The notes: a model not told the origin generated them from the letters alone. Numbered from the whole stretch's first letter, positions 1 to 52,121 are shown. The stretch is DNA of 52,121 nt, filler included, from Thelocarpon superellum (GCA_026025795.1; 2 parts of 2 records of this genome joined end to end with filler, not necessarily neighbours in it), one strand, 5' to 3'. Translations and numbers: made by a program.

Positions 1-133
1 AGTCTAGAAATGTTGGTTGTGCGCTCATGGCTAAGCGAGATAAGCGAAGGGGCGGCAGAAGATGTCGGGAAGTCCGAATAGAGAGTTACATCAGAGAGGT
101 CGCACACGTTGTGCCTACCAGGCACATTACTAC

Positions 134-223
134 TGTAGGAATCAGAGCTGAATTGCTAATCTACGCGTAGCCGGGATTGTAATAGGGGTGGGCACGTGAC
201 TTGGTCACGTGCGCGCTCCTACA
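134..223. mobile_element. 90-bp solo-LTR-like/MITE-like element, copy 1
   Basis: Termini TGTAGGA...TCCTACA (7-bp inverted repeat, TG..CA ends); CTAC on both flanks (130-133, 224-227) as a possible 4-bp target-site duplication; first 37 nt identical to 50044-50080; internal GCACGTGAC-TTG-GTCACGTGC hairpin. Confidence 0.6.
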
Positions 224-232
224 CTACGTTGT

Positions 233-256
233 TAGTAGTAGTAGTAGTAGTAGTAG

Positions 257-328
<72 letters not shown>

Positions 329-348
329 TACTACTGCTACTACTACTG

Positions 349-397
<49 letters not shown>

Positions 398-417
398 TAC
401 TACTGCTACTACTACTG

Positions 418-462
<45 letters not shown>
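233..462. repeat. Compound trinucleotide microsatellite: (TAG)8 followed by a long (TAC)n tract
   Basis: Directly visible; occasional TTC/TGC variant units in the TAC tract. Confidence 0.97.
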
Positions 463-641
463 GGAGCAACTGTGGCCGGGCATTTCAGGAGCAAACTACT
501 CACTAGTAATTCTCTGCCACGTTATGAGCAGGGAGGGAGTGAAACAGTCGATTCGTCAGAATCTGTAGTTACGACTTCTTCCTACGGATGATGCACAGGG
601 AAAGAAGACAGAGTCCCTTCCAACATCCGACGACCTCAACG

Positions 642-1537
642 TCAAGTCTCCATCATCTGCTGAATGGTCTCGGCATTGACGCGGATGCCTGTCTTGTCCC
701 AGAACCACGTGGCAATTTGAGTCCACTTGTGTTTGTCGTAGTGTGCCACCAGGCGCTGCATGAGTTCAATCTATGATGCGTCGTCAGCGACGACGTAACC
801 GAAGCACGCAGGGGAAGGCAGGACAAGAGGAAACGCCGGCAGGGGACAAGAGACAGGCGAAGTAGAGAGCATTACCTCGTGGTCTCTCCACTCGGTGACC
901 TCCTCAAGGGGAGGCTCCGGGGCTTCGATCGGTATGCCGTCGCCCGGATCGAATGCCACACGAGCCTTGCGACGCTTGCCCTGTCCCGCGCTATTGTCAG
1001 GGCCCGCAGCGTGCGCCCAACTGACCGGCACGGGAGTCGACCCCTTCGTCGCCGCAGTGGATGATCCGGCCGCAGCCACGGTTGCACGCTCTTCATCCTT
1101 GTCAATCACTTGCAGGTCACGGTAACGCTGCTTCAACTCCTTGTGAGAGAAGTCGAGAAATTTGTGTATCTCCTTCCACGTCAAATGTTCGTTGTCTTTC
1201 AGGTGGAGGAGGAGTCCATCTGCCTCATCCGTCCACTTGTTGACTCTCGGTGGTGGCGGTTGAGCCTGGACCTTGGCGGGTGTGGCGACCGGGGCTGCCT
1301 TTTCAGCCGCGGGCGGCGCAGGAGCCGGTTTCGCGACCGGAGGGGGAGCCGGTTTCGGCGCCGCGGCCGGCTGCCGCGGCCGTAAGTAGGGCGCAGCTGG
1401 GATGAGAGCTCGGATGGACTCACAGCGGCTTGAGCGGCCGGTGCTTTTGGCGTCGCTTTCTTCTTCGGTGGTGGCCCCAAGAAAATGGCCTCGAGCCAGG
1501 AAACACGGACCTTCTCCCCATTGATCTTCATCATCAT
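642..1537 (-). CDS. Myb/SANT-like domain protein (3 exons)
   Basis: KWTDEADGLLLHLKDNEHLTWKEIHKFL...ELKQRYRDL resembles a Myb repeat; predicted last exon (770-642) encodes DKHKWTQIATWFWDKTGIR; GT-AG introns at 1423-1371 and ~873-771 join the frames. Confidence 0.65.
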
Positions 1538-1855
1538 GATGGCGCAAGTGAGGAGAATGATGATGGTTGCACAGAGGTTTGCGTACCCGCCGTGTGCCGC
1601 GCGCAAGGGAGTTGACAGCAAGGTGGTGGAGATGCTGTGACAACACCATGGTGCAGAGTTCAAATGGTAACCGTGCCAGCACCACGTTATCTGGCAGCAC
1701 GTAGTCTAGATGGCGGATACCATTGCAAGTGAATGATGAAGCCAGCCGCGTTCTGTCGCGTGGCTTGCATCTTGACGGTCCTCATGGAGAGTGACCTTTG
1801 GAGGACAGCGCTCTACTTGGCTATGATGTGAAGATCTTGGACTCGAGGAGAAGAG

Positions 1856-1882
1856 CAGACGAAACAGACGAAACAGACGAAA
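1856..1882. repeat. (CAGACGAAA)3 tandem repeat
   Basis: Three exact 9-bp copies. Confidence 0.9.
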
Positions 1883-2268
1883 CCGGCAGAGAGAAAATCA
1901 TTGAATGCTGAGATAGAAGGGACGATTGGACCAGATGATCGTCAAGAGGTGAAGCTCGTTGTATGGTGCGAAATACGCGGTACACAATTCTTAGCGGCAC
2001 CAGTATTGGGGGACTGAGACTGGGGGCATAGCGACACGACCCGTCCGGCTACTTCTGCAAAGACTACTCCTTACAGTTTAGCGCGACCAGCCAATGGTCG
2101 ACGTCGCGTGAATCAGCAGCTGGCAGTTGGCAGCTGGCAAGAATCAAACTGCGGTCGTGAGAGCGAACACGGTACAGACAACGACAGCGAATAAGGACGG
2201 CCAGGTCCATCAAGTCTTCGTCCGGTCACCTTTCATCATCGTGCCATCGGTCTGCACGCACGCACAAG

Positions 2269-3026
2269 ATGCATCCACCATTCCCATCACGCCTTTCTAC
2301 GCTCTCGCTCGCCCTCTCTCTCCTCTTCTTCGTGCATGCCCCGTCTGTCATCGCGCACAACATCCAACTGGGCGCACACTCGCGAGAATGTTTCCACGAG
2401 CAATTGCACAAAGGCGACAAGATGAGCGTGACCTACCAAGTGGGCGACCGAGAGTTTGGCGGAAGTGGCAATCTCGAAATTGATTTCTTTGTACGTCCGA
2501 CCCCTTGCTCCCTTCCCTTCCCTTCCTCCCCTACTCACGCATCAATCTGGCTGGTCCAGATCGAAGAGCCCAACGGCAACAAGCAAATCAATGAGATCCG
2601 CGCCTCATCAGGCGACCACTCGTTCGACGCCATCCAAGACGGCACGTACACGTACTGCTTCAGCAATGAGCGATGGGCGGCCGCGACCAAGGAAGTCTCG
2701 TTCAACGTGCACGGGGTCGTGTACGTGCCGGAGTCCGAGGCCTCGTCGGACCCACTGGAAGCGCAGGTGCGCCAGCTGTCGGAGCTGCTGTCGCAGGTCA
2801 AGGACGAGCAGACGTACATTGTCATCCGTGAGCGCACCCATCGTAATACGGCCGAGAGCACCAATGCCCGCGTCAAGTGGTGGAGTATCTTTCAGTTGGG
2901 CGTCTTGATTGGCGAGGGCGTCTTTCAGGTCTGGTGGTTGAAGCGCTTTTTCGAGGTCGGTCGCTGTCTGCTCTCCGTCCATCGTTACTGCCACTGACAT
3001 GATCACAGGTCAAGCGCGTGGTATAA
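2269..3026 (+). CDS. EMP24: p24/emp24/gp25L family COPII cargo receptor (GOLD domain)
   Basis: Signal peptide, RECFHEQL, YTYCFSN, RERTHRNTAESTNARVKWWS, C-terminal TM helix and LKRFFE-VKRVV tail after splicing; introns 2491-2559 and ~2957-3008. Confidence 0.93.
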
Positions 3027-3188
3027 GCAATGGTAGTAATGCCAGAATCTTGAGAGGGTCATCTTTCCCGTCTACACCGCCTGTATTTCTAGCATGAAGA
3101 GCGAAGAGCAAAGGATAGGGAGCGAAAGATCTAAAGTCTACCACTCCCATCAGCTGCAGCAGGAAGGGCAAAGTACCTGCAACGACGC

Positions 3189-5346
3189 TCAATCCGGCCC
3201 TTTCTTCGTAGGACAAGCCTTGCCCAGGGCTGCACTACCACTCCGGATATAGCAGACCTTCTGGCTCACGCAATCCTTCGAGGAGCAGTCCTGCGTCAGG
3301 ACCGAGCTTTTCGTCTCCAGCAAATTGTACGTCTCCACCAGCTCTGGGTGCTGCAGCATCTTCTCCGTGACACCGTGCCAGAAGGATGCATTGAGGGGCG
3401 CCGAGGCGGGCCACGCGCTGTGCGCATCGTACGTTTTGCGCGCGTCGTACTCCAATTTCCACTCGGGCGCGCTGCCCCAGCTGCTTGAGTCTGAGATGTT
3501 GGCGATGTACGTCTCCATGTTGGTGACCTCAAACGTGGCTGCGTCGACTTCGTACAGTCTCCAGCCCGCGTTGAGCCCCGTGAGCGGCGTCACGCTGGGC
3601 CCGATGAAGCCGACGCTCAGGGGCTGGTTGTAGTCGACGTCCGTGGTGTTGCGCGTCGCAGGGCTACCGGTAAGGCTCGAGCTGGCGTAATCGTAGTAGA
3701 TCATGAGCTGGTCTTCGTGCGTGTGCCCCCAGAAGAGGCCGGCGATGGTGGCGGGCGAGAAGCGCCGCACGATGGAGTAGAAAAGCGCGGTGGGATTGGG
3801 AAGCGGGTTGGTGCCATCGTAGCCGGAGAGGACGTGCCCGATGATCCAGACGCGTTGGTCTGCTTGCTCCGATGCCGAGAGCTCGTCGATCAGAAATTGC
3901 AAAACGCCTGAGTTGTCCGGATTCGTGAAATTATAGAAGTTAAACACGTTGTCCTTGTACCAAAAGTCCGTGTTGATGGAAATGATCTTGAGTCCTTGGG
4001 GGGTGGTCATCGCGTAGGCGCCGTAATGCTTCGATGCATATGACGCCGCTGCCCCGTCGACCCATCCGTCCTGCTGCCACAGCGACGAAAGTAGCTCATA
4101 ATTCCATGACATTGCGTTGGCCTTGCCGTCGCCGCGGATGTTGTTCGGGGTATTGTAGGCCACGGGGAGTGAGTCGTGATTACCTAGCGTGGGATAGATG
4201 GGCTTCGGCCATGTTAGCACCCCGGGGCCCGCGTCGGCACTGTCATACGTACGATCTTGCCCAGCCCCGCCTTGAAGGTGGCATACGTCGCGTTTTCCTC
4301 GTACTCGACGTACGCTCGGCTCAGTTGATCGTCGTTGTCATGGCTGACAATATCTCCGGTGAAGATGGAAAAGGCAATCGTGGACATGTTCACCAGCTGA
4401 GGCATTGCGTCAAACACGGACAAGGTCAAATCGGCCGGAGCGTCGCATTCAAAGTATCCAAACCGCGATGCAGGGACCGCCGGGTTCATGGCGTCTGTCT
4501 TGTAATCCTTGTTCGTGCTATACGGTCGACAGCACATGGACTGCGAGCAATTGGCTTCCGACCCGATGTCATACCTGCTCCCAGTCAGTTGTCTCTCTAC
4601 CACATCCCACCGTTTCATCGTACCGAGAGTCGAGATGCCAGTCCGACAGGTGCAGGACGTTGACCGTCTTGCCCGACGGTGGCGGCGCCGTCGTCTTGTT
4701 CGCCGGCTGCGGCCCAAACCATGCGCTTTCGTCGATCTCGATGACCGGAGGCGTATCGCAGACCTTGTAGCGGTAGTGACAGAAGGCGTGCATATCACCC
4801 GTCGCCAGACTCATCTGGGCCAGGAGTTGCGCCCAGTACGGGCCCAGGTGACCCACGCCCCCAAACTCGGACTCGCATGTCGCCGCGGAGATGGAGAACT
4901 TGAACGTGTTGCACGCCCGGATCAGCAGATTCGTCACCGTGGCTACGGGCTGCGTCAGGGCCGCCAGATGCATCACCTCGACCGAGGCCACACACTTTGC
5001 ACATTTCTTCTTAAAGGTCGAGTTCTGCTGGCTGATAGCCACAATGTCCTGGAAGATTAAGTCTTCGATCTGCGCCGTGCTGTCGCGACGTGTCAGCTGG
5101 GACCGCTCCACGTGGGCCGAGGTCAACGACGTACCTGAAGGGTGGCAGAGGCTCCGGCTCCGGCGACGTCTGGTTGTACGGCGGAACAGGACCCGATCCA
5201 TTGTAGTAGAGAGCCGGTCCAGCTCCGTTGGGCACGAGATTCGTCAGCTGCGGATTGAGGGCTTGAGACGAGTTGGTTTGGGAAGACGCGACGTGGGAAA
5301 GCAGACATAGAGACACCAGGCCGTAGATGACGCGTGGAAACACCAT
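3189..5346 (-). CDS. Secreted acid sphingomyelinase / sphingomyelin phosphodiesterase (calcineurin-like metallophosphoesterase)
   Basis: Signal peptide MVFPRVIYGLVSLCLLSHVASS; saposin-like Cys-rich segment (CAKC); metallophosphoesterase motifs HLSDWHLD, FTGDIVSHD, LGNHD, IIGHV, GHTHED spread over exons separated by GT-AG introns. Confidence 0.9.
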
Positions 5347-6302
5347 GATATGCTGCAGGACTTCGACGGTAGATACACTGGAACGGAGTCTTTCCACCTG
5401 CTCGACAACCTGAGCGGCGATGCACCGGTCCATCTTCAACGACACCGCACAGCCCTTCTATATTCTCCAGGTGCAATCAGATCTCATCGCGCCCGGCGGA
5501 ATTCAGCAGCTTCCTGGCTGGGCTTGACGCACGGCGGGCCTCCGCGTCCGAGTGGAGGGAGGGCTCCAGAAGCGACAACGAGATGCGGAGGTCCCCGAAG
5601 CCAATAGGCCATAGGCTTCGGGCCTTGCCTCGTGGGGAGCTACTTCTGGCAGGTGCCGGGGGACAGCCCCGTGCCGAGATTCGGCGAGTTTCTTGGCTAG
5701 ATAGTCGTGCAAGCCAAGACTTCAAGTCGTAGTACGACTTGCGCTTCATGGGCCTTGCTCCGCTGTATCGTACGAATTCCGTCATTTCATACGTTCAGTC
5801 ACAAAGCGTTATCTGTAAACGAATCACGCCCAGCACAGAATCCCCACTTTCGTGGTCCAAGGCGCTGACGCCGGGGTACGAGACAAGTCTAACACCCGAA
5901 TCCATTTGCCCCGGAGTCGAGCGAGGAGGATCCCCAGGTCCGCGTGTGACATTACATGTGCGCCACCGACGAACCGTCTGCTCTCGTTACGTGGTCATCA
6001 ACCTCATTCCGCGCCAGCGTTCCCGTACGGACGTCGCTGGCGGCCATGTCTGCCCACAAGTCTCACGTCAAGAGAGCATTCATGTTCTCGGTCAAGTAAT
6101 ATACACGAAGACTAGTGTCCGGCGAGCTTGGGCAAAATCAACACCCGTCTATAGTCTCTCGTGACCAACCCAATCAGCGGAAAATCGCGGCAAATGCAGA
6201 ATGCAAATCGTGTTTCCGGTGCCATGCAGTCGCCCCGTTTCCTTCCAGGGCCTTCCCAACACCAATCCGATGCTGTCCCAGACTTCAAATGAATGCAGTC
6301 GC

Positions 6303-7856
6303 TCATGCAGACCCCACCGCCGTCACGGCAGGACGGACAGGGGCAAGGGTCGGGGCAGCAAGCACAGGGTCCGCGGTGATCTTGACATCGACCACGGCAG
6401 CATCGTGGGCCCCCTTCCAGATCTCCACCTCGCATCCACCACGGAGCACGGCGATCCGGAGCGTTGACAGGATGTTATGCGCCGCGTTCGAATCTAGAGT
6501 ACTTATCAGCCTCAGGCATATAGAGTTGGCTGGCGCACGTGACTCACGGCTATACACCCCGCCCGTGAACATGGCCGTGGCGTCTTTGCCGATGCCCGAG
6601 CTGATCATGGCTTTCCCGCCAGGGTGCTCATCGAGGAAGGATTGCACGTCATGCACGACGCCGGCGATGACAATCAGGGCCTGTCCCCGCTGGGTCTCGG
6701 TCTGGAAGTCGTCCCACTCCATGACGGGCAACTGCTCCAAGGGAACGCCCCACTGGATGCGTGCCTTCCGCGCGTCGAGCTTCTTCTGCTCCTGTTGGAT
6801 CCGGCCCTTGTCGATCTCGTTCTGTCGGAACTCCTTGAGGTCGTACGCAAGGCCTATCCATTTCCAGCCGGCAATGGCCCACTTGGTCGGGTCGTACTGG
6901 AACCACTCGATGGCATTGCGGTAGTCGGAAGGAAACTCGTGGTGGAAGTTGTGATAGCCTTCACCGAGGGTGACGAGCGCCGTGATGAGATGGTCGCGGG
7001 GCGAATTGCGGTCGTCAAACGGCCGCTCGCCGAGCCAGTGCGCGAGCGAGTTGACACAGAAGGTCGCTTGTTGCACCACGGCCATGCGGAGAATGCCCGC
7101 GTACACGAGCCCACCCCACCAGTCACCCCAGCCCAGACCGCTCACCATCGACGGCACGATCAAGGCCATGACGATGACGATGGCCGAGATGTTTCGATGC
7201 TGCCAGACCACGACGGCGTCGACGTTGAGGTCCGAGATGTCCGTCCGGCCGACGCGCTTCGGGTCTTGTCGCACCAGCAGCCAGCCCAAATGCGAGTAGA
7301 GGAGGCCTTTGCGCACTGAGTAGGGGTCCTTGTCGGTATCGGTGTAGCGGTGGTGGGCCCGATGGTCCCTGGACCACCAGCGAATCGAGCCCTGGACCGC
7401 CCCGGCCCCCACCAACGCCAGGTAGATCTTGAGCGGCGTGGTGGCCGTGTACGACTTGTGTGCCCACAGACGGTGGTAGCCTACCACATCATCAGCGTCA
7501 GCGTCCACAGACCGACGACGAAACGTCCAAGAGCACTTACCAGCCGTGATCCCCGTGCCCGTGATAAAATAGTAAGCCACCGCCCAGACCATCGTCTTCC
7601 ACACGATGGGCGTGTAGAAGGCGGCAATGAAGGCGCCAGCAGGAAAGCCCAGCAGCACCACGACGTTCAGCCAGTTGATGTGCCGGTACCAGTTTGAGGT
7701 CGTCATGGCCGATTGTAGGATGAAGGGGTCGCGGGGCTCCGGTGTCACGGTGTGCTTGGGAGTGGGTAGGGAGCGCACCTCCGGGAAGGAGGCGGCTAGA
7801 CGGAGTTGCGCGGCCATGCCGAGGGACGTCGCGGCAGGTCTTAATGCGCACGGCAC
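6303..7856 (-). CDS. OLE1: Acyl-CoA delta-9 desaturase with fused cytochrome b5 domain
   Basis: His boxes [24 protein letters not shown]; b5 motif HPGG and second heme His (GVYSHSNAA) restored by splicing out 6547-6494; intron 7540-7481. Start codon uncertain (ATG near 7817 is likely). Confidence 0.95.
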
Positions 7857-9015
7857 GATCGGATCAGGAGGAGGAGACCGACGTGCAGATGCGGGTGGGT
7901 AGAAGGGTTACGAGGCCGGACCCAGCTCCATTGTTCATGGACGAGGATGAGGAAAGTAGATGGGGATGAGGCTCAGGGACAGGTGGACTGATGGACCGAC
8001 CGACGGACGTGGTCTGCCGGCTGGACGGGCCAAAGCTGATTGCAGACGACGGACGCCAAGATGGAAAGAGCGCGCCCCAAACGTGCCGGGACGTGAAAAT
8101 TGGGTCGTACGGGCGTGCAGGACGCAGGAAATACTACGGTCCCGGGCATGCTAGCTGCGCTCTCTTTTTTCCCTGACCCTACACACGCTACTAAGGGGAA
8201 AGGAGCAAGAACGCAGCCTAGCCGTCAATTAGGTCGAGTAGAGGGCGGATCGGTTCCACGGATCAAGAATGAGCCCAACAGAGTCGATGGGAAGCGAGCA
8301 CGGCGCTGGTCATCGATCCCGATTCCGGGCGCAGCCATCGATCCTCCGCTGGTCACTGTCCGCGCGGCTTGGCACGGCGTGGTGCTTGGCTCCACATGGG
8401 CGTGGCCAAGCCATCGGACGCATCCGGATGGGTAGAGGCAGACGCAGCCGCATACGCTAGGGGACTTGTAGCAGCAAGCACCGATCGTTGGGACGTCGAC
8501 GGCGCTTGGGGGGGCATACGTGAACGTGGCGTGATCGTTGGCCTCAACTGGCGATTGCGCGTGCAGAGCTGCGCTGCCCTCGGGCCTGCAGGATCTCGGC
8601 TGCGGCCGCGGCAGCGTTTGACCTGCTGCATCGGATCCGTCGCTCGGGGGCTCGCTTGGCACTTATCTTCAGGGTCTCACTCACGCTAGGGGAGCGATTG
8701 GTGGGAAGGTCACCTAAACGTGGGTACGAGGGTCCCTTGGCTCGGCGCTATCCAACAGCCGGTGGTGTCCTTGATCTTGTTCTCGCGACCGGTCCCCACA
8801 TCGACAAGTACTTCGACCGGGACCCGTACCGGTACGAGAATGTGTACCAGTCGCCGTATGAGGCACCTCGTACCTCGACCTGTGGGGCACCGAATCCGTC
8901 GCACAGACCAATAGAATTCCGCCACATGCATGACATCAGTCGATCGACATCGCACGTAGAGGATGATACGAGTGGTACAACCCCCGCCTGTGGTTCTCGC
9001 ATTGGATCGGATCTG

Positions 9016-10760
9016 TCAGATTTCCTTAGGGGATACACGGATGTTGACCCGACATGGCAGGCCCCCCGCCATAGGGAGAGTCAAGCTGTTCCGACTCTCA
9101 CGCTCCCCATCGTGCCCCGCCTCGCCGGACGCCAGGTCCTTGCATTCGATGAAGTCGAAATCCCTCACCAGGCTCGCAATGACAAAGACTGATTGGAGCT
9201 CAGCCATCTGCTTCCCCAGGCAGGTGCGCGGTCCGCCGTTGAAGACGGGAAACTCGGATGGTGACTTCACTTTGACTTTCCTCGCGTGGCCAGCGCCGGC
9301 CGCCGCGTCCTCCAGCCAGCGCTCTGGGCTGAATGCGCTCGCGTCCTCGCCCCAGATATGAGCGGATCGGCCCATGGCCCAGGGCGACCAGATCACAATC
9401 GCATGTGCGGGGAGCATCGTCCCATCCGGGAGGGTGGTGGACGCGGCACATTGCTTCATCTCGATGGGCACCGGAGGATAGAGGCGCAGGCTCTCGTAGA
9501 AGACGGCCAAAGTATAGGGTAGGGCATGTGGCTGAACCGTGTCGAACGAGAGCGTTTCGGGCCGATTGTGGAGCTCGGCGCGCAGTTCACTCACGACACG
9601 TGGATGGCGCATTAGCAGGTAGAAGGTCCAGGTCAAGGCCTGCGCCGTGGTATCCCGGCCAGCAGACAGATAGTTCAGCGCGGCGTCGGCGACCACTTCT
9701 GGGTCATCGATTGCCTCTAGCAAGGACTTGATGAGACTACCCCGCAGCGGGTTCGCCGGCTCCGTCAGGTCACTCGTCTCCCCAGTGACCCCTTCTTGGC
9801 GCGCCTTGATGGCCGTTGCCACGACCAATCGGCCATAGCTCTTGACCTCCTTCAACGCGTGGCGCAATGGCGCGCCGAAGAAGATCTCGGAAAATTGCCA
9901 CAGGGGGTTCTGGAATCGTTCGCCAATGGCCCCTGACGCAAAATCGAAGGCGTGAGAAAAAGGGGAGGATGCTCGCATATTCATCTGCGTGTGGGTCACT
10001 GGTCAGTCCTCGCCGTGCAAGCCCTGCAAGTGCCAGATAAGACGCCTGAGACATACATCATAGGCTGCGCGACCCATCAATCGGGTCGTGAACTCCAGAA
10101 AGACTTCTTCCAAATCGAAGACGCTACGTTGGTGCGCCTGACGACGGAGATCGGTCCTGGTGTCGGCCAGGAAGCGTGGGACAAAGACGTCGATGAGCGT
10201 CTTCAGGTTCGTGGTGCTGAAGAAGCGCAGGCCGGCCTTGCGTTGAATCCTCCATTGCGGCCCATCGACGTTGATGATGCCATGACCTGAACGGCGTGAA
10301 TGGTCAGCCGACTATCCTCTACTCCGGAACGCTTCTCTTCACGCACCAAACAAATCCCATGACCGTTGCCGGATGAAGCCTCCTTTATCGAAGAGAGGTT
10401 CATTCTTGAGCACATAGTCCACGTTCTTTGGGTCGTGAATTACCACGGCTGGAGGCAGCGTGGGTACCGTGATCTCATAGGTCTGGAAGCCAAATTGGCT
10501 CTCACATTTCAAGAGCCATCGCAGCAGCTTGTGTCGCGCCCGGAGAAACAAGATGCCGTTGCCAAAGAGCGGAAGGGTGTTGGGAGCATGACTAACGGTC
10601 ACCCACCACCTCGGATCAGCGATACTCCTACAGCTTGGGCGTCGCCGGCCATGGAGCTTGCTTACGGTAGCTTGCGCCCGTTGCGGCGGATGCCACTCGG
10701 CCGGCCACAGTAGAGATAGACGGGGACCAGGACGAGGGCGAGGTAGATCAAGGGATACAT
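9016..10760 (-). CDS. Cytochrome P450, fatty-acid hydroxylase-like
   Basis: N-terminal anchor MYPLIYLALVLVPVYLY; I-helix AGRDTTA, ExxR (ESLRLYPPVP), PERW, heme motif FNGGPRTCLG; C-terminal SLTLPMAGGLPC; several GT-AG introns. Confidence 0.92.
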
Positions 10761-11830
10761 GGATGGAGCGGTCACGCATGAGCCTCAGCCGGATGCCGAG
10801 CTACAAGTAGACCAGCCCCTCCATGCGTGAACATGCTCCCTCCTCAACGATACGAAATACGATGCGGAGTAATACGGGGCCTAGATTTACGGAATACGAG
10901 ATACGACGTGCGGCGTGCGAAATGTGGGAGGCGTGCGACGCCTCCCTCATGTACTACGAGTAGCGGTACGTGACGTGGGTAAAAGCGGACCGTTCCTGGC
11001 CCCGGGGCCCAGCTGTTAGTGATAGCGTCGGCTCAGCCGATCAGATGCGCTTGACCGGATTAGAATGGGACAAGGAACTGGGCCTCGAACAGCGATCCAT
11101 GACGTGAAGTGGCAGCCAGAGACCTCCACCGATCAAGCAGTCTAACCCATCGCGAGAATAACGCTCCATGCTGGCACACAGGGGTGGTTGAGCTTCTTCC
11201 GTTTTGTTGAGGGGGCAAAGGTTGTGACGCGGCTGGAGTTCGGGCGTGTACGGGCGAGAACAGGATTAAAGCGCTGACGTAGGTAGCCACGACGCACGGG
11301 AATCGGCCAAATGCTGTCCTCGTCCGTCCCATCCCAAAACCCTATACTCCAGATGCGTGCTGCACGAGGATCTCCGCCAACGCTCAGGCCCAGCAGCAAT
11401 GACTCCGGACGAGATGGTGGAATCTAGACTACTTCACCAATCTCCTGCCTGACCTGGCCTATCGGAGATGCTACCTCGGCGACGCCCCCATCTGAGTACT
11501 CATGATACAGGAGTAAGATGGTGGTCAGAGCTCTTCAGCTGTGCCCCTGCCCCCCCGTAGCCGCCCCTTCCCCGGTTAGCGGGAGTCTGTCAGCGGGTGA
11601 CGGAGAATAGTGGGATGAGAACTTGGATCCAGCACCTGGTCGCTGGATTGGTGTAAAGCTTGCATTGCGTATAGTAAGTCCCAAAGAAGACCTCCTCGGT
11701 AGAGGGGAGGGGGTAATCGGAGATATCAGGGCCATGGTCATTCTCGTCGGACGCGGTCATCTCCTCCGTGCTTCTGCCCCGCCGTCCGCCCTTCTCTCCT
11801 CCTCTGCTTCCCCCACCTTGTACCACGAGC

Positions 11831-13175
11831 ATGTCGCCCTCGCGGATCAGCGTGCAGGCCGACGATGAGCCGGCGCATGAGATGAAGCTGGCCATCATGG
11901 GCCTTGGTGCCGAATATCCGCCGTACCAGGCCAAGGCCGCCGACTTGGATGTGATCGCCGCGCGCTTCTATCCGCCGTCCCCCGCGTAAGCTCCCTCGCG
12001 CGACCCCTCGGTGCTACACGCCGGCGCTGCAGACGTCGACGTCGGCAATCCTTGTACTCACAACGCCGACAGCCTCTCCAAAGTCCTCACCATCAATCGT
12101 TACACTGGCATTGAGACTCGATCGTGCATTGGCGACCCCGACCACCCGCTGGCCAATGGAGCGACTGCGCCGAGCATCGCCGAGCTGTGCAAGATCTTCC
12201 TCGACGAAGGCGTGGCCTTGTCCGTGCGGGCGTGTCGCAAGGCACTCAAGGAGTGGGGCGGGTCCCTGGACGACATCACCCATGTCGTCTCCACCACCTG
12301 CACCAATTCCGCCAACCCTGGGTTCGATCACTACGTCATCAAGGAATTGGGCATCTCGGCGAGCGTGGAGAAGGTGCTCCTGCATGGGGTAGGATGCTCG
12401 GGCGGCCTGGCCGCCCTGCGCACGGCCGCCAACCTCGCCCTCGGCGCATCCTTCCAGCGGCGGCCGGCGCGGATCTTGGTGCTCGCGTGCGAGATCTCGT
12501 CAGTGTTGGTCCGCTCGGAGCTGGATCTGATCACGACGGAGCAGAAGATTGCCATCGGCGTGACGCTGTTCAGCGACTGCGCGTCGGCCGTAGTACTCTC
12601 GAACGGCATTGGCCCTGAGCCTCGGGGACCACCCGTCTATTCACTCCGTGGGTGGGATCACGCCATCCTCCCCGACACGGAGGCCGACCTCGGCTTCGAC
12701 GTGGATCCCCATGGTGAGTCGTGCTCATACTGGCGGCGCGAAGATGCGTTGGTGCTGACGAGCGACAGGATGGAAGGTGGTGCTCTCGCCACGGGTTCCA
12801 GAGCTGGCCTCGGCGGCCGTGCCTGCCATGTTCAAGAAACTGGTTCGCTCGATCCCCAGCCTGGAGGAAGAAGATAGCCTTACGGCGGCCGACTTCGACT
12901 GGGCACTTCATCCCGGCGGGCTGACCATTCTCACGGGCGTGCAAGAAACGATGGGCCTGGTACCGGAGCAGCTCCGGGCCAGCTACGACGTCTACGTCAA
13001 TCATGGCAACAGCTCGAGCGCGACCATCTTCAGTGTCATGGACAAGCTCCGGAAGATGGGCATGGGTAAGAAGCACGTGCTGGGCTGTGCCTTTGGCCCT
13101 GGCATCGCCGTCGAGATGGTTGTGCTCGAGCGAATGGACGGCGTCGAAGATATGCCCAGCGAAGCCCTGGACTGA
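11831..13175 (+). CDS. Type III polyketide synthase (chalcone synthase-like)
   Basis: Catalytic triad Cys (GVGCSGG), His (WALHPGG), Asn (HGNSSSAT); TTCT, LFSDCASA, FGPG motifs; introns 11986-12072 and 12714-12768. Confidence 0.95.
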
Positions 13176-13291
13176 GCTGGACGATGATATAGATCCTCGT
13201 GGATAGACTTGGCGTTCAGATCACGGACAACGTAGACACCGCCTTCTCCCCGCCATGGACCAACATCTCCTTCGGCTAGCGTTGTCATTAT

Positions 13292-13738
13292 TCAAACACC
13301 TTCAAGAGCGAAAATGCGACAGGCCCAGAGCCAGCCTAGGAGGACTAGACAAATCGTATGGACGATGAAGTGTAGGATCGGGCCACCTAAGACAGAAGCC
13401 GCTGCTTTCCGTCGATCTGAATCCGGTCCACGGGCCTCACCCACGGACAGATCTCCCGCCCCTCCAATCCGTGCCATCGCCCGGACGATGGGCGCAGCAT
13501 GGTAGATGGCCATGGCCCCAGCGACGTGACAGCTGGTCTCATCAAGGGGCCGAAAGGCGAAGATGGCGGCTATGATGTTGAGTGAGAGCAGCAAGACAGC
13601 ATACTGGCGGATCAACGGGCGGGCATGGGGTTGGGGCGCGGCAAGCTGGACATCGGGTTGCAGGAAAAGGGAGATGCTGGCAGGTACTTCGACGAGCAGA
13701 TGCGCGAGGAATGGAATCGACGTGAACGGCGGAGCCAT
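13292..13738 (-). CDS. Small integral membrane protein of unknown function (~148 aa, about 4 TM)
   Basis: Single ORF with hydrophobic helices (FLAHLLVEVPAS, RQYAVLLLSLNIIAAIF, AGAMAIYH, HFIVHTICLVLL). Confidence 0.7.
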   Translation of the reverse strand: MAPPFTSIPFLAHLLVEVPASISLFLQPDVQLAAPQPHARPLIRQYAVLLLSLNIIAAIFAFRPLDETSCHVAGAMAIYHAAPIVRAMARIGGAGDLSVGEARGPDSDRRKAAASVLGGPILHFIVHTICLVLLGWLWACRIFALEGV

Positions 13739-14130
13739 CACCGCCAGGGTTACACGTCCGGTATGAGTACTGGGTCTCTAAGAACAACAAAATGAAGAGG
13801 AAGCACACGGTCCCTCGCTGGCGTAATTAACTGCGAAGTACGAAGTACACTTTACATCCGAGTACGAGTACGAGTACGAGCGCAGGTACGACGCCGGTAC
13901 GGGCACGAGCATGTGTAGGTACGGTTACGGAGGTAACTATTGGAAGGGGCTGCAGAAATGACCGGACACAGTATCGATTTAGCTATGAATTTCTACGCCT
14001 AACTTGACTACTGCGTCCGGTCACTTCTGCGAACCCCCTCAGGTACACAGTCGCGTGGGCCTCTGCTCCCATCACCATCAACCTCTCTCCGCCCTTCAAT
14101 TCCTATCTATACCCCTCGCGTTATCAGAAT

Positions 14131-15170
14131 ATGCGTCCTCTCTGCCCCCGATACCATTGGTTCGAGATTCACGATCAGACCTGGTAGGATACGAAACACC
14201 CTATGAGCGCGAGGATGTCTTCCCTTCTCAAGAGCTACGTGGCTGACCCTTTGATGCCTCTAGGTTCCCCGACTACTTTCGAGAAAAGGTCCAGGCATGT
14301 CTGACTCTGGCCTGGACCATGCGCGTCCGGCCGCTTCAAAAATGCTCGCCGGCCGATCTGGTAGCCAAAACCCTCCTCTCCGTCCTCCCACCTGGCCAGG
14401 CCGCCGAGTACACTTTCGTCGACTTCTGCGCCGGCGCGGGCGGACCGACGCCCACGATCGAGAAAGTGCTCAACGCTCAATTAAAAAGCGATGCCACCAC
14501 CGACCCAGCCCCCAGCGCACATTTCGTCCTGACGGATCTGCACCCGCACCTTGAGGCGTGGGCGGCGGTAGCCAAGAAGAGCGACAAGTTGGGATATGTT
14601 TCGACGCCGGTCGACGCCTCCGATGCGCCACGCGACCTGCTCAAGGACCGACAGGGTGGCAACAAGGTGTTTCGGCTGTTCTTCCTTGCCTTTCATCACT
14701 TTGATGATCCCTTGGCGGCCACGATCCTCCGGAATTCCATCGAGACGGCGGATGGATTTGCGTGAGTAGTGGCTTCATTGCCCCTGGCTGAGTGCCGCTC
14801 CTGACGCGTTGATAGAATCTTTGAACTGCAGGAACGCACGCTTCTCTCGATGGTCATGGTCACGAGCCTAGGACTGCTCCTCATGCTGATCTCACCCTTC
14901 TATTTCTGGCGCTCGCCTGGTCACCTGTTCTTCACCTACATCATTCCCATCGTGCCCTTTGTGGTGACGTTTGACGGATACATCTCCAGCATCCGGACCA
15001 GAAGCGCAGACGAGATTCTCGCCTTGCTGGAACCGAAGAACGATCCCGACCCGGCAGCGACCTCGCACTTGACGAAGCAATGGAAGTTCGGCGACGGCCG
15101 TGTGATGCATTCGGATCCGATCGGGTACATGAGCTACTTTATCGGGGTGAAGAAGGATGCTCAGGACTGA
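14131..15170 (+). CDS. Class I SAM-dependent methyltransferase-like protein with hydrophobic C-terminal segment
   Basis: Motif I-like FVDFCAGAGGP, motif II-like VLTDLHP, VDAS, FHHFDD; exon 1 MRPLCPRYHWFEIHDQTW; introns 14184-14263 and 14762-14816. Confidence 0.7.
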
Positions 15171-16019
15171 GGGCAAGAATGGCTATCTTGCAGGATACTA
15201 TCTCGGGAGAGCCTCGCAGTCGCGTGATTGAGACGCGGCATTCCTGTATAATAGCTGAGAGAAGCATCTCCGTGTTTCGGTGTTCTGGAAGGGTTTGATC
15301 TCGGCTGCGGGGCGTGAATAAGGACTACGGTAGAGGCGTTGTGCAGAATTGGAGAGATTCTCATAACAGATGTTCCGCAACTAGCCTTCCTCTCACTTGT
15401 TCGTATCTCCATCTCACTCGGCTCGCTCGAATCATGTATGCACACAGTGGTTTTGACATGCCTCTCCGATCCACCTCCGGCGCCTGTACAATGGATTCGA
15501 ACATGCCCCCTGACATACTCTTGTTGTTCTGCAACATCGGTAGTCAAAGTCGACGAACTGATCGAAGACCACCAGAGCACGAACAAAGCAACTAACGACA
15601 GATGTGAAGAAGACAGGAGTGTTGACGGCCCTCTTAGCGCCAGACACAGCGGTGACTGAAGACGAAGAATATGACCCCCTGCAACATGCACAGTAGAACA
15701 GCAGAGCGTAGACGTTAAATAAACAGTCACGCCTGCAGTGCTTCCTCTCTCTTCTTCCACATCCGCAACCATCTCGCTTTCTGACGCTCAGCACCGCTCT
15801 GTTGACCTCTGCCCGTCCCCACACGCTCCATCACAGCTTTGTTGTGCTCGCCCGTCTCCCTCGTATCTCGACTGCTCCAACGACTCGAGCAACTCCAGCT
15901 CGCGAAAGCTCAAGATCCACGCAGGGGAGACCCCTGGAACACTGGACGCCGCCTCATTATCTCCCATCCGAGCCGTGATCCAGCGGGCCCAAGAGTACTC
16001 GAGGAGATCCATCGACGAG

Positions 16020-17382
16020 ATGGAGTCCGTCGCCCATTCAGGGGGCTCTCCAGCTTCTCCTGCTCCTCCTCCCCGTCCGCCTCCATCGTCTCCCCCCGTG
16101 GTCATCATGACCGACGCTTCTTCTTCCGTTCTCTCTTCTCCCTCTCCCTCTCCGTCCACGTCCACCGCCGACCGCGAGCCCGCCACGGGCCCCAGCACCT
16201 CGACGCCCTCCAAGCGTCCCGCGCCGTGGACGATCGAAGCGGACGCGATGATCATCGACGGGGCGCTCCGGGGCGAAACACACGCGATGATCGCCGAGGG
16301 CCTGGTCGGACGTTCCCAGGCTTCCGTGGACCAGCGGCTGACGCGGCTGGTGCACGTGAAGCGCGACACGGTCAAGCTTCCGCTGTGCTGGAAGAAGACG
16401 GAGGCGATCGAGGCCGGCCGCGGCAACATCTTCACCGAGGCGCCCTTCACCGACGAGGAAGACGAGGAGCTCGTCGCCTGGCTGCTGCGTGGCTGCTTCG
16501 GCCTGCGCGGGGAGATCTTCAACGATGGCCATAGTCGCGAGGGACTGCGGAAGCGCCTCAGCGAGCTGGAACAGATGGCGGGGTTCGTCTCCGATCGCGA
16601 GGTGAGTACAATTGGTTCGAGATATAGTGGTCCCTGAAGCGCCCCCTCCTCGCTCCATTCCTCCCTTCCTCCCGTCTCGTGGTGTCCTCCGCTCGCGAGG
16701 GAGTGCTATATAAATGCTGACCTTGTCTCTCTTCTCTCTCTAGACCAAGTTGATCATCCAAGGCGTCGACCAGTGCCGCCTTCCCAGCGGCATCGATCCA
16801 GACTGGGAGGCCATCGCACGCTTCGTGGCGGAGAAGACGGGGAAGGCCGGCCCGTCACCGACGGCCTGCTTCACGGTCGCGACGCTAGAGCTAGGCGGGT
16901 GGGACGGCCAATACCACCCCAACTACGTGCCGTGGCACGACGACCGCCGTGGCTGGACGCAGTATCGAGCTGCGGCGGCGACGAAGAAGAAGGAGGTGAA
17001 GGCGGCGGTGGTGACAGCGGGGTCGGCACCGGCGTCGGGGTCCGGGACGGGGTCGGGGGTCGGGGCCGCTCCTCACGCAACCAGCACGCTGACCACGGCG
17101 ACAGAGAGCGCTCCAGTGGCAGGACCGTCGACGACAGCACCACATGCCGCCCCAGGCGTGCAGGGTGCCATGGCGACGCCAGGACCGGCCTCGGCACCGC
17201 ATGGGTCGGACACGCCGACAGCACCGCCCTCAGCATGGTACCCCGTGGGAGCACCGCCAGGGAGCGCCCCAGCGACGCTTGCGTCGCTGGGTCTGACGCT
17301 CGACGAGATCAACGCGCTCCTCGAGTTCAATCGTGTGGAGGACGACAACCAGACTATCACAGACAATGAGCTTTCCAATTAG
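16020..17382 (+). CDS. Hypothetical protein with degenerate Myb-like repeats and low-complexity tail
   Basis: PWTIEADAMI...IAEGLVGRSQASVDQRL, PFTDEEDEELV...LRKRL, DWEAIARFVAEKTG; intron 16602-16743 joins ORFs 15738..16637 and 16750..17382 in frame. Start uncertain. Confidence 0.6.
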
Positions 17383-17899
17383 TGGTGGAGTGGGGGCGTG
17401 CTTTTGTATCCAGCCGGTTCTGGCCTGCCAGCGCGTCATGGCTCACTCTTTCTTCTGCTTGCTTGCTTGATTTCTTTCTTCTAGTTAGACGGTCATGGTC
17501 ACAGTCATAGTCACAGCGAAGGCGCAAGCGGGCAAACATCTTAGACCACACCACGTTTGAACGCCGACAGAGCGTCACAGGGAATGACAGGGAGTCACAC
17601 GGGAATGGTATGATGACGCGAATGCAGGTGCGTAAGTACACGTGCTCCTGTTTTACATGGACAGCAAGGACAAACAAGGCCTAAGGAAACAATTGAGCTC
17701 ACGAACCAATGACCGGGCCCTCCCAAGGGTATTTGAACAAACGACAACGACCGGTACATCTGTTGGTACACTCCCAAACCCAAACGCCGTCTATGCCTCC
17801 AAGCCTCCATATGCGCATTATTACAGACCCATAGCTCGGCGGAATCCGAGGACATGCGCCATGGGAGGTACAATGAGAAAGAAGCGTGGAGGAGGCGCA

Positions 17900-18862
17900 T
17901 TAGATGGGATTGGACATGCCCGGGGCGGGCACGGCCGGCATCGGAGTCCCTCCGATTCGTGGGGTGGCGATCGAGTGTGACCCATTGGAGGAGGCCTGGG
18001 CCGAGGTGGATCCGGGCGTGCTGGCAAGGCCGCGTTTGGCCATCTTGCCCAGGATGCGGACGAGCTCCGAGGCATCTTGGAACATCTCGTCGTCCATGCC
18101 CTCCTGGGCGTTGTAGACGTCGGCGATGGCCTGCTTGGCCAGTCGCCGGGACGCCTCGGCGTCGCGGAGACAGTCGTACATGAAGGCCGCGTACTCCATC
18201 TTGACGCTCAGGCGGAGGGGATGGCTGCCGGAGAGGTGGTGTTCAGCCAGCTTGGTAACCTCCTCGAAGCAGTCCGAGGCCATGGGGATGTAGTCCATGG
18301 CCGGGAGGAGGAAGTTGCCCGCGGGCTTGGGGATGGCGACGGGGGCGAGTCCCGGTGGCAGAGGGCCGGCCAGGCCGGCCTTCCTCCCATTTCCGTGCCC
18401 GTGCCCGTGCCCGTGCCCATGTCCATTGCGTGACCCGGGCGGTTTCAACTCGTGGGGGTTGGTCGTGACGGAAGTCCGGCGGTTGGCGGCAGGGTTCGGG
18501 AGCGAGGCCTGCGTGGCCGGAGGGTTGTTGTGGAAGAGGACGAAGATGTGGTAGAAGCTGGCACGCAACTTGTACGACAGCACCTTGAGCTCGGAGTAGT
18601 TGGCCACCATGGGGATGGCGTACTGCTCGACCATGACGAGGCCCTCGCGCGACAGCCAGACGATGTGATGGTACAGCTGCAGGGACTTGGTGTCGCGGGT
18701 GGTGTCGAGCTTGCGTAGTTTCCGCGCGCGGACGAGCTTGCGGGCCAGCAGGACGGAGAGACCCAGCACCTTGAAGAGCATGGCGGACAGGAAGGAGTTG
18801 TCCGCGGCGACCGACTTGGCCAGGTGGCCCAAGAACTTCTGGTCAATGTCGGACGAAGCCAT
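17900..18862 (-). CDS. Divergent 14-3-3-like protein
   Basis: SHPLRLSVKMEYAAFMYDCLRD...RRLAKQAIAD...DASELVRIL parallels 14-3-3 C-terminal helices (THPIRLGLALNFSVFYYEI...LAKQAFD). Likely start MASSD at 18862; the open frame extends to 19492. Confidence 0.8.
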   Translation of the reverse strand: MASSDIDQKFLGHLAKSVAADNSFLSAMLFKVLGLSVLLARKLVRARKLRKLDTTRDTKSLQLYHHIVWLSREGLVMVEQYAIPMVANYSELKVLSYKLRASFYHIFVLFHNNPPATQASLPNPAANRRTSVTTNPHELKPPGSRNGHGHGHGHGHGNGRKAGLAGPLPPGLAPVAIPKPAGNFLLPAMDYIPMASDCFEEVTKLAEHHLSGSHPLRLSVKMEYAAFMYDCLRDAEASRRLAKQAIADVYNAQEGMDDEMFQDASELVRILGKMAKRGLASTPGSTSAQASSNGSHSIATPRIGGTPMPAVPAPGMSNPI

Positions 18863-20478
18863 CAACGCGGAGAGCGACCATGGCACGGCGTGATGACCGA
18901 GGGCGGGAGGAAGAGGGGAGGGGGGCGAGGGCGCGGCGGGGAGGGGGTCGAGGAATTGCAGCGCCCGCGCTGTCGACGGGGACGGAGGTGGTGATGATGA
19001 GGCAGCCGGCAGGAGTGCAGCATGACGGTGGCGAGCCTCGTCGGGCTGCTCGTGGGTGGTCTGGCGCCGCCCTGCCTGACACTGGCCGCAGTAGAGAAAG
19101 GAGTGGGCGTCGGCCTGGGCATGGGCGGAGGCGTGGGCGTGGGCGTGGGCGAAGGCGTGGGAGTGGCCGGAGCGGTGGCGATCGTCGCGCTGGAACAGCT
19201 CCGGCCGATGGTCCTGCTTCTCATCTTGTTCCTGGTCCTCCTGCTGCTGCTGCTGCTGCTCGTCCCGTTGGTCCTCCGCCTGCTGCCGCTGCTGCTGCTG
19301 CTGCTGCCGCGGCCGCGGCTGCTCCGGATCCTCCATCATCGTGCCTGGACCTGTGTTGGTACCGGGGCCGCGTCCCTCTCCGGCCGGGTCCCACTCGCGT
19401 TGGACCACGGCCTCCTGAGTCCGGCGGTGGTACTGCCGCCGCCGGCCGGCATAATCGCACTGGTGCTGGTCCTGGCCGTGGGCGACCTGCATGGTGCAGG
19501 TGCAGCGTGGCCCAACGGCAATGGACAGAAAAGGGACTGTGACGTGTCCAGCTCACCGCCGAAGTTAAATGGGCCAAACGTCCCCAAGGATTTCCTATTG
19601 TCCGGTCTCAAACAACGAATTTCCCTAGGCGAGCGGCGCTAAACCACCGCGCGACCGGGGTCCGGTCTGGGGCGCCTGTGATGGGCCCCGACGTGCCTGA
19701 GATGGCGCTTGACCGGGACGGTTTAGTGGCGACCCCAGGCCGATCGCCCGGTCTCCTCGGAACTACTGGCGGAGACCGCTCCTCGTCCTGGGGCGAGAGG
19801 AAGGCAGGGACTGGCGGGCGGGTTAGGGTACGCGCTGGACCATGCCCTAAGCTCCGCGGGTCCATCATTCTTGGAGACTACGCTTGACCTCTCCCCGTAG
19901 CCAGGCGAGCCGAGCCGAGGCCATTGGCTCACGCCTCGCGCTGCCTCATTTGAAGCAAACACCTCCGCCGGGAGTCGGTGGCCCAACCGCCTACTGGGTC
20001 CTTGGTGCTCCACGCTTTATTCCCCATCCCCGTCCGGATGTCGGGGTCGATGGCCCAAGTCTCAAGCAAACCGTGGACCGAATCCGTGGCGCAAACAGCG
20101 ATGCCGTCGTACAGGCCACGGCGCGTGTTCGGGCAGCATCACCGGAACACCACGGACCTCTGTTGAACGCGGGCGCGGTCGCGTCCGAGCTCCGCCAGGA
20201 GAGCAATCGCCACCAGCTGCGCGCTCCGAGTGCTCGCGGTCATGGTATAAGAATGGCCGGACCTCGTCAGGTGGGGCCGTGGGAGGTACGGCATCGGCAC
20301 CGCTCCTCTGGACCATCGTTGCACGCCTTTCATGTCTCTCCCAGTGAGCAAGACCCGCTAGTGTTGCACGCGCGCAAGGTGATGGTGGATCGCCTGGGCC
20401 TCAATGCCGTACTGACGCCTCGCCAGGTCGCTGGATCCCTTGCTCGCCCTGCTGTCGTCAGCGAGCCTCATCCGAGAC

Positions 20479-20700
20479 ATGTGTCGCTACTATCGACACC
20501 ACTGGACATGTGGCCATGACAGTCTGGTCTTTGCCGCCTTCTGTAATGCCGCCGCCATGATTCAGACGCCCTGCGCCGAGCAGAGCATCTGGCAAACCTT
20601 GGCGATGGAGATGGCCTGTACCGAATGTTACGTCCCGTCGTCCCCTCCGCCGACGGAGCGGGCTACCGGACAGCTCACCAAGAATCCACGCCGGCTGTGA
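20479..20700 (+). CDS. Small Cys/His-rich protein (73 aa), putative zinc-binding
   Basis: MCRYYRHHWTCGH...FC...PC...CTEC pattern followed by a Pro-rich tail. Confidence 0.5.
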   Translation: MCRYYRHHWTCGHDSLVFAAFCNAAAMIQTPCAEQSIWQTLAMEMACTECYVPSSPPPTERATGQLTKNPRRL

Positions 20701-21255
20701 GGGCGAATGGAGGCCGCGGCGGGGTCGGAGGCCATGGCGGGGGCGGGAGCGGGGGCGGGGGCGGGATCGACATGCTGTAAGAAATGTACCAAGAATGATG
20801 CGCATCGCGTGCTCGGTGGAGTGGGGAGTTGAGCGCGAGCATAATCGCGGAATAATTGGGATCCGGGCAAGCATGATGGCACGACTTGGGACAAGAAGTG
20901 GCCGGGCACGGGATATTGCTCGGATGGGAAAGGAGGCAAATGCCCGCTTCGGGGAAATAATCGTGGAAACTACTATTAGGAGTCCAGAGCGCCTCGGTCG
21001 TTCGCTGTCCGCCCGCCCGGAAGCTCGGTTTGCCGGCCAGAGCGCGTGCTGGGCAAGAGTAAGCAATAAGCAAGATCTCGCCGTTTCGTCCCGGCGACCC
21101 CATCCCTTCCGTTCCCATCCATCATCTCGCCGTCGAGCGTCCACACGCAGTTCCCTCTTGAGGCAACCTTCTCGATCGCCTATCGAAGGAGATCGGTGCA
21201 CTACAGCCGAGCTGCTGGGCTCGTGTGGGTTGCGCGCGGAAGAGAAACAGGCCTC

Positions 21256-23674
21256 ATGGCGGCCACGTCGAGCCTTTGGCGGCGAATCACACGCTACCCG
21301 CGGCATTCTCCATCGGCATCTTCCGCTCCCACCCCAGGTAGTGTAACCGGCCCCGGCGGTGCAGCCGACGCGACCGACGCGACCACCACTGCCCACGCGC
21401 CTGTAATGGCCTCGAGTGTGGGCAACGCCGATAATGGCACGGGACCAGTGGTGCCCCCAGCGGCCTCGTCCGATCCATCCGTGACCAAAGCCTCCAATCC
21501 TTCGTCGGAGAGTTCGGCGCTTGAGGATGCACCCGTCGAGCAATCCGCCCCAGCGGGCCTTCCCGACCCGACCCAACCGACGACTGAGACCGAGACGACA
21601 GAAAAAGGTCCGGCCAATGGCCAGGTTCCAGAAGATGAGAAACCTCGCCCCACCGACCCAGGCGCCGCCCCGGGAACCAAGGGCGAGGAGCAAGAAGACG
21701 TCGAAGACACCTCACAGTATCCGGCGGGATGGGCACTGGCTGTCTTGACTTTTGGCTTAGCCATGGCCATCTTTGTGGTACGGTCGGGAACAGGGCCTTT
21801 CATTGCGTCATATCCGCTGACAATTTCCGTCACAGGTGGCCCTGGACAACACCATCATCGGTGCGTGTCCACCGACTCTAGACCAATTGGCCTACCGTGG
21901 TTGCTGACCATGTGCAGCGACGGCGATTCCCAAAATCACCACCGTCTTCGATTCGCTCGACGATGTGGGCTGGTATGGCTCGTCGTATCTCCTCACGACG
22001 ACGTCGCTACAGCCGTCTTTTGGCAAGATCTACGCCAACTTCAACGTCAAGTGGACCTATCTCATCGCACTGTCAATTTTCGAACGTGCGTTGAGTCTAT
22101 CCTTGTTGCTTCCCGTGCCTGGCTGACGCATGCAGTGGGGTCGATTATCTGTGCCGCGGCGACCAGCTCGCAGATGCTCATCGTCGGACGCGCCGTTGCT
22201 GGCGCCGGCGCGTCCGCCATTTTCTCGGGGGGCATGACAATCGTCGGTTTCTCGGTGCCGTTGAAGAAGAGGCCCATCTATATTGCTCTCCTCTCGAGCA
22301 TGTTTGGCATCTCCTCCGTCATCGGACCCATCCTCGGAGGCGCCCTGACCGACAAAGCTACCTGGAGATGGTACGTGGATCAAGTGCCCCTCGGCAGCGA
22401 GATCAGCTAACGAATACAGGTGTTTCTGGGTGCGTCACGACATGCTGCGTGATTGATCGATACAACTGACCACGCTCTGCAGATCAATCTCCCATTTGGA
22501 GGCATTGCTCTCGCCACGGTGTTCTTATTCTTCAAGAACCCGAAGCGGAGGGTGAACAACCTCAGCTTGGGCCAGAAGATTCAGGAGATTGACTTGCTCG
22601 GGGCCGCCTTTCTCATCTGCGGTATCGTGTGCCTCTTGCTTGCGCTGCAATGGGGAGGGACCACGTACGCCTGGTCCGACTCCAAAGTGTGGGGCTGCAT
22701 CATCGGGGCGGGGTTGATCATCCTCGTTTTCATCGCGCTTCAATTCTATCGTGGCGATCGAGCGACCATTCCCCCGCGCATCTTCCTCCGGCAACGAAGT
22801 GTATTTTGGAGCAGTTGGTATTCGTGCTTCTTGGTCATGGGCATCTACACGTGAGTGCGTCAGCTTACTGGATGCCATGGTTGCTGACTGCGCCCCTTAG
22901 TCACATCTTCTACCTGCCCTTTTACTTTCAGGTGAAGGGTACTCCTCATGGGCGTCTCGGCCGCGGTACTGACTGGTGCAGGCGGTGAAAGGAACGACGG
23001 CGGAGGGCTCCGGGATCCGATCGATTCCCTACCTGACCAGCATCACCCTCTCGTCCATCGCCATTGGGGGTTCCATTACGGCACTTGGGTGGTATGTGCC
23101 GTTCATGTGGGCCGGCGCCGCCGTCTTCACCGTGGGATGCGGGCTGCTGTACACACTCCAGGTGGACAGTTACGCGGGCAAGTGGATCGGATACCAGCTT
23201 CTGGCCGGGTTTGGTGCGGGCGCCAGTATCCAGATACCCTTCGTCGCGGTCCAGACGGTGCTGAGTTCGACGGACATGCCATCGGGCAACGCCATCGCCA
23301 TCTTCTTCAACACGCTCGGGGGCGCTATCTCCATCTCGGTGGCGCAGAATGTCTTCTCCAACACGCTCACGCAGGAGATTCCCAAGCACACCGTCGGTGT
23401 CGACGCCGGCAAAATCATCTCCGCCGGCGCGACGCACGTGCGCGAGATCACCGCGGCCAGCCAGCTCAATGGTGTCTTGATCGCCTACGACATCGCCATT
23501 CAAAAGGCCTTTATTCTGCCTATCGCCGTCGGTGGCATTGCCTTGATCTGTTCATTCTTCGTGAGGCCTTCTCCTCTCCTTCCCCCTCGTGGCACCAACT
23601 CAGGCTAATTCCTTCGTGCACAGATGGAATGGAAGAGCGTCAAGGGCAAGAAGATTCTCCCTCCGGGAGCGTAG
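21256..23674 (+). CDS. MFS drug:H+ antiporter (DHA2, 14-TMS) efflux transporter
   Basis: [68 protein letters not shown]; many short introns. Start at 21256 or 21406. Confidence 0.92.
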
Positions 23675-24140
23675 AGCTACTGACCATGGATGCATACAAT
23701 CGCTCAAACATGTCTACAAGAGAGATTGGTCTGGAAGGGGAGGTATCGACTAGACGTAGGGGCGGGATAGTTCTATCGTTCATCCTGGCAGTTTCTTGTC
23801 CCTTTCGGTTTCTACTTCGACATGTAACGTTCTGGACTGAAATCCCCTTTTCATTCTCTGCATATACAGCTCATTCTCATACATGTTGGCCAGAGGAGGG
23901 TAGAAAGTAGGATAGGTGACAGATTGATGTAATTGGTTCAATAAGACATAGCGTGAGGATTCACAGACATGCACATGCGTACATTCTTGCATAGATGAGA
24001 AAATGAGAGATGGTCATCTCACAGGGAAGCTCTATTACAGCATGAAGAAGGAAGGAACAGCAGGAACGCATGGCATGAAAAGGCACAGTAACGAGGTTTG
24101 GATAAGACAAACGCTCGATCAAAGCTTTCACACGTGGTGT

Positions 24141-24141
<1 letters not shown>

Positions 24142-24220
<79 letters not shown>
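24142..24220. repeat. (GAT)n microsatellite
   Basis: About 26 perfect GAT units in the region between convergent genes. Confidence 0.97.
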
Positions 24221-24681
24221 TGCAGATGAACATGATGCGTGTCCTATACAAACGTGGGGTATCTTACCCTAACGGGAGCGCATAAGTCCTGTCTGGTTGC
24301 TACTCCTGCTGCGCCGTTGCAGGGAGATATAATGGTGTGGATGAACGATGACGAGCATGATCGACGTAGAAGAGCTGGATGTAGAGGTGGATGTGGAGGT
24401 GTTTGCGGACGCGGATGCAGACGAAGGGAACGGGCCATGCTTGATTCAATCATCCTGCATAGTATCATGAAGCTGCTTCTTCCCTTCTACGAATGAAGCT
24501 GGTGGATGGTTGAACGAGTGCGGTGTGCGCCTCACCAACGCTTTTTGCTCTTGCGTGTACTTCAAGGTAGGGAATCTGCTTGCCCTCTCCACGCCACCGG
24601 AAGCTCCGGTCATGTGCGAATGTCACGTTGTAGAGCAATAGCAATAGGCAGCCGAGGGATTCTTCAATTTGGATTCCTTTC

Positions 24682-25695
24682 TCATACAGGGTCATCGGTG
24701 TATGGCTCTCCAGCCGGTGCTGGAGGCTCGGGAGGATCTCGCTGCTCTCTGTGCAGGTCCGCCGCCCACAGAGCGGCCCCAGCGGCCGAGGTGAGCAGGA
24801 AAAGCATGGAGAAGAGCGGTATCAGCTGCAATGTCAGCGCCACCGTGCCAAACCTGAGCGACCGATCCGAGAAGTCAGTCGTGGGCAAACGAGCGGGGGG
24901 TGCATCCAACCAACCAGGTGTAACGTAACCGCCACCGCCGAATGGACTCATTCCGCTCCTTCCGATGGTAGCCCAAGAGTTTGAAGTACCGCCAGTGGTG
25001 AAAGGGGCCCATGGCCCGGCCCGTCAGGATCAAGTAGGCTGGCGTACCCACGAGGGGAATCAAGTTGAGAGGCAGGTACACGATGCATTCCCAGGTGAGC
25101 CGGATCGAAAAGGGCATATACTGCACAGAGCTGGTGGGTCGGCCAAGCATCTTGACCGGATCGGATGCATGCTCGTCAATCTGCCGCGTGGGTGAGACCA
25201 GATCGAGCAGACCCTCCTTGATGAAGACCTATGTTCACATCAGCCGTGCACGTCGTCGCCCCACCACGCAAGACTCGGTACCGCATCGAAGACGTCCGCC
25301 TGCGTCTCGTCGACAAACCATGCCTCGAAGAGCAGGGCAATGATCACCGACCCTTCCCCGAGCACCAAGAAGGCCGCGTTAAACCAGGCGAGGCGACCGT
25401 GGAAGAGGGCGAGAAAGGCAACCTGCGGGAGGTAGGTGAAGAGGAAGAGGATGGCGAGGATAACGATGGAGAGGAGTAGGCAGGGGATCAAGCGGGCTTT
25501 GAGGAGCGGCCAGAGGAATGGATGCGTGGCAAAGTACGTGATGCCCTGGTGCACATCATCCGCCCGCCGTCAGTTCCTTCATCTGCCGCGTGGACGAGAG
25601 ACGCCCACCTTGAGAGGGTACAGCCACGACCAGCCTGCCATGTTCCGTCGCGGCCGAGGGCCAGGTGTTGCCTCTTGGGCGGGCGAAGGGCTCAT
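24682..25695 (-). CDS. RRT8/LDS-family (EI24-like) membrane protein, outer-spore-wall related in yeast
   Basis: WLYPLK-GITYFATHPFLWPL, FTYLPQVAFL, LVLGEG, DVFDAV, LPLNLIPLVG, HHWRYF, FGTVALTLQLIP, AAGAALWA across four exons. Confidence 0.75.
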
Positions 25696-26068
25696 CGTGA
25701 CAACGAAACTGTTCACAGTACGAGACAGACCATGATACTACTACTTGGGCAAGGTGTTACGACAATGTAGACATCACTGCCTCCGATGAGGTTGCACTGG
25801 CGTCAACAGTGGTCGCTCCTTATCCCTTCGAGGCGTAAGGGTCGGCGTGGCGCCCCGCGATTTGAGAAACATGACAAAACCCGCTTCGTGACCATGCTGA
25901 GCCCACCTGACCTCGCCTGGGCACGGGCACCCGCACCCGCACCACCCCACCACGCTTTTCCTCGTCCGAGTGCGCTGTCAGTGGTTGACAAAGGTCAGCA
26001 CCCTCCTCTGCACCCTCCTCTACCGGCTCGACGTAGATTAAGAGCGGATAGGCCACAGAGGTGCCGGG

Positions 26069-26168
26069 NNNNNNNNNNNNNNNNNNNNNNNNNNNNNNNN
26101 NNNNNNNNNNNNTTAATTAATTAANNNNNNNNNNNNNNNNNNNNNNNNNNNNNNNNNNNNNNNNNNNN
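26069..26168. other. Assembly spacer: N44-TTAATTAATTAA-N44
   Basis: Exactly 100 bp and symmetric; the central 12-mer gives stops in all six frames, typical of an artificial contig linker. Confidence 0.95.
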
Positions 26169-26804
26169 CACATGCAGCAGCTCCACCTCAGATCCTAGTC
26201 GCTGGCTGCATGGAATCGGGAATTGGGAATCGCGAATTCGCTACGCAAATTCGCGAATTTCGGATGTGTCGCACTCGGCGTTATAGTCCGTCGTACTCAA
26301 GGTAGCCAACCGAACCGGTAATGCAATTTTCGTCGACTACTCACCAGGGGTCGGGAGAGCGACCAGAGACTGCGGGTTACGTGACGGCCAAAGCCAAATT
26401 CGAGAGGGGCAAGAGCGAGGCATCCATTTATTTCTTCCGTTTCTCGGTCTGCTGGGCAATGTACGCTAGACACATCAAAGTGGCAAGTAGGAGCCGTAGT
26501 AATAGTAGCAGTAGCAGTAGCAGTATCAGTCATCCACAAAGGCAGAGGATGCGACGCTTGTGCGAGGCGAATAGATGCAAAACGTCTACCTATCCCATCC
26601 CATCCCATCCCAGCCCAGCCCAGGTGCCGTTCTTCCTGACTCGCCGGACCTCCCGAGCTTTTTCCGCATAACGCGATTCTGCACGTCGTCCAAAAGAAAA
26701 GATGAGGTGGACATGGCACATCACATCTGCACAACCACCCATCTGACCCTCGTCCTCGCACGGTCCGGGCTTTTCCGAGATACTGCCGATCATCACGCAT
26801 CTCG

Positions 26805-29622
26805 CTATCGCGGGCCAAGCGAGAGACCGTGGAAGGAGGCGGTCAACCCCTCGTTGCCCGCCAGCTGCGCACGTCGGTCAACGTTGTGGTCGAAGTAGGA
26901 CGGGCCGCGCGAGGGCCCGGGCCGGAAGCCACCAAAGTCGACAGGGCGAAACTCGGCGAGCCCGTCGGCCACGGGCGGCATGCTCCGCCCATACTCCGCC
27001 GGCCCGCCGGGCGATACTCGCGGCGCCGGCCCGTATGAAGGCGCAGTGTAGGCGAACGGAGTCGCGAGCGTCGCCAGCGCCGGACCCAGCCGGTCCGGAC
27101 CATGCTCGACCGGGCGGGCAAACGAAGGGGCGAAGCCACGGTACGGCCCCAGGGGCACGTGCGGCGACGCGTCGGGCGTCGGATGGTGCTCTGCCAGCCC
27201 CTCCGCTCCGACTCCTAGCGCCCCCGGCCCAATTCCACTCGGGGGCTGTAGGCCGGCTGACGGGGTCGCAAACGAGGCCGGGTTGATGGCCGACATCCAG
27301 ATCCGCGTCTTGTAGATCTTGAACAGATCCGTCACCAGCGAGTTGAAGTTGATGTATGCGTCGGCGAAGTAATAGAACGTCAGCTTTTTCCAGTCCCTGC
27401 AGGCGCGCCGGGCGGGTCAGCATCGGCCACGCAAGCCACGACCCGAAGCAGCGTCACGTACACTTGGAATTCGGCGTCGAGCACCTCCATCTGCAGACGA
27501 TGCTCCACCACCTTCTGCTGGCACACGCGCTTGGCTTTGGCCTCGTTACCTTCTTTGTCCCGTAAGGACTGGACCTCGTGGTGCTGCGCGAGCCGCTTGA
27601 TCATCTTGGGCTTCAACTCGCCGCTCGTCGGCTCATGCGCGCCGCGTTGTCCACCCTGGGGACCCATGCCGCCCACCGCGCTGCCCACCGCCCCATGGTT
27701 GGACAGCAGCCCACCGTGACCGATGCCCGTCCCATTCTCCGCTTGACCCGAATGGCGCGAGAAGAGCATGAGCCATTTGTAGTGCTCTTCGGCGAACTTC
27801 TCTTTCCAGAATTTGGCCTCGTTCCACGTCACGTTGACCTGCGCCACCGTGCCGAGATCAGTGCCGCGATCGGCCTCGACGATGACCATGTCGCCCGTGT
27901 TGACCTCCAACCCTGTGCCCTCTTGGATGTAAAAGACGTCGCTGCGACAGCACTTGAAGGTGACGACACAGAGTAGCTGGTCTTGCCGCGGCTGCGCCAG
28001 GCCTGCATGTGGGCTGAGCCCGGCCATCCCCCGTCCAACCCCGTTCGTGGGCGAGGGCGGTCGGCCACTCCCGTAGCTGCCGCCTTGCATCAGATAGGCC
28101 TGGTGCAACGAGGCGGACGCGGGCACGGGCGCGGATCCAAGGCCATTGCGGGCATTGCTCTCCAACTGAGAAAAGTAGGACGCTACACGAGTACCAGAGT
28201 TAGCCATCTCGATCCACCGTGACATGATTGGCAGTACGTACGGGCGTCGCCATCTGGTGTGCGACCGGCGCCGTCCCGATATCGCGCTGGCACCTCGCCA
28301 ATAGAGGTGATCGAGCCGTTCCGTGCTGGCACGTCGGCGAACGAATGTCGTCGACTCTGCGGTCCGTCGGCGACCCCTCCGAAGCCCAGCGAGCTTTGCC
28401 AGTGCCCCTTCTTGAGGTTCTCGAGCTTGCGATTCTCTGGCTGAGGAAAGCTGGGGAGCCTCGTGTCAAAGGCCGTGCTGTATTCACTGTACCGTCGCAA
28501 GGACGGGCCGGGGCCGTTGAAACCCTGTCGATCCTCCAGCTCATCGATGGCATATTCCGACTCCTCCGGCACCGGCTCATCCACCCGGTGGCCGATGCCC
28601 GCGCGGTCTTGGCCCAGACCGAAAGGGTTCGACGCCGTATCGCTAGACGCGGCCCGCCCATGGGCAGACGACTTCTCCCACGGCTTCATCGACAACGCCG
28701 CCGCCGCCGTTGATCCCAGTGTGCCGTGCTCCCGGCCGAAGGATTCGACCAAAAGGCCGTCCGAAGCAGACAAGTGCGCCCCCTGCTGTGAGCCCGAGCC
28801 ATTGGTGCTCTCGTCATCATCGTCGACTTCGCGCACACGATCGAGCGACGTGCCCTCATGAGACAGATCCCCGAGGAGGCTCGGACGATGCGGTCGATGC
28901 TGGAGGCCGGCTGGTTGGTTAGACCTCATCCGGCCTGCCACGTAGGCGCCTGGGAGGTTGGTCGGAACGCCATGGGCCACCTCGTGATCCAGTTGACCCA
29001 CAGAGTAGGACTGAGACCGGTATGTCTTCGGGGTCGGATGTAGCGGGATAGCGAAAGGGATGGTGGAGTCACCAACGTGGTCTCGGCTACCAGGGCTGAC
29101 CATCGCTTCGCCCTCGCTCGTGGGGGGGGAAGCAGGAGGCACGACGCTGGTCGGAGACGGGAGCACCTCGGTCAGGCGTGCCGGAGGTTCTTTGCGGGGT
29201 TCGTTATTCCAGATCCCGCTACCCCACGTAAAGGAGTTATTCGCAGGGTGTGTCCGGCCGACCGCGGCACCTGACAGGCTGCCCCACGTCGCGTCACTCG
29301 ATGGGGGTTGGGCATTCGTGGAGCCGGGGGATAGCGGGCCGCCACTGGCAAACGAGCTCCGTCGTGGCGCATGCGTTTGTACGTCGCTGAGCCACGAGGA
29401 TCGACGGGTTGGCTTGGGGGGCATCGCGTTTGACGACAAGGTGTCACGTCCATGCTTCTCGGCTTCGTCGTCCGACGAGGCGAGCACTTCGGAGTCCGGT
29501 GTCGACTGCCGCCCCACTACGCGCGTCTTCTCCAGCGCGATCTTCCCGTTGCTGTGCGGCCCCCCACCAAAAGAAGAGCGCGAGGGCCTTCGCGCCTGTT
29601 CCGAAGTCACATTGGCGGCCAT
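26805..29622 (-). CDS. PSP1 C-terminal domain protein
   Basis: VTFKCCRSDVFYI, GDMVIVEADRGTDLGTV, PKMIKRLA, MEVLDAEFQ, KLTFYYFA, TDLFKIYKTRIWMSAINP; long Ser/Pro-rich N-terminus; at least two introns. Confidence 0.88.
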
Positions 29623-32600
29623 CTTCTCTCCGATGCGAAATTATGGACGCTGATGACCACGATCAGCCGCTCAAGAGCGGAGATGAGTGGCTGCGTTCGA
29701 CTGCACGCCCGCGGGATTAGCGCCCGGTACTGGAGGAGCACCGACGGGTAGAGGGAGTGAGTAAATCATGATATCTTACCTTCTGAAAGGTCTAGTTGGC
29801 TCAAGTCCGTGAGGGCTTCGAGATCCGGTGATTGGGGTGAGGTGATGATACTGTCTCCTTGCAACGACCGCCTAGATCGGAGCGAGAGATGACGGTGAGT
29901 AGAGCCAACGTGAGAAATCTAAAGAATCATCTGGGGAACAGTGTATGAGTGACGTGGTCTGGGTAGGAAATTTAGAGAGGCGAGCAGGTAACTCTAGATC
30001 TAGAACAGCTGGTATTGTGGCTCGTGATAAGTGGATTCACTGAAACGGAGAAAGTCAAGGGCACTGAACCGGAGACCACCGTTAGCCGCGGCGAAGCGGA
30101 TTGATCCCAGTGAGGGGATATTGACTCACTGTTGAAGCGCTCTCATCCCGGCCGCGAGTCAGTACAGGGCGATCTCCACGCTGGAGGGACTGTCTGGAAA
30201 GGGCGGCTACTCGGGAGCGGCGCGTCGGACCGGTTCTTCCGCGTCACGCATGAAAGTCGCCGCAGGTGCTGGATGGGCTCTCAATCGTTACGTGCTGATG
30301 GCGTTTGACCTGCTGGTGAGGCGTTGGACCGAGCAACGATGATCGCAGGGCCACCAGTCGACGTGCTCTTCTCCCAGCGTAGGATGATGCCGGCCACAAG
30401 CGCGCTAGCTATGTGCGGATGACGGCGAGGGACGAAGGGAGACGATCGGACAGGTCAAGGGTCGTCTGGACCACCGAAGGAAGATGCCTGGGCGTCGATG
30501 CGGAGAGAGTCAAAGCTTGGACCGCCGATGTCACTTTCCGGACGACGAGCCGAACCGCGTCGGGCTGAAGCGTGGCGAAGGTAAGCGGGCACACGAGGAT
30601 GCACAACCGCCGAGTCTGGGGGGGTCTTACGGGTCGCGCTGACGAGAATGACGAGATGAGGCCTGGTCGGGGGCCGGGCGGCGTCGAGTGATGGTGTGCT
30701 CCACGTGTGGTGCGTTCGTGACGTGGAGAGGTTTGAGGTTACCGACGGATTGCTGGGGGGCAACAATGGTAATGTATGCGCAGCCGCTGTTGGAGCTTGT
30801 AGCGGCGGCCACCCGCAGTAGTAAGAGGATGTGCCGTGACGGTGGAGTGACACGGAAAGCGGTAAACTTCACGCTGTGTTGGCCCCGAGGCTTTGGTCGG
30901 CAAGGCTGCGCTGGGCTTCTGGGGATGCTGGGTCGCTGCGTTGGGTTTTCCCTTGGCTGCGCGTGCTCGAGCGCGGCGTCGTGCTGAAGCCTAAACGGCC
31001 GGGTTAGGCGGCGCTGGCGCCGGCGCCGGCGTAGTCGCTCTCGCTGCAGCTAAGCGGGGGACCGCAGGGATTCTGGGGAAGGGGGGGGAGGAGGGTGGGG
31101 AGGGGGAATAGTCGAGAGGGGGGGGCACCGCTTCTGGGGAGCAGCAACCGCCAATCTGCGGAGGCGGAGATGGATCCAGGGCGAAGCTCCCGTCACTGCT
31201 CTGGACACATCAATCACTTCGCCGTCACCATCACGGCTCGTCTGGGCCCTTAAAGAGGATAGAGGAAACGCCGACCGCAGGTAAGACGGTGGTTCGATTA
31301 CAAGATACGCAAGATGCCTGGATGCGCCGAGCTATTCTTGACTCTTGTTGTATCAGATGGCCTTTCTCGTGCATTTCGGCTCAAGTAATGCTTGGTCGCC
31401 TATGGTTTCATGACCGGGAGGCCTTGCGTGCATTGCTACTGAGGGGGGACGGTGACGCCACACTCGTCGGGGCCCTGAAAAGCTCGTCGGGGTCGTGCCT
31501 GTGTCCATCGGGGAAGCCTCCGGATGACAGGGTGCGAGGCTTCCGCTGCGATACGTCCAGACCCTCCCTGCCCGAGCACGTTCGCCTACGGAGTCCTCCG
31601 TATGAGCCCTTCTGCAGAATCCCAAGGAGCCCCTAGGGACGGCTGGCACGCGATCGTTGCGACTCGAGACGATTTTGCACGTCGCGGACAATTGCATTTT
31701 CCCTCGTCGCCACTGATGATACCGGAGGATGAATGAACAGCATACTTCCCTCCGATACAAGGGCGACATGCAACGACGAGAGCTCGAGGGGATCTGGATG
31801 AAGAGTGGGAGGTGAGCGACAAGACCTGGAGCTGACCCAATCTGGCCTATTTCGTAGTCCGATCGGATCGGACGGGGGGCAAAGCGCGCGGGCAAATCCT
31901 GCTAGTCGCATGCCAGGGAGAAGACGTCTCTTGCCCCTCCTGGTCCCCCGGGATGTCTGTTTGGTGCTTGCAGCGATCGCGCCGTCGCCTGACCCCAACC
32001 CGTCAGATCCTACGCAGCTAGCTCCTCGTCGTAGGTAATGACAGGCTTTTCCTCTGGACGACTATTACCCCACACTTCGTTTCGTTGCATCTCACTAGCC
32101 ACGCTCCACATTGTGCCTGTTCGCGCAATCCCGGGTCCATCCCAAGCCTGTGGGATTCAAATGGTGTCGCTCGGCGGCGCTCTGGGCGTAGTAGCACGGC
32201 CGGGCGACGGTCACCTACGGCCATCTCCCCCAGAGCGGATACCTTGCTGCACTTGCGATGACGGCCAGGCGATCAGAAGGACGGGCAGAGCGGCTGAGGC
32301 TACGGCCGCGGCGATGGCTCTCACGATCCAGCCATGATGGGGACGTGGCCGATGGACCACTCATGGTGCGGTGGCCACCCCGGTAGACGGTCCGGTCAGG
32401 GGAAGCAGGATCTTGCGGATCGGCGATCGACCCTCGTTTGGCGGTGATCCTGACCCAGCGTGGCTGGGCGGGGTCGCTGGCCGCGGTCGATTTTCGCTCT
32501 CGTGACTCGCGTGCCCTCCGTTCTCCGGCCTATCACTTTCGATTACGCGTGGTAAGAGCCAACCGAGCCTTTGCTTTGGAAGGTACCCGCAAGTATTCAA

Positions 32601-32721
32601 CTCGACTGTTCGACATCGGGACCTTTCAACCCAGAGAGTACCTTCTAGATTCCTTCCAAACCAAACGGGAATCACCGGCTCATGCCATGTGCAGCCGATG
32701 CATGGCGGTTCGCTCTAACTA

Positions 32722-33787
32722 CTACGCCTCCGCCGTATCGAGACTGCCCTTTCCTACCGTCGACGCCACGGCGGCCGGGCCTTTCTGTTGCTTCAACTTC
32801 TCTTCGAAGCGTGCAAATTCTTTCATCGCAATCTCCTCCTCCTGGTCCAAGACCTGGGTGACGCCCTGGACCTCCTCAACCTGTGCGTCCGGAGAGCAAC
32901 GGTCAGCCATCGGTCCATGTTCTGCTCGAGGCAGTCGGTCGGATCATACGTACATAATGCATCAACATGCTCTCGATCCCATTCTTTAACGTGACCGTAC
33001 TCGAGTCACAGGTGCGACACGCGCCCCGCAGCTTCAATGAGACCTGGCCGTGGTCGAAGCCGCGGAACTCAATATCGCCCCCATCCTCCTGAATGGCCGG
33101 GCGGATGCGCGTCTCGAGCAGTTCTTTGATCATGCCCACGACCTCACTGTCGGCCGCGTCGTAGCTCAGCGTGTCGGCCTCGCCCCCTTCCTGTCCGGCT
33201 TCGGTTGACGTGTTTTCCACGACGTTGACGATCGCCTCGCCCGACGTTACAGCCTCGGTGATCAGGCTGAATACTTCCGGCTTCACGTGGGCCCACGGGG
33301 CATCTGCCGCCTTGGTGACCGTGATGAAGTCGGTCCCGTAGAAGACCGAGGTCACGCCGTCGATGTTCATGAGCGCCGCGGCGAGCGGTGAGGGATGTGG
33401 TGGCGCCACGGTCGAGCGAGGTGATAGATATTCAAGAAATGGCGTTGATATACCCTCCGGGAGCACACGGTGGTTTGGGAGGAATTTGAGCGCCTGGCGC
33501 CATCAGTGGTCGACAGATCAACGACGGCTCGCGCTACGTACATCACCATTAGGGGTGCTTTCCGTTTGGATGAAGATGGTTCGGCGCGTCGTGCTGGTCC
33601 AGGGACTGGATGTCGCCGCGGGCCAGCGGAGCGGTTGTGTGGTCGCGCGGGGCGGACCACGAGAATGAGGTGAACGAGCGTATGTCGCGGGCGCGTGGAG
33701 ACATCGTAAGGATGAAGGTATCTTCCGGACCACAGTCGGCGGCCTGGTGGCCTTCACGTCCTGCCGCAGCCTTGAGAGCGCGCGCAT
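32722..33787 (-). CDS. NFU1: Mitochondrial Fe-S cluster scaffold/carrier, NifU-like
   Basis: Arg-rich presequence, IFIQTESTPN-ALKFLP, SPLAAALMNIDGV, IRPAIQEDGGDIEF, LRGACRTCDSSTVTLKNGIE (CxxC); two introns. Confidence 0.95.
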
Positions 33788-33999
33788 CTTCGACCTTCGC
33801 GGCAGCACAGGCAGAGCGTCGGCGAAGTTGGAGGAATTGTCTATCGCTACGCCACCCCATCGACAAGTCGCCGAACCCGATGACGCCAAAATTAGTCAGC
33901 CACATCTCCACCAGACCGAAACGCGCTGAGGTGAGAGGGATGTCCATAGCCGCCGGGAACGCTTTGAATTGAAGATGCTGTGGAAGCCGCTTCGCCACC

Positions 34000-34678
34000 A
34001 TGGCAACATGTGAAGTCTGCTTGTCCAACTCCTCTCGATACAAATGCCCATCATGTCAGATACCCTCGTAAGTAAAGGCTCCGCAGGGGTCTTCGAACAT
34101 GCGTGCGGTAGGTGTCTGATCTTTCGTGTAGCTGCTCCCTGTCGTGCTACAATCAGCACCAAAATGCCCTTGGCCACGGCGGGCCACACTCGCTGGCCAG
34201 CCCTAAGGTTGCCACACAGCGCGAAAGCCATGCCAACACAACGAACATGGCCGGTACATCGAATTTGACAGCACCGTCAGCACGTCCCTTGGAACCCCGT
34301 ACCGACGTGCCAGCCACGGCGGCGTCATCGTTCGTGAGACTGCAGGCGTCAACCGAATTGCAGCAACTCTTCACGCAGTACCCGCAGCTGCGCGCACAGC
34401 TTCGCAGCGTCTACGCGCGCACGCAAGAGCCGCCAGAGGAGATGGTGGAGATCGAACGTGACCTACCTGATCGTGGTCTGGGACGGGGCCGCGGCCGCAG
34501 CCGCGGTCGCAGGGGAAATGGCGGTACAGGTCGGCGTCGTCCGTGGACAGCCGAGGAAGGGATACGTCGCGGTCTTTCTGGCCTCGGCCGCCTGAAAAAT
34601 AGCGAGGGCGTCAATGAATTTCGTGCGTTGGTCATCGGCTGGTGCGGCGTGCCACCAGACGTCCCGCTGGAGACTTAA
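34000..34678 (+). CDS. HIT-type zinc finger protein (Hit1/ZNHIT3-like)
   Basis: Spliced N-terminus MATCEVCLSNSSRYKCPSCQIPS-CSLSCYNQH matches zf-HIT; intron 34068-34131. Confidence 0.8.
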
Positions 34679-34964
34679 GGCATGGGTGCCAACTCATGGC
34701 TAGCCATCCGCGCCGTGGGCCACGCGACCTCCCCCGTCGGGAGGTAGGGGATTACTCTGGAATGAAGTACATAGATGAACTCCCAGGCCGAGTGACCGAC
34801 ACGTCCTCCTCGCCTCCAGCCGTGAGGCGTCTCTCCTTCTATCGAAAATCCGTCCTCCCATCCACAAGTGATCCCATAAGCCTGTCAGAGATGGACGCCG
34901 CAGATGCTTCTTTCATGTCATCGTGAATGTTGGGGCCGTGTTAGACAGTGTTCCGTCCAATTCG

Positions 34965-37900
34965 CTACCGAAACCATGCAAAGACTTTCTTCGAGCCGTC
35001 GGTCGGCATGCCGACGGGTCCTTCAAGCCGAACACTCCGATCATATAGCTCCTGAAGGTGCAGCCCACGTCAATAGGCATTGACCAATGAGGGGTGCGCG
35101 CGCAACTCACGTCATCGTCTTTGTGAATCATGCCCTCGAGCACAAGCCGCTGGGCCTCAGTGCTCCGAGGGAGTTCAAGATAGGGGGTGCCTTGACTCTT
35201 TTGGATGCTAACGATGACTTCACCCATCATCTCAAACTTCTTCCAGTTGATGCGCGTCTCCGCCTCGTCAAAGAACGTGCGATTACCCTCCTCGGCCGAG
35301 ACGAGATCACGCCGGTGCAGGGGCAGAAAGGGGATGCGACAAGTGGACGTGTTCTCCCACGCGAGCCGATAGGCGAAGTGGCTTTTCTGCGTCCCCATCA
35401 GGATCTCTAGTCGCATGAAGTCCTTCTGTATCGATTGCGCCACCAGTTCGCGCGTCTGCGCCAGCCGGTGCACCGCGTTTGCATTGATGCCGGCGATGAC
35501 GGCGCCGAGCGAGTTGTAGTTGTTGCTCTGCCGCAGTTTCTGCCCGAATCCACGTCAGGCCTGCACCCGGCGTGACCGCCAGTCGGCGGGAGGGCGGACA
35601 CCACTTACCCAGGCAATAGTCATGAATTTCTCCAAGGCCTGTGCACGATGCTTGGGCTTATCACGCAAGAGGATCATGTTGGAGACCCAGTAGGCGACGT
35701 GGTTGAAGTGGGTGATCATCCGATTCACGTTTTCCAGGCTTTTGCAGGCCTCCTTCTGGCTGGAAGACAAGCTGACATGTCGCACGAGATCGCGCGGTCG
35801 GATGGAGCTGAACATGATCCAGTCAATGCGTGTCATCTCCTCGGCGATGTCTTCCTCGAGCATTTCCATGAAGACGTGCCACTGAATCTTGGTGAGCGGG
35901 ATGCGCGGGTTTGGCACCAGTCTTTGCGCCTCCCGATCTGCATTCTCCGCGGCATTCAGCAACGTCTGGAAGGAGCCGCCGGACCAGTGCGCCGAGGCGC
36001 CTCCACTAGATGAGCTCGAGGGGGCACCCGAGGTCCGCGTCGAGCGGACGCCCTCGTCCTCCGGGCTGGGCGCCCCTCCCTCCACGCCGAACATGGCTTC
36101 GTCGGCGCTCGCATCGGAAAGGATGGTCGAGGCCGTGCTGCGCGCCGAGATGGGATGGTGTGACAGGTCGAGGTCGACGGATTTGGCAGGATCAGGATCG
36201 GACTTGGCCCAGCAGTCGTCGTCGTCGTCGACGACGACCTCGAGCTGGGACCGCATCTCCTTGGCCGACACGGCGAAGGCGCGATTGTGCGACAGGCTGG
36301 CGATGAAGCGACTAAGCCGTTGCCGGGTGCGGGGACGGGCGAAGTCGCCCGGGTAGCCAATCACCCACTGTGTCATGATGGCGAGGTGACGTAATTGGGC
36401 GCTGATGCGGATCATATGTTGCTGGTCCTCCTGTTCGAGCTCGTCGAAGCGCGCCAGCATGGCGTCCAGCAGCTGTCCCGGCGTGGCAAACTTGCGATAG
36501 AGGCAGAGGAAGATGGCGCCGAAGTTGGCGTCGGATTTGGAGAGCGGCTGGGCGAGAAGGCGATCGACCAGCTCTTTAAGGGTCTGGCCGGCGGTGCGGA
36601 TGCGCGCACCCGCCTTGCCATCGTCCTCGCGATCGAGGATGGGGATGTCGTCGGAGACACGGTAGGCCTCATCGAGGTCGTCGTCCATGATGAGGAAGGA
36701 CTGCACGACCGGCGTCGTCGGCGCCACAGCGGCCGTGTCGGCGGTTGTGGCGGTCGTGGCGGAGGACGATGACCGCTTGGATCGGAGGGGGGTGTGGGCG
36801 ACCACGGACAGGCGTGGGACGTAGACGGAGCTCGCGGGAGTGTTGGTGGTGGTGGAGAATGTGGTAGCGGTGGCGGCGATGCTGGCGGTGGCGGTGGTGA
36901 TGGTATTGATGGATTCGTTCAGGCTCGATCGAGCGAGTGCATCGCTGCCCTTGCTGCTGCTGCTGCTGCGACGTGTCTTGGAGGGCGACTTCCGCGACGC
37001 GGGCGGTGATGATGGCAACGGCGCAGTCGAGCTCCGGTTGTAGCTCTGGCGACGACTGGAGCCGACGGTCCCGGAGCCAGTGCGAGCGGTGGCGGCGCTG
37101 GTGCTGGGCGTGGAGGAGCTGCTACGGTGGCTGACGCGACCGTCTGGGGGATCTCTCGAGGTCGTGACCGTGGTTGGCGAGGGTGAGGGTGCGGCCGAGG
37201 GTGCAGCCGAGAGGCCCAGTAGTGAAGGCGCGGCGGCCGAAGATCGAGGCGAGTTCCCTGGTCGGCGGGAATGGGACCTTGCAGGCGCCTCGTTAGCGTG
37301 CGAAGGGCCTGAAGCTTCCGAGCTCCAGTGCGAGCTCAGGCCTGCGCCCAAGCTCCGCTGACGCGAGAGCGACACATCAGAGCTGGCCCGCTCATGTTTC
37401 GAGGTCCGCGTCCGCGGCGGCGACGATGAGTACGCCCGCTCCGTGGGCGTGTCCGAATTGGCGCGTCGGTGACTGATGCGTAATTGGGCGGCTCCTGTCA
37501 GAAGGGGGTGACGTGTTAGCATGTCCGCTTCGTTACGAAGCAATCTACTTTTAGTTACGAAACGTGGGACCGTGTAGGGCGCGGTGCGCTCCCTCCGACC
37601 TCGTCTTAGCCTCCACGGCGCCCGCGGTCGGTCGGGTGGACACGAGGGCTAGGCATTTGCTAGGCGGGAACGCTCGGGTCTGAAACCAACCGGGGATCGT
37701 CTAACTCACCACCCTTCCGAGCCACGATCCGCTCGATGAGCGCCGCGATGCAGCGCTCTTGACTGCCAGCCCGATTCGCCGCGGTCTGCAGCGATGACAC
37801 TCCCCCCAAATTTGCTCCCGCTCGAGCAATGAGCTCGGGGTCGAACTGGCGTGACAGTTTCGCGATGTCGGTCTTGCACAACACCAGCATGGACGGCACC

Positions 37901-38963
37901 GCGGCGTCGGATAAGACACCTGTGCACCACAAGGGTCAGCCCTGCGCAGCATGGTGGACGCGACCGCTGCGCCGGATGTCTCCGGGATCCCACTTACTCA
38001 AAGTCTCCGGTACTGCCGCAATGCTCAGATGATTCGTGACATCATACAGCACGAGCGCGCCATCGATAGGCGGTCGACCAGCCAGCCAGTTCGGCGTCAG
38101 CGTACCGCACTCATGCAGCCTGAGGGTGTAGCGGGCGCCGTCAAAGGAGACGGGCCGCACCGCGATCGTGGGTGGTCGGGCACGTGGAGCGCGGCCGAGG
38201 GCGAGGGCGAGGTCAATGAAGGTCGACTTGCCGACGCGAGGTGCGCCCACGATGACGATGTCGAGCTCAGGCATGTCTTCATCGGTAGCACCCTGCACCC
38301 GCATGCCACGCCATCAGTAACGTGAGCCAAGGCTGAGGGACTCGGCGCGGATATGGATGCAGCGCCGAATATTACCGGGCCGCCATCACGATTACGTGCT
38401 TGACTCACCTCGTCAGGATCGATCATAGTGAGCGACGGCAGCGGTTTGCCGTCGGCGCCAGGGGCCGCCTCCAGACATGGGAAGGTCAGCGGTCGGGGTA
38501 GGAAGTCGACGGAGGCGGCCGAGTCTCCCCCGGCGGCGATGGCGCTGGCCAAGCGACGCGACTCGGGTGACTGGTAGGTGCGAAAGAAGGGATCGTTACT
38601 GATGGACGTGATGGACGTGATGGACGACACCGAGTCCGTGGACTCATGCGTCTTGATGCGGCCGCTGGCGGAGCGACCCTTGGGAGCCGATGACGGAGCG
38701 CCGCGGGTGCCGTGGGCAGCATTGGCCCCCGAGCTCGTCCGGACGTGGGTCGAGGATCGCCGGGCGCCGTCTCGGGTCACGGATGACGCGGGGAGCGGCG
38801 CGGCAGTGGCCTGCTCGGACTGCCTGCTGGTACGACGGGCGGAGGCGGACGAGGAGGAGGAGGACTTTTTGGCGGAGTCACGGCGGGGCCGATGGAGGGG
38901 GCTCGAGTGCATAGGCGTAGCGACGTCGGTCTTGACTGCCGTTGCATCGGTTCCGGGTGCCAT
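34965..38963 (-). CDS. Ras guanine-nucleotide exchange factor (REM + CDC25-like) with N-terminal Ras-like P-loop domain
   Basis: IVIVGAPRVGKST, GALVLYDVT, LVLCKTD; REM ELVDRLL...FLCLYRKFATPGQLL; GEF IAEEMTRIDW, ALEKFMTIAW-KLRQSNNYNSL, IPFLPLHRRDL, INWKKF; multiple introns. Confidence 0.88.
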
Positions 38964-41193
38964 GGCGCGATCACGAGAAGGGGTCGGTGGCGGCGCGGAC
39001 GAGGTTCACCTCTCGACCCGTGAAGGTGGACGTGCCCGTGGGCGTGGGCTCGGGCTCGACTGCGGCTCGGGTGTCACTGTTCAGAGGCCCGCTGTATTAG
39101 ACGCGGGCATTGGACCCCTCGTTCCAGCTCCAGCTCCTGCACACGCCGCTCTCCTGACTCCTCACGCCTCACCACGCGCGCGCGGTCGTCGGCGGCCGCG
39201 ACGGTCGATGGGGTCCACAAGGGATCGAATGCTCGAAGCGGTGGGGGCGGGGTTGGTGCGGATCACGCATGGCCCAGGGCACAGGGTGGCAGCGCAATTG
39301 ACTCAGGCGTGGGTCGACCGATGCGTCGTTGGTGGCAGGTGTCGATCAACCGAGCGTAGGCCATCGTGGGGAGTAGTACTACTTGGAAAGAGATGAAGGC
39401 CTAGAATCGTGGGCCTTTCCAAGACGGCCAGATTGGCCAACGACGGAGTTTGGGTGGGGCCCACGGCTGCCCCGGTCCAGCGCCCCATCAACCAACCAAG
39501 GGCCGGGCCCCGGCCTCTACCGGGTAGGTGACAAGTGCGTACCCCTATGGACGTACTCGTCGCTCGCGAGACATGATCCACCCCGCTACGGTAAGCGATC
39601 GGGCAAGTCCTGTATCAGACCCGGTACGCTTGGGTCTTGCTCGAGCAAACCTCTCCTCGTTCCTCTATCCACACGTTCCTGGCGGGAAATGTCACGTTCA
39701 GACGTGGTCCACGCCGCGAGTCCGCGATGCACCATTGCGCCTGTTTTCTTGAATCCACAAACTATCCCTGATCGGATTGGCTTGGCTTGATCAATACCTC
39801 GCACCCCTCGCTTCGATTGCACCGATCCGACAATGGCTTATCGAAGCCTCGTGTCGGTCGCTTGTGGTCGAGGTGAGGGGCCTCCATCGATGAGACGGTG
39901 CGCCCCGAGCTCTCATGGGAGACTTCCGACGAAGCTATGCACACATCCAGCTGTACATACAATAGAGTAATTCAACATAGTCACGCATGACCAGGATCGG
40001 CCTCTACTGAGAATCGAGGCGGTCTCTCGTCTCCTTAGCAGGCTGAGACTTCTCCTCAGGGGGAGGACAAGGCCCGCGCTCACATCCGCCTCTAGGTTCA
40101 CGAGTAGGCGGCGCGCAGTAGCCCGTAAACCACGGCTGCTAGCCGTCCGTCGGAGCCCAAAGGGGACAGCGACAGTCATCTTGTCTGCTGCTGCGCCGGG
40201 ATCCTCAAGATGCACACGCCGTGCAATGACGCGAGGGAACAAGTGCCTCCAAGTGCCTCGGTGCGTTTGGGTGGATCGAGTGTATCGAATGCGTCGACTC
40301 GGCTTCCAACACCTGTCGATGCTGGTTGCAGACTGGCTACTGGCCGCTCGACGCTCGAGGTAATTGCGATGAACGCCACGAGACATCCTTCCCCACCACG
40401 CCCGAACATGGTAAGACAGCCTCCTTTCGTGACTGGCGTGGTCCGTCCTGGGGGAGTGGATGTGCGCTGCTGCTGCGGCTCATCTTGAGTCGGATTGCGG
40501 TATCCGGTACGCTGATGATGCGGGGCGCCAGAGCGTTCCCAAGGGTCCACGGTACTTGAGCTGTCAAGGACGACACCACTGGCCTGACGGTCGCATGACC
40601 TCGCCTGCAGAGCCAGCCACAAGCGTGGCCCCCTTTGTTCGCTACGGTCAGGGCGGCTCCGGGCGCGGCGTCGCCCAGCTTCCCGTCGATCTTGACCGTG
40701 CGGAGTGCAGCTTGGCTTGGCTTGGCAGCGGCCGCAAGGTGTCTCCGTCGGTACGTACTTAGCACTACGCACGGACGACGCATGACCGGGAGGTCGTTCA
40801 TCTTTTCGGCGCCGCCCACCAGTCAAAAGGTGCGCCACTACGGTCAAGGCCGGAGCCCCCTTGCGCTACGCCCGCCCATGACAACCAACCGCCTCACACA
40901 CCGTCTCTGACCGTGACTATGGCGTTCACGGTTAGGGTCTTGAGGCCGCTCACGCTTTGGGCGGTGGTGCCACCATCGATGGATGCGTCCTCGTTGGCCG
41001 GGCCCGACTCATCCGCGCCCTCCGCGGATATAAAGGCCGTCGATGCCCAGTAGCTTCAGATTTGCCTACAACCCTTAGCATTCCCGCGTCCCGACCTTTG
41101 GCCCAGGTTCTCACTAGCCAGTTGACGGAGATGGCGTATCGTGGTTTGTGACGCGCCACAGCCCTGGATGGATGACCGTCCACGGTCGCCCCC

Positions 41194-42126
41194 ATGACAG
41201 ACCCAGCGAGCGCGAAGAGCTGCCCCTCTCATCCCTTTGCCCGCCCCCGGGACCCACGGGTGGAGCCGGCGCACCCGATGGCCCCACATGTCAAAGTCAA
41301 GGTCGGGGAACCATTGGACGTGGAGGAGCTCTGTCGCCGGTTGCGGGTGCAAGAACGGCGGCAGCGTGACCAGGCGGAGCGACGACGGCGCCGTGCTACC
41401 AAGGACCTCGGCCAGCGCCAATACCATCATATTCCGCAAGTTGCTGCGCAAGACTTCGCGCGAACCGCAACGCCAGACACCTTCAGCAAACGGGAAACCC
41501 ATCCGCTGTCACGCCAAGTAATGGACCGCTTCCGGAATAACGTGGTCCATCCCAAGGCTCTCTCCGCCACCGGCTTGGCTGCGGCTTTGGAGCGGGCTCA
41601 GGCCGAGCTACGTGAAGCCGCGGAGCGAAATCAGTTTCAACGCTCGCGAGCGCTCGAGGAGGCCGCCCAGGCGGACAAAGATCGAGACCTCCACCGGCCG
41701 CTGAAGCGTGACTTTCGCCGCTTGTCTCATCTCATGCCGCAAGGCCATGGCCACAACCGTCGTCGTTCGTTCAGCGCCGGCGATGCTGCCGTTACCGCGA
41801 GCGACATCGACACAGGGGAAGGGCTCGTGCCCATGACCGCCAAACGGAATCCGCGACACTCCATCCACGTGGAAGACCGTCACGACTGGTCGCAGAATGA
41901 CGAAAGCGAGCGAGAACGACGCCCGTCTTTCCGCGAACGCGTGTCACCCCTCATCAAAAAGACGGAGGCCATATTCATCTCCAAATCAAAGAGAGACCGC
42001 TGCACGGCCGAAGTCGAGGCCGAGACCGAGCCCGAGCCCGAGCCCCCACCCGACGCCGCGGCCGTGGAGCCGGAAGAGGTGGCAGAGAGCGCGAGGCTAT
42101 CCACCCTGGTCCCCATGGAAACATGA
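41194..42126 (+). CDS. Hypothetical protein (310 aa), charged/helical
   Basis: Long intronless ORF with protein-like composition (GEPLDVEELCRRL, YHHIPQVAAQDFARTAT, ERNQFQR, DRHDWSQNDE); no family recognised. Confidence 0.65.
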   Translation: MTDPASAKSCPSHPFARPRDPRVEPAHPMAPHVKVKVGEPLDVEELCRRLRVQERRQRDQAERRRRRATKDLGQRQYHHIPQVAAQDFARTATPDTFSKRETHPLSRQVMDRFRNNVVHPKALSATGLAAALERAQAELREAAERNQFQRSRALEEAAQADKDRDLHRPLKRDFRRLSHLMPQGHGHNRRRSFSAGDAAVTASDIDTGEGLVPMTAKRNPRHSIHVEDRHDWSQNDESERERRPSFRERVSPLIKKTEAIFISKSKRDRCTAEVEAETEPEPEPPPDAAAVEPEEVAESARLSTLVPMET

Positions 42127-43220
42127 CGAAATCGCATACCATGGATTTGTTTGGCATCCGGCGTTTAGTATCGGTTCGTATATTTTTACATGCATGCCTC
42201 ACGGATGGATTGGTCTTAGTTAGGTGGGAGTCTTGACGTGTTTATCACGATTGTACTATGCTCACGTAGACTCCGTAAATGGGTTCAACGACTGCTACAT
42301 CCCTCTCCAAAGACTTGACGGCGATGTGGGTGCATTAGATCACTGTGGTGTCATCTCCTCATATGGTCTCGATTGGAAAGACCCTGACATGTGGTGTACC
42401 TCTTGGTAGAAAGGCTGAGGAAATTGAGCAGGGAACATCCTGACAACCCGCACCCAATCGCACGACTTGGCGTGTCCATTCAATCTTGCACCAGGTCAGG
42501 AATCCGCTGTCGGTCGGGACTCCTCCCTCGCGTACGAGGATTACCTCGTGCGAGATTCTTCGTGCCGACTCGGAAAATCTTGCGGTGCGTGGGGGAGCCG
42601 CCTATGCACTTGAAATTCGCGTGGCTCTTACACTTGGATTGTGCGGATTTCAGCTGCACGAACTTGACCTAGCAGTACTACTTAGTTTGTGCAGCTGAGA
42701 TCCGCACATTCAGGAAGTCACATCAGATGAATTGCCCCAGCTCATCGCAACGTACTCGCGTCCCTTGAACGGTCCTGGAGGGCGATGTAGTGAGCTACCA
42801 CGGGGTTCCCAGAGGGTCCCCCACAACTCATTGGGTTACGTTCATAGACTCGGAAACTCCTCTCGCTTTGCCCGTCAGCCGTAGAGAAATATCTCAGGCA
42901 CACAGCTGCCATAGTGCTAATAGATTTTCTCACCTACCCTCAACGTAGATGGCAATTCTCCCGTGAAAGCAGGGCGATTTGTTACGACTACCAGTACTGA
43001 CCATGTAGGAGGGCAGTTGGGACGAAATGTATTCCGAGGACGACATCGATGCGGGAGGGAGGAATGATGTCATCCAACACCATCCCTACTAACAAGACAC
43101 AGCCGAGTACGCGCCGATGAGTAAACAATTGGACAATCTCGTAGACAATTCGCTTTTCACAACTCCGACTCGAGGAGGATCACCGGTGTTCTACCCGTCA
43201 GTGCCGACAGATCGGTGACC

Positions 43221-46200
43221 ATGGTCATCCTCGGCGATCAAGAGGTGTTGTGCGAGGAAGAGAAGCGGCTGCGAGAAGATACCAAAAGAAGCAAGTACTG
43301 GAAGCGCTGGGGACCGTACGTCGCCGAGCGACAGTGGGCAACGGGTACCTCCCCAATCTCACCAGTCCTCGCGTCGTGCTGATAGATAACCAAACAGTCC
43401 GGGAAGATTATTCGTGAGTGATGATCCATCCGGTGGCGTAGCGGGTGGTATTGATTCGTCCCCAGCGGAAATGGCGATGCGTGGACGTGTGCGTGAACCT
43501 TCCGCGGGCAATGTCATAGAAGGACCCTTACGCTCATCCGGTCTAGACTTCCCTCACGACCATGCCCGCTCACGCGCCTTTCGATGGGGTGAGGATGGTA
43601 TCGCGGGCGTGTCCGATTCCCATGGGCTTCAGAACGTAGCCTTTAGCTTCTGGAACGAGCAAGAGTCTGATCATGGGTTCCCCCAAAGCAAGCCGTGATG
43701 CTGACGCCTTTCAGTGACTTTCTCAAGGAGCGTCTCTTTGGATTGTCGAACCCCGAAGGAAACCACGGCGAGAGTATTAAGGAGGCGCACTTTCACCTCG
43801 ACAATACGCCCACGCATTCCTACATGAAGTTTCTGTACAAGTATCCCCAACGCAAGTTTCCCTACGCGCAACTTCGGGAGGAGAACGCACGGCGTGGGAA
43901 AAAAGATCCCGAGTACACTCTGATCGACACGGGGACCTTCCAGGAAGACCGGTATTGGGACATCTTCATCGAGACGGCTAAGGAGAGCGACGAAGAGATG
44001 CTCTTCCGCGTCACCGCCTACAACCGTGGACCAGAGCCAGCCCCGCTTCACATCGTTCCGCAAGTCTGGTTCCGGAATACATGGGAGTGGGGTCGTGAAG
44101 CGCCGGCCAAGAAGCCGTCGATGCGCCGGATCGACCCGAAGGTTGTGCATACGAAGCATTGGAAGCTCGGAGAGCGCTTCTGGCAGCTGTCGCCGTCGCC
44201 TGCCATTGGGAGCAGCGGAGAGGACATCCATCCAGAACTGCTCTTCACCGAGAACGATACCAACGTCGCACTTCTCTACGGTGGGGAGAACAAACAGCCC
44301 TACGTGAAAGATGCCTTCCATCGATATATCGTCGATCAGGAGCGTGCGGCCGTCAATCCACATCAACGGGGCACCAAAGGAGGCGCGTGGTACGCCTTTG
44401 ACGAGGGAGACGGGGTGGCTCCAGGTGACTGTGCCGTCGTCCGCATGCGGCTGTCGCAACGGCACGAGGAATACCTCGACGAGGAGCTGTTTGACAACAT
44501 CATCGAGAAGCGGCGGGCGGAGGCCGACGAATTCTTCTGGCGCATCAGCCCGCTACCGATGACGGACGATCTACGGAACATCCAACGGCAGGCACTCTCC
44601 GGCATGCTCTGGTCCAAGCAACACTACTACTTTGTGTGGGATCATTGGGCGAATGGCGATCCTGGCACGATGGCGCCGCCGGCGAATCGAAAGGGAATCC
44701 GCAACGAGCAGTGGAAGCACCTCCACCTGGACGACGTGCTATCGATGCCAGACTCGTGGGAGTATCCCTTCTTCGCGGCCTGGGACACGGCCTTTCACTG
44801 TATCCCGTTGGCCATGGTGGTAGGTAGGAGTGCCCTGCGAGAGAGGAAGCGTGTGTGGCTTACCTGCAGGACGCAGGATCCGGACTTCGCCAAGCGGCAG
44901 CTCGATCTACTCACCCGTGAATGGTACATGCATCCGAATGGACAGTTGCCGGCGTATGAGTGGAATTTCAGTGACGTCAATCCGCCCGTGCATGCGTGGG
45001 CAGTCTTCAGGTGCCTCGATCGCTCCCCATGCGTGCCGTCCGGCCGACTGACCGAGCCAGGGTCTTCAAGATCGAGCGGAAGATGTACCGACGGCAAGAT
45101 CTGGACTTTCTCGAGCGCGTCTTCCAGAAACTGCTCCTGAACTTCACCTGGTGGGTGAACCGGAAAGACTATGACGGCAAGAATGTGTTCGAGGGGGGCT
45201 TCCTCGGCCTTGACAACATCGGGCTGTTCAACCGATCGGAGCCACTGCCGACCGGAGGCGTGCTCGAGCAGGCAGACAGCACGGGGTGGATGGCCTCGTA
45301 TTGCTTGCATATGCTCAACATCGCGCTCGAGCTGGCCAAGCACCGCCGCATCTACGAAGACAGTAGGTGCCACTTGAGCGGAGCAGGGAGGGCGCTGACC
45401 CTCGATCAGTTGCGTCCAAGTTCTTTGAGCATTTCGTTCTGATCAGCGACGCACTGACGTTTCGGGCGGGTGAGAAGGAGGCATCGCTGTGGAACGATGA
45501 AGACGGGTACGAGGGGATTCTCGCTCGCGCCGCTGATACCTGACGTGCCTCAGCTTCTATTACGATGCCATCTCCTACGGTGGGCCGTGGACGCAACAGC
45601 TGCCGGTCCGATCGTTGGTGGGATTGATCCCGCTCTACGCCGTCATCACGCTCGAGCCGGAGCTGGTGGATAAATTCCCTTCCTTCAAGCGCCGGCTGAC
45701 TTGGTTCATCGAGAACCGGCATGATCTGGTGTCGCGCAACATCGCCAGCATGAAGCAACGCGGCAAGGGGGATCGGCTGCTCCTTTCCTTGGTCAGCCGC
45801 GAGCGACTGGAGAAGATCCTGCGGCGGATGTTGGACGAGACGGAATTCCTGGCGGAGCACGGGATCCGATCCTTGTCGAAGCATCACCAAGCGCACCCCT
45901 ACTCGATGGAGGTCAACGGGCAGCAGTTCAAGGTGGAGTATGTGCCGGGTGACTCGGACAGCGGGCTCTTCGGCGGCAACAGCAACTGGCGCGGGCCGAT
46001 CTGGATGGCGGTGAACTTCTTGCTTATCGAGTCGCTCTTGCGCTTCTACATGTTCTACGGGCAGTCGCTGCAGATCGAGTGCCCGACGGGGTCGGGCGAC
46101 TACATGCACCTGGGGCACGTGGCGGAGGAGCTGCAGCATCGCCTGCAGCATCTCTTCGCCCGGAGCGACGACGGTCGCCGGGCCGTCAACGACGGAAACG

Positions 46201-46741
46201 ACATGCTCGACTTTGACCCGCACTGGAAGGACTACCTCTGGTTCCATGAGTTCTTCGACGGCGACACGGGGCGTGGCCTGGGCGCCAGCCATCAGTGCGG
46301 ATGGACGGGGCTCATCGCCAAGATGATCCACGATACGGGGTAAGGAGAGGACGTTGCATGGGAGCTCGGGCATCTGCTGACCACGGCGAGAACAGGATCA
46401 ACTGCCGTCTGCCACAGACGCCGCGCACGCCCTCCACGGCGGCAGCCCACTATTTTGATGACGTCTTCACCCGCCATCTCGGGTCGCGCTCGGCAGCATC
46501 GACGCCGACACCGCGCCACATGCGGCGGTCGTCGACGACCCGATCCATCGGCGCGCGGAGCGACCTGAATGGGTCGGTGGACGGTGACGCCGAACACACG
46601 GAGACCGCACGCGCGGAGATGGCCGAGGCCGACCGGCACGTGGCCACGTACGTGACGAACGAACTCGAGCGCATCCGGAGCAACGATCTCGCTGTCTCTG
46701 TCGCTGAAGATGAGTTTGAAGCGCAGCTGGATGGCCAATGA
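43221..46741 (+). CDS. Glycoside hydrolase family 63-like (YMR196W/MGH1-like) glycosidase
   Basis: [109 protein letters not shown]; about nine introns. Confidence 0.88.
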
Positions 46742-47111
46742 GCACGACAGGCCGTGGCGAGACGTGGGACATACCGCGGCGATTGATCGATCTGAGCTTC
46801 TCCAAGCCACCGGGGTTTACCCGACGATGCGGGCCATCAACACATTGCTCTCTTGTCCCGTTCATTCGTTCCATAGAGTAAGGAAAATACAAGTCATTGA
46901 AGGTAATGCATGTCTAGACGGAGTGCACAGTGGGCGCAGCACCGCGTTGAATGGGGAATAGTGTGTGGAATCTGGGTCCGCAGCTTGCGATTGCCCAAGG
47001 CTTTCCGTGGCCTGTAACGTCGGGCGTCTGAGCCAGATGCTGGCATCGCTCCAGGGCGACGGCCCGACTTGGGTTTAGGTAAGAGAAATTAAGCGACAAG
47101 GACCGTCTTCC

Positions 47112-47159
47112 GGGTAGGCTTGGTCTCCTATGGAGGGGTAGGCTTGGTCTCCTATGGAG
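47112..47159. repeat. 24-bp tandem duplication (GGGTAGGCTTGGTCTCCTATGGAG)2
   Basis: Two exact adjacent copies. Confidence 0.92.
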
Positions 47160-47763
47160 GCGTGGGATGCCGGGGCAGCGAGAGCACTAGGGTAACCCCT
47201 CGCCGCTGTCATGCACCAATGCCGATGTCTTTTCGCCCAGAGAGCTCATCCAGGGTCCGACTCCCCGATGGCGCTTGGACCAGGTCGCCAGCTTCCATGG
47301 CATCCCACCTTGGGCACACCAAACCACCGTCGACCGGTTTCACCCCGAAACGATCTCGGCGGTGCTCCGGTCATGCGGCTGCTATCTCTTCCCATCAAGG
47401 CTCCCACTGCCGACAATGTACTCAATGCCCTCCTGCGGTCAGCATCCACTCCATTGTTCCACACCACACTTGGTGATTCGGACTGTCCTCTCATCATGTC
47501 CTGGCCGGGGGTCCCTTTCCCGGCGTTTGGCAGCTTCTTACGGCCTGTTCTACGATCGTCTTGGTGGCACAATGCATGGCGTTTGCCTTCGCCCCCGGTA
47601 CCGTCGGTTTCTGTTTCCGCCTAGCCTGCGCTCTGGCCTGTGGCCCTGTCTCCCTGCACGGCCGCCGGCGTCATATAAGGGGACGATGACCCCAAAGACG
47701 GCGCACAATTGTCGTAGAAGGGTTGTGCTCCGGTGGGCCTGCCCTTGATCTCCCCCCGCCGCC

Positions 47764-49418
47764 ATGTTAGCCTCCACAGTCCTTCGGGCGTGGATGGCCA
47801 TGATAACATGCATCTCCATGGTCGAGGCCGCGATCGATTCGAGTATCTGGAGCCCCGAACAGAACGCGACCTGCGCGGCCGGCGGCGGCGACGTGGACGA
47901 TTTGCCTGTCGCCGCGGACCAGCTCGTGCTCTTCACCCCAAACCTGGGACAGGGCCACGATGGGGACGAGTTGCGGCGTCGTGACCTCCGGCTCCCGCCG
48001 GGCATCGGCACGCCCGGTGGCGGACTAGGCCAAGGCGGTTTGGGGGCGCGAGTGCTGGCCGCGAAAAGCTACGGTTCGTCGGCGAGGCATGAGGCGAATT
48101 GGCGCGGTGGGACCATTGTGCTGGAGCAGTACTTGGGAGCTAACAGCGTGTGGCAGTGCTGGCCAAGGTTGCCATGAGCGCCGGCCGGGTCATCGTCATG
48201 ACCTTCCGCAACGGTCAACTCACCCTGGCCCACGCTGCGGCTGGTGTTATCGCGGCCCGGCCGCAGTGGTATTCCACCGACCACGTGATGCCCCTGAGCC
48301 TTCCGTACAAATTTGTGCACTACGTTATGGCCGATAGCCCGGCACGCCAGGTCCTCCTGAGCCTCTTGCCCAAACAGCAGGTCACGGTAGGTGGCCCGAC
48401 CGCCCGACCGCCCGGGCGTCAAGGCTAAGCCGAGCTCATCCGCACCCTAGGCCTTTACGGATCACATTCGCGATGATACGTCCATCAATCAGGCCTGCAA
48501 CCTGTTTCTCGTGCCACACTGGATCAATGAGGTGATGGGATACCTCATCGCGGTACGTTGCTCCTCTCCTCGCCCCGCGCGGACACTCCACTCACGGGCT
48601 CGTGACAGACCAATGTGGCGGTGGATCGGCGGCAGTTCAGCCCGCGAGCTCGTATGCTCCTCCAACAATACGTGCAGCTCATCCGCAAGGACTACATGAC
48701 GACGGCCAAGGTCCTCGCATACACTTTGGCGGCCGCCGCGGGCGACCAGGGCGTGGCGAGCGACTTTCTGGACTACTGTACGCAACGCTTCCAGCGGGCG
48801 GTCCTATGGCTGGCGCAAGAGACGGGATGGCTGGGGGTGGACAATCCCCTTTTCTTCCTCGACCAGCACGCACGCACGGGCATCGCGGGCGGGATCGTCG
48901 GCGGCCTGGTCAACACCTGGCGCGTGCTTCCCTCGGTCCGGCCGCCGCGATGCGTGAAAGGACGATGCCTAGGCGGGACGGGCGGGAACGACACGAGCAC
49001 GAGCACAAACTCATCCATGGCCAACTCAACAGCTTCCGTGGGCTCGGCGGCAGTGGATCAGTATCTGCATAGCTTCATCGAGGTGGGGGGCTATGGGGCG
49101 CCAGGGGTCGCAGGGGCCCTAGCGGCCGGGCAAAACACGACCAACACCACGCTGCCGGTGCTGCATCCACCGGTGCAGTATCTGCCCAAGGTCTCGGACG
49201 ACTGGGATCCGGACGACGTCGACGACCCGCCACCACCCGGCAGCACCGACGCCGGCGACGCGACGGTGGGCAATCTGACACAGTCGCAGCTGGATCAAGC
49301 CACGAAGAAGGTCTTTCTGGACGCCCGATCGCTACCGCGTCAGCTCTCGGCCCCCGCGCGTCGACGACGAAGAGCGGTGCTGATTGCCGGGGATGTGTCA
49401 TCACAGTCAGACCTGTAG
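47764..49418 (+). CDS. Secreted hypothetical protein (multi-exon; 3' end uncertain)
   Basis: Signal-peptide-like MLASTVLRAWMAMITCISMVEA; ORFs 47764, 48150, ~48451 and 48615 are joined in frame by GT-AG introns with branch points; several N-glycosylation sequons (NAT, NDT, NST, NTT, NLT). Confidence 0.55.
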
Positions 49419-50043
49419 TATATCTTTGCAACGGTTGTACTAGCGGAAGGCTGCGTGAGCAAAGACTCATATAGAGATTAGGGTGAGTCGCAAGACTCGG
49501 ATGACACGGACGTAAAGGCTGGCGGCGGTACTCCTTAATGTTGAACGGCTACTCGACTTCGTTCCCTTTCCTCGTTTGGAACGTGGTCTCTGGGGGAGAG
49601 CAAGAATTGGAGAAGATGCATTTCCGGTAGCTGAGGCCGAGCTCATTCGTCCTCGTCCCTGTATCCACTTCGATGGGAAAACCATGTATGCGAGAAGTGA
49701 AGATAGACAGAGGCTAGGTCTTTACGAAAGATTCACATCAGAGAGGGATGTCTACAGGTTGAGCCACGACAAGAAGCAGTTCCATGGCCACATTCAGTAT
49801 GATATCTGTGATGCCATCCTCCTCTTTCCAAGTCGACCGTCATTGCATTGGGTTGAAAGATCGACCTTTCAATCTGCCATGTATAATATTAAAACGCTGG
49901 GACCGTTGTATATTGTTCGTTCTAGCGAAGGCAGAGCCATCGATAATGTATCTTTATATTTCAATTTTCGTGATTGTTTGGGAACGGGTTAACTGTTCAG
50001 AGCGTGTCGTGCCTACTCTCGGTGACGGCAAATTCTATGGAAG

Positions 50044-50134
50044 TGTAGGAATCAGAGCTGAATTGCTAATCTACGCGTAGTCTGGGATAGTGATAGGAGC
50101 GTGCACGTGACCAGATCACGTGCCCACTCCTACA
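50044..50134. mobile_element. 91-bp solo-LTR-like/MITE-like element, copy 2
   Basis: TGTAGGA...TCCTACA termini; 37 nt identical to copy 1; CACGTGA/TCACGTG hairpin; no evident target-site duplication. Confidence 0.55.
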
Positions 50135-50790
50135 ATAGTACCATGAAGAGGAGCATGGAAGTATAGACGAGCCACAGAGACCGCTAGTAGCGATAACTAC
50201 AGGGATACCAGAGGAGCGAGACCGTCATACTCGCACTCGCTGGATAAGCCACACGCGTACTTTACGAGCTCTCGTGCGGTTGTGCCTGTCAGAGTCTGAT
50301 TGGCGTGGAAGACCCCGTAGCGACAGGGATCAATGTGAGCTGCGAGGGCCGTCAGGGACGGTGCTCGCCTATCATCACCGCGGACTCCTGACAAGCGAGC
50401 CCCATACCGGACGAGGGCCCATCTGATGGCACGCCTGAACGCGTTGGGGAAACGAGAGACAGGCGACCGTGGATTGCTGCTTGCTGACGCCGATCGCTCG
50501 ACCGTCGGAGCTCACCCACGGCTCCATGGAGCGGGTGGTACTGCTCGACCCACTCGTGAGCTGGAGCATGTAAACATCTCGCCCACACGCAGTCATTGCC
50601 CTTTGCAGGCTATGCCATGTCCCCATCGTTGATGTGCAATTGACGTTGTTGTCGTCTGCCTTGGCCGCAGCTCACGCTCCCTTCACTTGACACTCCGACT
50701 GGAGATGGATCGTGCCATCGGGTGATCGCGCGTCATCCGCTCTTTCTCCCTCAGTTGCGCCCGACGACTACATGATTACATGGCGTGAGC

Positions 50791-52031
50791 ATGGCCGTCA
50801 TTCCTTCACACGCCCGCACCAATCCAGCCCACGCCGCCCTGGGCCTGAAGCTCTCGCCCTCCAATTCCCCTTACGGCCGGCCGTCCGCACCCCGCTCGCC
50901 CAGCAAGGCCCGGCGCAACCATGGCCAAGAAGCCTATCTCTCATTGTCCAGCATCGTCGGCACCACGACCGCCTCTCCCCGTGCCTTCGACTGCCATCCG
51001 CCGACGAGACGCTTCGTTCACGTGGCCGGGGCTGCCGCCGTCCTCGTCCATGTGGACGAGGAGCTGCACACCACCCAGCGGTTCTTTCGCGCACGACCTA
51101 CCGTCGTTCCCTGGAATGGGACGCCCTCTGTGACCAGTCCCTCGACGCCCACGCCGTCCAACGCGGATCTCCGCACGCGGACCCTTACGCCCCTCCGCGA
51201 TGCGAGCATGGGAGGCTTCGGCGGGGGCTCGCCGATGGGGGACTGGGGAGACTCGCCAAGCTCCAAGACGTGGACGGCGCGGGAGCGAATCAAGGCCGCC
51301 ACCTGTGTGGCCCTGAGCCCCGACGGACGCTTCCTAGCCCTGGGCGAGACAGGCTACAATCCCCGCGTCATGATCTTCTCAACTGCGCCCGATGCGCTTC
51401 CGGACATCCCCATGGCGGTCATTGGCCACCACACCTTTGGCGTCGCGTGGGTCGCCTGGAGCTGCGACTCCAAATACCTGGCCACCCTGGGCACGAACCA
51501 GGATGGCTTCCTCCACGTCTTCAGCATCAATCCGCGTACAGGCACGGCGAAGCTGCATGCCTCGAACAAGTGTACCAGCTTTGTGCACGCGCTCGTGTGG
51601 ATGGGCCGACACACGCTGGTCACGTAGGTGACGTGGCATCCGCGTATGGCGAGAGACACTGACGCCATCAGCGCGGGCACGCGACATGCCAAGGTCTGGC
51701 GCGTGGAGGACACCCGATCTACCTCCCCGGCCAAGTCGCGCCTCCTCGACGGCAGTCTGACGCCCTCGGCGGCGAGCCCGGCGCCAAAGTCGCTGGCGGG
51801 CCGCAACTGCCTCCTGGGACCGCTGCTCGAAGCGACGTTTACCTGCGCCGTCGGCATCGGCGATAACCAGGCCATCGCCTGCACCCAAAAGGGGGTCATC
51901 TGTTGGATTGACGACCGCGATAGCACGCAACGGCTGTCGAAAGTGGGCCACGCTGGATTTCCAGTGACCTGCATCGCCTTGGATGGCGACAGCCAACGCG
52001 TCTGGCTCGGTGGACGAGAGGGGCAGCTTCG
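50791..52031 (+). CDS. WD40-repeat protein, MABP1/WDR62-like (partial, runs off the window)
   Basis: LSLSSIVGTT, CVALSPDGRFLALGETGYNPRVMIF, HTFGVAWVAWSCDSKYLATLG, AGTRHAKVWR; GT-AG intron after 51623. Confidence 0.8.
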
Positions 52032-52049
52032 GTCAGTGTCGTGCGAGCC

Positions 52050-52050
<1 letters not shown>

Positions 52051-52121
<71 letters not shown>
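52051..52121. repeat. Poly-C homopolymer at the window end
   Basis: 71 consecutive C; lies in a predicted intron and may be a sequencing artefact. Confidence 0.85.

Follow-up and report, generated by a model that had tools for sequence, protein, structure and literature searches.

A conserved four-gene cluster around an ORAS-like type III polyketide synthase in Thelocarpon superellum, and its predicted alkylresorcinol pathway

Genes at the Thelocarpon locus

The window (the whole stretch of 52,121 nucleotides from Thelocarpon superellum that was analysed) is fungal DNA with a GC content of 60%, and a single contig of a 19.15 Mb assembly accounts for its positions 1-26068. Between positions 6303 and 15170, this contig carries five intact consecutive genes whose introns are all of the GT-AG type (Table 1), the P450 and the type III polyketide synthase (PKS) being arranged head-to-head, 1070 bp apart. 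The original prediction had described just such a row of five genes, with an intact type III PKS facing a P450, and both the splice models and Pfam bear it out. Pfam matches were obtained for the desaturase (OLE1), the P450 and the PKS, and none for the membrane protein or the methyltransferase-like protein, while the spliced models of OLE1 and of the PKS are identical to the database proteins P0241 and P0001, respectively. Within its own genome, each of the PKS, the membrane protein and the methyltransferase gave a single match.

Table 1. Genes and promoter of the T. superellum PKS locus, with positions counted from the first letter of the window
Feature	Position	Strand	Description
OLE1-type acyl-CoA desaturase with fused cytochrome b5	6303..7817	-	466 aa; exons 7817-7541, 7480-6548, 6493-6303; PF00487, PF00173; candidate accessory gene of the genus
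Cytochrome P450	9016..10760	-	512 aa; exons 10760-10666, 10591-10347, 10286-10057, 9984-9016; conserved core
Divergent P450-PKS promoter	10761..11830		CCTCGG, a FarA/Ctf1-type site, present twice (11474, 11694)
ORAS-like type III PKS	11831..13175	+	400 aa; exons 11831-11985, 12073-12713, 12769-13175; conserved core
Small four-helix membrane protein	13292..13738	-	148 aa; without Pfam family; conserved core
Class I SAM-dependent methyltransferase-like protein	14131..15170	+	301 aa; exons 14131-14183, 14264-14761, 14816-15170; hydrophobic helical hairpin; conserved core

The PKS contains both chalcone synthase domains (PF00195, PF02797) and the triad C160, H313 and N346. Its closest solved structures are those of a Neurospora pentaketide synthase (E 9e-144, versus 1e-90 for CsyB), named ORAS in the part of PMC6274091 available to us. 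With a numbering offset of 8 from ORAS to the window PKS, Cys120 becomes C128, and equivalents of ORAS F252 and S340 are kept as well; in the closest structure, the triad and these three residues, the window PKS resembles ORAS and BPKS. It differs from them in having Ala at tunnel-cap position L26, a residue flagged in the available portion of a preprint (10.1101/2024.11.25.625244), and the PKS enzymes alone were characterised in those systems. The accessible text of PMC6274091 states that ORAS accepts C2-C24 acyl-CoAs and that resorcinols arise from C10-C24 starters, while the preprint reports that specificity differs between close relatives and calls the natural functions of fungal type III PKSs "elusive". 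The Lichinomycetes in the broad sense, the Lecanoromycetes and the Chaetothyriales have homologs of the PKS, at 68-81% across the region searched.

The P450 shows the motifs AGRDTT, ExxR and PERW together with the heme Cys, a combination that we take to resemble the fatty-acid omega-hydroxylase clans (CYP52, CYP86/94/704, CYP544); there was no named family among its homology matches. The next P450 in the same genome is 34% identical, orthologs in ascomycetes reach 45-53%, and chytrid relatives 34-38%. Further relatives are found in other early fungi and in protists, which indicates that this P450 family has roles without this PKS. The small membrane protein is modelled as a four-helix bundle (pLDDT 89), and its conserved residues H13, E17, Y46 and H80 suggest a candidate catalytic or metal site. 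It had no Pfam family at the cut-off and no Foldseek match at E 0.001, and a wide structure search gave no clear match. Its Atlas scores were 0.88 for DUF7704 and 0.77 for Erg28, and the similarity to EBP (Z 7.3, rmsd 4.6, 124 aligned) lies within the noise of helical bundles.

Homologs of the methyltransferase are widespread in Leotiomycetes, Sordariomycetes and Lecanoromycetes, none of them with a methyltransferase Pfam match. The last gene had been called methyltransferase-like from the outset, and a class I SAM fold upholds that call. The window protein carries the glycine-rich motif I and an acidic residue after beta-2, and the model of its homolog P0200 (pLDDT 92), which is 51% identical to it over exon 2, adopts this fold. 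When compared with known structures, the P0200 model matched BpumL (Z 15.1, rmsd 3.6, 216 aligned) and NovO (Z 14.9, rmsd 3.2, 210 aligned), in a tie with many others, the matches listed being SAM-methyltransferase-fold proteins; a search for a solved structure related to the methyltransferase by sequence found none.

Close bacterial homologs of the methyltransferase are present in 33 of 151 Myxococcota genomes, and around the 30 closest bacterial loci there was no type III PKS within 1.5 kb and no common neighbour; a scan of prokaryotic genomes yielded one locus only. These homologs weakly match NCBIfam PRK06202, a family that occurs in 18 of the 151 genomes and whose loci are, in 5 of the 18, operons of a PKS, a methyltransferase and an FAD oxidoreductase. 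In profile comparison, the fungal methyltransferase matched this PKS-operon family at 90.5%, UbiE at 13.7% and members of PF00891 (Methyltransf_2) at 2.2%, a ranking that covers these three families, with HidA outside the comparison. By way of the bacterial intermediates, which score 137 against the PKS-operon family, 47 against UbiE and 67 against the PF00891 members, the match to the PKS-operon family is 99.2%. Because the PKS-operon family also matches UbiE at 99%, it is to be regarded as a central family. Of the three families compared, these profiles place the fungal methyltransferase nearest to the bacterial PKS-operon family, to which it is probably a distant relative.

Linkage across fungi and the place of the desaturase

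To assess linkage, we used relatives of the PKS in metagenomes, taking the best 80 of 132 confirmed loci, which form 56 groups at 90% DNA identity; the sampled loci are not independent, and many come from lichens. The main count is based on 26 non-redundant groups with at least 2.5 kb of flank on either side, the other contigs often being short; the P450 was counted as linked only at 40% identity or more, and the membrane protein was detected by profile. Of these 26 groups, 19 have the methyltransferase beside the PKS, 17 have the P450 there and 15 have the membrane protein, compared with a chance of about 0.05-0.1% for a single-copy gene to lie within 10 kb of the PKS. At least one partner was present in 24 groups, all three in nine and none in two. 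Across all 56 groups, 24 had the membrane protein near the PKS, 22 the P450 and 20 the methyltransferase, and none had OLE1 there. The conserved cluster is therefore one of four genes, namely the P450, the ORAS-like PKS, the membrane protein and the methyltransferase. Of the five-gene synteny proposed originally, the part that stands is the linkage of these three partners to the PKS in distant fungi, and the part that falls is the desaturase.

Six groups, all with a Chaetothyriales-like PKS (L039, L044, L057, L062, L065, L083), show the exact gene order of the window, and the core is present in another order in L017, L055, L045 and L050. In L017 and L055, all three partners are rearranged upstream of the PKS, with a hydrolase inserted; these loci also neighbour a short-chain reductase and BUD22 and in this resemble the published Botrytis BPKS locus, which suggests that they come from Leotiomycetes. 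Lecanoromycete-like loci retain the P450 and the methyltransferase, the latter in either orientation, but show no membrane protein over 10 kb, and the PEX11-adjacent loci (L019, L028, L033) have the membrane protein alone or no partner. The P450, membrane protein and methyltransferase partners occur on either side of the deepest split in the PKS tree, which is midpoint-rooted and was built with neither an outgroup nor reference sequences of the published clades. The outer neighbours, on the other hand, vary, with a palmitoyltransferase and an ATP synthase in L039 and L083, a formin in L045 and ERCC4 in L017, and the window DNA outside 9000-15250 has practically no match to the sampled loci.

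The EMP24, Myb-like, 14-3-3 and MFS genes that flank the locus were considered as cluster members and rejected, since no orthologs of them recur with the PKS. The P450 matches in L028, L033 and L034 belong to other families and were excluded by the 40% identity cut-off. Among named fungi, the methyltransferase and PKS of Piccolia have consecutive locus tags and accessions, the P450 and PKS locus tags of Trizodia are consecutive, and in Pleopsidium one methyltransferase lies apart from its PKS, on another short contig. Domains of the other cluster proteins were not found joined to the homologs among the matches listed.

The promoter shared by the P450 and the PKS contains a recurrent motif. CCTCGG occurs in 13 of the 17 P450-PKS intergenic regions with enough flank, versus 5.6 expected from flanking DNA, and is one of the three highest-ranking 6-mers over 21 such regions; the window promoter has it twice. 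It is not enriched upstream of the methyltransferase (3/20) or of the membrane protein (3/19). A second motif, absent from the window, is found in 14 of the 21 regions. The consulted part of PMC5068947 gives CCTCGG as the FarA/Ctf1 site of fatty-acid genes. It is probably by way of such putative FarA-type sites that fatty acids induce the P450-PKS pair.

The desaturase of the window has three His boxes besides its fused cytochrome b5. A second OLE1 copy on contig C102 of the same genome is 74% identical to it and falls among canonical OLE1 in a 35-sequence tree, where the window protein groups with P0242 and P0319 in a long-branch clade (support 100/99). On this evidence from sequence, the window OLE1 is a divergent second copy and not the housekeeping one. 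M160L and Q245R, each seen in 0 of 117 canonical sequences, are common to all three members of the clade, as is E122Q, seen in 6 of 117; the three depart from the majority also at positions 190 and 225-227. Positions 122 and 160 presumably line the acyl tunnel, and Q122 and L160 of the clade are the residues that human SCD1 has there. With changes at 122, 160, 190 and 225, the delta-9 regiospecificity assigned to this enzyme in the original prediction may hold, as a prediction at most.

In T. impressellum, P0242 is two accession numbers away from the PKS on the same contig, with the spacing of the window. The search for a desaturase near the PKS, by tblastn and by a profile of 120 OLE1 sequences over 17,768 ORFs at E up to 1, found none in the best 80 of 132 loci, among them 21 non-redundant groups whose upstream flank measures 6.5 kb or more; a lone tblastx signal, in L012, proved to be a fragment out of frame. 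On this count over the best 80 of 132 loci, we rejected the desaturase as a conserved cluster member, and the pathway gene set first proposed is to that extent unsupported; linkage of the desaturase was found only in the congener T. impressellum. Of the 31 published clade-1 cluster families in the accessible part of PMC6985275, a single one has a fatty acid desaturase, and SsArs is described there as taking unsaturated fatty acids.

Relation to known systems

According to the accessible part of PMC6985275, roughly one clade-1 cluster family in three has a P450; a P450, an enoyl reductase and a transcription factor adjoin Botrytis BPKS, and the ORAS locus shows no obvious cluster. The tables in that part are Pfam-based, so that the methyltransferase and the membrane protein, both Pfam-less, are invisible in them. 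We found no description of the four-gene core, and no characterisation of the pathway, in the literature searched, which covered few subscription journals and in which the available parts of PMC9495618, PMC6337363, PMC10608907, PMC9920419 and 10.1101/2025.01.02.631048 do not describe the gene set; to this extent, the pathway is uncharacterised, as had been supposed. The soppiline and scirpilin systems likewise combine a fungal type III PKS with a P450 and yield alkylresorcinols, but their partner enzyme is a reducing type I PKS, whereas no ORF of more than 550 codons was found anywhere on the contig analysed here.

The sorghum sorgoleone pathway uses a long-chain acyl-CoA starter, an alkylresorcinol synthase, methylation and P450 oxidation. 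Starter type, PKS, methylation and P450 oxidation would be common to both systems if the predicted fungal chemistry is right. The parallel with sorgoleone that was drawn at first is nevertheless weak: the fungal desaturase is of the OLE1 type and is not conserved with the cluster, and the methyltransferase is not of the Methyltransf_2 type, with its 2.2% profile match to PF00891 members as opposed to 90.5% for the bacterial PKS-operon family.

Bacterial clusters offer another comparison. As described in the parts of the two papers at hand, hidABC (PMC6836626) and a Planctomycetota operon (PMC10896814) combine an alkylresorcinol synthase, a class I methyltransferase and an oxidase, genes that also make up the five PKS-methyltransferase-FAD oxidoreductase operons found among the 18 PRK06202 loci. 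The fungal set is alike in having a predicted alkylresorcinol synthase, a class I methyltransferase and a P450 as the oxidising enzyme. It differs from hidABC in that a P450 and a four-helix membrane protein stand in place of the FAD oxidoreductase, and in a hydrophobic hairpin inserted in the methyltransferase. Neither the five genes nor the neighbour families that recur include an FAD-dependent oxidoreductase, so the fungal core would work like the hid clusters without being a member of them. The available part of PMC10896814 counts HidA among the O-methyltransferases and the Gimesia enzyme, with probability, among the C-methyltransferases, so the fungal methyltransferase may be of either kind. 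Our best reading is that the core is a fungal counterpart of the bacterial hierridin clusters rather than of sorgoleone.

Predicted pathway and alternative explanations

It is probable, in our view, that the four core genes are an ancestral Pezizomycotina cluster for a pathway leading to a methylated, oxidised long-chain alkylresorcinol, which is the predicted product. This reading draws on the linkage, on a gene order conserved despite outer change, on the likeness of the PKS to ORAS, on the fold and profile of the methyltransferase and on the enrichment of CCTCGG; the linkage and the enzyme classes are what we observed, and from them we infer every chemical step. The PKS, whose step is well supported by homology, would extend a long-chain acyl-CoA with malonyl-CoA to an alkylresorcinol or alkylresorcylic acid. 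The membrane-associated methyltransferase would then methylate the ring, on O or C, and the P450 would hydroxylate the ring or the chain end, while the four-helix protein might, more speculatively, perform a further step or handle the lipid in the membrane. In Thelocarpon, the duplicated OLE1 that adjoins the core may be a recent recruit, one that may supply an unsaturated starter, and an unsaturated product is plausible for Thelocarpon only.

We find it less likely, though still to be taken seriously, that all five genes make up one pathway in which the desaturase is a true member supplying or modifying an unsaturated starter. Several observations agree with this, among them the long branch of the window OLE1 beside a canonical other copy, the identical OLE1-PKS spacing in T. 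impressellum, the shared M160L, Q245R and E122Q that are rare or absent in the 117 canonical sequences, and the use of unsaturated fatty acids by SsArs reported in the accessible part of PMC6985275. They have to be set against the absence of a desaturase from the best 80 of 132 loci, the 21 groups with at least 6.5 kb upstream included, and the single desaturase among the 31 published families in the same source; moreover, linkage in a single congener may be mere shared gene order.

Old gene order, or a shared regulation by fatty acids, might also hold together genes that act separately, with the PKS producing plain alkylresorcinols, the P450 serving as a fatty-acid hydroxylase and the methyltransferase having another substrate, an explanation that we regard as improbable. 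Partners are dropped individually in many loci (17 of the 26 groups miss a partner and 2 miss all), the shared motif is restricted to the P450-PKS promoter, and the P450 and methyltransferase families occur in organisms where linkage is unseen or unexamined, as with the closest bacterial methyltransferase homologs, which have no PKS nearby, and the P450 family, which spans chytrids and protists; all this favours separate action and counts against a four-gene pathway, against which stand also the Lecanoromycete-like loci that lack the membrane protein, the central-family character of the PKS-operon methyltransferases, the split contigs of Pleopsidium and the ORAS locus without an obvious cluster in the available part of PMC6985275. 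What separate action would leave unaccounted for is that three unrelated genes keep with the PKS through inversions and insertions while the outer neighbours all change, and that the nearest compared relatives of the methyltransferase are PKS-operon enzymes. Plant sporopollenin, where LAP5/6 are paired with CYP704B, provides the analogy for a further possibility, which seems to us rather remote: the P450 might hydroxylate the end of the fatty acid chain before the PKS comes into play, and the PKS might then form bifunctional monomers for a wall or spore-coat polymer instead of a free small molecule. The presumed resemblance of the P450 motifs to omega-hydroxylase clans, the FarA-type sites in the shared promoter and a core of apparently single-copy genes in a 19 Mb genome would suit such a role, but the conserved set has no TKPR-like reductase and no acyl-CoA synthetase, and a methylated ring would presumably prevent polymer cross-links.

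To return to the four-gene pathway that we favour, two Pfam-less genes accompany the PKS and the P450 across several fungal classes, which defines a four-gene set for reconstitution and offers candidate genes for the methylated alkylphenols known from lichens. If true, this pathway would give first functions to two uncharacterised protein families. A more specific proposal, which we consider doubtful, is that the cluster is the fungal source of hierridin, that is, a route by which fungi make hierridin-type lipids (very-long-chain alkylphenols that are O-methylated and ring-hydroxylated) and in which the methyltransferase would be a membrane-anchored HidA-like offshoot, the P450 would replace HidB and the four-helix protein would represent a new enzyme family. 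It is put forward because hierridin was first isolated from a Ramalina lichen, as stated in the available part of PMC6836626. Were it true, hierridin-type lipids would be what the most widespread clade of fungal type III PKSs makes natively, and Thelocarpon would add a re-purposed desaturase.

Genes flanking and accompanying the cluster

The loci compared here are the best 80 of 132 confirmed metagenome loci around relatives of the type III PKS. Homologs of the acid sphingomyelinase-like gene lie 7-10 kb from the PKS, on either side, in five of these 80 (L021, L022, L056, L060 and L082), and this gene may represent a loose lipid-metabolism neighbour or a remnant of old gene order. The MFS transporter was considered as a conserved cluster member and rejected, because only one of the best 80 loci (L050) carries a relative, and that relative is distant (28%). 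The gene with Myb/SANT-like Trp repeats, which were recognized by eye, had no match in a Pfam search and is not conserved across the same best 80 of 132 loci.

In two related loci with a rearranged cluster, L017 and L055, we found an alpha/beta hydrolase that is possibly a lineage-specific accessory, comparable to the OLE1 desaturase in the window. The divergent clade of this OLE1 has a third member, P0319 (82% identical), located on a 3.18 Mb contig.

Features of the window and of related loci
Feature	Position	Strand	Context
Acid sphingomyelinase-like gene	window 3192-5457	-	~6.5 kb upstream of PKS
Gene with Myb/SANT-like Trp repeats	window 15723-17379	+	
MFS drug-efflux-type transporter	window 21070-23605	+	6 kb beyond methyltransferase
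Contig join	window 26069-26168		two 44-N runs with 12 bases between
Alpha/beta hydrolase	L017:6753-7613; L055:7204-8070		between P450 and membrane protein

The P450-PKS intergenic region

The 7-mer CCCAACA occurs in 14 of the 21 P450-PKS intergenic regions of related loci, often 20-115 bases ahead of the PKS start; it is absent from the window.

Bacterial relatives of the methyltransferase

The closest relative of the fungal methyltransferase is a Pfam-less bacterial methyltransferase family, found in 33 of 151 Myxococcota genomes, and the loci around these bacterial homologs (L088-L117) have no neighbours in common.

Layout of the window

The window joins separate contigs, and the contig C178 corresponds to positions 1-26068 only. 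A long trinucleotide repeat is present at the contig start (160-520).
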